Source of the DNA: a virus
Taxonomy: Duplodnaviria > Caudoviricetes
Direction: 5' to 3' (one strand)
IMG/VR virus record: IMGVR_UViG_3300031857_018978
Span: 1 to 59,675 of that record
Length of the DNA: 59,675 nt
The notes beneath the pieces are model-generated. The model had not been told where the DNA came from, did no database searches, and worked only from the letters and a program-made list of their open reading frames with translations. Shown here piece by piece: positions 1 to 59,675 of this stretch. Every line of letters begins with the position of its first letter. Positions within the stretch are counted from its first letter, which is position 1. The position numbers and the translations under genes were made by a program.

Positions 1-1
1 A

Positions 2-775
2 GTTCTTTCAAATACAACAGTAGAAAATGCAGAAAATATTGCTCATGAATTTATAGGATATTTTAAAGTAAATGCAAATGAAGCTGGTGTTTATGAATTT
101 GGACTTGATCCTGACGATAGCGCGGACTTATTTATAGATGGAAACAGAATTGCATACTTTTATGGTGGCAGGGGTCAAGCAGGTTCTCCGACAGGAACAA
201 CAACTTCTACTCTTTCGTTGTCCGCAGGGTATCATAGAATTTTGATCAGACATCATGAGTACACTGGAGGACAAGGCGTAACTTTATACTATAAGCCGCC
301 TCCAATAACTGGGAGTTCAACTTGGGAGGCTGTACCGGCATCAAGATTTTACTATGATGTTTTAGAGCAAAATACTTTAACTTCTAGTCAAAGATTTTAT
401 TCAAATTCCCAGTTAAGTTCTTCCATTCCTCTCGGCAACAACGCTTTGTTGGATGGATTAAATAGAGGCTTGTGGAAAGCAAATGCTGGAGTTTATAAAG
501 TTGGAGAGTTCGTTTATATCGAGAATCATAATGTTAAAGTTGCCAAAAGAGACATAAATGCAATTCCTAACTACACCCCTCTTTTAAGATTTTATGTTTG
601 TGTCAAAACTCATACGGCAAGCGGCGTAAGAAATCCTTCTTTCAATAAAGAATACTGGGTTTGCGACCAATGCTCTAAAACCCTTAATGGATGTAAACTA
701 AGATTTGGATCTGGTGATTATTTACCTTTCGGTGGATTTCCTGGTGTAGAGGAATATTCAGTTTCTTCACAATAA
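2..775 (+). CDS. Lambda gpL-like minor tail protein (5' partial) with inserted PA14 and CBM-like domains
   Basis: Frame is open from base 2 (VLSNTTVENAENIAHEFIGYFKV...GVYEFGLDPDDSADLFIDG, PA14-like). C-terminus CDQCSKTLNGCKLRFG..LPFGGFPG is the gpL Cys/Fe-S signature. Lies upstream of K-I-J. Confidence 0.85.
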   Translation, partial: VLSNTTVENAENIAHEFIGYFKVNANEAGVYEFGLDPDDSADLFIDGNRIAYFYGGRGQAGSPTGTTTSTLSLSAGYHRILIRHHEYTGGQGVTLYYKPPPITGSSTWEAVPASRFYYDVLEQNTLTSSQRFYSNSQLSSSIPLGNNALLDGLNRGLWKANAGVYKVGEFVYIENHNVKVAKRDINAIPNYTPLLRFYVCVKTHTASGVRNPSFNKEYWVCDQCSKTLNGCKLRFGSGDYLPFGGFPGVEEYSVSSQ

Positions 776-1137
776 TGCAATCAATAATTGAACATGCAAG
801 TAATTCTGAATTAGAAGTTTGTGGATTTGTTTTTGTTGAAAACGGAGATTTAAAAACAGAACCTGCAAAAAATATAGCGGTTTATGCGAATGATGTATTT
901 GAAATTCATCCGTTGGAAATTCTAAGGCACATCAGGAGTGGTAAACTCGCTGCAATTTATCATACCCACCCAACCTCAACAGAACAAGAATCAACATTTG
1001 ATCAATTCAACTGCGAAAACTCTTGCATTCCTTACATTATTTATAGCAAAGAAACTAAAAAATTTAATTTGTTGCTACCTAAAAAATCACATGTAAAACA
1101 AGAATATGTTGAGATACTAAAGAAAAAATATGACTAA
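775..1137 (+). CDS. gpK-like JAB/MPN-domain tail assembly protein (no NlpC/P60 domain)
   Basis: EVCG...YHTHP...S..D JAMM motif. Lies between L and I, with a TAATG overlap. Confidence 0.85.
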   Translation: MQSIIEHASNSELEVCGFVFVENGDLKTEPAKNIAVYANDVFEIHPLEILRHIRSGKLAAIYHTHPTSTEQESTFDQFNCENSCIPYIIYSKETKKFNLLLPKKSHVKQEYVEILKKKYD

Positions 1138-3766
1138 TGTTTATCTATACGGAGAATTGCGAAACAAATTTGGCGAAGAATTTAAATTCAATATAAATTC
1201 TGCTAAAGAGGCTTTGCTCGCAATCAATGCTAATAAAAAAGGGTTTTTAGATGAAATAAAGAAGTTGGCAATGAAGGGGGTCCATTATAGAATGGTGATT
1301 GATGATGAGGTTGTTCAACACCCCAAGGAAGCGGAGATTCAAAAAGCTCCAAATGAAATTCATATAGTTCCTATTGTTTGGGGAGCAGGGAAAAATGGTA
1401 TGGCAATAGGAATGATAGTGCTTGGAGCGGTATTGGTCGTAGCTACGGGAGGACTCGCGGCAATTGGAGGTCCAGCAGCAATGGGAGCTTTCGCGGCAGG
1501 AGGTTCTTTAGCTGGAGTTGCAAGTACAGTAGCAATGATTGGTGCATCCATTGCCATTCAAGGAGTCATGTCTTTGCTAACCCCTAAACCAAAAGCGGAT
1601 TTTAATCAAGAAGTGCAGGCTGGCGGTAAATCTTATTTATTTGGAAATAAACCGGCAAACACATCTCAAGGTCAAGCAGTTCCAGTTGGGTATGGTAGAT
1701 TAAAGATTGGAAGCTCTCAAATAAGTGCAAGCACAGATCACTATGCTTTAGCAACTGATATTAAGCAATTGATGACTCCTGTTGATAAACCAATCAATGA
1801 ATATGTTGAGCTAGTAGCCGATGACGAAGCTGCACCAGCCGGTGCTGTAGAAGACATGTTCAGCACCAATCAAGCTGTTGACATGGATGACACTACTACA
1901 TTTTATACCGTTAATGTTTTAAATTCTTATATTGATATTGTAACAAATAGTGCAGATAAAGTTTTTTCTAATCCTGTTGAAGTTGTAGTCAGAAAAAATG
2001 GTGATATAGTTTCTAATCCAGATTTAACAACTTATGATGATAATATAAGTTATGAGTGGGAAGAATTAAGCAATGATAGCTCAAAGGGCAAAGTAAAAAT
2101 AGAAAATCCATATACAGTTAAATCAGGTCTTCTTGTCAGATCTTATCATATTCCAGATTTTACAGTTCAGTCTATTTTCACTGGATTGAAAAGCAGTCAA
2201 ACTGGATATTTTCAAAAATATTCTCAAGGTGATTTAGTAAAGTTTGGTCCGTCTCAATTTAATAATTTGAAATTTGCAACTTGGGACACTGGTTATAATT
2301 ATTTCAGCGGAGAACTTGTAAATTATCCAACAGGCAGTCCTGCAACTGATACATATTTTCAAGCAATAGTTAGTACAGGATTTTCTGGTCAATTGCCAAC
2401 TGGCGCTGGAAATACCATAAACTCAACATGGTGGAGAAAAATCTTACCGCCAAATCTTGAGTATTTGTATAAATGCGTACCTGCCAATGGTGTTTCTGGC
2501 CACTTACCGACAACAGGAGAAATTGCTGGTGGAGCGCCAGTTGCAGAATCAACATTTTGGACTAGAGTTGAAACTCCCACTACTACAGCAGAGATGGATA
2601 CTTTATTCTCTGACTATCCAGCCTACGAAGATAAAAATCAATATACTTATGTTGATGCAATAGACAATGTATACGAAGGCAAAATAAATGGAACTACAGC
2701 AAATATTGATAACTATGGGATGGAGTTTCTTGGTTATTTTTATGTGCCGACAGTTGGCGGCGATGGCAAAAGTTTCATAAAAGATGTTTTTGAAGTTGGA
2801 ACAGGCACTGGATTGTACGAAATTATTAAAATTGGAGATACGGGACAATGGAGTGGTTTAGGATTTACTGGACTAGGTGGAACAGCTATACCTCCAAGAA
2901 TAGGCTCAACATTTTATAAAAACCAAACGCAAGGAACTGGAAATGGCAAAATAATGCCAGTAGGCGCATATGAATTTAAACTTGATTCTGACGATGCTTC
3001 AGATTTATATATAGATTCTACTTTGGCTAGTGCATATTATAGCGGCCATGCAATGTTTTCTGGATTTGCAAATCCGCCTTGGATCAGTCAACCAAGCAGT
3101 GCTGAAATTTCTGGACTTCATTCTTCTACCACAACATTGTATTTAACTGCTGGCTATCATCGCTTACTAGCAAGGCTGCAAGATTTAAGAGGTAGCGAAG
3201 GAATTAGTTTGTATTATAGATATGACACTAACAGAGATGGAGTATTTTCAGATTGGCAACTCGTACCAAAAGAAAAATTATTTCATTCCGTTTCTGACCT
3301 GACGACACCAAAGACTCAAAAGTTTTCTGATATAGGCAAAAGGGCTTTAATTGTAGGTGCCACTGTAGCTGGAGAAAGATATAAAATAAAAACTGTTGGA
3401 ACTACAAATTGGACATCTATTGGATCGGCAATTGCTCAAGTTGGAGCGGTTTTTGAAAGAAATTCTACAGCTATTTCTGGCAGTTCTCTCCAACAAGTTG
3501 TAGAAGATTTTATAACTTATTCTGAACAAAAATCAGCTGAATCAAATAGAATTGCTAGATTTATATCTGAAAGACCTTTGGTTAAAGGGCAAAGAACAAC
3601 TGGATATTCATTTTATAAAGCTAGATATCGATGCAAGGTTACTGTAAATAATAGAGATATCTATTATTCCGCTCCAGTTAAAGTGAATATTAATTTCTTA
3701 TCAACGCCTACAAGATTTAGAGGAGTTTCGACTCCAGAATTAAGCCAAGCAGTTCAAACGGCATAA
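1130..3766 (+). CDS. gpI-like tail assembly protein with long C-terminal adhesin extension (PA14, CBM-like)
   Basis: N-terminus VYLYGELRNKFG...IHIVP, hydrophobic Gly/Ala segment, SYLF...QGQAVPVGYGRLKIGS (lambda I signature). PA14 motifs YEFKLDSDDASDLYID and LTAGYHRL. Confidence 0.85.
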   Translation: MTNVYLYGELRNKFGEEFKFNINSAKEALLAINANKKGFLDEIKKLAMKGVHYRMVIDDEVVQHPKEAEIQKAPNEIHIVPIVWGAGKNGMAIGMIVLGAVLVVATGGLAAIGGPAAMGAFAAGGSLAGVASTVAMIGASIAIQGVMSLLTPKPKADFNQEVQAGGKSYLFGNKPANTSQGQAVPVGYGRLKIGSSQISASTDHYALATDIKQLMTPVDKPINEYVELVADDEAAPAGAVEDMFSTNQAVDMDDTTTFYTVNVLNSYIDIVTNSADKVFSNPVEVVVRKNGDIVSNPDLTTYDDNISYEWEELSNDSSKGKVKIENPYTVKSGLLVRSYHIPDFTVQSIFTGLKSSQTGYFQKYSQGDLVKFGPSQFNNLKFATWDTGYNYFSGELVNYPTGSPATDTYFQAIVSTGFSGQLPTGAGNTINSTWWRKILPPNLEYLYKCVPANGVSGHLPTTGEIAGGAPVAESTFWTRVETPTTTAEMDTLFSDYPAYEDKNQYTYVDAIDNVYEGKINGTTANIDNYGMEFLGYFYVPTVGGDGKSFIKDVFEVGTGTGLYEIIKIGDTGQWSGLGFTGLGGTAIPPRIGSTFYKNQTQGTGNGKIMPVGAYEFKLDSDDASDLYIDSTLASAYYSGHAMFSGFANPPWISQPSSAEISGLHSSTTTLYLTAGYHRLLARLQDLRGSEGISLYYRYDTNRDGVFSDWQLVPKEKLFHSVSDLTTPKTQKFSDIGKRALIVGATVAGERYKIKTVGTTNWTSIGSAIAQVGAVFERNSTAISGSSLQQVVEDFITYSEQKSAESNRIARFISERPLVKGQRTTGYSFYKARYRCKVTVNNRDIYYSAPVKVNINFLSTPTRFRGVSTPELSQAVQTA

Positions 3767-4659
3767 TGAAAATTTTAAATCCATACAGATTTTATAGAGG
3801 AAGCAGCAGTGGGAAACAAAATAATAAGGTTCCTTCTCTTACTCCTCCAAGACCTCAAGATTTAAAAAAATCCATATCAATTGCAGAAATTGTCGATTTA
3901 CTTTGCGAAGGTCCGATTTATGGCTTGGTTGATCAATTTGGCAAAAAAGTTTATGGCTTAGACATGTTAAAGGGAGTCTATTTGAATAAAGTACCAGTTA
4001 TGAATTATGATGGTAAATATAATTTCCGAAATGTTGTTATGGAAATTAATTTGGGAACAGAGAATCAAAAGCCATTGGCTAATTTTAGTAATGTTTTCAT
4101 TTATAAACCAGCTAGTTTTAGATTACTAGGGCCGGTAAATGTTCCAAGTGATCAAAGTGTTGGTGGATCTAATGACGTAAGAGATGGGAAAAGTTTTACA
4201 AACTGGGCGCTTGGCTATCCAACAGATGTTAGAGATCCATTCACATTTGTTCATCATATAAAAAATAAAGACGTAAGAAAAATTAGAATCAGTTTAATTA
4301 TTGAAGCTCTCAGCGATACAGTTGATAAAGGTTCTGCTCCTGGTGAATCTGGCGATCTGGGTATGCAAAAACCAACAACAGTTGTTATCGCTGTTACACA
4401 CGGTATCGAAGGTACAAGAAAAGTCACAACAAAAGAATATCCTATTACTGGAACAGTAACTTCTCCTTACGCTTACATGTTAGGTGAACCAGTTTCGCAA
4501 TCAACTAGAATAGGTTCTGGAGCAGTGACTTCAAGCGGAGGAGCGACCACAACTACAAGCGCAACTCCAAGTTCTGGGGGTGCATCACCTAGACTACCTG
4601 GTTTAACCGCAGGTCAAATAGAAGCCGCTCAACCCTCGGTGCCTATAAATCAACCATAA
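3766..4659 (+). CDS. Tail tip protein J, N-terminal fragment
   Basis: DLLCEGPIYGL, VYLNKVPV, GTENQ and ITGTVTSPY parallel lambda J DAISEGPIEG, VLLNSTPV, GEQEQ and IKGKTTSQY. Confidence 0.8.
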   Translation: MKILNPYRFYRGSSSGKQNNKVPSLTPPRPQDLKKSISIAEIVDLLCEGPIYGLVDQFGKKVYGLDMLKGVYLNKVPVMNYDGKYNFRNVVMEINLGTENQKPLANFSNVFIYKPASFRLLGPVNVPSDQSVGGSNDVRDGKSFTNWALGYPTDVRDPFTFVHHIKNKDVRKIRISLIIEALSDTVDKGSAPGESGDLGMQKPTTVVIAVTHGIEGTRKVTTKEYPITGTVTSPYAYMLGEPVSQSTRIGSGAVTSSGGATTTTSATPSSGGASPRLPGLTAGQIEAAQPSVPINQP

Positions 4660-4672
4660 TTATAAATTTATA

Positions 4673-5239
4673 ATGCCATTAGAAAAAACATATCAAGAGC
4701 TTTTGGCCTCAAAGATAAACCCAAGAAACCCTTCTGCGGTTTTACCTGTTATTTATAATTTAAGAAAAAAGTCTTTTGAGCCTTACGTTCCTACAGCAAC
4801 AAATAGAATTATATTTTCTCCTGGTGTTGTGGGGGATGGAGCAACTGCGGTATTTGATGTTATTAGTCCTACAAGTTATACGAGAAGTCAAACTATTACT
4901 TTGTCTGGCACGGCAACTTATATATTAACAGATGGTACTACGTCTTATACAAAAGCAGCTACTAGTATAGTAGCTCAAATAGATGTTGGAATAACAAATG
5001 AAAATAGAAATTTAATTGGATATCAGCAAAGAGTTTTAGCTTCTGAAATAGGAGACAATGGAGTATTTTCTTTTACAATTTCAAGTGAAATTATGGAGAA
5101 ATTAAGTATCGGCACTCATTATGTTTATATTGATGCCGCTTCTCCTGATAATGCGCCAGTTAGACTTTCTGCAAGCAGCACGCCTTCAAATCCAACTGAT
5201 CCACTTTACTATACAAGAACCTTTACAATAACAGCATAA
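4673..5239 (+). CDS. Hypothetical beta-rich (Ig-like) virion protein inserted between the J fragments
   Basis: 188-aa ORF, Thr/Ser rich, with ITLSGTA...GVFSFTI...GTHYVYIDA pattern typical of Ig-like folds. Confidence 0.6.
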   Translation: MPLEKTYQELLASKINPRNPSAVLPVIYNLRKKSFEPYVPTATNRIIFSPGVVGDGATAVFDVISPTSYTRSQTITLSGTATYILTDGTTSYTKAATSIVAQIDVGITNENRNLIGYQQRVLASEIGDNGVFSFTISSEIMEKLSIGTHYVYIDAASPDNAPVRLSASSTPSNPTDPLYYTRTFTITA

Positions 5240-5255
5240 ATTTTATTATATATAA

Positions 5256-8200
5256 ATGGAACCGAACTCTACAGATCCAGATGAAGGCACAAGCAGCAGT
5301 GTTGATACCAATGTGGTTTCTCAGGCAACTTTACGCAATTCAAATGAAATTGAATTATTGCCTTCTGAAAATGGCAGAGACAGGTATGTTATAGTAGAAA
5401 AAAGAACTGCTGAAACAATTTCTCCTTTAGTAAAAAAAGAGGTCGTATTAGATGGTATTTACGAAGTAATAGATAGAAACTTTTCATATCCATATGTAGC
5501 TCACGTTGGTATGAAATTTGATTCAAGAACATTTGGTAACATGCCAAATAGAGAGTTTGATGTGAAAATGAAGAAGGTAAAAGTGCCTTCTAATTATTTT
5601 CCTATTGGTGGAGATGGTTTAGACAGAAGATATGTCTTTGCCAATCCAGATTATCCAGCAAACCCAAATAGTCTTGACGTTATATTCATGGTTGATCAAA
5701 ACATGAATGCTCAAACTAAAGCTTTGATAAGAAGAAATTTGCAAGAAATGATCTTCAAATTAGTTGCTGGATATACTAATATAAGATTTTCTATATGGCA
5801 AACGGCTGCATCGGGAACTAATACGGTCGTAAATCAAGCAACCAATGAAACTATAGTTGGATTTACATATTATAATACGGCCTCGTTTGCAGAAATGGAA
5901 ACTCCAGATTCTGCTGGAGCAAATCAAACAAATTTATTTAAACAATTAGACACTGCTCTAAGCACAGCCCAATTAAGTCCAGCAACAAATCCTTCCGAAA
6001 CTAATATTGCCAATTTCTTTTTAAGAAAAAGTCAATTCAGTATAACTGATGAAGTAGGCAAGCTGTCAGAAGAAACCGTTCTTCAAAATCTTTGGAAAAA
6101 TACAGTAAGAAAAGTCGTTTATTTTTCTGGATCAACTCCAGAAACGATGAGTTCCGAAACTTATCAAATTCTCTTGAACAGGGCAAGAGAAGCTGGAATT
6201 CAATTGTATTATTTAAATACAGACCCTGATCGTTCTGGGACAAGAACTCTCAGAGAACTCGCAGAAGACACTGGTGGTGCAAAATTTAATTTACTTTACG
6301 ATTCTGATTCAAAACTACAACAGTTTTGCAATACAAACTTTTACGACAGTAATAAAATTTATTACGGAGATTGGGACGGTACTTTTAAAATTGCTTGGAC
6401 AGATAATCCCGCATGGATTTTGTATGATATAATTACAGACTTTAATTATGGTTTGGGCAATTATATTGATTCCTCTTCTGTTGATAAATGGACTTTGTAT
6501 GATATTGGTAGATACTGTGACGCTGTAGATGATGATGGCAGATTTAGAGGCGTGCCTGATGGTAAAGGAGGTCTTGAGCCAAGATATACATGTAATATTA
6601 TTTTCTATAATAAAGATGAAGCCTATAATGTATTAAAAGATATCGCAGCAATATTTAAAGGAATTATCTATTGGAATACAGAAGGCTTTTCTTTCTTCGC
6701 TGACAAGAAAAAAGAGCCATTGGTTTATTTTGCAAATACTAACGTTAAAGATGGTTTATTTAGCTATTCTGAAACCGCAAAGAATAAAAGATATACTAGT
6801 GTAGAGGTAACTTATAATGACAAATTTGATAATTATAAAACTAAAGTCGAATTTGTCGAAGACGTTGACGGAATTTTAAATTATGGTTTGAATCCTTATA
6901 AAATAAATGCGGCTGGATGCACTTCACGATCAGAAGCTAGAAGAATAGGAAGATATGCATTAACAAGCTCTATATACGAGACAGATACAGTTACCTTCAC
7001 TGCTGGATTAGAAGGCGCGTATTTACAACCTGGCGATGTATTTGGTATCAGCGATGAAATAAGAAACGTTGGCAGATCATTTGGTAGAATATTAGAAGTC
7101 AATGAAACAGCTAAAACAATTAAAATTGATGGTGAGTTCAACACTGGTTTAGACTCTGGAGTTTACATCCATGTGCCATCTGGTAATTTTTCTCTCTCCG
7201 ATTTAAATTCTTTAACTGGAAGTGACGGTGGATTTACCGGAACTCTTGAACAAATTAGAGCCAGAAGACAAAAACAAACTAGAAAGTTTAATATTCATAC
7301 GGTCACAGACGACACATATGGGGCCACTTTAACTTTAACTGGAGATTTCTTATTAAAATCAGGTATATTTGATGTTTATGCGCTTGAAAATAGAACTACA
7401 GGAGCTTCTTCAACGTACACGGGTATAACAACATTAACTGGTGTAGTTTATAACTTTCCTCCGCATACCGTTGTAAATGGAAATCCAAGGTGGGATACTT
7501 TGACTTTCTCTGGCATTTCTGGAGTGCTTTCTAATCTTGAAATAGATATTGATTTTTCTGGAGACGCTGGGACTGGATTATTAATATCTGCCTCAACCCC
7601 AAGTTGGGAAGGAATTATAACTGGTTTTAATAATATTAATTCAGACAGTGGAGATTTTGCTTGGACTGTCGCATCTGAAGGAAGATTAGAGTCTTATAAC
7701 TCAGCTGTTATTTATAGATACAATAGTGGAGGCGCTTATGAGGCGTCTAACTTATTAGGCAATATTAATAGCATATGGTCTAACCCTGTTTATACTAACG
7801 CAAGTACTGGAGATGTTGTTATTGCTGTGTGGCCAAGTGGAACACTAGATTCTACAACTCCAAATGCAATATGGTCAACCGGATACGCAGCAACAGAAGT
7901 ATTCAAATTGGGATTAGATACAAATACTAGCAAAGATAATTGCTTATATTGTGTCGCGCTAATTAAAGAAGGTTATCGTTTACTTGAAGCTGGTAGCAAA
8001 AGAGGTTTAGATTATCCTGGTATAAAATTTAATTATAGAGATTTGTTGGCTTATTCTAAGTTACGTCCATATTATACTTTTGTTCAAGCTGATTTCGGAA
8101 GCAGAGCAGAATCTATTTATGAAGATTGGAAATCTGGCAGAGATTATTCTGTTGGAAATATTGTAAAACATTATTCCGATACATATATCTGCACAAGATC

Positions 8201-11200
8201 TCATAAATCTTCTGAATATTTCAGCGAAGATTATTTAAATTCATTTACAAGGCAATGTGATATTGAAGCTGGAAATAAAAATATCGGATTAACAACTCAA
8301 CATATCTCTGAGCTTGGTGGCGTTGCTGTTGGCATGTATGTAGCTGGTGCTGGAATTCCAGCAAATTCAAGAATAAATAGCATAACCGACGATCCAAGTA
8401 GCATTACTTTTCATATCGATAAAGATCCAACTGCTACGGCTAATAATGTAACAGTAACTTTTTCAAGCAGATTAGTGGGAGGCAACAGCTCATCTGCATC
8501 AAAATGGACTAGAGGAAATGAGGAAGGATATTATTCAGTTGGCTTGCCAAAAGATTTTTATGGTACAGGTAAAATTCCTTTAACAACACCTTTAACATCT
8601 AGTCTCGTATCTGGCGCATTTACTGCCCTCGGATTAGAAGTTTACGTTGGCACTGGAACTTTAGGACAATCGGATTTAAGATTATTACCAGAGTCTAACG
8701 GAATTGGATATAGTGGTTTAGTTTACGGCACTGGATACCCCAAAGGCGTTTATAGTTTAACTGTAGACACAAATCCTCAAAATTTAGATTTAATAAACGA
8801 AGGTTCTCTGTATGTTTTAAGCGGATCTGGAGTTGAACCAAAACTTTATAAAACTATTGCGAATAAAGAAGAAGAGGCTAACCAGTACGCTATTGTTGGC
8901 ATAGAGTATTTAAACAATAAAGATGATTATATTGAAAAAGATATTTTAGATACCTCTCCAAGTTATTACGTTCAAGGGCCATACGATGTGGTTATAAAGC
9001 CTAATCCACCATCTGGAATACAAAGCATAAGTGGTATATCTGGAGCAACAAAATATACTGGTATTCAAGTGATATGGTCTGGAACAAACAGTCCAATTAC
9101 CGGCTATAAAGTTTATGTTAGCAGGCCAGATTATTCAACAATAACAAATGAAACAGACGCGATTGTAGAAAGCTATACCATTCCTTCTGGAACGCATACA
9201 TTAACCATTCCAATAACAGGTTCAGACGGTAATGATATTTGGGGCCAATATGATTTTAAAATATATTCGCAAGGCACAACATACAAATTACTTTGCACAG
9301 ATCCGGTAGAAACTGGAATTGTTATGCTGCCTTCTGGTAATTTAAAGATTAACGGAACTAACGCATTAACTTCTACAATTCCAAGTGGATTTACAATTGA
9401 TACAGCAGATCAAGACTCTGTAAAATATTCGATTGGTTATGCTGGTGGCACTTATACTGGAAATGGTAGAGGGAACTGGACTTCAAAAGATTTAGTTTTT
9501 AGATGGAAATACATTGATCCAACGGGCGGCAAAATGACAACTAAAGAGCAGATCTACGAAAATCCATTTGTTGATTTGCCTCAAAAAGTAACAGTACAGG
9601 TTTTAGATTCTGCTGGTCAAGTCTTAAAAGAAGAGAAGAATTATCAAGGGCTATCTTATAGAATAACACAAGCCGATAATGCTGCAATGTTTGATAGCTC
9701 GACTACTCCAGATTTTGTAGAGTACTCAAGAGAAATAGGATTAAGAGTTATTGTTACTGACAACACTAATTTGTCTAAAACAGGCACCTTCCAAGCAGTA
9801 AATCAATACCCTGGTTATTCTAAAATACAAGTCATAGACTCTTATCAAAACTCTCCATATTATATTCTATCTGGATATTATGGAAATAGAGGATTTACTG
9901 GATTGGCTGTTTGGAGTCCTGACGTAGCAAGTACAATTGGGGCTATAACAACAATTTCTGGTTCTGGGGTAAGAGATGCTGACGGTAATTTAATTAGAAG
10001 CGAAAGCGAAGATGTTCCATTAACATTCAGAGATATCTCTGGGGCATTTTCAACCGCTACATTCTACAATGGCACTGGATTAGCGGTAGGTACTAGAGCG
10101 GCGGTTTCAATTAATTTTAAAGGAACAGGCGAGCCTGATTATGAAAAATATGTTTATGCTTATGATGATTTAAAAGATCATTATGAAAAATATGTTGATA
10201 AATCAATTTCTGTATCACAATGGGGTGCGGATCACTATTCTTCCTTCGGTCAAAGTGAAGGAAGAGAAATTCCAACAAAGGAAGGAAATCCGCTAGGTAT
10301 TTGTAACCTTCACGATATAAATCCAGCAACCCAGCCAAATAAAACAGGATTTTCTGGCATTGCATTCACAGTATTACCAGAAGACGTTTCAAAGGGTAAG
10401 ATAATATTTAATTGCTTTAACGCCACTTCAAATAAAGATGTTTTCAGTGTTGATGTATATACTGGAGTTGGCTATACTGATATTATAAATCATACCGAAA
10501 TGGAAGAAGGTAATTGGTACGAAATCGTTACTTTAGGCAGCAGCGTGAATTGGAGAACTATAGGTCATGATTCAAATACTCCAATATTAGGAAGCGAATT
10601 GGAATACAATGGAGAAACAATAGCTGGATCAAGTGCGACCGTAAAAAGAGTATTTAAACCTGATTTAGTTAATCATACTAATCTCTTTGGGGCGGTTTCT
10701 TTAACAGAAACAAGAAGTTATTTGAATGTGATTACTCTTGGAGAAAGATTGCCTACGGGACAATGGTTATACTTTAGATTCAGACCTTGGGACGACTATG
10801 GAGCAGGTTTTACTTCTAAAGTTGTAAGCGGATATTTAGAAAGAGAGCCAACAGAAGTTACATCTCCAATTGCAAATAGATATAACTTAGACGGAGGTAG
10901 AAATGAAAACGAACTTATCAGTATTCCTGGTAATACTCTAGTTAAAAACTATAAATACAGAATAGAGCAATTAGGCAATCCAGAAATAAACTGGGTCACA
11001 ATTGGAGCAGATTCGGCTACTTTAAATTCTGAATTTATATATAACGGAGAAACTGTGTCTGGAGGTGGAACTACAATTGGTAAAGTTAAAAGAGTAGAAA
11101 TTCCCTACGTTGTTCCAGAAAATCAAATAAATTCAACTAATCTTGTAACACCAAGAACAGATTCTTCGCTTGTATTGCCCACCGATATACAAGAAGGAAG

Positions 11201-11360
11201 CTCAATCATTCTGGTTAATAGAAGTCTTGAACATAACTTATACGTTGAAGACAGCAATGGAAATCAAATCTCTATAATCAGGCCCAATGAACGAGCCGAG
11301 ATTATTAGAGATGATGTTGAATGGAGAGACGACAGAGGCTCCGTTCTATCGCTTGAGTAA
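5256..11360 (+). CDS. Tail tip/host-specificity protein J, main fragment (VWA-like, FN3 and CBM-like inserts)
   Basis: YPYVAHVG, KVPSNY, YGDWDGTFKIAWTDNPAWILYD, GCTSRSEARRIGRY and LQPGD are lambda-J core motifs. Confidence 0.9.
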   Translation: MEPNSTDPDEGTSSSVDTNVVSQATLRNSNEIELLPSENGRDRYVIVEKRTAETISPLVKKEVVLDGIYEVIDRNFSYPYVAHVGMKFDSRTFGNMPNREFDVKMKKVKVPSNYFPIGGDGLDRRYVFANPDYPANPNSLDVIFMVDQNMNAQTKALIRRNLQEMIFKLVAGYTNIRFSIWQTAASGTNTVVNQATNETIVGFTYYNTASFAEMETPDSAGANQTNLFKQLDTALSTAQLSPATNPSETNIANFFLRKSQFSITDEVGKLSEETVLQNLWKNTVRKVVYFSGSTPETMSSETYQILLNRAREAGIQLYYLNTDPDRSGTRTLRELAEDTGGAKFNLLYDSDSKLQQFCNTNFYDSNKIYYGDWDGTFKIAWTDNPAWILYDIITDFNYGLGNYIDSSSVDKWTLYDIGRYCDAVDDDGRFRGVPDGKGGLEPRYTCNIIFYNKDEAYNVLKDIAAIFKGIIYWNTEGFSFFADKKKEPLVYFANTNVKDGLFSYSETAKNKRYTSVEVTYNDKFDNYKTKVEFVEDVDGILNYGLNPYKINAAGCTSRSEARRIGRYALTSSIYETDTVTFTAGLEGAYLQPGDVFGISDEIRNVGRSFGRILEVNETAKTIKIDGEFNTGLDSGVYIHVPSGNFSLSDLNSLTGSDGGFTGTLEQIRARRQKQTRKFNIHTVTDDTYGATLTLTGDFLLKSGIFDVYALENRTTGASSTYTGITTLTGVVYNFPPHTVVNGNPRWDTLTFSGISGVLSNLEIDIDFSGDAGTGLLISASTPSWEGIITGFNNINSDSGDFAWTVASEGRLESYNSAVIYRYNSGGAYEASNLLGNINSIWSNPVYTNASTGDVVIAVWPSGTLDSTTPNAIWSTGYAATEVFKLGLDTNTSKDNCLYCVALIKEGYRLLEAGSKRGLDYPGIKFNYRDLLAYSKLRPYYTFVQADFGSRAESIYEDWKSGRDYSVGNIVKHYSDTYICTRSHKSSEYFSEDYLNSFTRQCDIEAGNKNIGLTTQHISELGGVAVGMYVAGAGIPANSRINSITDDPSSITFHIDKDPTATANNVTVTFSSRLVGGNSSSASKWTRGNEEGYYSVGLPKDFYGTGKIPLTTPLTSSLVSGAFTALGLEVYVGTGTLGQSDLRLLPESNGIGYSGLVYGTGYPKGVYSLTVDTNPQNLDLINEGSLYVLSGSGVEPKLYKTIANKEEEANQYAIVGIEYLNNKDDYIEKDILDTSPSYYVQGPYDVVIKPNPPSGIQSISGISGATKYTGIQVIWSGTNSPITGYKVYVSRPDYSTITNETDAIVESYTIPSGTHTLTIPITGSDGNDIWGQYDFKIYSQGTTYKLLCTDPVETGIVMLPSGNLKINGTNALTSTIPSGFTIDTADQDSVKYSIGYAGGTYTGNGRGNWTSKDLVFRWKYIDPTGGKMTTKEQIYENPFVDLPQKVTVQVLDSAGQVLKEEKNYQGLSYRITQADNAAMFDSSTTPDFVEYSREIGLRVIVTDNTNLSKTGTFQAVNQYPGYSKIQVIDSYQNSPYYILSGYYGNRGFTGLAVWSPDVASTIGAITTISGSGVRDADGNLIRSESEDVPLTFRDISGAFSTATFYNGTGLAVGTRAAVSINFKGTGEPDYEKYVYAYDDLKDHYEKYVDKSISVSQWGADHYSSFGQSEGREIPTKEGNPLGICNLHDINPATQPNKTGFSGIAFTVLPEDVSKGKIIFNCFNATSNKDVFSVDVYTGVGYTDIINHTEMEEGNWYEIVTLGSSVNWRTIGHDSNTPILGSELEYNGETIAGSSATVKRVFKPDLVNHTNLFGAVSLTETRSYLNVITLGERLPTGQWLYFRFRPWDDYGAGFTSKVVSGYLEREPTEVTSPIANRYNLDGGRNENELISIPGNTLVKNYKYRIEQLGNPEINWVTIGADSATLNSEFIYNGETVSGGGTTIGKVKRVEIPYVVPENQINSTNLVTPRTDSSLVLPTDIQEGSSIILVNRSLEHNLYVEDSNGNQISIIRPNERAEIIRDDVEWRDDRGSVLSLE

Positions 11361-12416
11361 TTAGAATTTAATATCAAACACTGATTCGTCGATCTTGCTA
11401 TCCACGCCTTTAACGTAAGAAGAAATCTCAGTCTCCTGTGGGGCGACTTGAATCTTCTTGCTATCATAGAAGCTATCTAACCATCCAGCAATAGGATTGC
11501 CCTTTGCGTTGTATAGCTTCTTGTATCCCATAGAAGTAAGACGATTATCAGCAAGCCACTCAACATAATGCTTGAGCGAATCAGCGGTGAGACCAATTAA
11601 ACTACCCTTTGAGAAAAGGTAATCGGCCCAGTCTTTTTCTGCATCCACGGCCATACGATAAGCCTCGTAGATACGATCTTCATTCTTCTTAAAGATATCT
11701 TGGAAGCCTTCCTTTGGCTGATCACGGAGAATCTTCATGATGTTCTGAGTGATTGCAACGTGAAGGTTTTCGTCACGCGAAATTAAATTAATAATTTTAG
11801 CGTTTCCTTCCATCTTTCCGCGATATCCAAAGTAAAACGAGCAAGCGAATGAAACATAAAAAGTTACCCCTTCGGTGATCTGAGTTGAAAGGAGTGCATC
11901 GAAGATTTGCTGCCTTGGGTCATTGCTCTTGGTATTAAGCAAAGCGTCGTACTTATTGGAAATAAACTGCGCCCTCTTGACGATCTCCTTGTCATCTAAA
12001 ATAGAGTCGAAGAACTTTGTAGCATCAGGATGGACGTTCTGCAAGATATATGTATAACTATTGCTATGAATAGTTTCAAAGAATGACCAAACATTCATGC
12101 AGATCTCAAGTTCTGGATTACTGACGTAATCAGAAAGAGAGTTAATGCTACGGGATAGCATTGAATCTGTCATAGTTTGGAAGCGAAGATTACTATCAAA
12201 AACAAACTTCTCTTCTGGAGATAGATTCTTATAATCAGCTGCATCCTTAGTAAGATTAACTTCCTGTGGTCTCCAGAAGAAATTAATCTGCTGATCGTAG
12301 AGATCATAGAACTTGGGATACTTTAAACGATCATATCTTTGGATCGCCAAATCTTCGCCAAGGAAGAGCGGTTGTTTAAGTGAGTCCACGTTTACAGTGT
12401 TGAGTACAGTTTTCAT
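11361..12416 (-). CDS. nrdB: Class Ia ribonucleotide reductase beta subunit
   Basis: FFWRPQEV, ETIHSNSY, EGVTFYVSF, RDENLH, VAPQETEISSY. Confidence 0.97.
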   Translation of the reverse strand: MKTVLNTVNVDSLKQPLFLGEDLAIQRYDRLKYPKFYDLYDQQINFFWRPQEVNLTKDAADYKNLSPEEKFVFDSNLRFQTMTDSMLSRSINSLSDYVSNPELEICMNVWSFFETIHSNSYTYILQNVHPDATKFFDSILDDKEIVKRAQFISNKYDALLNTKSNDPRQQIFDALLSTQITEGVTFYVSFACSFYFGYRGKMEGNAKIINLISRDENLHVAITQNIMKILRDQPKEGFQDIFKKNEDRIYEAYRMAVDAEKDWADYLFSKGSLIGLTADSLKHYVEWLADNRLTSMGYKKLYNAKGNPIAGWLDSFYDSKKIQVAPQETEISSYVKGVDSKIDESVFDIKF

Positions 12417-12420
12417 ATTA

Positions 12421-12684
12421 TTACATGTAGTTTCTACTGCGATCTTTTCGTCCTCCTGAGTGGTGAGGTCTATTAGTTCCTTGCCACATTTTCCATTCTT
12501 TAGTTGTAGGGGCTTTTAATTTCTTTTTTTGTTTTTCCGCCTCTAAAAGCCATACTGGTTTGTAAAGATCAAAAAGTTGATTAATATAGTTATCGTCAGC
12601 CGTTCTAGCTGATTCATAACCTTTATTGATAAGCCACTTTCGCTTTCGCGAAACACTGGCATTAGAGAGAAATTTATAGTCCAT
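12421..12684 (-). CDS. Hypothetical basic protein between nrdA and nrdB
   Basis: Fills the gap exactly. ATG at 12684 lies 2 nt after the nrdA stop. Confidence 0.6.
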   Translation of the reverse strand: MDYKFLSNASVSRKRKWLINKGYESARTADDNYINQLFDLYKPVWLLEAEKQKKKLKAPTTKEWKMWQGTNRPHHSGGRKDRSRNYM

Positions 12685-12686
12685 TT

Positions 12687-14987
12687 TTATAAGGTGCAAG
12701 CTCCACCAGCGCAGCCTTGGGTGTCGTCTTGCGGTTCTTCGGTTTTTGTTTCTTGTTTAATTTCTTGTTTTGTATGTAAAGCGGTTTGAGTGTCGCCGTC
12801 AAACGTATTTGTGTAGTAAAGATTTTTAATTCCGTACTTATAAGCCAGCATTAAGTCTCCAACAAGTTCTCCTTGGCTTGGAATTTTATTTTGATAACGA
12901 GTGGCGTTATAATAAAGATTAGTTGAAATACTCATGTCAACAAATTTTTGAAGAGCAGCGACTACCTTCAAATACCCCTGATTATTGGGCATTTCAAACG
13001 CGAGGGTATAATTATCCTTGTTATTTTTGATATGGGGGACCACAACTGGGATAACTCCAGCCTTTGAACGCTTATAAGAAATCAAAGAACGAGGAGGTTC
13101 AATCCCGTTAGTCGATGATTGAATAACAGAGCTAGACTCAACAGGCATCAAGGCAGTCAAGGTACTGTGACGCATACCGTGAGTTTTAATTTGCTTTCTA
13201 AGCTCTTCCCAATCACAGTGCAGTTTCTCAGTGACAAATTCATCAATATTCTTGCAATAAGTATCGATTGGCAGAATAGCTTTTGAGAACTTTGTTTCAG
13301 AAAACAAGGCGCATGGACCCTTTTCTTGAGCCATCTTAACTGAAGCCTTGATGAGATTATAACTCACAAGCTCCATGATAGCGGCGGCTTTGTTGGCGGC
13401 ATTCTTGTCGGTATACTTGACGCCAATATTAGCAAGATAGCCAGCAAGATTAGTGACGCCAACCCCAAGACTGCGGCGATTCTTTGCAAAATTTGCAGCA
13501 GCAGGAACGAAATAGTTTTGATGATCAATCAAAGCGTCAAGCATACGAACAATAATTTCGCATACAGGCTCCATCTCGTCCTTTACAACCTCAAGAAGAT
13601 TAACGGCAGATAAGATGCAAACGCCGATTTCTCCATTGGGATCATTCAAGTCCTTGATAGGCTTGAGCGGATGATTGACCTCAAGGCAAAGATTGCTGGT
13701 ATCAACTTGGGCATTCCAAGAACCATGCGAGTTTGCATGATCAACGTTCATCAAATAAATGCGACCAGTTTCTACACGCTCTTTAGAGAACAAAAAGAAA
13801 AGATCACGCGCATTAATTGTCTTTTTAAATTTAAGGCTCTTGTTCTTTTCTGCCGCTTCATAAAGCTCCTTGAATTCTGGCATACCAAAGCTATTCCAAA
13901 GCTCTGGGACTTCGTGATAAGAAAATAAAGTAATGCTTTCATTCTTGACCAGACGATCATAGAATGTACGATCAAATCCGATGCAATAGTCGAGTTTGCG
14001 AACTCGGTTGTCGTCTGTGCCAGCATTATTTTTTAATACAAGAATATCCTCAATATCATGATGGAACCAAGCCATGTTTACTGTTGCAGATCCACCGCGA
14101 ATACCATTTTGATGACAAGACTTAACGGTAGATTCAAACATCTTTAAAAAGGGAACAGGTCCAGTATGGCTAACCATGCCGCCCTTAACAGGTGCATTAA
14201 CTGCACGGAGACGACTTGCGTTAATACCGATACCGTAACGATTTGCGGTAGCAAATCCAATGGCGCTATTATTCGCAAAGATAGAGTCAAGAGAATCGTC
14301 TACACTAAACAAAGCGCAAGACGCATAAGATTTGAGGGTAGTTCTCACTCCAGCCATAATAGGAGTGGGCAAATTAATTTTGTGCTGGCTAAAATAATTA
14401 TAAGCCTTCTTGATATAGTTGGTCCGCTCTCCCTTATAGTCCTTAAATAAGGTCATTGCAATGAGCATATAAGCAAATTGCGGGGTTTCATAAAGCTTCT
14501 TATTAGTTCTATTCTGAACTAGATACTTTTCGCAAAGCTGCTTAATACCAGCGTATGTGAAATTAAAATCACGATCATGACGAAGGCATTCATCAAACTT
14601 ATGGAATTCACGATCATCATACCATTCAAGAATGGCGGGATCATAAACTTTATTTTTAATATTATCTTTTACGAAATCAATAAGTTTTGGGGCATTCTTG
14701 CCTCCCCAAACTTCTTTACGCAACTGGTAATTTAAAAGACGAGAAGCAACATACTGATACTGAGGCTTTTCTTCGGAAATGAGTCCAGCCGCAGCTTCAA
14801 TTAATGTGTTGTGGATATCTTTAGAGGATATTCCATCAAAGAAAGAAAGGTTCGCATTCATCGCGACTTCCTCAAAAGAGGTATCGTGAATTCCAGTGCA
14901 AGCCCATTCTAAAACTTTGTTAATTTTATCGGCGTCGAACTTTTCAATTTCTCCGCTTCTCTTCTTAACAGTCATTAATTTTTTCAT
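12687..14987 (-). CDS. nrdA: Class Ia ribonucleotide reductase alpha subunit with ATP cone
   Basis: VKKRSG ATP cone, PTPIMAG, SCAL, SNLCLE, YY pair and C-terminal CAGGAC. Start placed at MKKLMTV. Confidence 0.97.
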   Translation of the reverse strand: MKKLMTVKKRSGEIEKFDADKINKVLEWACTGIHDTSFEEVAMNANLSFFDGISSKDIHNTLIEAAAGLISEEKPQYQYVASRLLNYQLRKEVWGGKNAPKLIDFVKDNIKNKVYDPAILEWYDDREFHKFDECLRHDRDFNFTYAGIKQLCEKYLVQNRTNKKLYETPQFAYMLIAMTLFKDYKGERTNYIKKAYNYFSQHKINLPTPIMAGVRTTLKSYASCALFSVDDSLDSIFANNSAIGFATANRYGIGINASRLRAVNAPVKGGMVSHTGPVPFLKMFESTVKSCHQNGIRGGSATVNMAWFHHDIEDILVLKNNAGTDDNRVRKLDYCIGFDRTFYDRLVKNESITLFSYHEVPELWNSFGMPEFKELYEAAEKNKSLKFKKTINARDLFFLFSKERVETGRIYLMNVDHANSHGSWNAQVDTSNLCLEVNHPLKPIKDLNDPNGEIGVCILSAVNLLEVVKDEMEPVCEIIVRMLDALIDHQNYFVPAAANFAKNRRSLGVGVTNLAGYLANIGVKYTDKNAANKAAAIMELVSYNLIKASVKMAQEKGPCALFSETKFSKAILPIDTYCKNIDEFVTEKLHCDWEELRKQIKTHGMRHSTLTALMPVESSSVIQSSTNGIEPPRSLISYKRSKAGVIPVVVPHIKNNKDNYTLAFEMPNNQGYLKVVAALQKFVDMSISTNLYYNATRYQNKIPSQGELVGDLMLAYKYGIKNLYYTNTFDGDTQTALHTKQEIKQETKTEEPQDDTQGCAGGACTL

Positions 14988-15059
14988 AAAAAGTAAAATA
15001 GGGTAAAAGATATTACATATCAAACAGGAACTGCCAAACTAAAAAGTTTGGACAAACGA

Positions 15060-15530
15060 TTATTCGTAGTTCTTTACAAAAGAAAGTGTATCTAGGCGAA
15101 ATCCGTTAGCCATATAAAACCCTTGAAGTCTCGGATCTCCGCCATTACACATGTAGTTCATGGACAAAAAGTCAATCTTTTTTTCGACAATAATTTTCTC
15201 AACTTCTTGTAGAACTCTAAATCCTCCAAACATAGTTGGATGGGTTGAAACCCATACAATCTCATTCAATCCTGTTTTGCCGCAACTCCAATCTTTCGAT
15301 ATAATTCCAGCAAACAAAGACACAGGCTGATCTTTGTCGAAGTAACAAACTATTACCGCATCATTTTTAAATACTAATAAAAGCTGAATGAGCTGATTCT
15401 CTAAGTGGTCAAGATCCCAACGACCAGCTACATGACCTTGCTTATCAAGAATTTTTTTAAGCCCCTTGCTATCCTTCATTTTTTGAAGGATAGGCTTGAG
15501 GGCTAAAGTACTTATAATTCTTTTGACCAT
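15060..15530 (-). CDS. Putative GNAT-fold acetyltransferase
   Basis: EIVWVS...GGFRVLQEVEK...RLQGFYMANGF pattern typical of phage GNAT proteins. Confidence 0.55.
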   Translation of the reverse strand: MVKRIISTLALKPILQKMKDSKGLKKILDKQGHVAGRWDLDHLENQLIQLLLVFKNDAVIVCYFDKDQPVSLFAGIISKDWSCGKTGLNEIVWVSTHPTMFGGFRVLQEVEKIIVEKKIDFLSMNYMCNGGDPRLQGFYMANGFRLDTLSFVKNYE

Positions 15531-16294
15531 TACTTAATAAACTTCAGTAATGCGCGAGCTTCTTTAGCTGGAATATCTGACCATGTTTTCCAATTTGCAG
15601 CATCTTCATTTTGATAAGACTCTGCCTTCCAAAGCTCTCGTAACCAAGATTTAAAATCGCTAAATCCACCGCCGATATTTTCGGTAAACTTCTTGGAAAG
15701 AATCCCTTGCGGAGAAATGTCGGCAGATCCGTCTATTGAAGAAGATGCTGCTTTAGCTCCATTTCCTTTCGCAATTTCATCTTCTCCAACAATATGAATG
15801 CCTAGATAGTTTCTCACGGTACGCACAAACGCGCGATTTGCAGCGATAGTTTCAAGAAACTTTTGACCAAAGCCATCTGTATTTTCAAAAGTTGCATTTG
15901 CAACATCCATAGACGAGATAGAATTCCAATCATCTTCAATTGAATTAACGTTTGTTTCGAAATTGCTGATCCAATCAATAGTGCAAGATGCGACTACATA
16001 ATCTCTTTCGAGCTTAGGAAATTGGAAAAGGACTCGGGAATATCCACGCAACTTTGCAACCTCTTTGATTCCTCCAAGCTTAATTAAAAGCTGCTCGTCT
16101 CGCAGATCAGTAGCTGATTCTGGAACTGGTTGGTTCCTACGATTGAACCAATCCTTATTTGGATAAAGATGAGCGGGATTAACCATTGCGCGCCAATTGA
16201 CGGTGCCATCTTTATTAAAGATATAATTTACTCCATTGAGAAGCCCGCGTTCATCGCGAACTGTTGGTTTGGTAGTTTGTGTTTTTTCGCTCAT
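15530..16294 (-). CDS. Hypothetical protein, possible Rad52/Sak-like ssDNA annealing protein
   Basis: LIKLGGIKEVAKLRG...ETIAANRAFVRTVRNYLGI..VGEDEI resembles SSAP core motifs. Confidence 0.4.
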   Translation of the reverse strand: MSEKTQTTKPTVRDERGLLNGVNYIFNKDGTVNWRAMVNPAHLYPNKDWFNRRNQPVPESATDLRDEQLLIKLGGIKEVAKLRGYSRVLFQFPKLERDYVVASCTIDWISNFETNVNSIEDDWNSISSMDVANATFENTDGFGQKFLETIAANRAFVRTVRNYLGIHIVGEDEIAKGNGAKAASSSIDGSADISPQGILSKKFTENIGGGFSDFKSWLRELWKAESYQNEDAANWKTWSDIPAKEARALLKFIK

Positions 16295-17450
16295 CTTTTA
16301 AAAAATAGAAGTGTGGAGACTCTTTCCAGAAGTCTGGATCATCGACTATTTTTGAGTACTTGTCAAGCTTTGGTAGATCTTTTTTCCAGAAAAATTCACA
16401 AGCATAAATTTTACCATTAGAAATAAAAACCTTTTCAGAGGAAAAGAGGCACGCTTCATTTATTTCGTCAATATTTTTAATATCTTCTTTAACGAAAGCC
16501 ATTTCCTTTTCTAAGGAGAAATCAAAAAACCTTTCTGCTAATTCGCCCCATTTCTCATTATCTTTGGCAAAAAGAGAAATTTTAATTCCTAAAGACTTTA
16601 GCTCCTCCAAATATTCAATAGTAATTCTTTCGCTAGCTTCTATTGTGATCGCTTGAATTTTATTTTTAATCTTATTGATGCATGGAATAGATATTTCTTT
16701 ATCAGTAATAATATTTAAATGAGAAATTTTTGAGATTATCTCTAATATTTTTTCATCAAAATGCAAATCCATTCTAATGTTGCAAAGTTTATTTTTAATA
16801 AAGGACGGAAACCGAGGTTCATTTGGGACGATTTCTATAACTGAATCATGATAGTGCTTGCCGAAATGTAACGTTTTAACTTTATTTAAATCATTTATTA
16901 CGCCAAGCTGATCTAAAACATTTTTAGCAATAATTTCTGGCTTTATTGTATTAATTTTTTTATTTTTCTCCATCAAAGAAAAAGATGGCTTGCCATATTT
17001 TTGCCAATCAACTTCAATTATAGACTTATTTTTTTTGTCGCCCCAAATTGGATAGCAATTCTGAGCGTAACAATACGAATATAAAGAAACTATTTTTTTA
17101 TTGTAGAACCCAGCTAAATGAGTGGATAAACTGTCTACGCCAAGATACAAAGAAGAATTTTTGATTATGTAGGCTAATTGACGTATAGAAGTCTTTCCAC
17201 GAAGATCTTCGTCAACTCCTTCAACAGTTTGATCTGAAGGGAGTCCAACATGAACAATTTTATAATCAGAACAGTATTCACGAATAAAAGAAAATACTTT
17301 ATCCCAATAATCATATTGCCTTGAATTGCCTTTACCGCTGGTTTGAAATACAACGTATTTGTCTAGAACCATTGGATAATACTGCTCTAAAATAAACGGC
17401 TTATCAATTTTTACCCCACAAGATAGGGCATAGCGATCAAGAAGATGCAT
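16251..17450 (-). CDS. GT9 glycosyltransferase C-terminal half fused to an unknown domain
   Basis: HLLDRYA, YWDKV, DLRGKTSIRQLAYIIKNSSLYLGVDSLSTHLA is the GT9 C-lobe signature. Confidence 0.75.
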   Translation of the reverse strand: MHLLDRYALSCGVKIDKPFILEQYYPMVLDKYVVFQTSGKGNSRQYDYWDKVFSFIREYCSDYKIVHVGLPSDQTVEGVDEDLRGKTSIRQLAYIIKNSSLYLGVDSLSTHLAGFYNKKIVSLYSYCYAQNCYPIWGDKKNKSIIEVDWQKYGKPSFSLMEKNKKINTIKPEIIAKNVLDQLGVINDLNKVKTLHFGKHYHDSVIEIVPNEPRFPSFIKNKLCNIRMDLHFDEKILEIISKISHLNIITDKEISIPCINKIKNKIQAITIEASERITIEYLEELKSLGIKISLFAKDNEKWGELAERFFDFSLEKEMAFVKEDIKNIDEINEACLFSSEKVFISNGKIYACEFFWKKDLPKLDKYSKIVDDPDFWKESPHFYFLKDERKNTNYQTNSSR

Positions 17451-17451
17451 G

Positions 17452-19356
17452 TTAATTTCTAGTATTTAATTGTATTAAATCTTTTCCGTTGTGTTGATAA
17501 TCAAACATTTTTTGCGTTCCTAAATGTGGGAAAAACGCTATATCAAAATAGCCTTTATGTTCTCCATGACCTTCCATAGTTAATAGATTTTCCATTTGTG
17601 GGCTATAAAGCAAAACTTTATGAATATGAGGATTACCGTCAAGAATATTAATGTACTCTGGTTTAGTTGAAAAATATATATTATAATTAGGGTACAAATT
17701 TTTAATCGAAGGCAGTAAAGAAGTAGACATAAAAACATCACCAGCGCTTTCTGGCATCATAAACAATATTCTTCTCCCTTCGTCATCTTTGTTTAAAAGA
17801 TCGCCCAGTTCTATCTTGTTATTTTCTGCATTCTCTTTTCTAGCTACGTGCTTAAAGTACTCAAGAATTTCTTCTCTTTTTCTGCCGCCGCTTAAAGCTC
17901 CGAGCCAAGATTTGACGCCTTCATCTCTGATATCAACACTCATCTTCAAAATATTTTTATATAAATCAATAATCCATTCTGTATCGGATTGGTCGTTGCT
18001 TGGAGTATAATTAGGGTCTCTCTTTTCAAAAACTGGAGCTTCAAAATTCCATTGAATAGGTTCTGAGCTATCAATAATAGCTTCAAGTTGTTTGCCAATT
18101 ACTTCAACAGACAAATTATCAATAACGAATTTTTTTGCACGCTGCCCCATCTCTTTTCTTTTTTCTTTGGGCATTCTATATACTCGTTCCAACTTGTCCG
18201 CAATAGATTCTGGCAAAGTAGTAGCTTTAATAAAGTTTGTGCCAGGTTCAAAGTATGGCTTCCAGTTTAAAGGCATACCGCCGCTTTCATCGGTGCAGAA
18301 ATCTTCTCCACAAGAATAATTTGTAACAAGAGTAATAAGCTCGGTCATTTTAGCTTCTGTAACAGGTATCTCTTGTCCTCCGCTTGTAAATGGATGGCAG
18401 TAAACATCCATTAAATTATAGATTTCATTCAACTGGGCTTCGTTGACTCCATTATTAATGTTCGTCGTTTCTACTGAACCTAGCTCTCCACAAAATCTAC
18501 ATTTAATTTTCTGCCCCTCAAATGGTTTAACTTCAAATTGCTTGCACTTTTTGCAAAAATATGTGGTGAGAATATCTTCGTTTTTTAAACCATTATCTTT
18601 AATTAATTTAACAATATCCCATCCTTCTGACCAATGAGTATGCAGAAGCAGCTTTGCTTTGACATTAGGGTTTTTATCTTTAAAGATTTTGAATCCTTGC
18701 AATAAATTAGGAACGCTTTTTCTAAGTTGATTTCTAAAAACAAATCCAATAATAAACTCATCAGACAGGCCAAATTCTTTTCTCAAAAGTGTTCTTTGCT
18801 CATCTTTAAGTCTAAAAAAAGAATTTATCTCTGTAGCGCCTCTTAAAGTTTTGATTAAACCTTTTGGGTAACCAAGTCTTTCAACTTCTCTAGAAGCAAA
18901 TGAAGCCCAAGCATAATAGTGATTTACTTTAGGTATGATTTTAAGAGCCTCTTCGTACAAAGGAACAGAATCTAAAGTAGTCCAAATCATACAATTCTTG
19001 TTCCACCATTTCTTTTCTACTAATGGAGTTAGCGCCCAAATATCCTCCACTCCAATATAGAAATCTGGTTTTACTTCTCTAATTAAAGAATCTATCTCCA
19101 TTAATCCATAAGCCGCAATCCTAACTTTTCCTTGGTCTTGATTAATTGAGTTAAGAATTTCTTGTTTTGGTAGTGTTCCATAGGCTTTCCAAGGCAAAGA
19201 CTCCAAGCACTCTTCTTCTTTTAATTTGGCATTTGAAAATTCAACAATATTGTATTTGCCCGTTTTATAAAGATAGCGAAGAATGTTTTTGGCATTTTTG
19301 CCAAATCCAGTAAACATCCTGCTATAATTGCTATGGAAAACTACAGTTTTTTTCAT
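17452..19356 (-). CDS. Multidomain glycosyltransferase: GT4 (with CxxC..CxxC insert), DUF4214-like helices and GT9 N-lobe
   Basis: TGFG, RNQLRK, IYNLMDV..PFTSGGQEIPVTEA; WIIDLYKNIL..DEGVKSWLGAL..GRKREEIL; SAGDVFMSTSLLPSIKNLYP. Confidence 0.8.
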   Translation of the reverse strand: MKKTVVFHSNYSRMFTGFGKNAKNILRYLYKTGKYNIVEFSNAKLKEEECLESLPWKAYGTLPKQEILNSINQDQGKVRIAAYGLMEIDSLIREVKPDFYIGVEDIWALTPLVEKKWWNKNCMIWTTLDSVPLYEEALKIIPKVNHYYAWASFASREVERLGYPKGLIKTLRGATEINSFFRLKDEQRTLLRKEFGLSDEFIIGFVFRNQLRKSVPNLLQGFKIFKDKNPNVKAKLLLHTHWSEGWDIVKLIKDNGLKNEDILTTYFCKKCKQFEVKPFEGQKIKCRFCGELGSVETTNINNGVNEAQLNEIYNLMDVYCHPFTSGGQEIPVTEAKMTELITLVTNYSCGEDFCTDESGGMPLNWKPYFEPGTNFIKATTLPESIADKLERVYRMPKEKRKEMGQRAKKFVIDNLSVEVIGKQLEAIIDSSEPIQWNFEAPVFEKRDPNYTPSNDQSDTEWIIDLYKNILKMSVDIRDEGVKSWLGALSGGRKREEILEYFKHVARKENAENNKIELGDLLNKDDEGRRILFMMPESAGDVFMSTSLLPSIKNLYPNYNIYFSTKPEYINILDGNPHIHKVLLYSPQMENLLTMEGHGEHKGYFDIAFFPHLGTQKMFDYQHNGKDLIQLNTRN

Positions 19357-19817
19357 TCTGAAACTTCAAAACTTTTACGAAGATAATTCTCCATGTATTG
19401 AGCAACAAGCTCCGCTTCTCCAAGTTCGAAGCCAATCAAAAAAGATTGCTCGCCCTTCTTGATTGAAAAAGAAAAAGCATTATCTCCATTCTTCTTTTGA
19501 TAGGGTCCAAACATAATTGATGTCGTTGACCCTTGATAAGCGTGAACAGTAGAAAATTTAGCCGATTGTCTAACGGCGCGGATCATGGATGCAGCCTCTA
19601 CTTGATTCAACTTCAGCGCAGCAGTTTTTTCTGGGTTTTTTGCATTTTCTGAAAACGATCCTTTTTTGGTTTCATCATTCCAGCCAGCTTGTTTTACAAA
19701 ACTGACATAAAGATCTGGTCCCTCTCCTTTGGTTTGATCTTTGTCTTTATACGATACATTGAATGACAATGCCGTTCCCGTGTTAGATTTATTTGGTTTA
19801 TAAAAGTTAAGGCGCAT
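19353..19817 (-). CDS. Putative Whirly/PC4-fold ssDNA-binding protein
   Basis: Two beta4-alpha repeats ending LKLNQVEAASMI and IGFELGEAELV. Confidence 0.45.
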   Translation of the reverse strand: MRLNFYKPNKSNTGTALSFNVSYKDKDQTKGEGPDLYVSFVKQAGWNDETKKGSFSENAKNPEKTAALKLNQVEAASMIRAVRQSAKFSTVHAYQGSTTSIMFGPYQKKNGDNAFSFSIKKGEQSFLIGFELGEAELVAQYMENYLRKSFEVSE

Positions 19818-19866
19818 GTTAGTTAAAATTATAAGTTTAACACGATAGAATTAAAGAAAAATAGAC

Positions 19867-19895
19867 AAAAAAAGCGCACCTTTAAGTGCGCTTTT
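19867..19895 (-). terminator. Rho-independent terminator (possibly bidirectional)
   Basis: AAAAGCGCAC-CTTTAA-GTGCGCTTTT hairpin with a T7 tail on the minus strand. Confidence 0.8.
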
Positions 19896-19904
19896 AAGTT
19901 TACT

Positions 19905-20516
19905 TTATCTAATCGTTAGACTCGTAACTTCACTAGACAAATACCCGCTTCTATTTGAGACATCAACTTTATAATTACCAGAGTCAGAAAGTTTGGCGTT
20001 TTCTATTTTTAAACTAGCTTGAGTTTTTCCAAAAAGAGGTATCCCATTTTTATACCAAATAAAAGTAAGCGGCGGTGATGCAGATGGGTCTACTTTTGCT
20101 TTTATAACAATATCATCGCCAACATAAGCATCTAATTCTACACTATACAGGTCTCCTTCTAAAAGCCAAAAATTATTCTTAACTTTCGTAAGAGTCCATT
20201 GTGACCCCATAGATTTAGTTCTAAAAGCGTTATCTGGATTTAAAATAACAACTCCAGGTCTTGCATCTATTAAAATAGTACCATCAGTTAAACTGCTGCC
20301 ATAAATAATGGCACCACTTTTAAAAATTTCTTTTATCTCATATGGAACGACTATCTTAGCAATACTATTCGCTCTAGATACTACATTTAATAATGTTTGT
20401 TGATCTCTAAAAGATAATACATACTCTTTATCAACAAAAACTGTTTTGACGCTTGTTATTTGAGAGTAGCAGGTTGAAGCTACAAACATTACCGCTGTTA
20501 TTAAAAACAGCTTCAT
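19905..20516 (-). CDS. Secreted protein: signal peptide, phage fibre-type beta domain and Ig domain
   Basis: MKLFLITAVMFVASTCYS|Q signal peptide; WTLTKVKNNFWLLEGDL; LTFIWYKNG...DSGNYKV Ig motif. Confidence 0.75.
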   Translation of the reverse strand: MKLFLITAVMFVASTCYSQITSVKTVFVDKEYVLSFRDQQTLLNVVSRANSIAKIVVPYEIKEIFKSGAIIYGSSLTDGTILIDARPGVVILNPDNAFRTKSMGSQWTLTKVKNNFWLLEGDLYSVELDAYVGDDIVIKAKVDPSASPPLTFIWYKNGIPLFGKTQASLKIENAKLSDSGNYKVDVSNRSGYLSSEVTSLTIR

Positions 20517-20517
20517 T

Positions 20518-20868
20518 TTATCCCTTAGTAATTATAATCTTAACGTTAGAAGGAGCTACGGGAACAATAACAACTAAAGTAGCATTATTACTGTCGCTTG
20601 ATCCAATTGTGTTAGATGCAACAACTTTATAAGTTCCAGCGTCTGTTGTTTGGATGCTATTAAAAACTATCGATGTGCCTGTTGCAACTTGAACATTATT
20701 TTTGAACCAAGTATAAGTAATCGGCGCAGTTCCATCAGCAGTTACACTTAGTGTTACTCTGGTATTTGTGAATACTGTTTCAGATACGTCGGGATTCGGA
20801 GGAGTCTGGGCGCTAAGTCCAAACGAGAATGCAATTAAAAACAAGACCGAGAATAATAATTTCTTCAT
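20518..20868 (-). CDS. Secreted single Ig (I-set-like) domain protein
   Basis: MKKLLFSVLFLIAFSFGLSA|Q signal peptide; GTAPITYTWFKN...DAGTYKVVASN. Confidence 0.8.
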   Translation of the reverse strand: MKKLLFSVLFLIAFSFGLSAQTPPNPDVSETVFTNTRVTLSVTADGTAPITYTWFKNNVQVATGTSIVFNSIQTTDAGTYKVVASNTIGSSDSNNATLVVIVPVAPSNVKIIITKG

Positions 20869-20877
20869 ATATATCCG

Positions 20878-20884
20878 TTTACAC
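20878..20884 (-). promoter_or_regulatory. GTGTAAA motif, putative late promoter element (also at 21898, 25536, 35690, 44850, 45812; ATGTAAA at 57461)
   Basis: Recurs shortly upstream of start codons, mostly 7-9 nt. Confidence 0.55.
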
Positions 20885-20910
20885 AAAAGCCCACGTTTTA
20901 CCGTGGGCTT
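20885..20910 (-). terminator. Rho-independent terminator
   Basis: Minus strand AAGCCCACG-GTAAAA-CGTGGGCTTTT. Confidence 0.75.
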
Positions 20911-20933
20911 CGAACTAAGTACTTTTACTTAGA

Positions 20934-21209
20934 TTAATCTCTACTTGGCCACATTCCTTGAGTGCAAATAATTTGTCTTGGCAAGCCAAGCTCTGCCCAA
21001 TCAACTTTTCTCCCGTCTTTGGTGGGACGAAGATCAGGAATTTTAAATGTCGATCTGCCATCTCCTCCGTACATTGTACCAAGAATGGCAAAAAGTGCTT
21101 GATTGTCTCTGATTTGAAGCTCTCTACCATCACAGTTCATGTAATAGCGTGGAGCGAAATTTCCAGCAAACGTGGAAATTGAACCTATGCAGTCGTCTCC
21201 TTGTGTCAT
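20934..21209 (-). CDS. Minimal phage tail-collar (MdpB-like) domain protein
   Basis: IGSISTFAGNFAPR..CDGREL.I..NQALFAILGTMYGGDGRSTFKIPDLR, with C-terminal IICTQGMWPSRD. Confidence 0.85.
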   Translation of the reverse strand: MTQGDDCIGSISTFAGNFAPRYYMNCDGRELQIRDNQALFAILGTMYGGDGRSTFKIPDLRPTKDGRKVDWAELGLPRQIICTQGMWPSRD

Positions 21210-21240
21210 ATCTAATAATAATTTAAGTTTTTTAATATAC

Positions 21241-21453
21241 TTACTCTATGATAACTCTTGAAACATCATTTTCATCCCATTTTGTTTCGTTCATAGAGCC
21301 TTCGTTCTTCTTCTTTTTGCGGCTAAATTGAGAATAGCAAATCGCCGCTCTTTGTTTTTGATTTGGATATTCCTTCAGCATAGTATCTGAAGACATACAG
21401 GATGCAATAAAGTCATCCTCTTCTTGATTTTTTTTAGGTGTTGGTAATGGCAT
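21241..21453 (-). CDS. Small conserved phage protein (PxP..E..DFI..CM...QRAAICY)
   Basis: 70-aa ORF in operon context. The motif recurs in phage proteins; function unknown. Confidence 0.6.
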   Translation of the reverse strand: MPLPTPKKNQEEDDFIASCMSSDTMLKEYPNQKQRAAICYSQFSRKKKKNEGSMNETKWDENDVSRVIIE

Positions 21454-21455
21454 AA

Positions 21456-21875
21456 TTATTTTTTAGTTGATATTGAAGTTGATCCTTTTTGTACGGTTAC
21501 TTTTTCTCCATCAACCGTAACGCTCATTGGTTCTCTAGACTCTTCTAGATTTTTAATTAAAGAATTGATAATAGAAATTTCTGGTTTTTCTTCTTTTTCT
21601 TTAGAAGATGTGATGCCAGCTAACATTGTTATAAGGGCCATTGCTGCGGTAGAAACTAATCCTATAACAGCAGGAAGTGATTCTTTTGGCAGGAAGGCGC
21701 TAGATAAAACTCCAACAATAACCAATATAACTATACAAGGAATAGCTACTTTGCCGATAAATTTGGACGCTACATCTTTAGCCGAAGATTGAGCTTCTAT
21801 TTTTTTAAGTTCTATTTCTGACTTAGCTTTAAGAACATCAACATGTTCTTCTAGTTCTTTTTCGTTTAATATCAT
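21456..21875 (-). CDS. Two-TM membrane protein
   Basis: Two hydrophobic helices (VAIPCIVILVIVGVLS; VIGLVSTAAMALITMLAG). Confidence 0.65.
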   Translation of the reverse strand: MILNEKELEEHVDVLKAKSEIELKKIEAQSSAKDVASKFIGKVAIPCIVILVIVGVLSSAFLPKESLPAVIGLVSTAAMALITMLAGITSSKEKEEKPEISIINSLIKNLEESREPMSVTVDGEKVTVQKGSTSISTKK

Positions 21876-21914
21876 GGCGCTTGTGGTTGTATGTATATTT
21901 ACACCATAGATAAT

Positions 21915-21941
21915 AAAAAACCCCCGATTTCTCGGGGGTTT
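21915..21941 (-). terminator. Rho-independent terminator
   Basis: Minus strand AAACCCCCGA-GAAA-TCGGGGGTTTTTT. Confidence 0.85.
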
Positions 21942-21944
21942 AGG

Positions 21945-22169
21945 TTAGCGGGAGCTTGTGTATCTTGTGCCTTGAAAGGTAACGGCCTTAACCTGATTCT
22001 TTGCGAATCGACGATTGCGGCCAGCATTACGATCCTCTACCGTGATCATTGTAGAGCCAAAGTTTACAAGACGAGCATTGATTACCTCATGAGAGGTCTC
22101 AAGACCGAAAAAACGACCAGCTGTACGGCTAATCGTGTTGAGCGCGCGATTTGAATTAGTGTTATTCAT
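21945..22169 (-). CDS. Small basic hypothetical protein with its own promoter and terminator
   Basis: Start MNNTNS. Flanked by the promoter at 22187-22215 and the terminator at 21915. Confidence 0.6.
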   Translation of the reverse strand: MNNTNSNRALNTISRTAGRFFGLETSHEVINARLVNFGSTMITVEDRNAGRNRRFAKNQVKAVTFQGTRYTSSR

Positions 22170-22171
22170 AT

Positions 22172-23164
22172 TTATGATTTCCACAAATAATAGAAGTCTC
22201 TGATTAATTTGTCAAGCTGTTTTTCGACAAAAAGTTTATCAAAAATTTTATTGTAAAAAAACTCTGACTTGTTAATCCAATATTTTAGTTTAGGTGGATT
22301 TCTCAAACCAAAAGTAATATATTCGGAAGTGATTTTTGAATTGAAGTAAGCAAAGTTAAATAAATTTGAGACATCTTTATTAAGCAATAATTTATCATAT
22401 GTATTCTTAGGTAAGGTCTGACAAATTTCTTCAAAGGTTTGATTTGAACAATTCAAAGTTTCTTTAGCTAGCAAAATATCTAAGTATATATTTGCATTAG
22501 CGGAGTACTCAAAATTAATAAATTTAATATCAGTGCCAGTGTAGATTATGTTTTCTGGACATAAATCAAAATGGCACAATCCACAATCTTGTGGATCTGG
22601 CTTATACATTTTTTTAAATACCATCTTGGCCGTAGAAAAAAGCTGAATTACTGGATACTTTTTTGCAACCATCATTGCTTCTCTAGGTAAAAAAGAATCA
22701 AATATTTTAATCGTTTGATCTTCCTCTTTTGTCTTAATAGAGTGCATTCGTTTTAAATCTCGCAAGAAAGTATCTTGAAGCTTTAACTTACGATTTAAAG
22801 GATAATTAGATATATCCGACAAAAACATTCCTTTCGGCACTTCAAAACAAAGAAATTTAAATTCATCAGAATCATTTGACGAACAAATTATTTTAGGATG
22901 AAAATCGTAGTTATTTTTCGAAAGCAGATCCCAAGAATTGGGAGTATCGGGAGATAAATTTACTTTTAATAAAAATGGCCTATCATTACCTGCGATTAAA
23001 TAACAATCGTAAATAGGATGAACTTCGTACTTCTTGCATAGACGAATTTCATGCCCAACTTTATTCTCTATAATTCTTTTTGTAGAAGACAAAAACTCTT
23101 CTTCTATAGGAAGAATGTCAACTTCATTTTTTACAGACTGCAAGTAATTTCTTTGTTTTTCCAT
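22172..23164 (-). CDS. APH/choline-kinase-like phosphotransferase
   Basis: FLLK...CHFDLCPENII...KFINFEYS (Brenner motif; the usual DxE is NFE). Confidence 0.7.
   Translation of the reverse strand: MEKQRNYLQSVKNEVDILPIEEEFLSSTKRIIENKVGHEIRLCKKYEVHPIYDCYLIAGNDRPFLLKVNLSPDTPNSWDLLSKNNYDFHPKIICSSNDSDEFKFLCFEVPKGMFLSDISNYPLNRKLKLQDTFLRDLKRMHSIKTKEEDQTIKIFDSFLPREAMMVAKKYPVIQLFSTAKMVFKKMYKPDPQDCGLCHFDLCPENIIYTGTDIKFINFEYSANANIYLDILLAKETLNCSNQTFEEICQTLPKNTYDKLLLNKDVSNLFNFAYFNSKITSEYITFGLRNPPKLKYWINKSEFFYNKIFDKLFVEKQLDKLIRDFYYLWKS
22187..22215 (-). promoter_or_regulatory. Sigma70-type promoter
   Basis: TTGACA-17-TATTAT. Confidence 0.7.
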
Positions 23165-25535
23165 TTAATTTTAATTCGTTATTTTCAACGAATACCTTTA
23201 TTGAATTATAATTATTGGAACAAAGAATATCAACAATCTTAGTCTTTATTTCGTTTTCTACAAAAAATACAATCTTTCTGGCACCTGTTTGCGAACTTCT
23301 CGTTTGATTTAAAATAAATTCATACACTTCTTTAGAGAAGGTAACGGAAGTCCCTTTGCTTTTTAAAGATTCTTTTATTTGATTAAGTTCAACATCAATT
23401 ATCTTATTCAGAGAATCGTCCGAAAGTTGATCGAATATAATTATGTCATTAAGTCGAGCCAAGAATTCTGGTTTGAAAAACTTTTTAAGATTATCCATCA
23501 CGATGTCTTTTTGTGGAGCGGGGTTGGACACCGCACCAAACCCAATTCTTTTATTGTCGGCAAATTGAAATCCGACATTGCCGGTCATTATGATGATAGA
23601 ATTTTTAAAGTTTAATTTATTACCAGTGGAATCAGTTACTTGTCCGCTATCCATGATCTGCAAAAGAATATTTATTACGTCTGGATGAGCCTTCTCTATT
23701 TCATCAAACAAGAATACTGAAGACGGGTGTTTATCGAGATGAGTCCAAAGAACATTCGCTGAACCGTAACCAACATAACCTGGAGGAGATCCTATTAATT
23801 TAGAAACAGAATGTGGCTCCATAAACTCTGACATATCTATAACGCAAAGATTGTCTTCGTTGCCAAATGCTTGTTTAGCTAAAGTTCTAGCTAAATGAGT
23901 TTTACCGGAACCAGTTGGGCCAATAAACATGAAATTCCCAAGCGGTCTATTCGATTTAGAAAGCCCAAAAGAACTGCGTAAAACACAGTCAGAAATCTTT
24001 TTTAAAGCTTCGTCTTGGCCGAAGATATGCTTTTTTAAATTAGGCAAGATGTTTTTTATTCCATCGTTGTTAGATTCTACATCTATAATTTTACCAATTT
24101 TATCTGACAAAGCAGCATAAACATCTTTGGTTTTTACTTTAAACACTTTACCTTTTACTGACTCAACCCACTCATCGTATTTCAATTCGTAATCTTCAAT
24201 TATTTTAGGCAAATGATTTTCTTTAACATCATCTGGCGCAAATTTCTCAAATTGAATAATTAGCCTTTCTGTGTTTTTGATATCATTTGGACGAGAGAAG
24301 CAGCGAATTTTAACTTTAGCGCCAACTTGATCCATTAAATCAATCGCCTTATCTGGAAATCTTTTCGACGGCATGTACTTGTCGCACAAAGAAATAACTT
24401 CATTGATGACCGCATCGGAATACTGAACCATGTGAAACTTTTCGTAAAATCCTTTTAAGGACTTTAGAATTTTAAATGTTTCTTCTTTGCTCGGTTCTTT
24501 TATGAAAACTGATTCAAATCTACGATTCATCGCCCCGTCTTTTACAAAGATATTCTCATACTCTTTTTGAGTAGTCGCTGCGATAAAAGACATATCTTCG
24601 GAAGTAAGATAGGGCTTTAAAATATTAGCTGCGTCCATTGATCCAGCATCGTTGCCCATACCTATGACATTATGAATTTCATCAACAAACACGATAGTGT
24701 TTTTCATGTTCTTCAACTCGTTCATGACCTTTACTAAACGTTCTTCAAACTCTCCGCGTAATTTTGTACCAGCAATTAAAGCAGATAAATTAAGACTGAT
24801 GATTTTTTTATTAAGCAAAAATTCTGTACAATTACAAGATACAATATTATTAGCGAGCAAACCAACAACAGCACTTTTGCCGACACCGGGTTCACCTATG
24901 AGAATGACATTTCTTTTTTGCTTTCTGCAAAGAATTTCTGAAATTTGAGCTACTTCTTTTTCCCTAAAGAAGATATTCTCAAAATCTCCTTGCATAGCAA
25001 GTTCATTAAAATCAGTATAATATGCCGAGGTCTGATTGTCGGATTGACCTTGATTCTTTTGATTTATTGGTCTTTTGACCGGATTAGATAGCATCTTGCA
25101 TTCTTTTTCTACCTTATCCGCCAAGAATGCAACGTCAACTCCGTTATTTTTAAAGAACTTTTTGACGCTAGATGAATGACGTAAAATTGATAAAAATAAA
25201 TGCTCTACTCCTGTATAGTTTTGCTTAAACGAGCTAGATATCTTATAAGATTCATTTATAATTAATGTAGCGCTTGCGCTATAAGGAATATTTTTTCCAG
25301 AAATCTTTTTCTTGCCAGACGGTAATATTTTAGAAAGAGCAAGGATAACATCCTTAACCTCAATAGATAATGATTGAAATACAAGATTAACAATCATTGA
25401 ATCGGAAAACAAAACTGAATGCAGCAGAAAATCGTCAGTAATTTCTGGAAAATTATTTTCTGCACAACGCTCTCTAGCAACGTCTAAAGCTCGTTTTACT
25501 TTTGGAGTAAAGTTTACGTCTTGCACTGTATTCAT
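23124..25535 (-). CDS. clpC: ClpC/ClpA-type AAA+ chaperone
   Basis: Clp N domain, GEPGVGKS, VDEIH, PDKAIDLMD, GPTGSGKT, DEIEKAHPDV and an IGF ClpP-docking loop. Confidence 0.9.
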   Translation of the reverse strand: MNTVQDVNFTPKVKRALDVARERCAENNFPEITDDFLLHSVLFSDSMIVNLVFQSLSIEVKDVILALSKILPSGKKKISGKNIPYSASATLIINESYKISSSFKQNYTGVEHLFLSILRHSSSVKKFFKNNGVDVAFLADKVEKECKMLSNPVKRPINQKNQGQSDNQTSAYYTDFNELAMQGDFENIFFREKEVAQISEILCRKQKRNVILIGEPGVGKSAVVGLLANNIVSCNCTEFLLNKKIISLNLSALIAGTKLRGEFEERLVKVMNELKNMKNTIVFVDEIHNVIGMGNDAGSMDAANILKPYLTSEDMSFIAATTQKEYENIFVKDGAMNRRFESVFIKEPSKEETFKILKSLKGFYEKFHMVQYSDAVINEVISLCDKYMPSKRFPDKAIDLMDQVGAKVKIRCFSRPNDIKNTERLIIQFEKFAPDDVKENHLPKIIEDYELKYDEWVESVKGKVFKVKTKDVYAALSDKIGKIIDVESNNDGIKNILPNLKKHIFGQDEALKKISDCVLRSSFGLSKSNRPLGNFMFIGPTGSGKTHLARTLAKQAFGNEDNLCVIDMSEFMEPHSVSKLIGSPPGYVGYGSANVLWTHLDKHPSSVFLFDEIEKAHPDVINILLQIMDSGQVTDSTGNKLNFKNSIIIMTGNVGFQFADNKRIGFGAVSNPAPQKDIVMDNLKKFFKPEFLARLNDIIIFDQLSDDSLNKIIDVELNQIKESLKSKGTSVTFSKEVYEFILNQTRSSQTGARKIVFFVENEIKTKIVDILCSNNYNSIKVFVENNELKLNGKTKKLLAVCKK

Positions 25536-25542
25536 TTTACAC

Positions 25543-28107
25543 TTAACTTTCGATCTGAGATAACTTTGTGTATATCTTTTCTGTGAGGATTGTCAAGCCA
25601 TTTAGAAAGATTGAATCATCGGCCTTTGAGCCATAGAGGACAACGATATCGTCTTCTTTAGGAGTCTTGCCTCCACCCTCGTAATATTGGGTAAACTTAT
25701 CGTCCCTGCCTCCATCAGTTAAACGGCAAGTCATTTGACCATACTCATCAGAAATTTTAACTAATAAATATGGACGACCAGCGCGGCTGACCTTTTTACG
25801 AGCCTCTTTAACTATACCAACCATCTTTACGTTTTGGCGCAAATCAACCTGAGAAACCTCATAAGTATTGTGAAGCCTGTCTTCTCCATCATTAAAAACT
25901 TCTTTTAATTTGTGGGTATAGCTATATCCGAGAAGACGTTTTTCAAAAAACCAGTTAGCGAACTTCTCATATTTTTTATTCATATCATAGATCTTCTTAT
26001 AAGGTTCGTACTTATTTTTAAATGTTTCAAAACGGCTTTCTTTCATAAACGGCTTACCATCATCTCCAACAGATTTATTTTTAACCAAATCAGCAATAGT
26101 ATTTAGTACATCATGGTCATATTTGGGAGCAACAAGTTTAACGTTACGCTTTTCTCTATCTGTTAAAACATTGTACGTCTGAGCTTCAAGTACAAGACGG
26201 CAGCGCTTTTCGCTGAAGCTAGAAAGAGTACCTGCTTGAATCAAAGATGATAAAACGCCAATATTCACACCAGCTTCTTTAGCTCCATCAAAGCAATCGA
26301 TCTTGTTTGCAAATTCTTCTTGTCTAAACTCAAGCAAATGAGTTAGTACTTTATCAGATACTCCTTTAATGGCATTTAAGCCAAATCGGATATTGTCGCC
26401 TTCGATTTCAAAATCAGCTTTTGACTTGGAAAGATCTGGCGGCAAAAGCCTGATGTTAAAGAATGAAAGCTCTTGTGAGATTGCTTCAATTTCTTCATGC
26501 GGATTTGGCTCATGCTTTGAAGATCTTAGTAAAGCCAAAAAGAATTCTTTTGGATGATTAAATTTAAGATAAGTAGTTAAAGCAGAAAGAGTAGCATAAG
26601 AAACGGCGTGAGATGCATTGAAAGAATAATTCGCACTATCTTCTGCAACTTTCCATAGAACATCAGCAACTGCTGCTTCTAGGTTATTAGAAGCGACTTT
26701 TTCTCTGATTTTCTGCTGCCAAGCTGGCATCTCGCTGACTTTCTTTTTGCCAACAATACGACGTACAGTCTCAGCTTCATCAAGAGTAAATCCAACCTTA
26801 ACGATCATCTTCATCAATTGTTCTTGGAAGATTGGAATGCCTCCAGTAACGCCAAGAATGTCATCAAAGAAAGGATGTACCGATTGGAATTGACCAGTGG
26901 CAACATATCTTGCGTATTGATCTAGGAAGTCTAAAGCACCGGGACGAGCAAGCGAAAGAACGCACGCTAGTTCAAGCATGTTTCTTGGCTTCACCTTTTT
27001 GCAAACATGAAAATTTGTGTTGGCTTCGATTTGGAATAGGCCCTTGGGATTAGATAGGTCTTGTAAGAATTTATATGTAGACGAGTTATCGAAATCAAGA
27101 TTCTTGAAATCTAAGCCAAGTCTTTGGCAGGTATCATAAACAACAGTCAAAGTTCTCAGCCCAAGGATATCGAACTTAACGGTAATTTCTGACACGTTGT
27201 TCATATCGTAGGCAGAAACGATCTCGCCATCGCCTGTCTTTTGCAATGGCATAATATCTTCATTGTTATAATATGAAATAGAAATACCAGATGGATGAAC
27301 TCCAGTATTCTTATTCAGTCCCTCAATCTTCTTGGCTATCTTATAAATCTTTGGATTCTTGTCGCAAAAAGCTTTGAACTGCTCGCTCTCTTCGTAAGCG
27401 TCTTTCAAAGCAAACACCTTGCCGAATTGCTTAGGGATAATATCGCTGACAGCATTAACTTCGTCCTCCGACATCTCTCCCACAATCTTACCGCACTCTT
27501 TAATACACAGTTTACCAGTAAGAGTATTCATGGTAAGAATCTTACAAGTCTTACCGGCGTACTTCGTTTTAATATAATTAATAACGTCCTGACGCTTTGA
27601 GAATTCAATGTCATTATCAACGTCAGGCATCAACGATCCGTCAAGGTAGGTTATGCCATCTACAACAATTTTTTTGGCGCGACTCTTTGAAACGAATCGC
27701 TCAAAGAACAATCCGTTTTTAATTGGATCTACATTGGTGACACCAATTAGAAAAAGAACCAAAGAGCCAGCCGCAGAACCACGCCCGTAACCAGTAGGAA
27801 TATTATGCTCATGAGCATAATTAAGAATGTCCCAGTTAAGCAGAACGTAATCAACGAAACCAAGTTCTTCAAAGATTGCCAGTTCATATTTTGCTCGTTC
27901 ATAATAGTCTTTTTTGTTAGATAATTTGTCTATGCCTTTTGTTCTGACCGCCTTCAAACAAAGTTGGCGCAAAAACTCGACGTTTGAAACTGAGGGATCG
28001 ATGCCAAGCTGTTCATAATATCTAGCATCAATTTTAATCTCTGGAAGGCGAACTCCAGGAGGAACAGGATGTTCGTATTTTTGAAAAGAGTTTAATAAAT
28101 TATTCAT
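25543..28107 (-). CDS. dnaE: DNA polymerase III alpha core lacking the PHP domain
   Basis: GRGSAAGS, PDVDND, HPSG, KFDILGL, YSFNASHA and a C-terminal OB fold. Confidence 0.95.
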   Translation of the reverse strand: MNNLLNSFQKYEHPVPPGVRLPEIKIDARYYEQLGIDPSVSNVEFLRQLCLKAVRTKGIDKLSNKKDYYERAKYELAIFEELGFVDYVLLNWDILNYAHEHNIPTGYGRGSAAGSLVLFLIGVTNVDPIKNGLFFERFVSKSRAKKIVVDGITYLDGSLMPDVDNDIEFSKRQDVINYIKTKYAGKTCKILTMNTLTGKLCIKECGKIVGEMSEDEVNAVSDIIPKQFGKVFALKDAYEESEQFKAFCDKNPKIYKIAKKIEGLNKNTGVHPSGISISYYNNEDIMPLQKTGDGEIVSAYDMNNVSEITVKFDILGLRTLTVVYDTCQRLGLDFKNLDFDNSSTYKFLQDLSNPKGLFQIEANTNFHVCKKVKPRNMLELACVLSLARPGALDFLDQYARYVATGQFQSVHPFFDDILGVTGGIPIFQEQLMKMIVKVGFTLDEAETVRRIVGKKKVSEMPAWQQKIREKVASNNLEAAVADVLWKVAEDSANYSFNASHAVSYATLSALTTYLKFNHPKEFFLALLRSSKHEPNPHEEIEAISQELSFFNIRLLPPDLSKSKADFEIEGDNIRFGLNAIKGVSDKVLTHLLEFRQEEFANKIDCFDGAKEAGVNIGVLSSLIQAGTLSSFSEKRCRLVLEAQTYNVLTDREKRNVKLVAPKYDHDVLNTIADLVKNKSVGDDGKPFMKESRFETFKNKYEPYKKIYDMNKKYEKFANWFFEKRLLGYSYTHKLKEVFNDGEDRLHNTYEVSQVDLRQNVKMVGIVKEARKKVSRAGRPYLLVKISDEYGQMTCRLTDGGRDDKFTQYYEGGGKTPKEDDIVVLYGSKADDSIFLNGLTILTEKIYTKLSQIES

Positions 28108-28730
28108 ACGTCAACCTGCATAATTAACTTACGGAAAATTTTGTAGTTCATTTGGATATCGTACAAAGCATCGTGTAGCTTTGAGGGATCATGATCAATT
28201 CCAAATTGCTTGAGCAAAAACCCCTGACTTGTTTTTAGACCTTTCTCTCTATGATTCATGAGTTTCATTTGCCATGAGAGTAGATCTCCAGACGGCTTTA
28301 TGTCCTTGAATAGTGCCGTAGCTAAAGCTTTGGTGTCAAGCATCCTGTTGATAAAACTCCAATCGTTTTGGATGCTTATGCCACGCATCATTGTATTTAA
28401 AATATAAATATCATAACCGAGTACATTCTGCCCAACAAGAATGTTATTATCATCATAAAGATAACTAGCAAATTTCTTCCATACCTCAATTGGCGGCTTT
28501 GCTCTGGAGATATATTTTTCTTTATTGAAGCCTGTTATCCTAGCCGCGTCTTCAGACACGTTAAGATCGTCGTAGAATACGAATTCGTCATGCTCTTCTA
28601 AGATATCTTCACCTTTACATACTATCCAAGATAATTGCCAAGGGCGAGAATCAGTCAAAGACAAACCCTCCGTTTCGGTATCAAATACCACGAACTTTTG
28701 ATTAATTTTTTGTTTTAAAAGATTGTTCAT
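28104..28730 (-). CDS. DEDDh 3'-5' exonuclease (DnaQ-like)
   Basis: FDTETEG, GQNVLGYD, HDALYD. ATGA overlaps at both ends. Confidence 0.9.
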   Translation of the reverse strand: MNNLLKQKINQKFVVFDTETEGLSLTDSRPWQLSWIVCKGEDILEEHDEFVFYDDLNVSEDAARITGFNKEKYISRAKPPIEVWKKFASYLYDDNNILVGQNVLGYDIYILNTMMRGISIQNDWSFINRMLDTKALATALFKDIKPSGDLLSWQMKLMNHREKGLKTSQGFLLKQFGIDHDPSKLHDALYDIQMNYKIFRKLIMQVDV

Positions 28731-29464
28731 GACGACTCCTTCCAAGATTGGAAGCAAAATTCTTTACTACCACAGCCACCAAGTTCTGGCGCAGATAAGC
28801 TTTGATTCTTGCCCATATTTCTGTTACAAGCTATTTTATATGTAACCCAAGCTGGAAAGTCTTCGCGATTTTTGTAATAGATTGATTTAGCCTCTACAAC
28901 TTTTTCTTTAAATCTTGATTTAAGAAATTCGCCAGTAATCTTATCAAATGGAAGTTTATTATCTTCCGTAAAGTAAATCACATCTTCATTATCTAAAAAG
29001 TCTGGCATACAATTTGAAAATGTATATTTATTCTTCCAGATGTAAGAATCATAAAACGGTACGGCAATTAAAATATTATCTGTCAAGCGTTGAACTAGAT
29101 CATCGTTAGAAATAACTGATTCTTTTTCTGTATTTGCAAAAGTATAAATTTTATTGATATCTTTAAATCCAGAATCATTTAAAGCAAATAAAATTAGTCT
29201 ATGAGTGGATGAATCGGCTGACTCATAACTATTGCAAACTTGAATCCGTAGTCCAAACTTTAATTGGATATTATGTTTTTGACAATTTTTAAAAGCAGTC
29301 AAAAAGCCAGTCAAAGAATCTTCTACCAAATAGATCTCTTTGAGGCTGTTTTCAAGCGCAATCGAAATAATGCTATCGGGACCATCTTGCTTTTGCTTCT
29401 CTGCTTCGTTCAGCGTGAGTATGCTTCTCCCAAATGAGAAGTGCGACTTGAATAGTGGGATCAT
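28727..29464 (-). CDS. Stand-alone DnaE PHP domain with degenerate metal ligands
   Basis: LFKSHFSFGRSIL, IYLVED, KFGLR, LILFALNDSGFKDI parallel the DnaE PHP domain. Confidence 0.8.
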   Translation of the reverse strand: MIPLFKSHFSFGRSILTLNEAEKQKQDGPDSIISIALENSLKEIYLVEDSLTGFLTAFKNCQKHNIQLKFGLRIQVCNSYESADSSTHRLILFALNDSGFKDINKIYTFANTEKESVISNDDLVQRLTDNILIAVPFYDSYIWKNKYTFSNCMPDFLDNEDVIYFTEDNKLPFDKITGEFLKSRFKEKVVEAKSIYYKNREDFPAWVTYKIACNRNMGKNQSLSAPELGGCGSKEFCFQSWKESS

Positions 29465-29470
29465 ACCACT

Positions 29471-29498
29471 ATCCTAGCAGGTCCGTCTAGGATGTCAA
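29471..29498 (-). promoter_or_regulatory. Sigma70-type promoter giving a leaderless transcript
   Basis: TTGACA-16-TAGGAT with an extended TG, 6 nt before ATG. Confidence 0.65.
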
Positions 29499-30524
29499 GT
29501 GCTTTGGGCATCCAAGATAGTTTTCTTTCGTAACCTTCTCATCTTGCTTGGCAATTTTAAATGCCTCGCCCATGTCTTCTTCCAAGAAAGTTTTAATTAT
29601 TTTATTATCTTTATCTCTCAAAGCATAGTAATTAAATCCAAATTTGTATGGGCAATGCCACATTGGATTACCGTCTTTCTTTAACTGTCCTTTGTGCTTT
29701 GCAAAGCCACAGGCCAGTTTGCCGCTAAATGAACCATCTGAAGGCATCGGTTTGTCGGCTGCAAAATTAGAATAGGCATCGGGTTCAGAAAAGTTATCTA
29801 TAACTTTTTGAACTTCGGTTAAATGATTTTCAAACTCACTAAGCTCACTTTTGGTTGGTGGTTTCATTTTTAATAAACCGCCATTCTTAGTTTTGTCTTT
29901 AAGATCAAATTTAAGAAATAAAAATTCCATTGAAGCTTTGTGCTTTGGATCAAGCTTCTTAGATGCAAGAGTATAAATCATATGCTGCATATTGTCTTCT
30001 GCATCCTTGCCCGCAAATACGGCTTTGCTAGTTTTATAGTCTCTTACTACCGAAGTACCGTCATCGTAAATAAATTGGCGGTCAATAAATCCTTTAATCC
30101 TATATTTTTTATCTTTTTTATCTACTGTTATATCGAAGTCTCTTTCTTGCAAATCCTGCACAGGCAACCTTTCTGCATCACCCCAAAAGTCATATTTTAG
30201 GGCAGTCAAAGTCATTTCTTTAATCAGTTCAATATTGTCTGGATCAGAAACTTTAAGCTTTCTGGCGTGCTTCAACGAGAGCTTTTTAATAGACTTAATT
30301 GTAAAAATATCGCCAGCATCTAAAATAGAATCAACATATGGTTTTCTTTTTTTCTTCGCCAAACACTCAAGGACAAGATGGACAACATTACCTCTGCTCG
30401 CTCCTTCGTTTGACTTCTCGGGAAGCTTTAAAATGTAATTGCACCAATACGACCAACTACACTTCTCTAGTGTCTTGATTCGGCTTGCAGAAAGCGCAAC
30501 ATGTTTAATCTCAGGCTGTGTCAT
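29487..30524 (-). CDS. PD-(D/E)XK RecB/Cas4-like exonuclease
   Basis: LSASRIKTLEKC, RGNVVH, KGFID, VRDYKT, QHMIY and C-terminal cysteines. Confidence 0.85.
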   Translation of the reverse strand: MTQPEIKHVALSASRIKTLEKCSWSYWCNYILKLPEKSNEGASRGNVVHLVLECLAKKKRKPYVDSILDAGDIFTIKSIKKLSLKHARKLKVSDPDNIELIKEMTLTALKYDFWGDAERLPVQDLQERDFDITVDKKDKKYRIKGFIDRQFIYDDGTSVVRDYKTSKAVFAGKDAEDNMQHMIYTLASKKLDPKHKASMEFLFLKFDLKDKTKNGGLLKMKPPTKSELSEFENHLTEVQKVIDNFSEPDAYSNFAADKPMPSDGSFSGKLACGFAKHKGQLKKDGNPMWHCPYKFGFNYYALRDKDNKIIKTFLEEDMGEAFKIAKQDEKVTKENYLGCPKHLTS

Positions 30525-31590
30525 TTAGAATTTTTTCAGCCCTTTTGATAAGACTGTCGGGAAATTTATTGGCAACTGCAATCTCATGAATTTTCTTAAT
30601 TTGAGCTTCCATGTTTATTGTCTTTGAATTCCATTCGTCAAAAATATTGTCTTCGCCTTCAAATGTCGCAAGGTGCATGTCAAAGAAATCGTTTTTAAGT
30701 GGCAGTTTAATTTGGAGCTTTGAATAATCAAAGATCGAAGAAAGCTGAAGAAATGTTTTGCAAGCAGAGATGAGACCGTGATTAGTCTCCCCATTAGAAT
30801 CATTATTTGAAGCGATAATAATTTTATCAGGGTCCAGCGCAACAAGGGCAGAAGAAAGCTTGGACGAAATGCCGAGTCCAAAAGTAACTACATTATTTTT
30901 ATATCCATGTTCGAACAATGCCATACTGTCGCCAACGCTTTCGACAATGATAACGGATCGCCGCTTTTCAATTTCTTCTTTGACTTCGTAAACATTATTT
31001 CGTTTTAAATTGGCTGGATAAACCCAATCTGCTCTTTTGCCCACATGTTTCCATTTTGGAAATTCAGAATCTTTTTCCCAGAAAACGGCTCGACCAGAAA
31101 ATCCGTGAATTTGCCCAAATTGATTATAGATTGGAAACACTATTCTTCTGAACAATTGGCCAGATGTAGCATAACCGCATTTATAAAAATCCAACGTATC
31201 TTTGCTAATCTTTTTCTTTAAATAAAAATCAAGATGAGGCAAAAGATTTTCTAAAATAGATTCTGGATAAATTTTTTCCATCTCAATTTTTTCTTTATTT
31301 TGTACATGGATAATATTTTGAGCGTCAAATTTTACATACTTATTTACGATATAAGAATCTTTTGTGTCTAAAGTTAATTCAACAAGTCTTTGGAATGGAT
31401 AACTTTTTGAACTCCCTGCCGCAAAATCAGTCCACACTCCACTATTCTTATATATTTTTAATGCGGTAGAGTTATCTCCACCACGATACAAGGCTGTAGT
31501 CCTCCAATAGCTACCGTAGTCTTTAAGCTGATAACCTAAAGACTCAAGAGAGCTTTTGAGAACAACTGGATCAATTGAAACTTGGGACAT
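30511..31590 (-). CDS. DnaG-like primase
   Basis: RRIVFPIYN..G.IHGFSGR, PKW, TOPRIM IIVESVGDSMAL. Adjacent to DnaB. Confidence 0.8.
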   Translation of the reverse strand: MSQVSIDPVVLKSSLESLGYQLKDYGSYWRTTALYRGGDNSTALKIYKNSGVWTDFAAGSSKSYPFQRLVELTLDTKDSYIVNKYVKFDAQNIIHVQNKEKIEMEKIYPESILENLLPHLDFYLKKKISKDTLDFYKCGYATSGQLFRRIVFPIYNQFGQIHGFSGRAVFWEKDSEFPKWKHVGKRADWVYPANLKRNNVYEVKEEIEKRRSVIIVESVGDSMALFEHGYKNNVVTFGLGISSKLSSALVALDPDKIIIASNNDSNGETNHGLISACKTFLQLSSIFDYSKLQIKLPLKNDFFDMHLATFEGEDNIFDEWNSKTINMEAQIKKIHEIAVANKFPDSLIKRAEKILNDTA

Positions 31591-33088
31591 TATCGTCTTC
31601 ACCAGAATTTTGTAGGGTTGTGGCGTTAGTATCCGCCTGATTTACGATATCGCGAAGATCGCCGCGCTCTTTAATGTCAAAATTCTCAAACTGAAGGTTA
31701 ATAAAATTCTTCTTAAGCGTGCCATCTGGCATTCTAACCAATTCAACGGCACCAGCAACATCAGATCCAAGAAAGCGGTTTTTGACAAAGATGAGTTTAT
31801 GAGAACCAAAGTTTGGCCCCTCTTCTTGTCTTTCGTCGGCTGTCTTGGGTCGCAGAATAGCCATATGAGAGCAATAATGAGTGATTCGATCAGACATCGA
31901 CACAATCCCCTCATCGTCATTGATCGCGTCAGAATTACGGTTTGTAGTAATGCCGCTACGATTAGATTGAATCGAAGTGAACATTGTAATCATAGGCTTT
32001 TGGTCTTGTACGATATCGCGCTGAATGGTCTTTTTAAATTTATTCAACATATCGCCAATGACTTGCCATTCTGGCTTATTACCATCAGCATCAGCAGAGG
32101 GCTTGATATAATCAAAGCTAAAGATGAGAGGATTGCCGCGACCAACCTTGGAATAATAAAAACGCTTCAAATTATTAATCATTTGGTCGGTAGTCATGCC
32201 GCCAACATTATAATAATAAAATTTAAGCTTCTTAATCTTATCCCAAGTAGAACGAACTCTTTGAACTACATCTTCGCCAGCCTTACGCCAAAGTCCAGTT
32301 TCTAGTAAATGCATTGGGACATGGCTTAGAGCGGCACATTGGCGCATGATAACTTCTTCCTTACTCATCTCTCCGTTATCGAAGTGCAAAACAGGAACAT
32401 CATGCTGCGCTGATACTTTGGTTGTATAGTTTAGCGCCAATAGAGTTTTACCTACACCCGAACGTGCCACGACAACAGTAATGTTACCGGGACGAAGAAG
32501 AGATCCATAAATCTTATTAACAGTTGGAAATGGACCCATGAAACCAAATTCAGTAATAGGATTGTTGCCGCGTTCTTCAATGACGGCTTCCATTTCTTCG
32601 AAGATGTTAACCGGCTTTTCTTCATTGTTCTCATAAATATTTATAATTTTATTAAATGTAGTATCAGCCTCTTCAACAATTTTTTGATAAGAAGAATCTG
32701 GGGCGATCTTCTTCATCTTGTCCGCTACTTCAAGAGCAGATTCATGGATGGCCCTTCTGATAGAATATTTCTTAATTTCCTTGGCGGCAGATATAGCTGT
32801 GGTTTTGTTGGTCTTCCTGACCGCCAGAGACCTCAAATAATCAAAAACGTCAATATTATCTTTAAAAGAGATACCAATTTCTTTGATTCTCTGGGCGATA
32901 ATAATCTCATCGACCTTTTCATTCCCCTCCAAGCATTTACGAATTATATGATAAATCGTCTTGTGAACGATTGTGTCTTCAGAATAAAAATCTGATTCTG
33001 AAACAAAATCGCAAATTTCAGAGTAAGTCTCTGGATACTGAATCAGTCCTGCTAGGAACTGCTTCTCTACTTCTAATGAATAAAGCAT
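31571..33088 (-). CDS. dnaB: DnaB-like replicative helicase
   Basis: VEKQFLAGL, ARSGVGKT, GEM, FDYIK, QSNR, KNRF. Confidence 0.9.
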   Translation of the reverse strand: MLYSLEVEKQFLAGLIQYPETYSEICDFVSESDFYSEDTIVHKTIYHIIRKCLEGNEKVDEIIIAQRIKEIGISFKDNIDVFDYLRSLAVRKTNKTTAISAAKEIKKYSIRRAIHESALEVADKMKKIAPDSSYQKIVEEADTTFNKIINIYENNEEKPVNIFEEMEAVIEERGNNPITEFGFMGPFPTVNKIYGSLLRPGNITVVVARSGVGKTLLALNYTTKVSAQHDVPVLHFDNGEMSKEEVIMRQCAALSHVPMHLLETGLWRKAGEDVVQRVRSTWDKIKKLKFYYYNVGGMTTDQMINNLKRFYYSKVGRGNPLIFSFDYIKPSADADGNKPEWQVIGDMLNKFKKTIQRDIVQDQKPMITMFTSIQSNRSGITTNRNSDAINDDEGIVSMSDRITHYCSHMAILRPKTADERQEEGPNFGSHKLIFVKNRFLGSDVAGAVELVRMPDGTLKKNFINLQFENFDIKERGDLRDIVNQADTNATTLQNSGEDDNVPSFN

Positions 33089-33345
33089 TATTCGTTGTCG
33101 GTTGCTGTAATTTTATCTTCTTCGTCCGATAGCCATTGTCCGATAGCCGTCTTCATACCTAATGAAGTTACGATAGAATCAAATCTCGTATAAATTTGAG
33201 GTGTCCCTTTGGGAGAACACACGCAAAGGATAACTCCTTTGTATGAGTCAGCACTACCAGAAATTTCATAAACTTGCTCTACCAGTTCCGTTGGGAATAT
33301 AAAATCTTTTGGCTCTTCTTTTTGGTCTTTGTTTTTTTTACTCAT
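33088..33345 (-). CDS. Hypothetical protein
   Basis: Start MSKKNK inferred from an ATGA overlap; TAATG overlap with dnaB. Confidence 0.6.
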   Translation of the reverse strand: MSKKNKDQKEEPKDFIFPTELVEQVYEISGSADSYKGVILCVCSPKGTPQIYTRFDSIVTSLGMKTAIGQWLSDEEDKITATDNE

Positions 33346-33746
33346 AGAACGATGCGTTCGAAAAATTCCTTCGACAATATGTCGCTTTCGTATATTTCTA
33401 CCAGTTCTATGTCGTTTGTCAAGCAGAAGTTCAGCTTTAAATCGTCTCTTTTTAATTGAAGAAGCCAATTTTGACGATTGTTCCCATGAAAATGGGGATT
33501 GTAAGTTTGATGCTGTTTGCCTTGAACTTCTATTGCAATTTTTTTATTTGCGTTATAAAAGTCCAAAGAAAGCCGCGAACCAACAATCCGCATCTCTTCG
33601 AACACGACATCATGCTTCCAGTATGGCAATAAAAATTGCTTTACTCTCCATTGGAAATTGCTCTTTGATTTAGCCTCCCAATTTATAATATATTTTTTAG
33701 CGTTTTTTAATAAACGCTCTTTGCCGCTAAGTGTTTTAAACTTCAT
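33342..33746 (-). CDS. Vsr/DUF559-like endonuclease
   Basis: LDFYN..KIAIEVQGKQH...RDDLKLNFC. Confidence 0.75.
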   Translation of the reverse strand: MKFKTLSGKERLLKNAKKYIINWEAKSKSNFQWRVKQFLLPYWKHDVVFEEMRIVGSRLSLDFYNANKKIAIEVQGKQHQTYNPHFHGNNRQNWLLQLKRDDLKLNFCLTNDIELVEIYESDILSKEFFERIVL

Positions 33747-34890
33747 TTGATTTTGTGGAAATCATATCCACGAAATACTTGTGTAAGAACGCTACAAGCT
33801 TTGTATTTGATTCTATAAATTCAAAAATAGCATTTTCTCCTTGAAATTTATCTGGAGCTTCAAAACCGTTTTCTTTCAATGTAGAAGCAAAATCTTCTGC
33901 TATATAATACCAAGCACCAGAACGAGTCACAAGCTCCCAACGCATAAGCATATCGACAATTTCTTTTTCCAACCAGACGGATCGCCCATCGGTTCTGCCA
34001 TACTTGATTGGATATTGGAATTTCACTTTGCTTTTTTCGTTGGGGCTTTTTTTGATAACCACTTTGCAAAAATGTCCGATAATCGGATTCTTTACTGGGT
34101 CGGCTTTTTTAATGGCTGGGTCTTTCAAAATAACATCTCCTTCAAAGCGAGGTTCAAAATCAAAAATAAAATCAGCAAAATGTAAAAGCGCATTTCCTCC
34201 GGTAGCTGATGTTTGACGAATCGGCGCGGAACTATAGGGATCAATCTTTACGTCGCTTCTAACTTGAGAGATGAAAATTGCCATATGGCCGCGTTTTTGA
34301 AGAGCGATTGACATTCGCTTCATAAAATCAGAAGCAAGAACAGCGCCGCCAGCAACCTTCTTTGACTCCTCAAATGTCTTGTCCAAATCTCCTTTGGTAA
34401 TAAGACCATCGACAGAATCTAGAATAAACATATATTTATTCTTTTCTTCATTGTGCATAACAAGTTGACGCATCGCATCTACAACAGTCTCGTAAATATT
34501 GCACTCAAAAACAAAGCAAGTACCGGCTTCCCATTTCTCTGCGTCAAAAACAAATTTGACTCCAGATCGCTTCATCATTTCTTCGGACAGTCTGCCTTCG
34601 GCTTTAATATAAAAGCCCTTTGCTCCATCAACTGTTCTTAGAAAATTTTTCATTACTTCTAGAGCAGCAGAAGTTTTGCCTCCTTCGGTAAAGCCAACAA
34701 ACCTATGAACGCCAGGTCTCAAACCTCCTCCAGTAAGGAGGTCAAAATTTAATGATCCAGTAGAAACTTTGTAAGATACAAACTCTTCAAAATTATAATG
34801 ATCTTCTTTCTTATTTTTTAGAAAAGAATTTAAAATAGTCTTTGAGGATGTTACTTCCTGCTTTTCTTCTTGCTCTTTTGCTTTTTTCAT
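33736..34890 (-). CDS. recA: RecA/UvsX-like recombinase
   Basis: STGSLNFDLLTGGGL, GFTEGGKTS, ILDSV, ISQVR, GGNALLH, SGAWY. Confidence 0.9.
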   Translation of the reverse strand: MKKAKEQEEKQEVTSSKTILNSFLKNKKEDHYNFEEFVSYKVSTGSLNFDLLTGGGLRPGVHRFVGFTEGGKTSAALEVMKNFLRTVDGAKGFYIKAEGRLSEEMMKRSGVKFVFDAEKWEAGTCFVFECNIYETVVDAMRQLVMHNEEKNKYMFILDSVDGLITKGDLDKTFEESKKVAGGAVLASDFMKRMSIALQKRGHMAIFISQVRSDVKIDPYSSAPIRQTSATGGNALLHFADFIFDFEPRFEGDVILKDPAIKKADPVKNPIIGHFCKVVIKKSPNEKSKVKFQYPIKYGRTDGRSVWLEKEIVDMLMRWELVTRSGAWYYIAEDFASTLKENGFEAPDKFQGENAIFEFIESNTKLVAFLHKYFVDMISTKSNEV

Positions 34891-35216
34891 GATAAAAATT
34901 GTTTAAGTGTTTTTTTGGTTTTAATTTCTGCGTCCTTACCGATCTTTTGTTCTAAAGAAAGATCTTGTTGATGAAGGCGAGTATAGTAATACTCCTTGTA
35001 GTCAACGTCAAGTAACTTCTTCTTCCAATCTGCAAAGAAGAATGCCAACGTAGGAACTTTTTTTTCCTGTTGGATTTGCGCGAGAAAATCAATGCTGTAC
35101 GATTTTTCTAGTCTTTTTAGAAAGACCATCTCTCTTTGCCAAAATCGTTTGTCGGCATTTGCTGGAATTTCAACCAGTGAATCTATAATCTTTTTTCTAT
35201 TTAGCTTTTCCTTCAT
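34887..35216 (-). CDS. Hypothetical protein
   Basis: Start MKEKLN lies 6 nt after a promoter; ATGA overlap with recA. Confidence 0.6.
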   Translation of the reverse strand: MKEKLNRKKIIDSLVEIPANADKRFWQREMVFLKRLEKSYSIDFLAQIQQEKKVPTLAFFFADWKKKLLDVDYKEYYYTRLHQQDLSLEQKIGKDAEIKTKKTLKQFLS

Positions 35217-35222
35217 GCCCGC

Positions 35223-35251
35223 AGTTAAGCAGACACTTTTGTCTTTGTCAA
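35223..35251 (-). promoter_or_regulatory. Sigma70-type promoter (leaderless) for the recA-dnaB-primase operon
   Basis: TTGACA-17-TTAACT with an extended TG, 6 nt before ATG. Confidence 0.55.
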
Positions 35252-35682
35252 GACTTATTGGATGCAGCCGCAGAACCAAAATAAAATCCAGTAACCGCAA
35301 TCAAACATTCTCTGATTTCTGATGTAATTAAATTACCAGAGATTTCAACGAAAGCTTTATTAGCTGTTTCGTTCCCAATCAAACCCAAGAAGCTGCCTCC
35401 ACTTGTATAATCGACTTCAAGATACGTTGGGATACCTAAAATCGCCATAACAAATGGAGATACTACAATTGAAAATATTACAGAGATTACGATAAATTGT
35501 CTGATTACTTTGCCAACGTCTCCATCTCTCTTTGATGCTTTATCGGCAGATTCATCGCGCTTATCTATCGCTTTCATCATTCTATCAAATCTGGCTCTGC
35601 TTTCTTCCGCTTTCGCAGCTATAATGCGGAATATAAAACCTGTTACCGCTCCACCAAATAGACTGATAAGCTCTGTAGGCAC
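35248..35682 (-). CDS. Membrane protein, holin-like
   Basis: GTG start, N-terminal amphipathic helix, TM segment and a C-terminal GFYFGS motif common in 3TM holin-like proteins. Confidence 0.55.
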   Translation of the reverse strand: MPTELISLFGGAVTGFIFRIIAAKAEESRARFDRMMKAIDKRDESADKASKRDGDVGKVIRQFIVISVIFSIVVSPFVMAILGIPTYLEVDYTSGGSFLGLIGNETANKAFVEISGNLITSEIRECLIAVTGFYFGSAAASNKS

Positions 35683-35690
35683 ATACTATT

Positions 35691-36317
35691 TTACACCGCA
35701 AACGCCTGTATGGTTAATGGGAATTTATTTGTTTCTTTTACTAGCTGTAGCATTTGAGCAGCAATATCTCTTATTTCTTTTTGCGCGTCTGGTTTATTTC
35801 TTAAATTTAAAAAATGCGCGAAAGATCGCCAGTTAAACATAACATCAGCAGCAATTTGCGTATTATAAGGTCTAAAAAATCTAGCTGATTCCTTGGCCCT
35901 CTTGCGATTAAAACCGTGATTTTGAACTAAATCTTCAATGCACTTATGATACAAGTCAAGACCTTTTTCTGTATAATTAGTTAAAATCTCTTTCCAGCTA
36001 TCGGGCCAATCCTCTGGAATTAAAAACTCATCTTCTTTGATCTCTTTGTAGCGTGCAGACTCTCCGTTGACAGACACACCAATACGGTGCTTAATGATAT
36101 GAATATGAGAAGCGATGTCTGTATTTACTAAAAAATGCAAGGAGGATTTTTCAAATGGGGTATGATGACCGTTTTCTGCGAGCATTTTGAGTAGATCGCC
36201 CACTCGACCTTTCTTTTCTTCATTAATCTCTCTGCTGGTTGATGTCCAAGCAGAACAAGCGTGAGTAAGGTCGTCGCCATAAATTCCAATTAGTTCAACT
36301 TTGTTTGTTCGATTCAT
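35691..36317 (-). CDS. thyX: Flavin-dependent thymidylate synthase
   Basis: HHTPFE, KHR..SVNGESARY, ESAR, NWRSF.HF.NLR..DAQKEIR. Confidence 0.93.
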   Translation of the reverse strand: MNRTNKVELIGIYGDDLTHACSAWTSTSREINEEKKGRVGDLLKMLAENGHHTPFEKSSLHFLVNTDIASHIHIIKHRIGVSVNGESARYKEIKEDEFLIPEDWPDSWKEILTNYTEKGLDLYHKCIEDLVQNHGFNRKRAKESARFFRPYNTQIAADVMFNWRSFAHFLNLRNKPDAQKEIRDIAAQMLQLVKETNKFPLTIQAFAV

Positions 36318-37239
36318 TGTAGATTTTATTATAAGCCATTAAGACTTGAGCGTAATAATGGGCATGAAAATCTGGTTTGGCAAGAGTATTTGCGATCTTT
36401 TTTTGATGCTCTTTAAAAAATTGAATTTCAGACTGCCAATTTTCACTCCAATTTAAAAAGTTTTCCAATGACTCCTCATCTAAAGTTAGAAAATACTGAG
36501 ACAAGTCAAAAATATGATAATACCAAGATATTTCGTCTTGATGGGCTGGGGGTTTTACGAAAATACAAAAAGAATTAGAGTGCATAGCCCAAATCAGTCT
36601 TTCCCAAGAAGTCGTATTACCATTAACATTTAATATGTATTTATAATTAAGCTGATCTTTAATTGATACGGGTTGATGATAAATAGAAACATCAAAAGGC
36701 TGTTCTACAAAATTAGTAATCTTAGCGATGACTTTATCGCTGTTCTTGTATCTCTTGCAAAGGTTAACCCTTTGAACTGATCCATCCTTGTATTTTCTAC
36801 CAGTATCAGAACCAAAGAATGAAGCTTTATCAAGCTTTTCTTCAAATGGTTTGTCGATAGATTTTAATGAATCGCATATAGATACAGTTCTACCTAAATG
36901 AGAATCTGGTATACAGATATGTGGACTTTTTCTTGGACGAGCAAAGCAAAATCTTGTTTCCGTAGCTTCGTTCTCTGGACCGTCATTAAAATTAACTATA
37001 AATCTAAAATTTAGATTTTTTAATGAAAAATGATTAACTACTTGAGATGTAAAATTAACAAAGAAATTTAATCTAATATTATCTATATTGGGATTACATC
37101 TTTCAAGAGTGAGGGCGTCGTAAGAAAGTAAAAACTGAGCCTCATTTTTGTGAAGCTCAGTCTTTGACGGATCTTTAGGGAGGTTGATGCGCTTTACATC
37201 AACCTCGTTAAGCAGACAATATGTTTTGAACGATTCCAA
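36295..37239 (-). CDS. GT90 (CAP10/POGLUT-like) glycosyltransferase
   Basis: FEEKLDKASFFGSDTG, QLNYKYILNVNGNTTSWERL..SNS, WYY. The TTG start abuts the upstream stop. Confidence 0.7.
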   Translation of the reverse strand: MESFKTYCLLNEVDVKRINLPKDPSKTELHKNEAQFLLSYDALTLERCNPNIDNIRLNFFVNFTSQVVNHFSLKNLNFRFIVNFNDGPENEATETRFCFARPRKSPHICIPDSHLGRTVSICDSLKSIDKPFEEKLDKASFFGSDTGRKYKDGSVQRVNLCKRYKNSDKVIAKITNFVEQPFDVSIYHQPVSIKDQLNYKYILNVNGNTTSWERLIWAMHSNSFCIFVKPPAHQDEISWYYHIFDLSQYFLTLDEESLENFLNWSENWQSEIQFFKEHQKKIANTLAKPDFHAHYYAQVLMAYNKIYNESNKQS

Positions 37240-38742
37240 TTATGGAGAGGGATTAGTGACCGCCCCAGTAGCGATAATTACTGGTGCTACGCTATTTAGA
37301 TTGGAAGCTAAACTAAGTCTTCCAAGATCAACATTACCAATTGTATTAACGGTAAGGCCATTAGAAATTGTTCCAGCGTACAAGACAACATTAGAAGATC
37401 CAATGAGCGAGACCTTGGTGGCGAGAAGTGATGCTGTAACTGGTGTTTGAAAAATCGATTCTGCTGTTTTAAGACTAACATTTGTGCCACGAATGTTATT
37501 CATGTTAATCGCTCCGTTTTCGAATACCGTTACATTTCCTGTAGCTGTAGCGCTAAGGGGTCCAAAACTATGATTTGCCTTAACAATGGCTACGTCTCCA
37601 GAAGAGGCGGTGAATGAAGCTGGGCCATAAACAAAGACGCCATCAACGGAATCTACAACAGATTGACCAGAGAATGAAGTGGGCAGGGATGATCTTACAT
37701 GAACTGCGCCAAGAGTAAGTTTTCCAGCAGCAGTTGCAGAAGAAGCTCCGGTTTCGTTAGTCAGAGAAGAAACAGTAAGAGAAGCTGGTGAGCTAAGGGT
37801 TACTGTTCCGTTTGCACTAACCGCAACGGAAGGATTAGAAACTCCAGCAAATCCAAGGCTAACATTCTTTGCAGAAGCGTTTACGTTTGAGCTTGTAAGA
37901 TTGGGGGCATTAATATCTCCTGTAGCGGTAGTAAAAGAGACTCTGTTCGAATTAATACTACCTCCCGCAACAGTAGCAATAGACCCACTTGTGCTATTAA
38001 CTGTCAATCCACCATTAACAATAACATTTGAACCAACGGAGCCAATTGTGGTATTACCAGTTGGATTTGTGATTGTAATTGCACCGCTATTGTAAACTGT
38101 GCCAGCGCCAGATCCAATGGTCACGTTGCCATCAGCGGAAACATTGATAGATCCAGATGACAAAAGATTGGAAATCGAAATGTCTTTCGTCAAAGCAACA
38201 ATATTTCCAGAATTTACTGTGGAGCCGATTGAGACAGACCCAGCCGCTGTGCGGATTCCATTCTCGCTAGGCAGCTTGCCGTCGTTAAGAAAAGCAAATT
38301 GACCAGCAAATGGACTGTCTACTGTACTGAGCGTAAGTCGGCTTACGTCAATTCTAGATCCATTGCCTAAAATAATTCCATTTGGATTAAGGATATAAAC
38401 GTTAGCGTTAGACTCAATGGTTCCATTGATTGTAGTGGCGGCTGTGCCATTAACAACGTTAAGCACGCTAGAAGTTGCAGATGGAAGCTTGTAAGAGATG
38501 GTGTCTCCAACTGCAATTGTATCCGTTCCACTACCAAAATTATTCCAATTAATTACAGAACGATCAGGGGCAGTAAACGAAAGGTTTGTTCCAGACAGTT
38601 GAAATGTCACGCCCGGTGTTGTTTGCATGTTTGTGGGCGCGGTACTTGGGACAGCGAAAATCTTCGCAAAAGCAAGAGCCGCGACAAAAAGCGCATTCTT
38701 AATCAGTCGAGAACCATTTCTTGAATTAATATTAGTATTCAT
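37240..38742 (-). CDS. Secreted filamentous-haemagglutinin (TpsA) N-terminal-domain beta-helix protein
   Basis: Signal peptide, SVINWNNF, VLNVV.G...INGTI, VYILNPNGIILG (NPNG motif); Ser/Thr/Gly-rich repeats. Confidence 0.88.
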   Translation of the reverse strand: MNTNINSRNGSRLIKNALFVAALAFAKIFAVPSTAPTNMQTTPGVTFQLSGTNLSFTAPDRSVINWNNFGSGTDTIAVGDTISYKLPSATSSVLNVVNGTAATTINGTIESNANVYILNPNGIILGNGSRIDVSRLTLSTVDSPFAGQFAFLNDGKLPSENGIRTAAGSVSIGSTVNSGNIVALTKDISISNLLSSGSINVSADGNVTIGSGAGTVYNSGAITITNPTGNTTIGSVGSNVIVNGGLTVNSTSGSIATVAGGSINSNRVSFTTATGDINAPNLTSSNVNASAKNVSLGFAGVSNPSVAVSANGTVTLSSPASLTVSSLTNETGASSATAAGKLTLGAVHVRSSLPTSFSGQSVVDSVDGVFVYGPASFTASSGDVAIVKANHSFGPLSATATGNVTVFENGAINMNNIRGTNVSLKTAESIFQTPVTASLLATKVSLIGSSNVVLYAGTISNGLTVNTIGNVDLGRLSLASNLNSVAPVIIATGAVTNPSP

Positions 38743-38751
38743 ATTCTAGGA

Positions 38752-38779
38752 ATCGTAATGTTTTACTTCGATTTGTCAA
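38752..38779 (-). promoter_or_regulatory. Sigma70-type promoter for the tpsA-like/GT90/thyX unit
   Basis: TTGACA-16-TACGAT, 9 nt before ATG. Confidence 0.6.
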
Positions 38780-39809
38780 GTGAGTTTTCTAAATCATTGG
38801 AAACCATCTTTTTAACCAGTCTGTAAAAAGAGGTTTTAGGAGACCAGCCTATTTCTTTTCTGGCTTTTGACGAATCTCCAAGCAAGATATCCACTTCTGC
38901 TGGTCTAAAAAATTTTGGATTAACAACTACAAGTGGATATTTAAATTGTTTGTGAACGAAGACTTCTCCAACTGTTCCAGATTCTCCAAGCCAAAAACCT
39001 TCTATTTCTGCCGCTGCAAAAGCAAGTTCAACAAATTCTTTTACGGTATGAGTTTCGTTAGAAGAAAGAACATAATCCTTTGGTTCGTTTTGATTAAGCA
39101 TAAGCCAAACGCCCTCTACAAAGTCTTCTGCGTCGCTCCAATCGCGCTTCGCGGAAAGATTCCCTAATTCAATTGGTCTTGGAATTTGATTTGAACCCAA
39201 AGATTTTACTATATCCGCTACGCCTTTTGTAATCTTTCTGGTAACAAATTCTTGACCTCTCCTAGTTCCTTCGTGATTAAAAAGCCAACCTTGCACAGCA
39301 TAAAGACCGTAAGACTCTCTCCAGACTTTTACTATCTGACGAGCAGATGCTTTTGAAGCTCCATATGGGCTTCTGGGTCTTAATGGATGATTTTCATCTT
39401 GCGGGACATAGGCTACATCGCCAAATTCTTCTGAAGAACCCGCATTGTAATATTTGCATTTTGGGGCAAACTTTCTGATAGCTTCCAATTGATAAAGAAC
39501 TCCCATGCAATTTGACTGCATATGCACAACTGGCATTTCCCAACTTGTGCCTACAAAAGAATTTGCCGCGAAATTAATAAAATAATCTGGCTTATATTCC
39601 TGTACGGTATTGTTAACGCTCTGAGGGTCTCCAATATCCATGTGAGCAAGTTTAAATCTAGGATCTTTAATGTGAGCGATATTTTGGTGATTTGGAACAC
39701 TGAGTCTTCTTACCGTGCCAATGATATTATAATCTGTATTTTTTAATAGAAAGTCAACCATGTGGCTTCCATCTTGTCCGGTGACTCCAGTTATGATGAC
39801 TGTTTTCAT
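38763..39809 (-). CDS. gmd: GDP-mannose 4,6-dehydratase
   Basis: ITGVTGQDGS, PRSPYGASK, LFNHE, FVTRKIT, LGNLSAKRDW, RPAEVD.LLGD. Confidence 0.95.
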   Translation of the reverse strand: MKTVIITGVTGQDGSHMVDFLLKNTDYNIIGTVRRLSVPNHQNIAHIKDPRFKLAHMDIGDPQSVNNTVQEYKPDYFINFAANSFVGTSWEMPVVHMQSNCMGVLYQLEAIRKFAPKCKYYNAGSSEEFGDVAYVPQDENHPLRPRSPYGASKASARQIVKVWRESYGLYAVQGWLFNHEGTRRGQEFVTRKITKGVADIVKSLGSNQIPRPIELGNLSAKRDWSDAEDFVEGVWLMLNQNEPKDYVLSSNETHTVKEFVELAFAAAEIEGFWLGESGTVGEVFVHKQFKYPLVVVNPKFFRPAEVDILLGDSSKARKEIGWSPKTSFYRLVKKMVSNDLENSLDKSK

Positions 39810-40165
39810 TAATTTGAGAATCCTTTATAAAGTTTTACGTTTTCTTCTGAAAATTTTTTGACATGATTTTTGCTTACATAAACGTCAAGATATGAGTTTA
39901 TAGCTTTTGTTAATTTGGGACGGCGGTCTTTAAAACAATAATCGACTTTTCTTTTTAAATCGGCTACTTCCGCATCTGACTTCGCTTCCCCAATAGCATC
40001 CTCTAGTTTCCACATTCTAATATGCAGAACAATAAAACGATCCATTATTTCCGCGAAACTTTCGCTGAACTCAATGTCTTGATTGTGGATTTGTTCTTTG
40101 TTGAAACGTTCAGCAATTTCTTCTAAGAGAAGTTCGCTTATTTTATTAATTCTTTCTGAGGCCAT
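39809..40165 (-). CDS. DUF4254-like helical protein
   Basis: DRFIVLHIRMWKLED...KRKVD...R pattern; sugar-pathway context. Confidence 0.5.
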   Translation of the reverse strand: MASERINKISELLLEEIAERFNKEQIHNQDIEFSESFAEIMDRFIVLHIRMWKLEDAIGEAKSDAEVADLKRKVDYCFKDRRPKLTKAINSYLDVYVSKNHVKKFSEENVKLYKGFSN

Positions 40166-40166
40166 A

Positions 40167-41309
40167 TTAAAACAAATTTAAATAATCAGTTAATTGCAGT
40201 ACCTGATCGTCTTTTAGTTTAGTGTGAAGACCAACGTAAAATCCGTTGTGATGAAGGAGTTCGCTATTTGGGAATTCTTCAGCAATTCCATATTTTTTAA
40301 AACATGTTTGCCTGAGAAGATTGCCAGATATGATTGGTCTTGTTTCAATGCCATTATTTGCACAATAGTCTAATCCCATTTTTTTTACTTTGAACTCCTT
40401 GCATACGATTGGAAATGCGAAAGGAACTGGATCTCTATTCTCGAAATTATCCGGTAAAATAAATTTAGATTCATCTATTTCTGAAGCAAATAGATTATAA
40501 AGATATTTTCTTTTGGCGATATGAACGTCAGCCTTCTTAAGATCAAGCATTCCTATCAAAGAACGTATTTCACAGTTTCTAAAATTATTGCCAAGACAAT
40601 AAAAATCGAACCTTGGATCAACATCTTTGTTTAAATATTTTTCGTTATTGGTTACAGATCTGGTCATCCCATGATTTCTAAGCATTAATAAATATTCATA
40701 CTCTTGCTGATTATTAGTAAAAACAAAGCCTCCTTCTACGCTTTGAAGATGGTGACCAAAATAGGTGCTTGTAGTGGAAGTGGTAAAAGATGATACATTT
40801 TTTTCTTCAAATTTACCAAATGTATTTTCACAATTATCAAACATCAATTTAACATTGTACCTATGTGAAAGCTCAATTAATTTAGAGACATTTGGCACGA
40901 AGCCAAGAAGACTTGTTGCAAAAATTGCAGCAACTGATCCAGATTCAGCTTGCAAAAATTTTTCTAAAGCATGATAATTAAAAGAAAAATCCTCTAAATT
41001 AATATCTATAAATTTGGGGGTAAAACCTTCTCTTATAAAAGGCGTCACAGAAGTTGTCCATGTAGTAGAAGGAAATATAACTACGTTTTTACTGGAGATA
41101 TCCTTTAGCTGCATAGCTACCATAGTATTAGCTGTAGAGCCGCTTGAGCAAAAAACGGCATATTTTGAGCCTACAAAATCGGCCATTTTAAGTTCAAATT
41201 GGTATACTAGACCATTTTGGGTCCATTTGTTATTTTTATTTAAAATGAATTTGCAGATTTTTAGTCTGTCCAAAAAAGTGAAATTATCTACATTAAGAGG
41301 CCATTTCAT
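40167..41309 (-). CDS. DegT/DnrJ-family PLP enzyme, ColD/E1-type 3-dehydratase
   Basis: SSGSTAN, DNCE, STYFGHHLQSVEGG (His at the catalytic Lys position), ETRPIISGN. Confidence 0.85.
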   Translation of the reverse strand: MKWPLNVDNFTFLDRLKICKFILNKNNKWTQNGLVYQFELKMADFVGSKYAVFCSSGSTANTMVAMQLKDISSKNVVIFPSTTWTTSVTPFIREGFTPKFIDINLEDFSFNYHALEKFLQAESGSVAAIFATSLLGFVPNVSKLIELSHRYNVKLMFDNCENTFGKFEEKNVSSFTTSTTSTYFGHHLQSVEGGFVFTNNQQEYEYLLMLRNHGMTRSVTNNEKYLNKDVDPRFDFYCLGNNFRNCEIRSLIGMLDLKKADVHIAKRKYLYNLFASEIDESKFILPDNFENRDPVPFAFPIVCKEFKVKKMGLDYCANNGIETRPIISGNLLRQTCFKKYGIAEEFPNSELLHHNGFYVGLHTKLKDDQVLQLTDYLNLF

Positions 41310-41313
41310 ATTA

Positions 41314-41997
41314 TTACCAATTTAGATATGTTGAATTAGGGTGATTGTAATTCCACTCAGAACTGTTAAATTTATCAGAATTTCTAGGTTGCCAAACAAT
41401 TGTTCTACATCCGACAGCTGTTGCTAAATGTTCGTCGCCAGTATTTGCCCCAAAGTAATTGCCGGTCTGCCTTAATAAAGAAATGTATTTTTTTAAATCT
41501 AAATCAACTAATTCTATTTCTTGCGTCTTTGTATAATTAAAAGACGATTGGCAAATTATCGGCGTATGGTTTTGCTTTATATATTTTAAAATTTCGTTAA
41601 AAAAAGAGTCTGGAATTGATCTAACATCTGACCAATTTTTGGAACAATTCTTTACTACAATACAAGGATTTTTTTTATCTTTTAAAAAATTACTAGCCCA
41701 AATTTCAGATTCTTTATCTGAAAATAAAACTAACGGGCGATTGTCCAACCCATCAGCAGCATCTCCAAAAAAATTTCTTAATTTTCTTGTGGCGTAATGT
41801 CCAGAAAATCCAATATCTAGTATTGGATTTATTTGATGCTTTTCGCATATTTCAACATTAGCTAAATGTTCAAAAAATATAGAAAATCTAGATACATCTT
41901 TTGTAAGTTGTATAGTAAATTTATTTGGAAAATATTTACAAACGGAAGTTAGTAAAAGCGTATCGCCCATTCCATATGTTGTTGAGCCAAATTTCAT
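41314..41997 (-). CDS. GT9-like glycosyltransferase
   Basis: GMGDTLLL...YFGANTGDEHLATAVG. Confidence 0.65.
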   Translation of the reverse strand: MKFGSTTYGMGDTLLLTSVCKYFPNKFTIQLTKDVSRFSIFFEHLANVEICEKHQINPILDIGFSGHYATRKLRNFFGDAADGLDNRPLVLFSDKESEIWASNFLKDKKNPCIVVKNCSKNWSDVRSIPDSFFNEILKYIKQNHTPIICQSSFNYTKTQEIELVDLDLKKYISLLRQTGNYFGANTGDEHLATAVGCRTIVWQPRNSDKFNSSEWNYNHPNSTYLNW

Positions 41998-42560
41998 TGC
42001 AGTTGAGCTATTGAATTATTGCCTTGCTTTTCTATTTTATAATTATTTTTTGTTAACAGTTGGACAAGTTTATTATGATTGATGTTGCTGCTATGAACAC
42101 CATCAGAATGAACCCATTCGTACTCTATATATTTTGGCTTATATTTTTCGTAGTTCAATTTTAAAAGAGCTTCTACATCATAGCCTTCAATATCAATGTA
42201 TAATCGATCAACATTTCCTTGCATAAACTCGAAAATGTTATTTAAATTTAAAGTAGGTAAAAATAAAAAATCACATTTGCTGTGTCCATGTGTTTTGACA
42301 TGATTTTCAAAAATAGATGCATGGGCCGAGGTTTGCCCATCTTTTGGGAAAATTAATTTTACGATGCTATTGTCATTGTAAATGGCGCAATTAACAGCGA
42401 TAAGTTTACTTTCTAAAAATGCGTATTTTGTTTTCGCAATTTCCACGCATTTGGGCAAAGCGTCAATAACTAAAAATTTAGATATGGATTCTTTATTTTT
42501 ATCAATGAAGTTGAAAACTTCATCTTCGCAATTATTGCACCCAATTTGAACAATGTTCAT
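41994..42560 (-). CDS. FkbM-family methyltransferase
   Basis: IVQIGCN, VNCAI, LYIDIEGYD, PKYIEYE. Confidence 0.8.
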   Translation of the reverse strand: MNIVQIGCNNCEDEVFNFIDKNKESISKFLVIDALPKCVEIAKTKYAFLESKLIAVNCAIYNDNSIVKLIFPKDGQTSAHASIFENHVKTHGHSKCDFLFLPTLNLNNIFEFMQGNVDRLYIDIEGYDVEALLKLNYEKYKPKYIEYEWVHSDGVHSSNINHNKLVQLLTKNNYKIEKQGNNSIAQLQ

Positions 42561-43579
42561 TACGAATTCAAATTAACTATTTCGATATTACATAAATCAA
42601 ACAAGCTGCCGCCAGCATAAGAAGCGGCGCTTTGTAAATCTTGTTCGATTTCTTTAAGTTTTTCAGCATAGGTCATATCGTTACCGCGAAGCATAACCTC
42701 AAATCCTTCAACATTCTTGCTGTGACCTTTCTGCTTTGCTGAAGCAGAGCCATAATAAAGCTTTTGTCCATAATCATCTCTATCGGCTGGCGAATCATCA
42801 CATGCCGCAAAAAGAGATCCAGCCATAACCATAACTTGAGGCAAGCTTCTTTTAACGTCAAGAATAACGCCATCCTTATTTGTTGGCATTTTTGAACCAG
42901 CCTGATAGGCTAGAGCAATTGCTTTCGCAATGTCTCCGTTCGTTTTAACACCGCCATCAATAATGATAGGAAACCTATCCTTATTCCAGTCTTTGTAAAT
43001 ATGCCAAGCTGTTAATGGCATCGGAAGTCCGAATCCTGTTTTGCCATAAGTTGAACAAGCGCCACCTTGAGCAATTCCAACCTTAACGCAATGAGCGCCC
43101 CATTCCATAAGATCGTAAGCTCCTTCTGAGGAGCAAACGTTGCCAGCAATAATTTTAACTTGAGGAAGATACTCTTGAATAATCCAAATCATATTCTTCA
43201 TTAGTTGGCTATCTCCATGAGCAATATCAACAGTAATAAAGTCTACCTTTAGTTTTTCTTTTGCAATTTCTTTGATAAAGTCTTTGTCGCTTTGTTGAAC
43301 GCCAACACTAATGCTGATAATTGGCCAAAGTTGTTCATTCATTCTTCTTAACAGTTTTATATTGCCATCAGGCTCTTTGAAGAACCTATGCATGATATAA
43401 AAGTAATTCTCGAAAGAAAGATACTTGGCAATGTCTTCGTTGATAACCGAAGACATATTCGATGGAACTACTGGCAGCTTAAACTGCTTATTTAAAAAAT
43501 GACAAGAGACATCAATCTCTGATCGACTTTTGCCGCCAAAAAAACGTGGAACTAAAGTTAAATCTGAATAGCTACGCAT
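42560..43579 (-). CDS. guaC: GMP reductase
   Basis: PVVPSNM, DIAHG, IAGNV, KVGIAQGGACST, IIIDGG, YYGSAS, NVEG, DLQSA.SYAG. Confidence 0.9.
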   Translation of the reverse strand: MRSYSDLTLVPRFFGGKSRSEIDVSCHFLNKQFKLPVVPSNMSSVINEDIAKYLSFENYFYIMHRFFKEPDGNIKLLRRMNEQLWPIISISVGVQQSDKDFIKEIAKEKLKVDFITVDIAHGDSQLMKNMIWIIQEYLPQVKIIAGNVCSSEGAYDLMEWGAHCVKVGIAQGGACSTYGKTGFGLPMPLTAWHIYKDWNKDRFPIIIDGGVKTNGDIAKAIALAYQAGSKMPTNKDGVILDVKRSLPQVMVMAGSLFAACDDSPADRDDYGQKLYYGSASAKQKGHSKNVEGFEVMLRGNDMTYAEKLKEIEQDLQSAASYAGGSLFDLCNIEIVNLNS

Positions 43580-43602
43580 ACCCTAAATCATAGGGTATGC
43601 GT
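43574..43602. repeat. Perfect 12-bp inverted repeat covering the guaC start codon
   Basis: ACGCATACCCTA-AATCA-TAGGGTATGCGT. Confidence 0.9.
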
Positions 43603-43616
43603 TAAATTATTCTACT

Positions 43617-44840
43617 TTATTCCGAACTTTCTGAAGAAAGATATTTGTGAACAGTAGTAATGTAATCGTCAGCAATTGTTAATTTAGCGGCAACCCAAGC
43701 TTCAGTAATTTCAGCAGAAGCCTCTCCTCCAGCATCAACCATAGCTTTGATTTCTTGAAGCTTTTTCATCATTGATGAGACGTTAGTCATTGTCATTTCG
43801 ACAGACTCTTTTTGATATTCCATCAGTTCTTCATTCTCATCTTCCATTTCTGGAGCTTCTTTAAGATCAGGATTTTGCATCATTAATTCTTCTTGACTGT
43901 GCATTTCATCCATCTCCATCATATAAGCGGCAAAAGAACCTTTTGTTACTTGAGTTACAGACTTGCCACCTTCCCACATTCTGCAAGACCAATAGCGAGC
44001 TTTCCATTTGGGACCAGGATTGCTGTCACATTGATGACGGGCGCGAAAATTTCTACGGCGATCTGGATCGTCGCGTTTAATTTCCATATTTGGGTCTCCA
44101 AACTTTACCATTACAACATTGCCTTTTGGATTTTTAACGTAAACTCCAAACTTCTTTTTGGAACCTGATGGAAGTCTAAATGGTTTATTGAGAGTTTTCT
44201 TTTCCGCTTCTGACATCTCGTTATACTCTTCTTCGTCTTCTGATTCGTAAGAATCATCCATTTCAGCAATACTGACGTTACATCTAACCAAGTCTGAGGC
44301 AGCGATAACTAATTCGTATTCATCAAAATCAAAAGATGCTGATGATTTATTTGTTACCGATTTGATACTGTCATCGCTGGCTTTTGCGATATCTTGATCT
44401 GCTGCTCTGTAAGCGTCTTTTACTTTACCGCCAGCCATCATTCGTAAAAATGTATTTACGCGAGCCATTGCCCACTGGCCACGGCTTTTACCTGGTCTGC
44501 TGGATGAAGAAAATGCACCAGCGCCTCTTCTGTATACTTTTTTAAGTTGAGAAAGGGTAACTTTTTTTGAGTGTTTTTTGTTATGCTCTTCTACTTTTTT
44601 CTTTAGAGCGTTAGTTACTTTTTCGCTGAAAGTGATTGCGGCTTTTACGACCTTTTTTTCGTCCTCTCTTTTGAGAGCTTTTTGAGCTTTCTCTTTGGCG
44701 TCTGGACTTGTACCAGCGGAACCTGGTGGATTTTTAGGAGATCCTTTTAGTCTGTCTTCTGGCTTTGCAGGAGTTTGTGCAGAGCTTTTAGGTCCTGGGC
44801 GTTTCTTTGCTAAAATCCTTTCGGAAAAATCAAGTTCCAT
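43617..44840 (-). CDS. Composite hypothetical protein (DUF5824-like module, KFG/YWSC module and acidic tail)
   Basis: LKKVYRRGAGAF..SRPG...QWAMARV; KKFGVYV..VKFGDP...FRARHQC...ARYWSC; EAWVAAKLT.A.DYI. Start MELDF follows GTGTAAA. Confidence 0.6.
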   Translation of the reverse strand: MELDFSERILAKKRPGPKSSAQTPAKPEDRLKGSPKNPPGSAGTSPDAKEKAQKALKREDEKKVVKAAITFSEKVTNALKKKVEEHNKKHSKKVTLSQLKKVYRRGAGAFSSSSRPGKSRGQWAMARVNTFLRMMAGGKVKDAYRAADQDIAKASDDSIKSVTNKSSASFDFDEYELVIAASDLVRCNVSIAEMDDSYESEDEEEYNEMSEAEKKTLNKPFRLPSGSKKKFGVYVKNPKGNVVMVKFGDPNMEIKRDDPDRRRNFRARHQCDSNPGPKWKARYWSCRMWEGGKSVTQVTKGSFAAYMMEMDEMHSQEELMMQNPDLKEAPEMEDENEELMEYQKESVEMTMTNVSSMMKKLQEIKAMVDAGGEASAEITEAWVAAKLTIADDYITTVHKYLSSESSE

Positions 44841-44845
44841 AATAT

Positions 44846-45484
44846 TTATTTTACACGTTTTCTTGTCTTTTTGGCCTTGGCCATTGGTATGAAAACAGCG
44901 ACGCACATCACAATAGAAAGTCCCATAAAAATAGAAACAAACTTTTCAAACTGCTTTAAAGACTTGACTGACTCTGATGTATAAACCGAAGAAATAACCA
45001 TTTCTTTTTCTAGTATTTCATTTATGGTATCTGTTGCTTTATCGACAACAGTATAAAGTTCTCCATTTTCTATAAGAATTTTGAGTTGTGAGGCGTCTTT
45101 TTCTTTACATATCTTTTCTATCTTATCTAAATACTTAAAAGTATCTTCGCATCTAATTTTCAATTTGTCCAATAGCAAACGCTCTTCTTGAGAGTTGATT
45201 TTATTTTCGTAATTTTTTAAATGTTTTTTTATTGTTTCTTTGGCTTCTTTTATGTTTTTGCAATACTCTTCGAATGTTATAAGTCCATGAGCAGCTTTAA
45301 CTTGCGAATCAACTATCATTATTGAGTGAGCATCAAATAATGGACTAAGCTCATATGTTACATTTTTGAAACATTGGTCTGTTTGATTAAAATTGAAAAT
45401 AGCTTTTTCGCAAGTTTTATATCCATAAATAGAAAATATTAATGCTATAAAACCAAGTAAACAAACTTTAATTTTTGTTGCCAT
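44846..45484 (-). CDS. Truncated chemoreceptor: TM, four-helix ligand-binding domain, TM, no signalling domain
   Basis: Two TMs flank D.H..MIVD..K..HG.IT.EE..I..A..I...Y...S.EE..L...LY..VD, a 4HB_MCP-like pattern. Confidence 0.6.
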   Translation of the reverse strand: MATKIKVCLLGFIALIFSIYGYKTCEKAIFNFNQTDQCFKNVTYELSPLFDAHSIMIVDSQVKAAHGLITFEEYCKNIKEAKETIKKHLKNYENKINSQEERLLLDKLKIRCEDTFKYLDKIEKICKEKDASQLKILIENGELYTVVDKATDTINEILEKEMVISSVYTSESVKSLKQFEKFVSIFMGLSIVMCVAVFIPMAKAKKTRKRVK

Positions 45485-45804
45485 TATCTTTTAATAAATT
45501 TAGCTGGATCTTTAGAAACGCCCTTTGCTAAATTAGTTAAAGCGTCTATAATTTCTGGACTTACAACTCCAACAACACCATATGTTATAGCTTTAGTTAT
45601 AGAGCTTATATCCATTTGTTCAACGATAAACCAAGCTATTGTTGATGTTATAGATGCGACAACAATCTTGCGTAAATAATCCATCCAATTTGCCTTTTTT
45701 AATGGGTTTGAAATTAATCTGGCTAACATGCCCGCCGCCCCGATTATCGATACCATCCATCCACTTTCTAAAAACAATTTGAATAAATCTTTATCGTCGG
45801 ACAT
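45484..45804 (-). CDS. Small 3-TM holin-like protein
   Basis: IIGAAGMLARL; IVVASITSTIAWF; YGVVGVVSPEII; basic C-terminus. Confidence 0.6.
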   Translation of the reverse strand: MSDDKDLFKLFLESGWMVSIIGAAGMLARLISNPLKKANWMDYLRKIVVASITSTIAWFIVEQMDISSITKAITYGVVGVVSPEIIDALTNLAKGVSKDPAKFIKR

Positions 45805-45850
45805 GTTATTTTTTACACAAAAAAATTCAATAAGATTATTTAATATCTGT

Positions 45851-45952
45851 TTTCCCCCCTTCCCCTTATCCCTTTCTTTCCCCCTTCTTTCCCCCCCTCA
45901 GACTCCCCCCCTATTATCCCCCAAACTATCCCTTGATCCCCATCCCCCCTTT
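45851..45952. repeat. Mirror-symmetric polypyrimidine/polypurine tract (triplex/G4-prone)
   Basis: C-runs 6,4,3,5,7 / TCAGACT / 7,5,3,4,6; spacers read outward 6,7,4,2 versus 6,7,5,2. Confidence 0.9.
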
Positions 45953-45956
45953 CTTT

Positions 45957-45981
45957 AATAAAAATACTTCGTATTTTTATT
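45957..45981. repeat. 11-bp inverted repeat with a C-GAA-G triloop on the minus strand
   Basis: AATAAAAATAC-TTC-GTATTTTTATT. Confidence 0.85.
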
Positions 45982-46009
45982 GCGCTTTGCGCGATTTGTT
46001 GAAAATCGA

Positions 46010-46038
46010 TTGACAACTTTTAGAATCTGTGCGAAATT
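46010..46038 (+). promoter_or_regulatory. Possible sigma70 promoter (leaderless) for the dut-sigma-ssb operon
   Basis: TTGACA-17-GAAATT (weak -10, extended TG), 6 nt before ATG. Confidence 0.45.
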
Positions 46039-46044
46039 CAAGTC

Positions 46045-46512
46045 ATGGAACAAACATCGTTCAAAGTTTTAAAAAATGGATTTGAAAACAATCTGATCGC
46101 CCCAGCCAAGGGCGACGCTGGTTGGGATTTGATTGCTTCTTCCGATCCAGAAATTGTTTTCTCTGACGAGAAAAAGAAAAATATTTTATATATTGAATAT
46201 GACACTGGTGTTGTGCTTCAGCCACCAAATGGATTTTATACATTACTGTTCCCTAGATCTAGCATCAGTAAATATGAATTAGCTTTAGCAAATTCTGTTG
46301 GAGTTATCGACTCTGGTTATAGAAATACAATTAAATTAAGGTTTAGATTTTTAGGCAAAAAGCTTTCTAAAAACTCCCTGATTTATCAAAAAGGAGATAA
46401 AATTGGGCAATTGATATTCGCTCCAATGTTTATGTTTTCCGCTCATCAAACAGAATCGCTTGAAGAATCCGAAAGAGGTTTAGCTGGATTTGGAGAAAGG
46501 ACAGGTTCATGA
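46045..46512 (+). CDS. dut: Trimeric dUTPase
   Basis: GDAGWDL, PRSSIS, GVIDSGYR, GDKIGQL, RGLAGFG. Confidence 0.93.
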   Translation: MEQTSFKVLKNGFENNLIAPAKGDAGWDLIASSDPEIVFSDEKKKNILYIEYDTGVVLQPPNGFYTLLFPRSSISKYELALANSVGVIDSGYRNTIKLRFRFLGKKLSKNSLIYQKGDKIGQLIFAPMFMFSAHQTESLEESERGLAGFGERTGS

Positions 46513-47090
46513 GATTAATGCCAGAGCAGATGGACGATCTCGACCTGATTCAAGAAGTCAGGTCAAACGGAAACAGTTCTTGTTTCAAAGAAATCGTTAA
46601 TCGTCACTCTGGCATTTATCTTCAAATGATTCATAGCTACGCTCCAAAAGAGACTTCTATTGATAATTTTTATGATTTATTAAATAGTAAAGAATCGCAT
46701 ATTTACGATGCGATTCAATCTTTTGATCAAAATAGAAAAATAAAATTCTCAACTTATCTTGGCAATTGCACTCGTTGGCTTTGTTTAAATTCCTCTAACA
46801 AAAGAAGGCACCAACAAATTGAAGAAAATTTTGATTGCATATTTGAAACCGAAGAAGAAAAAGAATCTTCAGATCAAAAAACTATAGAAGAAATCTTGTC
46901 TAAACTTGACGAATTCGAAGACCAAAGAATTAAAAAAATATTTCGCATGAGATATTTTAGCGGAGAAAAAAAGCCATTAGCTTGGAGAAAAATTGCAAAA
47001 GAGCTTGACTTATCGATTCAAGGCTGTATAAATATCCACAATTCAGCCTTCAAAAAGCTGAAGAAAACCTATCAAAAAAAATATGATTAA
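46509..47090 (+). CDS. Phage sigma-70-family sigma factor
   Basis: DLDLIQ...IVNRH, AIQSFD...KFSTYL (region 2), and IFRMRY...WRKIAKELDLS HTH (region 4). Confidence 0.8.
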   Translation: MRLMPEQMDDLDLIQEVRSNGNSSCFKEIVNRHSGIYLQMIHSYAPKETSIDNFYDLLNSKESHIYDAIQSFDQNRKIKFSTYLGNCTRWLCLNSSNKRRHQQIEENFDCIFETEEEKESSDQKTIEEILSKLDEFEDQRIKKIFRMRYFSGEKKPLAWRKIAKELDLSIQGCINIHNSAFKKLKKTYQKKYD

Positions 47091-47517
47091 TGTAGTAGCA
47101 CTCGCAGGAAATGCCGTGGGAGATCCCACTGTTCGTTCGACAAACTCCGGTAAGAAGGTCGCAACCTTTCGTCTTGCCGTAAACAATCCACTTTCTGAAA
47201 AGGAAGTACTTTTCATCGATGTCGATACTTGGGAAAAACAAGCCGAATTCGTTGAAAAGTACGTGAAGAAGGGTAGTCTTATTTCAGTCGTTGGCAGATT
47301 GAAGCAAGATACTTGGGAGAAGGATGGTCAAAAGCGCTCTTCTATTTCCGTAATTACCGAGCGTCTTAATTTCGTAAATTCTGGAAAGAAGAAGGACGGA
47401 GAAGCGGCTTCTGACGAAGACGCTCCTGCGCCACGCACCGCAAAGCCCGCCGCAAAAACTTACGCAAAGGCTGCTCCAAAACCAGCAGTTGACTCAGACG
47501 ACGACATTCCAATTTAA
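47083..47517 (+). CDS. ssb: Single-stranded DNA-binding protein
   Basis: NVVALAGN, FRLAVN, KKGSLISVVGRL, acidic DDDIPI tail. Confidence 0.93.
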   Translation: MINVVALAGNAVGDPTVRSTNSGKKVATFRLAVNNPLSEKEVLFIDVDTWEKQAEFVEKYVKKGSLISVVGRLKQDTWEKDGQKRSSISVITERLNFVNSGKKKDGEAASDEDAPAPRTAKPAAKTYAKAAPKPAVDSDDDIPI

Positions 47518-48617
47518 TGAAAATATCCTTTGAAGCTCCGTTAAACCAAATTTCATTTGGGAACGTTTCTTATAATTTCTTAAAAGAATTTTATAAGATT
47601 TCCCAAAAGGATTCTTCTTTTTCTTTTGTGATTCACCCTATAGGTGAGGTCAATCTAAGCTCATTTGATAAGATTGAAAAAGATTTTGCTGACTGGATTC
47701 AGTCATGCTTAAATAATAGGTTTAAATTCTTAACAAAGGATACTATAAGTTTAAAGCTTTGGCATTTAAATGGAGCGCAAAATAGAATTTGCCCAAAACA
47801 AGTGCTTTATACTTTTTATGAACTTGACGAGCCGACAGATGTAGAACGCTGCATCGTCGGCCTACAGGATACAACAATTTTTTCGAGCGCAAATTCCGCT
47901 AGAAGCTTTGCTTTTTCCGGTCTTGGAAAAGTTTACTCTGTTCCATTAGGATTTGACAGCGATTTCTTTAAAACGTCAAAAACATATCTTGAAGGTAAAA
48001 CCCATTTTATTTTAATGGGCAAATTTGAAAAAAGAAAGCATACTGACAAAATCATCAAGACTTGGATAAAGAAATACGGAAACAATCCGAAATATCAACT
48101 TACCTGTTCTATTTTAAATCCTTTCTTGAATAAAGATTTGATGAAAAACATAATGGATGGATACAGGTCGTTGGCTTGGAACATTAATTTTCTACCTTTC
48201 GTAAAAACGAACTCAGAAGTTAATGATATTTTGAACTCTGCTGATATCGATTTGAGCGGTCTATCTGGAGCAGAGGGTTGGGGACTGCCAGCTTTTAACG
48301 CAACATGCTTAGGCAAATGGAGCATTGTGCTTAATGCCACTAGCCATTTAGATTGGGCTACAAAAACAAACTCAATTCTAGTTGAACCTTCTGGTAAAAT
48401 TCCAGCATACGATAATACTTTCTTTGTGAAAGGCGCGCCATTTAATCAAGGTAATATCTATGATTTTACTGAAGATCAGGCTGTCGCAGCTATGGAAAAA
48501 GCTGTTAAACTTGTTGAAGACAAAAAAATAAATGAAGAAGGGGTAAAATTGGGACAAACTTTCACTTACGAAAGGACTGTGGGACAAATTGTTTCAATTA
48601 TAAATCAACTTCATTAA
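47517..48617 (+). CDS. GT4-like glycosyltransferase
   Basis: VPLGFD, GKFEKRK, SGAEGWGLP. Confidence 0.75.
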   Translation: MKISFEAPLNQISFGNVSYNFLKEFYKISQKDSSFSFVIHPIGEVNLSSFDKIEKDFADWIQSCLNNRFKFLTKDTISLKLWHLNGAQNRICPKQVLYTFYELDEPTDVERCIVGLQDTTIFSSANSARSFAFSGLGKVYSVPLGFDSDFFKTSKTYLEGKTHFILMGKFEKRKHTDKIIKTWIKKYGNNPKYQLTCSILNPFLNKDLMKNIMDGYRSLAWNINFLPFVKTNSEVNDILNSADIDLSGLSGAEGWGLPAFNATCLGKWSIVLNATSHLDWATKTNSILVEPSGKIPAYDNTFFVKGAPFNQGNIYDFTEDQAVAAMEKAVKLVEDKKINEEGVKLGQTFTYERTVGQIVSIINQLH

Positions 48618-48635
48618 GTTTTACCCGTAAACAAG

Positions 48636-48652
48636 TTGGCATGGCAAATGCA
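48636..48652 (+). promoter_or_regulatory. Sigma-54 (-24/-12) promoter upstream of hsp20
   Basis: TTGGCATGGCAAATGCA: GG-N10-GC spacing and a match to TGGCAC-N5-TTGC. Confidence 0.65.
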
Positions 48653-48669
48653 AATAATAAATTCTAATT

Positions 48670-49083
48670 ATGAGTACACTATATATTAATTCTCAAATAA
48701 CTGATGCAGTTACACAAACATTTGGTTCACTTTACACGTATCCTAACTGTAATGTGACCACTAAAACATCATGTGGGCTATTCCCCAGATCAAATAGCTT
48801 TACTGAATTTGAAGATCAGACTGAAAGCGGTTATAAAATTATTGCTTTGATTCCTGGTTGTCCAAAGGAAAATGTTTCTGTAAAATATATTTCTGATGAA
48901 AACCTTGTGAAGCTTGAGGCCAAGTCAGAAGTTGAAAACTTCAAGCGAAACTACGAAGCTTCATATTATGTCCCCAGCAAGTTTAATTTGGATGAAATGC
49001 AATGCTCTTTAAAAAATGGCATTTTGACCATCTCTATTCCGCACGGCAAAAATTCAAAACCTAAAGAAGTTAAAATATCATAA
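48670..49083 (+). CDS. Small heat-shock protein (Hsp20)
   Basis: IPGCPKENVSV...SLKNGILTISIP alpha-crystallin motif. Confidence 0.85.
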   Translation: MSTLYINSQITDAVTQTFGSLYTYPNCNVTTKTSCGLFPRSNSFTEFEDQTESGYKIIALIPGCPKENVSVKYISDENLVKLEAKSEVENFKRNYEASYYVPSKFNLDEMQCSLKNGILTISIPHGKNSKPKEVKIS

Positions 49084-49087
49084 ATCC

Positions 49088-49114
49088 AAAGCCGCTTGAA
49101 AAAGCGGCTTTTTT
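49088..49114 (+). terminator. Rho-independent terminator
   Basis: AAAGCCGCTT-GAA-AAGCGGCTTTTTT. Confidence 0.85.
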
Positions 49115-49127
49115 GTTAATATAAAAT

Positions 49128-49511
49128 ATGCCACTTTACACTTATCAGAATCCACAGACGGGAGAAACAATTGACCTAATCCAAGGAATGAATGAGGAGC
49201 ATTCATATACCGACAAAAATGGGCTTGAATGGAAAAGGGTATTCCAAGTACCTAATGCTGCTGTAGACTCGCAAATAGACGCTAATAACCCACTGGCATT
49301 CGTGGACGCAACAAGGAACAAGAAGGGTACATACGGCGACCTTTTAGACAAAAGCGCTGAACTTAGCGAAAAGAGGGCCAAAACATACGGAGGCGAAGAC
49401 CCTGTTAAGCAAAAGTTTTTAAATGATTATTCAAAAAAGACGAAGGGTAAAAAACACCCATCGTTATTGAAAAAGACTTACGAGTCAAAAAATGTTAAAG
49501 TAGATTACTAA
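49128..49511 (+). CDS. FmdB-like (Cys-less zinc-ribbon) phage protein
   Basis: MPLYTY...TGE...M.E N-terminus. Confidence 0.55.
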   Translation: MPLYTYQNPQTGETIDLIQGMNEEHSYTDKNGLEWKRVFQVPNAAVDSQIDANNPLAFVDATRNKKGTYGDLLDKSAELSEKRAKTYGGEDPVKQKFLNDYSKKTKGKKHPSLLKKTYESKNVKVDY

Positions 49512-51618
49512 TCTTCTCCATTACCATTTCTGGAGTAATGGATCTTGTGCATTCAAAATTCTTATTTTCTGGACACCACAGCCAGTTATTTTTATCAAAC
49601 GTATGCTTTTCATTGTTCCAGCATCCATTGCATACTTTTTCATTTATAATTCTATAGGGTGTTTCAAATTCTGCAAATGGCTTGCTAAACCCGCTAATTA
49701 AAACTACAGGTTTATTCAAAGCCCAAGCTAGCCAAGACAAGCCAGATCCCAGACCTATAAAAAATTTTGAGTTATGGATTTGTGACATTCTTAACTCAAG
49801 AGGGAAATCTCCAGTTTTATCAACTGCCCCTTTGGGAATTGGATTCATTATCGCATTACCAAATAACGAATATCTATCAATACACCAAGCCTCATACCCC
49901 TTTTTATTCAAAAGCTGAATCAGCTTTTCCCACCCATTCGGATTATTCCAATATTTGCATTGCGCCGTGCTTTGAGTTGCTATGCAGACATATTTTTTAT
50001 TTGTCTGTCCTACGTTTGGAAACGATAATTTTGGTTTATCCTCGCGATGCTCTAGGTCTAAAATATAGCTTGGAACATGATTTAGTTTAGTTAATCTAGG
50101 ATTAACAACAGATTTATCAATCCAGTTGTCCATAAAATAACCTACGTCATAAACAGCGTAATAGCCATTATTTGAATTTTGTTCCGAAATAAAATTTATA
50201 TTTTTATAATTTTGCTTTAAAGATCTGAGCAAATCTTGATTGTATAAAGTGCAATCTATTTGACATTCATGCTTTTTTTGGAACCTGTCTATAACAGGAA
50301 CATAGGCCAACAAATCACCCAAGCTTCCTGTTTCTACATTTATTTTTACCTTTTTGCCTTTTAAATTTAATTTTTCAGAAAAAATCAACATTCTGCCATT
50401 AGGTGTTTTTTCATAAACATCCACTTTCCAGTTTACAAAATAACTTCGTTTTGGCCTTGACCACATATTATTATTTATTGTTGTCGCGTATATTAATTCG
50501 CCAGAAGAGTCATCTATAAATTCAATATCATATGTTTTCTTTCGAGAGCCAATAACTTCAGCTTTAACTCCTTGGCGAAAATCTACAATAACTTTATTAT
50601 CTTCGGTATTTATTTTTGTGTCCCGATAAGACTGAATAAATCTATTTGCAAAAATCTGCTCTCTGTATTCACTGTACAAATTGACCAAATCATTTACTCT
50701 ATTTGAATAAGAATTTTTTTGAGCGTTCGCCAAAGCTTTTTCTTTAAAACTTGAGTAATTATTTACTACTGTTTTAATTCCCTCAATTGCTGATTCCAAA
50801 GTTCTTTCTGTGACGCACATCCCGTCGTATTGTTTTTCTTCAAAAGTCCCAACAACTGGCAGTCCACAAGACATAGCTTCAAGTAAAGTTAAATTTGGAT
50901 GGCCCGCTTCTAATTCCGAAAAATGCAGAAAAATATCGTGCTTACCGTAAAGCTCTATGAGTTGAGTTTCGCTCAAATCAAAAAACTTAGTCAGTTTTGA
51001 ATAATTATTTATTTCGCTTGGCAAGGTAGAAAAAAAGTTTTCATTATTTTGGGGGCCAGCTACAGTTATGGGCAAGTCAAGTTTCATCGCTGCTTCAATA
51101 GCAATTTTGAAACCCTTTCTGTCTGCATTTGGATTACCAGCATACCCGTTATTTGCGACGCATAGCAAACTAACACTATCTTTTAAAAGATTAAAATTTA
51201 ATTTGTCTTTTGTCGGAGTAAAAACATCCGTATTTACAGCGTGAGAAAAATATCTTAATTTTTTACTTCCAAAATATTCGACGAAAAACTTGCATGGAGA
51301 TGTCGATATTACGCTATTTTCTATGGCTTTTAAATTTTCTTTAAAGCAGTGAGAATCTTTTCCATACAAGAAAGCATGGTGATCGTGAATGGTAAAAATA
51401 TATGGAATTCCTCTTTCAAAGCACATGTTTGCTAGATTAGCGACATGAACATGAACTACTTGACTATCATCATAATTGACATCATTTAGATACTTTATTT
51501 CGCTTTTGATGCCGTTTTTTTCTAGTTGAAGATGATAATCCCAAATGATTTTTTCTACCGCCCCCCATCCATTTGGAGGTATAGCCAACAAACCAGGAGT
51601 TACATTAATAACTTTCAT
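49495..51618 (-). CDS. GT4 fused to a TibC/Aah-type (BAHT) protein O-heptosyltransferase domain
   Basis: IPPNGWGAVE (GT4); SLGDLLAYVP, YVCIATQSTAQCKYWNNPNGW, FFIGLGSGLSWLAW, ISGFS and VCNGCW..WCP..FEC. Confidence 0.85.
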   Translation of the reverse strand: MKVINVTPGLLAIPPNGWGAVEKIIWDYHLQLEKNGIKSEIKYLNDVNYDDSQVVHVHVANLANMCFERGIPYIFTIHDHHAFLYGKDSHCFKENLKAIENSVISTSPCKFFVEYFGSKKLRYFSHAVNTDVFTPTKDKLNFNLLKDSVSLLCVANNGYAGNPNADRKGFKIAIEAAMKLDLPITVAGPQNNENFFSTLPSEINNYSKLTKFFDLSETQLIELYGKHDIFLHFSELEAGHPNLTLLEAMSCGLPVVGTFEEKQYDGMCVTERTLESAIEGIKTVVNNYSSFKEKALANAQKNSYSNRVNDLVNLYSEYREQIFANRFIQSYRDTKINTEDNKVIVDFRQGVKAEVIGSRKKTYDIEFIDDSSGELIYATTINNNMWSRPKRSYFVNWKVDVYEKTPNGRMLIFSEKLNLKGKKVKINVETGSLGDLLAYVPVIDRFQKKHECQIDCTLYNQDLLRSLKQNYKNINFISEQNSNNGYYAVYDVGYFMDNWIDKSVVNPRLTKLNHVPSYILDLEHREDKPKLSFPNVGQTNKKYVCIATQSTAQCKYWNNPNGWEKLIQLLNKKGYEAWCIDRYSLFGNAIMNPIPKGAVDKTGDFPLELRMSQIHNSKFFIGLGSGLSWLAWALNKPVVLISGFSKPFAEFETPYRIINEKVCNGCWNNEKHTFDKNNWLWCPENKNFECTRSITPEMVMEKISNLL

Positions 51619-53570
51619 ATTTTTTTGACCAAGCCAAGTTGATTTATTTTAGACAAATACTGCTCATCGACAACTACTTTTTTAGTATAAATTTCTTTTT
51701 CTTCGCTTACCTTTAATTCAACATCTGTTGGTACAATCGGCCAATCAATAATTTTTATAAATGTCTGTTTACCGTTTATTTGAACGCTTGAACTTTGCGC
51801 GCCAATTATTAATTCTGCAAATCTATTATCAATAGAATTGGAAGTATGAAAAACTATAGCTAATTTATTTTCGTCTTGAACAGGAAGAACAGCGAAATAC
51901 TCTACTTGAGAATTGGAATCTATTTGGCACTGTTTTGTGTCTTCAGCGTATTCGTTTAAAGAAGACATATAAATATTATCGGCTTCTTTTAGGTTATGAA
52001 AGTAAATATTTTCCAGACCATTAGATTCTGACTTTACTCGCTCCATCCAGCTGTTGTATTCAGATTCGTTTTTAATCAATGGAAATTTATCGGCAAACAA
52101 ATCTGTTCGCACTGCATGAAAAACTGTTTTAAATGTTTTGCCCTCTTGACACTGCTCTTCAACAAAATAACCGTTACTTCGCTCTAGTTTTGCGAGGACT
52201 TTAGATAAGAATTTTTTATCATTTAAGATAAAATCAAAGTTCATGCATATAGCTTTTTTATAGCCAAGCTTTTTAGCAAAATTAATCGCATTATAATAAT
52301 TGGTATATACGGCTGGTCCGTGATATATGTCGTTATCAGTTTTGTCTAAAAATAATTGAATTTGATAATTGCTATTATTTTCACTTGCATAGCCAGTAAA
52401 TCTTTTATAAAAAGTATGTCGGGTTAAAATATTGTTTTTATCTACTATTGAATAATCTGAAGTGTTTTGCAACGCCTCTGGAACTGAGCAGTGCGATACC
52501 AAAATAACAGGAGCATTACTAATTTTGTTTAAACTCTCAATGCATTTTTGAGTTGTTTGCGTTATACAATTATTTGTTGGATAACTTGATACAATAAAAA
52601 CATAATCATTAAGCTTTGCAAGATTTAGTTTATTTAAGATTTTATCTTCGTTTTCTTTTAAGTCATTAAAATTTAAATATTCTATATTATGAAATTTATT
52701 ATACATGCCCAGATATACCGGCAAATTATAAATTAAGCTTGGAACATTGAAGGAAATGGCTTCTCTTATAACAAGAGGGCTTGTTTCCTTATTATTATCT
52801 GATCCTCTTGAGGTAAATAGAAAAAGATCTGCTGCTTGGTAAAAATTTTCAACATCTTTTCTTTCATTCCACCAAGTACAATTACTTGGCCACTCTTTCA
52901 TCAAAGGCTCCCAATAAAATCTAAAGTTATCAGCTTGATTTCCAATAAAGTGAAATTGGATCGGGTAATTTAAAAGACTTTTTGCATACTCTATAATTTC
53001 TGCTTGATTTTTTCTTGGGGTAAAAAGACCAACGTTAACAACGTGTTTTTTAGATGGATCTAGTCCTAATACTTTTAAAGCCTCTTCTCTTGACTTTCTG
53101 ATTTTTATTGAAATCGGATATTCGTGAACCTCCGAAGATATTTTTAAAGATTCTACATTTCTTTTTTGAAATTCACTTACAAATGTAAATTTATCTGGGA
53201 AAAACCTTTTTGAAGATGGATCAAAGCTGCTATCGTGAGAAGTTTCAACTATAGTATATTTTCTTTCTTTAGAATATATTTTTTCAGCCAAACCATTATC
53301 CATAAAATATTCTGGCATCTCTTCAAGATGCAAAACATCTGGATTTATTTGATTTATGATTTTTAATAAATCATTTTTATCTTCTCTTAAAGTAAAAAAT
53401 TTATCTTTTAGCAAATCGATGATTTGATTTTTTTGTACTACAAACCCACCGTGATCAGCATATTCAACGCAATATATTTCACATTCTTTTTTTAATATCT
53501 GTATTTTCTTTAAAAGAAATTGTGGCAATCCACCTGTTGAAAGGTGAGGGGCTATGTAAAGAATTTTCAT
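51615..53570 (-). CDS. GT4 glycosyltransferase with a second GT-like C-terminal domain
   Basis: PHLSTGGLPQ, VGLFTPRKNQ, ADLFLFTS..ETSPLVIREA. Confidence 0.8.
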   Translation of the reverse strand: MKILYIAPHLSTGGLPQFLLKKIQILKKECEIYCVEYADHGGFVVQKNQIIDLLKDKFFTLREDKNDLLKIINQINPDVLHLEEMPEYFMDNGLAEKIYSKERKYTIVETSHDSSFDPSSKRFFPDKFTFVSEFQKRNVESLKISSEVHEYPISIKIRKSREEALKVLGLDPSKKHVVNVGLFTPRKNQAEIIEYAKSLLNYPIQFHFIGNQADNFRFYWEPLMKEWPSNCTWWNERKDVENFYQAADLFLFTSRGSDNNKETSPLVIREAISFNVPSLIYNLPVYLGMYNKFHNIEYLNFNDLKENEDKILNKLNLAKLNDYVFIVSSYPTNNCITQTTQKCIESLNKISNAPVILVSHCSVPEALQNTSDYSIVDKNNILTRHTFYKRFTGYASENNSNYQIQLFLDKTDNDIYHGPAVYTNYYNAINFAKKLGYKKAICMNFDFILNDKKFLSKVLAKLERSNGYFVEEQCQEGKTFKTVFHAVRTDLFADKFPLIKNESEYNSWMERVKSESNGLENIYFHNLKEADNIYMSSLNEYAEDTKQCQIDSNSQVEYFAVLPVQDENKLAIVFHTSNSIDNRFAELIIGAQSSSVQINGKQTFIKIIDWPIVPTDVELKVSEEKEIYTKKVVVDEQYLSKINQLGLVKKI

Positions 53571-53572
53571 TT

Positions 53573-55396
53573 TTACGAGGTAGTAATAGATATCTCATAA
53601 GATTGTGCTGTTCCCTCAGAATTTGTCAATATAAATCTATAGTATTCGGTAGAATTATCCACCTGCGTTAAGCTATAACTTAAGTCAGAGCTTAAAAATA
53701 TGTCATAAGCGGTACTCCCGTTCCACTTATACCAACCTCCGGTTGCGTTTGGCTGACCATCATTTACGCTAGACACCGCTAATGTAAATGAATCACCATT
53801 CCCAATATTAAAGTTTTCTTCATTATAAGTTACTGTTGACCCATTAACAGAAACACTTCCAACAGTTGGGGCAAACTCTACTGTTAATGTTGCGGTGGTA
53901 GATGTGTCTGGAGTAGTACCAGATACCCCAGAGACAATACAGTAATAAGTTTTGCCGTTATCTGAAGAAGCGGTCGTAAATGTATAAGAGGGATTAGTGG
54001 CACCAGATATCGCACTGCCATTTTCGTACCATTGATAAGAAAGACTTGGGCCACCCGCAGCAGTAACACTAAAAGTAACAGAAACTCCAGCGTTTACGGT
54101 TTGAGTATCTGGATCGTCTGTTATTATTGGATTCATATATACTGTGACAACATTTGAATCATCAAATCCACCTGCATTAGTTGCTCTTACATAATAATTT
54201 CCGTGTGTAGAGTTGCTCATTGTGAATGTATAATTAGAATTTGTAGCTCCACTAATTAAGCCCGCTGGTCCATACCATTGATATGTTACATTGGTTCCTT
54301 GTGATAATGAGGAACTTAATTCAACGGCATTTGTATTATTATATATATATTGAGTGCTGCTGATAGTTACAATTGGCGCAATTATAGAAATTGTAATTTC
54401 ATTTGAATCGTCAAAGCCGCCACCGTTAGTTGCCCTAACTTTATATGTTCCAGTGTTTAAACTCGAAATTGCAAAATTATAAGTTGAGCTTGTAGCTCCA
54501 GAAATAATATTGTTATTTCTATACCACTGATACGTTACATTCGTTCCTTGACTTAAGCTGCTTGAAAACTGAACAGTATCTGTTTCATTAAACTGTGTTT
54601 GGTTATTAAATGAAGAAATTGTTACAATTGGTGGAATTATAGTTAATGTTGCTCCAGACGATGTAACTCCAACAGCATCATGCGTACTTGTAACTTTGCA
54701 AGTATATGTTCCAGCCGTTGACGAAGTTAAAGAAAATTGACCAGAAGCTGGATAAGAAGAACTTGTTGCTCCAGATATTATATTTCCATTTTTGTACCAC
54801 TGATAAGATAAAGTGGGACTTCCTCCAGCAACAACGCTTAACGACATTCCATCGGTTTCATTGAAACTGCCTCCAATTGGATTTGTTATAATATATGGTT
54901 TTATCTTTGTGCTTACAGAATTACTATCAACCGAAGATCCACCATAACTTACTCTACAAAAATAAGTATCTGTATCATTTGCTGTAGTTAAAGCTCCCGT
55001 TGTATAAGTCGTTGATGTGGCTCCAGATATTATACTGCTATTTTTATACCATTGATAAGTTGGAGTTCCAAGAGCCGTAGCAGCTATAGAAAACGTTGCA
55101 GACGTATTATTAACTACAATTTGATTTGTTGGCTGTGTCGTTATAGTTATTCCTACAAACCCTCTTCTTCTAAAAAGTGTAGAAAGATCAGTTCCATTTA
55201 CTTTAAAACCCGTATTAAAACTCGGCCTATCTTCTGAGCTTGTTGACGCATGGAAATAACCAGTTAAATCAATAGAACCTACTTTGAATTTAGTTTGCGT
55301 TCCGTAAGAAGTCCCACCATCAAGGTCTTCAAATATTCCGCTTAAATCAATATTAGTCGCTCCACTAACGCAAATAAATTTAGTTTCAGTTGGCAT
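53573..55396 (-). CDS. Ig-repeat virion/tail-associated protein
   Basis: Five YQWY Ig repeats plus one degenerate copy; three N-terminal TKF..DL..F repeats; no signal peptide. Confidence 0.8.
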   Translation of the reverse strand: MPTETKFICVSGATNIDLSGIFEDLDGGTSYGTQTKFKVGSIDLTGYFHASTSSEDRPSFNTGFKVNGTDLSTLFRRRGFVGITITTQPTNQIVVNNTSATFSIAATALGTPTYQWYKNSSIISGATSTTYTTGALTTANDTDTYFCRVSYGGSSVDSNSVSTKIKPYIITNPIGGSFNETDGMSLSVVAGGSPTLSYQWYKNGNIISGATSSSYPASGQFSLTSSTAGTYTCKVTSTHDAVGVTSSGATLTIIPPIVTISSFNNQTQFNETDTVQFSSSLSQGTNVTYQWYRNNNIISGATSSTYNFAISSLNTGTYKVRATNGGGFDDSNEITISIIAPIVTISSTQYIYNNTNAVELSSSLSQGTNVTYQWYGPAGLISGATNSNYTFTMSNSTHGNYYVRATNAGGFDDSNVVTVYMNPIITDDPDTQTVNAGVSVTFSVTAAGGPSLSYQWYENGSAISGATNPSYTFTTASSDNGKTYYCIVSGVSGTTPDTSTTATLTVEFAPTVGSVSVNGSTVTYNEENFNIGNGDSFTLAVSSVNDGQPNATGGWYKWNGSTAYDIFLSSDLSYSLTQVDNSTEYYRFILTNSEGTAQSYEISITTS

Positions 55397-57452
55397 CTTT
55401 TAGCTTCTTTTTGAGTTCTTTAACTTCAGCAGAAAGCTCTTTGACGGCGTTTATCAGAATAACGGTAAGCTTAGAATAGTCGAGACCTTCGGCTTCGTTT
55501 TTATCGTTATGTTTAACGATAACCGGCAAGACTTTATCAACTTCTTCCGCAATAAGGCCAATATCTTGTTGTCTTGTACCTTTTCTCTTAAACGAAACTG
55601 GCTTAAGTTTATATATGGTTTCAATACCAGAATTCAATTGTTTGATATTGGTTTTAAATTTTTTAGAAGACGATGTAGTAAAAGTATCGGCAGTAACATC
55701 TCCGCTACTTGCAGTAATTGTTATTTTTGCAACATTACTATTATTTTTTACATAAATTATACCATTACTATTATTTCCAAATAAGTCATCTCCACCAGCT
55801 GTAATTGTGTTTGATACTATTAATTTTCCAGATCCAGCGTCTGGAGCGCCAGACGCAGCAGTCTCATCTCCTTTACCAATCAAAACAGTTCCATCTAAAG
55901 CAATTAACATTCTCATAATACCGACATCCGCACTGCTTACAGTTGTAAATTTAGAAGTTCTAAATACAATCGAACCATCTTGTGGTCCGTTAAAATTATT
56001 ACTTGCATTATAAGCGGCTTGTAAAATCAATTGACCATTACCTGTATCGCTACCAGTTGTATTTAAAAATCCTCCAACTAAATCTATTTGAGCGCCGTAT
56101 TGAACGCCATTGCCATCACCGCCGCTAATCGTAAGAACTGAATTAGCAACAGATCTTCTTATGCCAAATTGAGAATTAACAGTTAAACCAAAAGAACTAT
56201 CTCCATTTGTTCCTAGTGTTGTTCCCGATAACAAATTTCCATTAATTTTTAATGCAGAGCCGTCCCATCTCAAATAATTTGTTGAAGTGTCTCCTATATA
56301 AAATTGATACTGCCCACCAGTATAACCAAGAAAAAAACCATTTCCACTGAATGCCCCCGTACCAGCACCAGACCAAGATACCGAACTGGATTTTATTCTT
56401 CCACTTCCTCCTATTTGCATTCCGTCAGAATCAATTCTAACAGCATTTTTTGTAGTACCAAAAAAACCTTCTTGGGCTATTACTGCACCTCTAAATAACC
56501 CTCCTCCAAATTCTCCTTGACCATTGCCAACTATTCTAAACCCAAAATCAGGTATTGATGTAGAACCATTTCCAGTATCAACTGATACAGTTGGCACACT
56601 TACTTCAGTCCATTTGCCAGAATCTGGACCAGGAAAAGAAGCTCCAGATGAAGTATGTTGAGTATTACAATTATATACTTTAAAAGATCCATCAGTCTGT
56701 AACACTTTAACCTTGATAACATCAGAAGGTACAGTTTTTGTTGTTTTGTAAAGTTTTCCACTTACCCAAGTTTCTATAAAAGTAGAAGATTGAAAATATG
56801 CATCACTATTTGCCAACTCAAGAACTTGTGAGCTTATAAATCCAGCCGTCAATTTTCCAGCATCAACAGTTTGAATTTGAGCATTTTTAATTCTAACTAC
56901 TTGGCTACCACCAACCGTTACTACTTCAAAAGGCACATCAGCACTCGTTCCATTCCATATTTGAAAATCAGCAGCAACTAAAACAAAGGCTTTATCTATA
57001 CCGCCAACTTTTTGAAGACCAGAGACATTATTATTACCGTCTAATTTAAGCATTGGACTAAAACTTGCAGTCCAAGTTCCACCCGATCTTACATAAAGTT
57101 TATAATTATCATCTGTATCATACCAAAGATCCCCTGCATTATATGTGCCTCCAGTGGGTTGTGAAGTTTGATAATAAACCTTTGCCTTTCCATCAGCTGA
57201 TGTTTGAGCATTATTCGCTGTATTTAAAGCTGTTGCAGCATTAGCTGCGGCTGTAGCTGAAGTTATTCCAACGTCATTTCCTGTAGCCGCATCAATAAAC
57301 TTTCCTCTAATTCCTCCTCCGCTAATTGCCATATTACCTTTTGTAATACGCTTAGTTCTTTTAGTGGAGTTTTGAAAAAATATAAACTGGTCTTTATCGT
57401 CTAAGATATTGACCTCTTGTAAGTCATCTATTCTTCTGCTTCCTGTGGACAT
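55386..57452 (-). CDS. Tail fibre: J central-straight-fibre (DUF1983-like) segment, CBM-like module and peptidase S74 chaperone
   Basis: VSGL...FVLVAADFQIW...VPFEV..RIKNAQI...KLTAG; SSKKFKTNI...IGLIAEEV...LDYSKL..L..AVKEL. Confidence 0.85.
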   Translation of the reverse strand: MSTGSRRIDDLQEVNILDDKDQFIFFQNSTKRTKRITKGNMAISGGGIRGKFIDAATGNDVGITSATAAANAATALNTANNAQTSADGKAKVYYQTSQPTGGTYNAGDLWYDTDDNYKLYVRSGGTWTASFSPMLKLDGNNNVSGLQKVGGIDKAFVLVAADFQIWNGTSADVPFEVVTVGGSQVVRIKNAQIQTVDAGKLTAGFISSQVLELANSDAYFQSSTFIETWVSGKLYKTTKTVPSDVIKVKVLQTDGSFKVYNCNTQHTSSGASFPGPDSGKWTEVSVPTVSVDTGNGSTSIPDFGFRIVGNGQGEFGGGLFRGAVIAQEGFFGTTKNAVRIDSDGMQIGGSGRIKSSSVSWSGAGTGAFSGNGFFLGYTGGQYQFYIGDTSTNYLRWDGSALKINGNLLSGTTLGTNGDSSFGLTVNSQFGIRRSVANSVLTISGGDGNGVQYGAQIDLVGGFLNTTGSDTGNGQLILQAAYNASNNFNGPQDGSIVFRTSKFTTVSSADVGIMRMLIALDGTVLIGKGDETAASGAPDAGSGKLIVSNTITAGGDDLFGNNSNGIIYVKNNSNVAKITITASSGDVTADTFTTSSSKKFKTNIKQLNSGIETIYKLKPVSFKRKGTRQQDIGLIAEEVDKVLPVIVKHNDKNEAEGLDYSKLTVILINAVKELSAEVKELKKKLKDAN

Positions 57453-57466
57453 ATATATTATTTACA

Positions 57467-58624
57467 TTAAAGATTGATTGCTTCGGTGATATATCCCGCT
57501 GTTGCTACTGGGGCAGCGTAAGAGCCTGACATTAAAATTCCAGTAGATTCATTAACCTCAAAAGACCAAGAAGTTGAAATTACTGAACGATCCCCAATAC
57601 TTGATCCTATTGAGTAAGAATCTAATCTGGCGTTTTGAACTTTTACTCCAAATTTTTTAACATTAGCCTGATTTGAAAAAACAATATCAAATAAATATCC
57701 GCTAATAGAAACATCTTCTTGTTTAAATGTTGTGGCTAAATTTTCTGCGGTAAAAGAATCAACTAAAGAATCAATGCTTAAAGTGGCCATTACAGGCTTC
57801 TGAACTTTTCTATGAAATGGGTAATTATTCCCAAATCCATAAAGAGCCTTTCTTTCTATTGGGACTGATATTGACAAAGATTGAAAATTATCAAAATCAA
57901 AACCCAACTTTACTGCGTTTGAAGCTTCGGCAGTTGCTGTTATCTGACACTTTCCATGTGGACAGCCGCCAGCAAAAAGACCGCTATAACCTGTCATGTA
58001 CCTTAAATTTCTTGAAGAGTCTAAGATTCCAATTGATTGGTTACTTGTCACCTCTGTTCCAGACCCAGTAACAAATAACGCTGGATTTTCAAAAGTTGCA
58101 GCGCTTACTTGAGATATTTCCGCATTAGCTCCAACAAAAGACATTGAAACTGTAGCTAAACTATTTAAACCTATACTTAATTCGTAATTATTTAAATAAA
58201 CATTACCTATGCTTAATACATTATGACCATTAAAACTTGTATTAGCGTTAAGATCTTTGCCGTTATCTTGAGCAATTACAACATAAAAATTTCTATCTTG
58301 GTTTGATGTGAATATTCCAGAGAATGGATTTTTATAACCATCGGTTGTTATGCCCACATCCATACCTACAAACTTTTCATTCCACCCTCTGTTTAAATAA
58401 TACTCTAGATTAAAATCAACATCTGGAGCCAATTGAGTATGTCTTATTGCAAAATTTCCAGTTCCAAGTTGTTTTAGTGGCGTGCGCTCAACATCAAAAG
58501 AAAATCCATATGATTGAATGAAATCTAATTTAGCGACACCAGATGCATTGCCCGGCGTTTGCATGGCTCCGCTAGGTCCAGCAAATATCGCCTCCATTTC
58601 ATAAGATATATATTGTCTAGGCAT
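57467..58624 (-). CDS. Putative tail tube-like protein
   Basis: Two repeats of QS..FS...ER.PL..LG pattern; beta-rich; tail gene context. Confidence 0.5.
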   Translation of the reverse strand: MPRQYISYEMEAIFAGPSGAMQTPGNASGVAKLDFIQSYGFSFDVERTPLKQLGTGNFAIRHTQLAPDVDFNLEYYLNRGWNEKFVGMDVGITTDGYKNPFSGIFTSNQDRNFYVVIAQDNGKDLNANTSFNGHNVLSIGNVYLNNYELSIGLNSLATVSMSFVGANAEISQVSAATFENPALFVTGSGTEVTSNQSIGILDSSRNLRYMTGYSGLFAGGCPHGKCQITATAEASNAVKLGFDFDNFQSLSISVPIERKALYGFGNNYPFHRKVQKPVMATLSIDSLVDSFTAENLATTFKQEDVSISGYLFDIVFSNQANVKKFGVKVQNARLDSYSIGSSIGDRSVISTSWSFEVNESTGILMSGSYAAPVATAGYITEAINL

Positions 58625-59592
58625 TAGTAAGTCCTCCTTACTCCTAATGGGTCTTCTATCATGGTAACCGATATATCATTTACATTTTTATAAACAAATG
58701 TATGCTCCCACTGCGGCGCGTAAAAATATTTATTCTGATTGTATATCTTTGGAAATCTATATTGAAATTTTCTATATCCTTGTTTGTTAATCAGGAAATG
58801 TAAAATGCAACGAGCTTCAGCATCACTAATTCCTTTGAAATCAATTTTAAATTGTCTTAACACATTTGCGTGCAAACCAAAATTAGTTCTCTTGGTAAAA
58901 GAATATGGTAATTCTGTTTTTATGACCGAAGTTTCTTTCGAGACTTGTGCTGAATATGTTGGCTGAAATTCAAATTCGCGAGTCCATTTATCAGCATTTG
59001 GAATCGTGTTGGATGCAGCTATTGACGAAGATGTAAAAGTTGATCCTGTACAGTAATAAAACGATTCGTATAAATGTCCGGTATTGCTGGGATAAGTCGA
59101 ATTACCAGTATAACGAACAACATCATATTTTGAATAACTTGTTGCCGCAGCCCAATCATTTTTAATATTTGATCCTGTTATTAATAAATTATTCCAATTT
59201 AATAAAGTGGATATTTGATCTGTGCTTGCGCTAACTGTTATATTATATAAATCATTTTCACTATAACTGTTATCAATATTATTAACAAAACAATTAAATG
59301 GCTTATAAATTTGAGCGGCGTCAGTATACTGAAAAGATCCTGTGCCATGCAAACTCTCAAAAAACCCAAGAATCTGTCTTGCCTGTTCTTGTTTGCGGTT
59401 TTCAAATGGCATTGATATTTGCATTTGCAAATGATTAAGGCCCTTTGGCATTGTATAAAAATAATTATCAACAGTTGTGTATTCTGTTAATTCCGATGAA
59501 AAAGAAACTTGCATTCCATACGAAGGAGTAAATGTGAACGACGAAGGGATCGTTCCTGTAACATTTTGATCTCTATCGTATAAAAATGACAT
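58624..59592 (-). CDS. Duplicated gpM-like (distal tail) protein with inserted CBM-like module
   Basis: Two F.F.P.Y...GL+H...F.......A..IL.F....G...F repeats, separated by WAAATSYSKYDVVRY. Confidence 0.7.
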   Translation of the reverse strand: MSFLYDRDQNVTGTIPSSFTFTPSYGMQVSFSSELTEYTTVDNYFYTMPKGLNHLQMQISMPFENRKQEQARQILGFFESLHGTGSFQYTDAAQIYKPFNCFVNNIDNSYSENDLYNITVSASTDQISTLLNWNNLLITGSNIKNDWAAATSYSKYDVVRYTGNSTYPSNTGHLYESFYYCTGSTFTSSSIAASNTIPNADKWTREFEFQPTYSAQVSKETSVIKTELPYSFTKRTNFGLHANVLRQFKIDFKGISDAEARCILHFLINKQGYRKFQYRFPKIYNQNKYFYAPQWEHTFVYKNVNDISVTMIEDPLGVRRTY

Positions 59593-59675
59593 TATAAAAA
59601 TCCTTGGTAATTAAGAGTCATTATGGCATCATCTGTTGCGCTTGTATTTATTGATTCTCCAATAAGTTCCATATT
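59592..59675 (-). CDS. 3' end of a tail-region gene (partial)
   Basis: Reads ...NMELIGESINTSATDDAIMTLNYQGFL* with a TAATG overlap into the next gene. Confidence 0.55.
   Translation of the reverse strand, partial: NMELIGESINTSATDDAIMTLNYQGFL

Follow-up and report, generated by a model that had tools for sequence, protein, structure and literature searches.

A mirror-symmetric tract of C runs conserved in a clade of uncultured phages: a candidate purine-motif triplex and possible replication origin element

We found that a 96-base tract of ten C runs in an uncultured phage genome is real, conserved, and selected for strand-specific mirror symmetry. In the reading that we tentatively favor, the tract is an element acting at the DNA level, most likely a supercoil-driven intramolecular triplex of the purine motif (H-r DNA) that forms part of a phage replication origin. 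An origin role is the most likely one given the company that the core of the tract keeps in other phages and the A+T-rich hairpins that adjoin it here.

Layout, symmetry and conservation of the tract

The tract lies in an uncultured phage fragment, an IMG/VR virus record of linear class with a CheckV completeness of 41%. The window referred to below is this whole stretch of 59,675 bp. Its G+C content was 35.8%. The genes of the window encode tail proteins, a ribonucleotide reductase, a family-A-like DNA polymerase, a primase, a DnaB-like helicase and a UvsX-like recombinase, as well as sugar-modifying enzymes and several glycosyltransferases. The tract is present as one copy per record and occupies part of a 240-bp gap between divergent genes. 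The features of the region were the following:

45484 to 45804, minus strand: holin-like gene (106 aa), the leftward neighbor; replaced by a 228-aa ORF in other relatives
45854 to 45897, plus strand: left arm with C runs of 6,4,3,5,7 and T-only spacers save one A; predicted acceptor duplex, purine.pyrimidine throughout
45898 to 45904, plus strand, with a G at 45901: center word TCAGACT (AGTCTGA on the G strand), invariant among relatives and common to unrelated phages and prophages; predicted loop
45905 to 45949, plus strand: right arm with C runs of 7,5,3,4,6 and mixed A/T spacers; predicted to donate its G-rich complement as the third strand
45957 to 45981, no strand assigned: A+T-rich perfect hairpin or cruciform with 11-bp arms and a 3-nt loop (TTC on plus, GAA on minus); compensatory changes in class B
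45982 to 45992, no strand assigned: small G+C hairpin (4-bp arms, 3-nt loop); in one relative (L102) a pair differs on both sides
45999 to 46026, plus strand: sigma-70-like promoter match (10/12) serving the dUTPase, sigma-like regulator and SSB block; both hexamer positions kept in class B
46045 to 46512, plus strand: dUTPase gene, the rightward neighbor
46509 to 47090, plus strand: sigma-like regulator, after the dUTPase
47083 to 47517, plus strand: SSB, after the sigma-like regulator and 1.1 kb from the tract

The rightward block continues beyond the SSB with a glycosyltransferase and an Hsp20. Among relatives the left cassette is exchangeable, consisting either of the holin-like gene with a membrane protein or of the 228-aa ORF; the tract and its right side are constant, and all relatives share the divergent arrangement.

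The C runs, with lengths of 6,4,3,5,7 | 7,5,3,4,6 on the two sides of TCAGACT, start at 45854, 45862, 45870, 45880 and 45891 on the left and at 45905, 45918, 45930, 45938 and 45944 on the right. They are separated by spacers of 2,4,7,6 and 6,7,5,2 nt, respectively. Each 7-nt spacer holds a lone C, and these two Cs align in the mirror. The two arms differ in composition. The 44 bases of the left arm include one A and no G, leaving 16 T and 1 A as its non-C bases, against 10 T, 8 A and 1 G in the right arm. The original prediction, made on the letters of the window, had described the run lengths, the mirror about TCAGACT at 45901, the spacers and the aligned lone C, all of which proved exact to the base. 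The composition of the arms bore out its further statements that the left arm is almost pure pyrimidine and that the right-arm spacers substitute A or T. It had also placed the tract correctly in a long intergenic gap at a divergent strand switch of an AT-rich genome.

C runs of at least five bases are scarce in the window: there are nine, six of them in the tract, including both runs of seven. The mirror score of C positions, calculated without gaps, was 20 at the center 45901, and the next-best site in the window scored 2. The mirror alignment of the two arms comprised 26 C/C columns, one gap and two other columns. When C and non-C positions of the right-arm blocks were aligned to the reversed left arm in every order, one of 2880 orders reached the observed score, and this was the native one. 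Mononucleotide shuffles never reached it under the same alignment (0/5000, z 6.8). A shuffle test had been proposed as a check on the original prediction; together with the block-order statistics it excludes a chance low-complexity stretch. No Watson-Crick fold was obtained for either strand (minimum free energies of 0 and -0.2 kcal/mol, ViennaRNA), so the symmetry is not a disguised palindrome. The window tract has the mirror-repeat symmetry of H-DNA. An identical tract was recovered in independent assemblies, whole in two of them (L002, L168) and up to the contig limits in two others (L010, L107). Two raw-read runs yielded 0 reads of the stretch.

We then compared the region with its relatives. 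A blastn search with positions 44800-47100 found no DNA match among cultured phages. In IMG/VR there were 21 contigs encoding a dUTPase 73-99% identical to that of the window, and all 21 carried the tract at the same place: 12 had it whole, and nine started inside it or just after it. No such tract was present within 4 kb in relatives whose dUTPase was at most 48% identical (n = 17). In IMG/VR and metagenome contigs, 14 distinct flank variants had the TCAGACT center and the right-hand spacer. One of them (L170) was short, with two runs per arm in another context. The other 13 belonged to the clade and fell into four architectures, all mirror-symmetric, with the following left-arm runs, read from the outside in:

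Class A: 6,4,3,5,7, with subtypes 5,4,3,6,8 and 7,4,3,6,8 and others
Class B: 3,5,3,3,5,7
Class C: 5,3,4,5,7
Class D: 5,4,3,(2),5,7

The classes differ from one another in a coordinated manner on the two arms. Both inner spacers measure either 6 or 5 nt (6|6 or 5|5), and both second spacers either 7 or 2 nt (7|7 or 2|2). Any reordering of the outer blocks is matched across the center, and the pair of innermost runs reads 5,7 or 6,8 on each arm alike. The native order of the right arm was the sole match in five of the six variants tested, out of 1440-2880 orders. For class B, 3000 random draws gave 2446 distinct orders, and the score of the native one was not attained by any of them. The runs keep their strand, with C on the same one in every class. 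So does the asymmetry of the arms: the acceptor arm is essentially C and T in every class, and the donor arm has A or T facing T. Across classes, T accounted for 14-17 of the 16-17 non-C bases of the left arm, whereas T and A were about equally frequent in the right arm. Covariation of the mirror in relatives, which had been named as a check on the prediction, was thus found as four architectures plus run-length subtypes, each of them symmetric. Because recombination and gene conversion homogenize direct or inverted repeats but not mirror repeats, these coordinated changes point to selection.

Two other roles were rejected on the same data. The changes in run length are not multiples of three and would break any reading frame, which argues against a coding role. 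Phase variation by slippage leaves the coordinated two-arm changes unexplained.

Predicted triplex structure

According to the available text of a review (PMC11667243; Hisey, Masnovo and Mirkin), a homopurine.homopyrimidine mirror repeat can fold, in an Mg2+-dependent manner, into the intramolecular purine-motif triplex known as H-r (*H) DNA, for which d(G)n.d(C)n was the first case described. It is built from CG*G and TA*A triads and tolerates TA*T well, as the original prediction had held in allowing T to replace A. The same text states that H-r DNA needs Mg2+ or Zn2+, that it has been seen in E. coli plasmids upon transcription induction, and that the 3' isoform (H-r3) is the prevalent one.

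The window tract resembles this structure in several respects. It is a mirror repeat dominated by G/C runs, one of its arms is purine.pyrimidine, and it is predicted to use CG*G and TA*A triads along with the tolerated TA*T. Its expected trigger would be negative supercoiling or transcription (PMC11667243, available text). The homopurine.homopyrimidine acceptor arm was evident in the share of C or T, 43/44 in the window and 45/45 in class D, where the non-C bases were 17 T and 0 A. The triad pattern of the third strand (G over G-C; A or T over A-T) was found in class A, subtype A4 and classes B, C and D, with 42/45, 43/45, 41/45, 42/43 and 45/45 columns obeying the rule, respectively. A triplex of the pyrimidine motif (H-y) was rejected. 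With 8 A among the 19 non-C bases of the right arm, the triad rules imply about eight disallowed triads whichever arm serves as donor. The purine-motif triplex is the only structure we found that fits all three conserved properties together, namely C positions in mirror, one arm of pure pyrimidine and the other with A and T mixed; its formation is predicted from the sequence.

Some features count against the triplex. There are two to three disallowed columns and a 1-nt gap in classes A and B. The asymmetry of the arms means that the third strand must be the 5' half of the purine strand, which goes against the H-r3 isoform described as prevalent in the available text of PMC11667243. The window tract also differs from the H-r DNA of that text in being interrupted and asymmetric, so that its mixed A/T arm would force the less usual isomer, in having an invariant loop word, and in being conserved by compensatory change in a phage lineage. 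The original prediction of a non-B structure of about 45 triads under selection is partly supported, by the symmetry, the covariation and the 42/45 allowed columns.

The core motif in other genomes and the candidate origin

We defined the core of the tract as the TCAGACT center with six or more C on each side (C6-8 TCAGACT C6-8). It occurred in 21 IMG/VR stretches, in at least 119 metagenome stretches, and in 38 stretches from a collection of 185,579 species genomes. By our own estimate, the probability of the 19-mer is about 4.5e-11 per position at 65% GC, meaning that some high-GC matches may be chance; the argument therefore rests on the viral and low-GC cases and on context. Searches of Rfam with the tract and with nine other core-bearing loci gave no match at E values up to 1.

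Five viral elements outside the clade of the window carried the core, namely G001, L186, L187, L190 and L191. The first is a complete 81-kb phage (G001) that has only a polymerase, 27% identical, in common with the window. In this phage, an A+T hairpin comes after C7 TCAGACT C7, and its loop is TTC as in the window. The core lies in a 270-bp gap right after the primase gene, within a helicase, primase and clamp-loader module of co-directional genes.

Other loci placed the core inside genes for replication initiators or beside iterons or a primase gene. L186, at 66% GC, has a multi-run version (7,7,6|6,7,7,6) inside an O-like initiator (phrog_9474, 270 and 1701), near residue 208; the N-terminal half of this initiator is 46.6% identical to protein O of Citrobacter phage Chris1. 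Its core array is abutted by 12-bp iterons, detected as nine overlapping 60-nt copies in 12-nt steps at 7716-7871. In L187, the core falls at about residue 176 of an O-like/DnaD_N initiator, with iterons 170 bp away and a DnaC-like loader gene following. In L190 (with L189), the gene of a Lin1244_N initiator-like protein carries it at about residue 184, past iterons with an 11-bp period; a tblastn search of cultured phages with this initiator found no match. In metagenome and genome contigs, the core also lies inside a DnaD-like initiator with iterons beside it (L099) and inside an O-like initiator where it abuts iterons with a 33-bp period at 687-849 (L134; four 64-nt copies in 33-nt steps). 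Two more loci (L100, L213), assigned by gene order, have it inside an ORF that precedes a DnaC-like loader, with iterons adjacent. In L191 it abuts four repeats with an 18-bp period and a polypurine tract, and in L121 it adjoins a primase/helicase-like ORF.

In total, the core was found inside initiator or initiator-like genes near iterons in seven cases, abutting iterons in one (L191), and beside primase genes in two (G001, L121). Along the initiator gene the order was N-terminal domain, iterons, motif in 6/6 such genes, with L100 having iterons on both sides. Iteron sequences and initiator families differed in all contexts, so the reader of the motif is not the initiator. The C strand had no fixed polarity relative to the initiator gene or iterons, as three loci were G-coding and four C-coding, and we rejected such a polarity as a feature of the motif.

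Twin C runs as such are not an origin signature. Among the matches listed for C6-T-N5-T-C6 in viral contigs, the runs enclosed many center words, and a twin C-run motif with the center TTGTGTT stood directly upstream of terminase small-subunit genes in 7/7 loci tested. Poly-C contig ends dominated among the matches listed for C7-N7-C7 in IMG/VR.

A further arrangement was seen on the flanks of the core. Among the matches listed, 51 of 119 non-family flank groups had a G run of at least five bases no more than 30 nt away on the 5' side, compared with five groups on the 3' side. Judging from its sequence, this G - C - C arrangement could fold as an intrastrand triplex. Many of the G - C - C cases listed have the stop of an FGE-sulfatase-domain gene on one side and a reverse transcriptase gene on the other, which is the layout of a diversity-generating retroelement.

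A known bacterial element invites comparison here. TM-ECO is described in the available text of its report (PMC4666352; Holder et al.) as an intrastrand purine-motif triplex repeat consisting of a C stem, a loop, a G stem, a 3-nt loop and a second G stem. It is conserved and abundant in prokaryotic DNA, and that text reports it as not associated with phages or plasmids. Like TM-ECO, the motif studied here is short, G/C-rich, of three segments and capable of G.G-C, the closest resemblance being to the variant with G6, a loop and C6 TCAGACT C6. Unlike TM-ECO as that text presents it, it has different segments and loops, and the window tract, with no G run on the C strand, would need duplex H-DNA.

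The position of the core in five of the loci (L186, L187, L190, L099, L134), inside the initiator gene and downstream of iterons, is that of the unwinding tract in lambdoid origins; L100 and L213 agree when judged by gene order. The window departs from the lambdoid arrangement. It has no iterons in 45700-46150, where a repeat search found the C-run repeats only, and its tract is made of G+C runs rather than plain A+T-rich DNA. No initiator gene, O-like or otherwise, was recognizable beside the tract, the neighbors being the holin-like and dUTPase genes, with the primase and helicase 13-15 kb away. A GC-skew check proposed with the original prediction gave no origin signal: skew in the window tracks gene direction, and there was likewise no signal in G001, where some 10 kb separate the core from the skew minimum.

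The segment next to the tract is suited to unwinding, with A or T at 30/32 bases in 45950-45981. In 11 distinct relatives, 95% of hairpin cells were paired, versus 32-60% with slid partners. Three hairpin pairs were altered on both sides, with few independent events behind these changes. Small hairpins with stable 3-nt loops, extruded by supercoiling, are found at the early promoters of phage N4, and mini-hairpins with GAA loops occur at the origins of single-stranded phages. The conserved 11-bp hairpin beside the tract resembles both in its C-GAA-G turn on the G strand; unlike N4, the window had no N4-type virion RNA polymerase that we could see.

Origins primed at G runs and C runs are known from the persistent hybrid of ColE1 RNA II and from mitochondrial CSB II, both of which need transcription through the runs to give a G-rich RNA. 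The tract is similar in having G/C runs of six or more, as those systems do where they prime DNA synthesis. It differs in that contigs from RNA libraries do not cover it and in that the orientation of its strand varies with respect to the initiator gene. Metatranscriptome contigs from two runs covered 45487-45788 and 46056-46497 and none covered 45790-46055, at a depth so low that the hole proves nothing. The hole weakly suggests that the tract is not transcribed. We found no promoter reading into the tract from the right. Both observations weakly disfavor readings in which it acts as RNA, whether as a G-rich leader at the 5' end of a transcript, as a small C-rich RNA or as a loading site for Rho.

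The origin element that we favor would work as follows. Divergent transcription driven by the flanking promoters, together with general negative supercoiling, would load the 240-bp spacer. The sequence rules would then allow the right arm's G-rich strand to turn at the AGTCTGA loop and join the left-arm duplex as a third strand, with G.G-C, A.A-T and T.A-T triads in 42/45 columns here and in 45/45 in class D. Such a fold would leave about 45 nt of the C-rich right arm single-stranded. By analogy, this single strand, lying beside A+T-rich hairpins prone to cruciform formation, may serve as the entry for the DnaB-like helicase, the primase and SSB.

A bolder extension, which we consider possible but doubtful, is that C runs, TCAGACT and C runs make up a widespread origin module independent of the initiator. 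A G.G-C fold triggered by supercoiling would hold the origin open or present the loop to the priming machinery, and the clade of the window would have expanded the module to its 45-triad version. The core alone, with 6-8 triads, is short for H-DNA, and the invariance of the center word suggests recognition by a protein or enzyme over a passive loop.

Alternative readings and significance

The same non-B element could instead serve only the two divergent promoters, as a supercoil sink or as an insulator by which they are coupled or kept apart, and have no role in replication. The layout fits this: the tract stands between the start of the leftward gene (45804) and the rightward sigma-70-like promoter (45999-46026), the divergence is kept in all relatives, and contigs from RNA libraries end before the tract on either side. 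The appearance of H-r DNA in E. coli plasmids upon transcription induction (PMC11667243, available text) also agrees with it. We nevertheless regard it as unlikely, for the unrelated G001 has the core and hairpin between co-directional genes, and elsewhere the core is located within initiator genes near iterons rather than between promoters.

A G-quadruplex on the minus strand, an i-motif on the plus strand, or both could be the selected structure, with the mirror being secondary. Cellular K+ favors G-quadruplexes on the G strand of the tract. This strand has ten G runs of 3-7 bases, the loops between them are 2-7 nt long, and its G4Hunter score averages 2.05, a result that upheld its naming as a G-quadruplex candidate in the original prediction; 90 windows of 25 nt scored at least 1.5 in the whole 59.7 kb, and all were in the tract. 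Breaks in assembly are also as expected of structure-prone G/C homopolymers: among 24 related IMG/VR contigs, 11 end inside the tract. However, neither a quadruplex nor an i-motif needs the mirrored order of runs, the mirrored lone C or the contrast between T-only and A/T arms, all of which are conserved by compensation, and the two-run core is unable to form an intramolecular quadruplex. A quadruplex or i-motif as the selected structure is in our view quite improbable.

We give little credence to a model in which G+C and A+T blocks form a phased array, either wrapping around a dyad-symmetric protein complex or bound by one; for such a complex, a mirror of weak and strong pairs would amount to a palindrome. 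Run starts in the tract are 6-14 bp apart with a mean of about 10 bp, and the invariance of the center word in many unrelated contexts suggests sequence-specific recognition. Origins, moreover, often contain bent or wrapped DNA. A strand-blind code of DNA shape, though, requires neither that all ten runs have C on one strand in every class nor that A be excluded from the left arm. No candidate binding protein was common to the contexts, the initiator families of which differ.

That the tract is a packaging site (cos or pac), an option listed in the original prediction, or a physical genome end is very improbable. The contigs ending inside the tract and the TTGTGTT-centered twin runs upstream of terminase genes speak for it. 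Against it, the terminus check found the contig ends anywhere between about 5 nt to the left of the center and 45 nt to its right, a spread of about 50 nt rather than one position, and 13 of the 24 contigs read through. No terminase gene was found in the window, near the tract or elsewhere, and the TCAGACT core sits in initiator genes beside iterons. The breaks look like drop-out in sequencing or assembly at structure-prone homopolymers, not a fixed molecule end. Of the other functions that had been listed, a replication origin gained support from the sites of the core elsewhere, and a switch between divergent promoters did not hold as a general role given the co-directional arrangement in G001.

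An assembly artefact or a chance low-complexity stretch is already refuted: contigs in IMG/VR commonly end in artefactual poly-C or poly-G runs, but here unique conserved flanks stand in long contigs from many assemblies, the variation is ordered, chance fails the tests given above, and assembly errors would be expected to give inverted rather than mirror repeats.

H-DNA has been known in vitro for decades. Its roles in microbes are described as poorly characterized in the available texts of PMC13463272 and PMC11667243. A full-text literature search, with subscription journals and supplementary files outside its scope, found no paper containing the 15-base core and no precedent for phage origins with H-DNA, homopurine or quadruplex elements.

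The phage lineage described here supplies the covariation test that is usually missing, in that four layouts keep both the mirror and the purine-motif pairing rule. If the bolder extension given above is true, this would be the first natural compensatory evolution documenting H-DNA as a functional genetic element. Selected, functional triplex DNA becomes directly testable with a defined 96-bp element and natural compensatory mutants. The occurrence of the core with the iteron arrays of unrelated initiators points to an undescribed, host-independent component of origins, which would also account for the breaks in the assembly of these phages at the tract, and the prediction of origins in uncultured phage genomes could improve as a result.

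The tract as a boundary in the window phage

We compared the cassette directly left of the mirror-symmetric C-run tract between the window (45484-45804) and contig stretches L019, L021, L022, L032 and L102. This cassette swaps between a holin-like gene with a membrane protein and a 228-aa ORF, and its type varies independently of the architecture class of the tract, i.e., its mirrored run-length layout. Judged from these comparisons, the tract marks a mosaic boundary. Eleven of 24 related IMG/VR contigs (L017, L018, L020, L023, L027-L031, L007 and L010) ended inside the tract, at scattered positions, two of them finishing in junk bases; it is a common breakpoint in assemblies of this phage clade.

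The window also carries sugar epimerase and aminotransferase genes, as well as the following:

42560-43579, IMPDH/GMP-reductase-like gene
48670-49083, Hsp20 gene
49495-53570, two multi-domain glycosyltransferases, both very large (707 and 651 aa)

Together, these genes form a sizeable auxiliary or surface-modification set.

The core and a related motif in other gene contexts

The core of the tract (C6-8 TCAGACT C6-8) and a separate twin C-run motif with a different centre word were located in several other settings, exemplified by:

L118:2912-2970, G6, short loop, C6 TCAGACT C6
L380:2209-2227, C6-8 TTGTGTT C6-8

The complete 81-kb phage genome G001, whose kinship to the window phage is limited to a 27%-identical polymerase, has C7 TCAGACT C7 and an A+T hairpin whose loop is TTC immediately downstream of the primase gene (L182:1827-1890). 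Its right C run is also able to pair with a G5 run on the far side of the hairpin.

The G6-preceded element (L118, L127, L129, L138, L160, L165 and similar loci) occupies a short gap 3' of FGE-sulfatase-domain genes, which are fusions with NACHT or kinase domains. A reverse transcriptase gene follows it directly in L118 and L165, and the one adjoining it in L160 is of the group II intron type. The order of sulfatase gene, element and reverse transcriptase is the arrangement found around the target hairpin of a diversity-generating retroelement.

In L072, L154, L214 and six gut-metagenome contigs like them, the core makes up the loop of a hairpin flanked by a Trp-repressor gene and an amidase/beta-lactamase-domain gene, with a complementary G run upstream. 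These contigs belong to a gut bacterium, and the title of one record names Blautia intestinihominis. The short contigs L081, L110 and L220 each contain two core copies with identical flanks, spaced 3.0-4.9 kb apart, and may be small circular replicons assembled past one unit length. On the related contig L056, no ORF had a Pfam match.

The TTGTGTT motif, a perfect mirror, lay directly upstream of terminase small-subunit genes at all seven loci tested (L380, L400, L406, L293, L390, L412 and L377), with a conserved word containing TTGACA ~25 nt off. Possible identities of the motif are a cos/pac site or a leader element.

The core beside iterons and initiator genes

In eight contexts, the core adjoined an iteron array:

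L186:7657-7871
L187:5158-5469
L190:9600-9978
L099:1331-1455
L134:687-868
L100:2103-2457
L213:6244-6338
L191:2493-2606

The core of L191 is placed in an intergenic gap, whereas in the other seven it lies within a replication initiator gene (L186, L187, L190, L099, L134) or an ORF 5' of a DnaC-like loader gene (L100, L213). The arrays themselves are wholly unlike one another in sequence. From its sequence contexts, the core looks like an initiator-independent origin module common to differing initiators.
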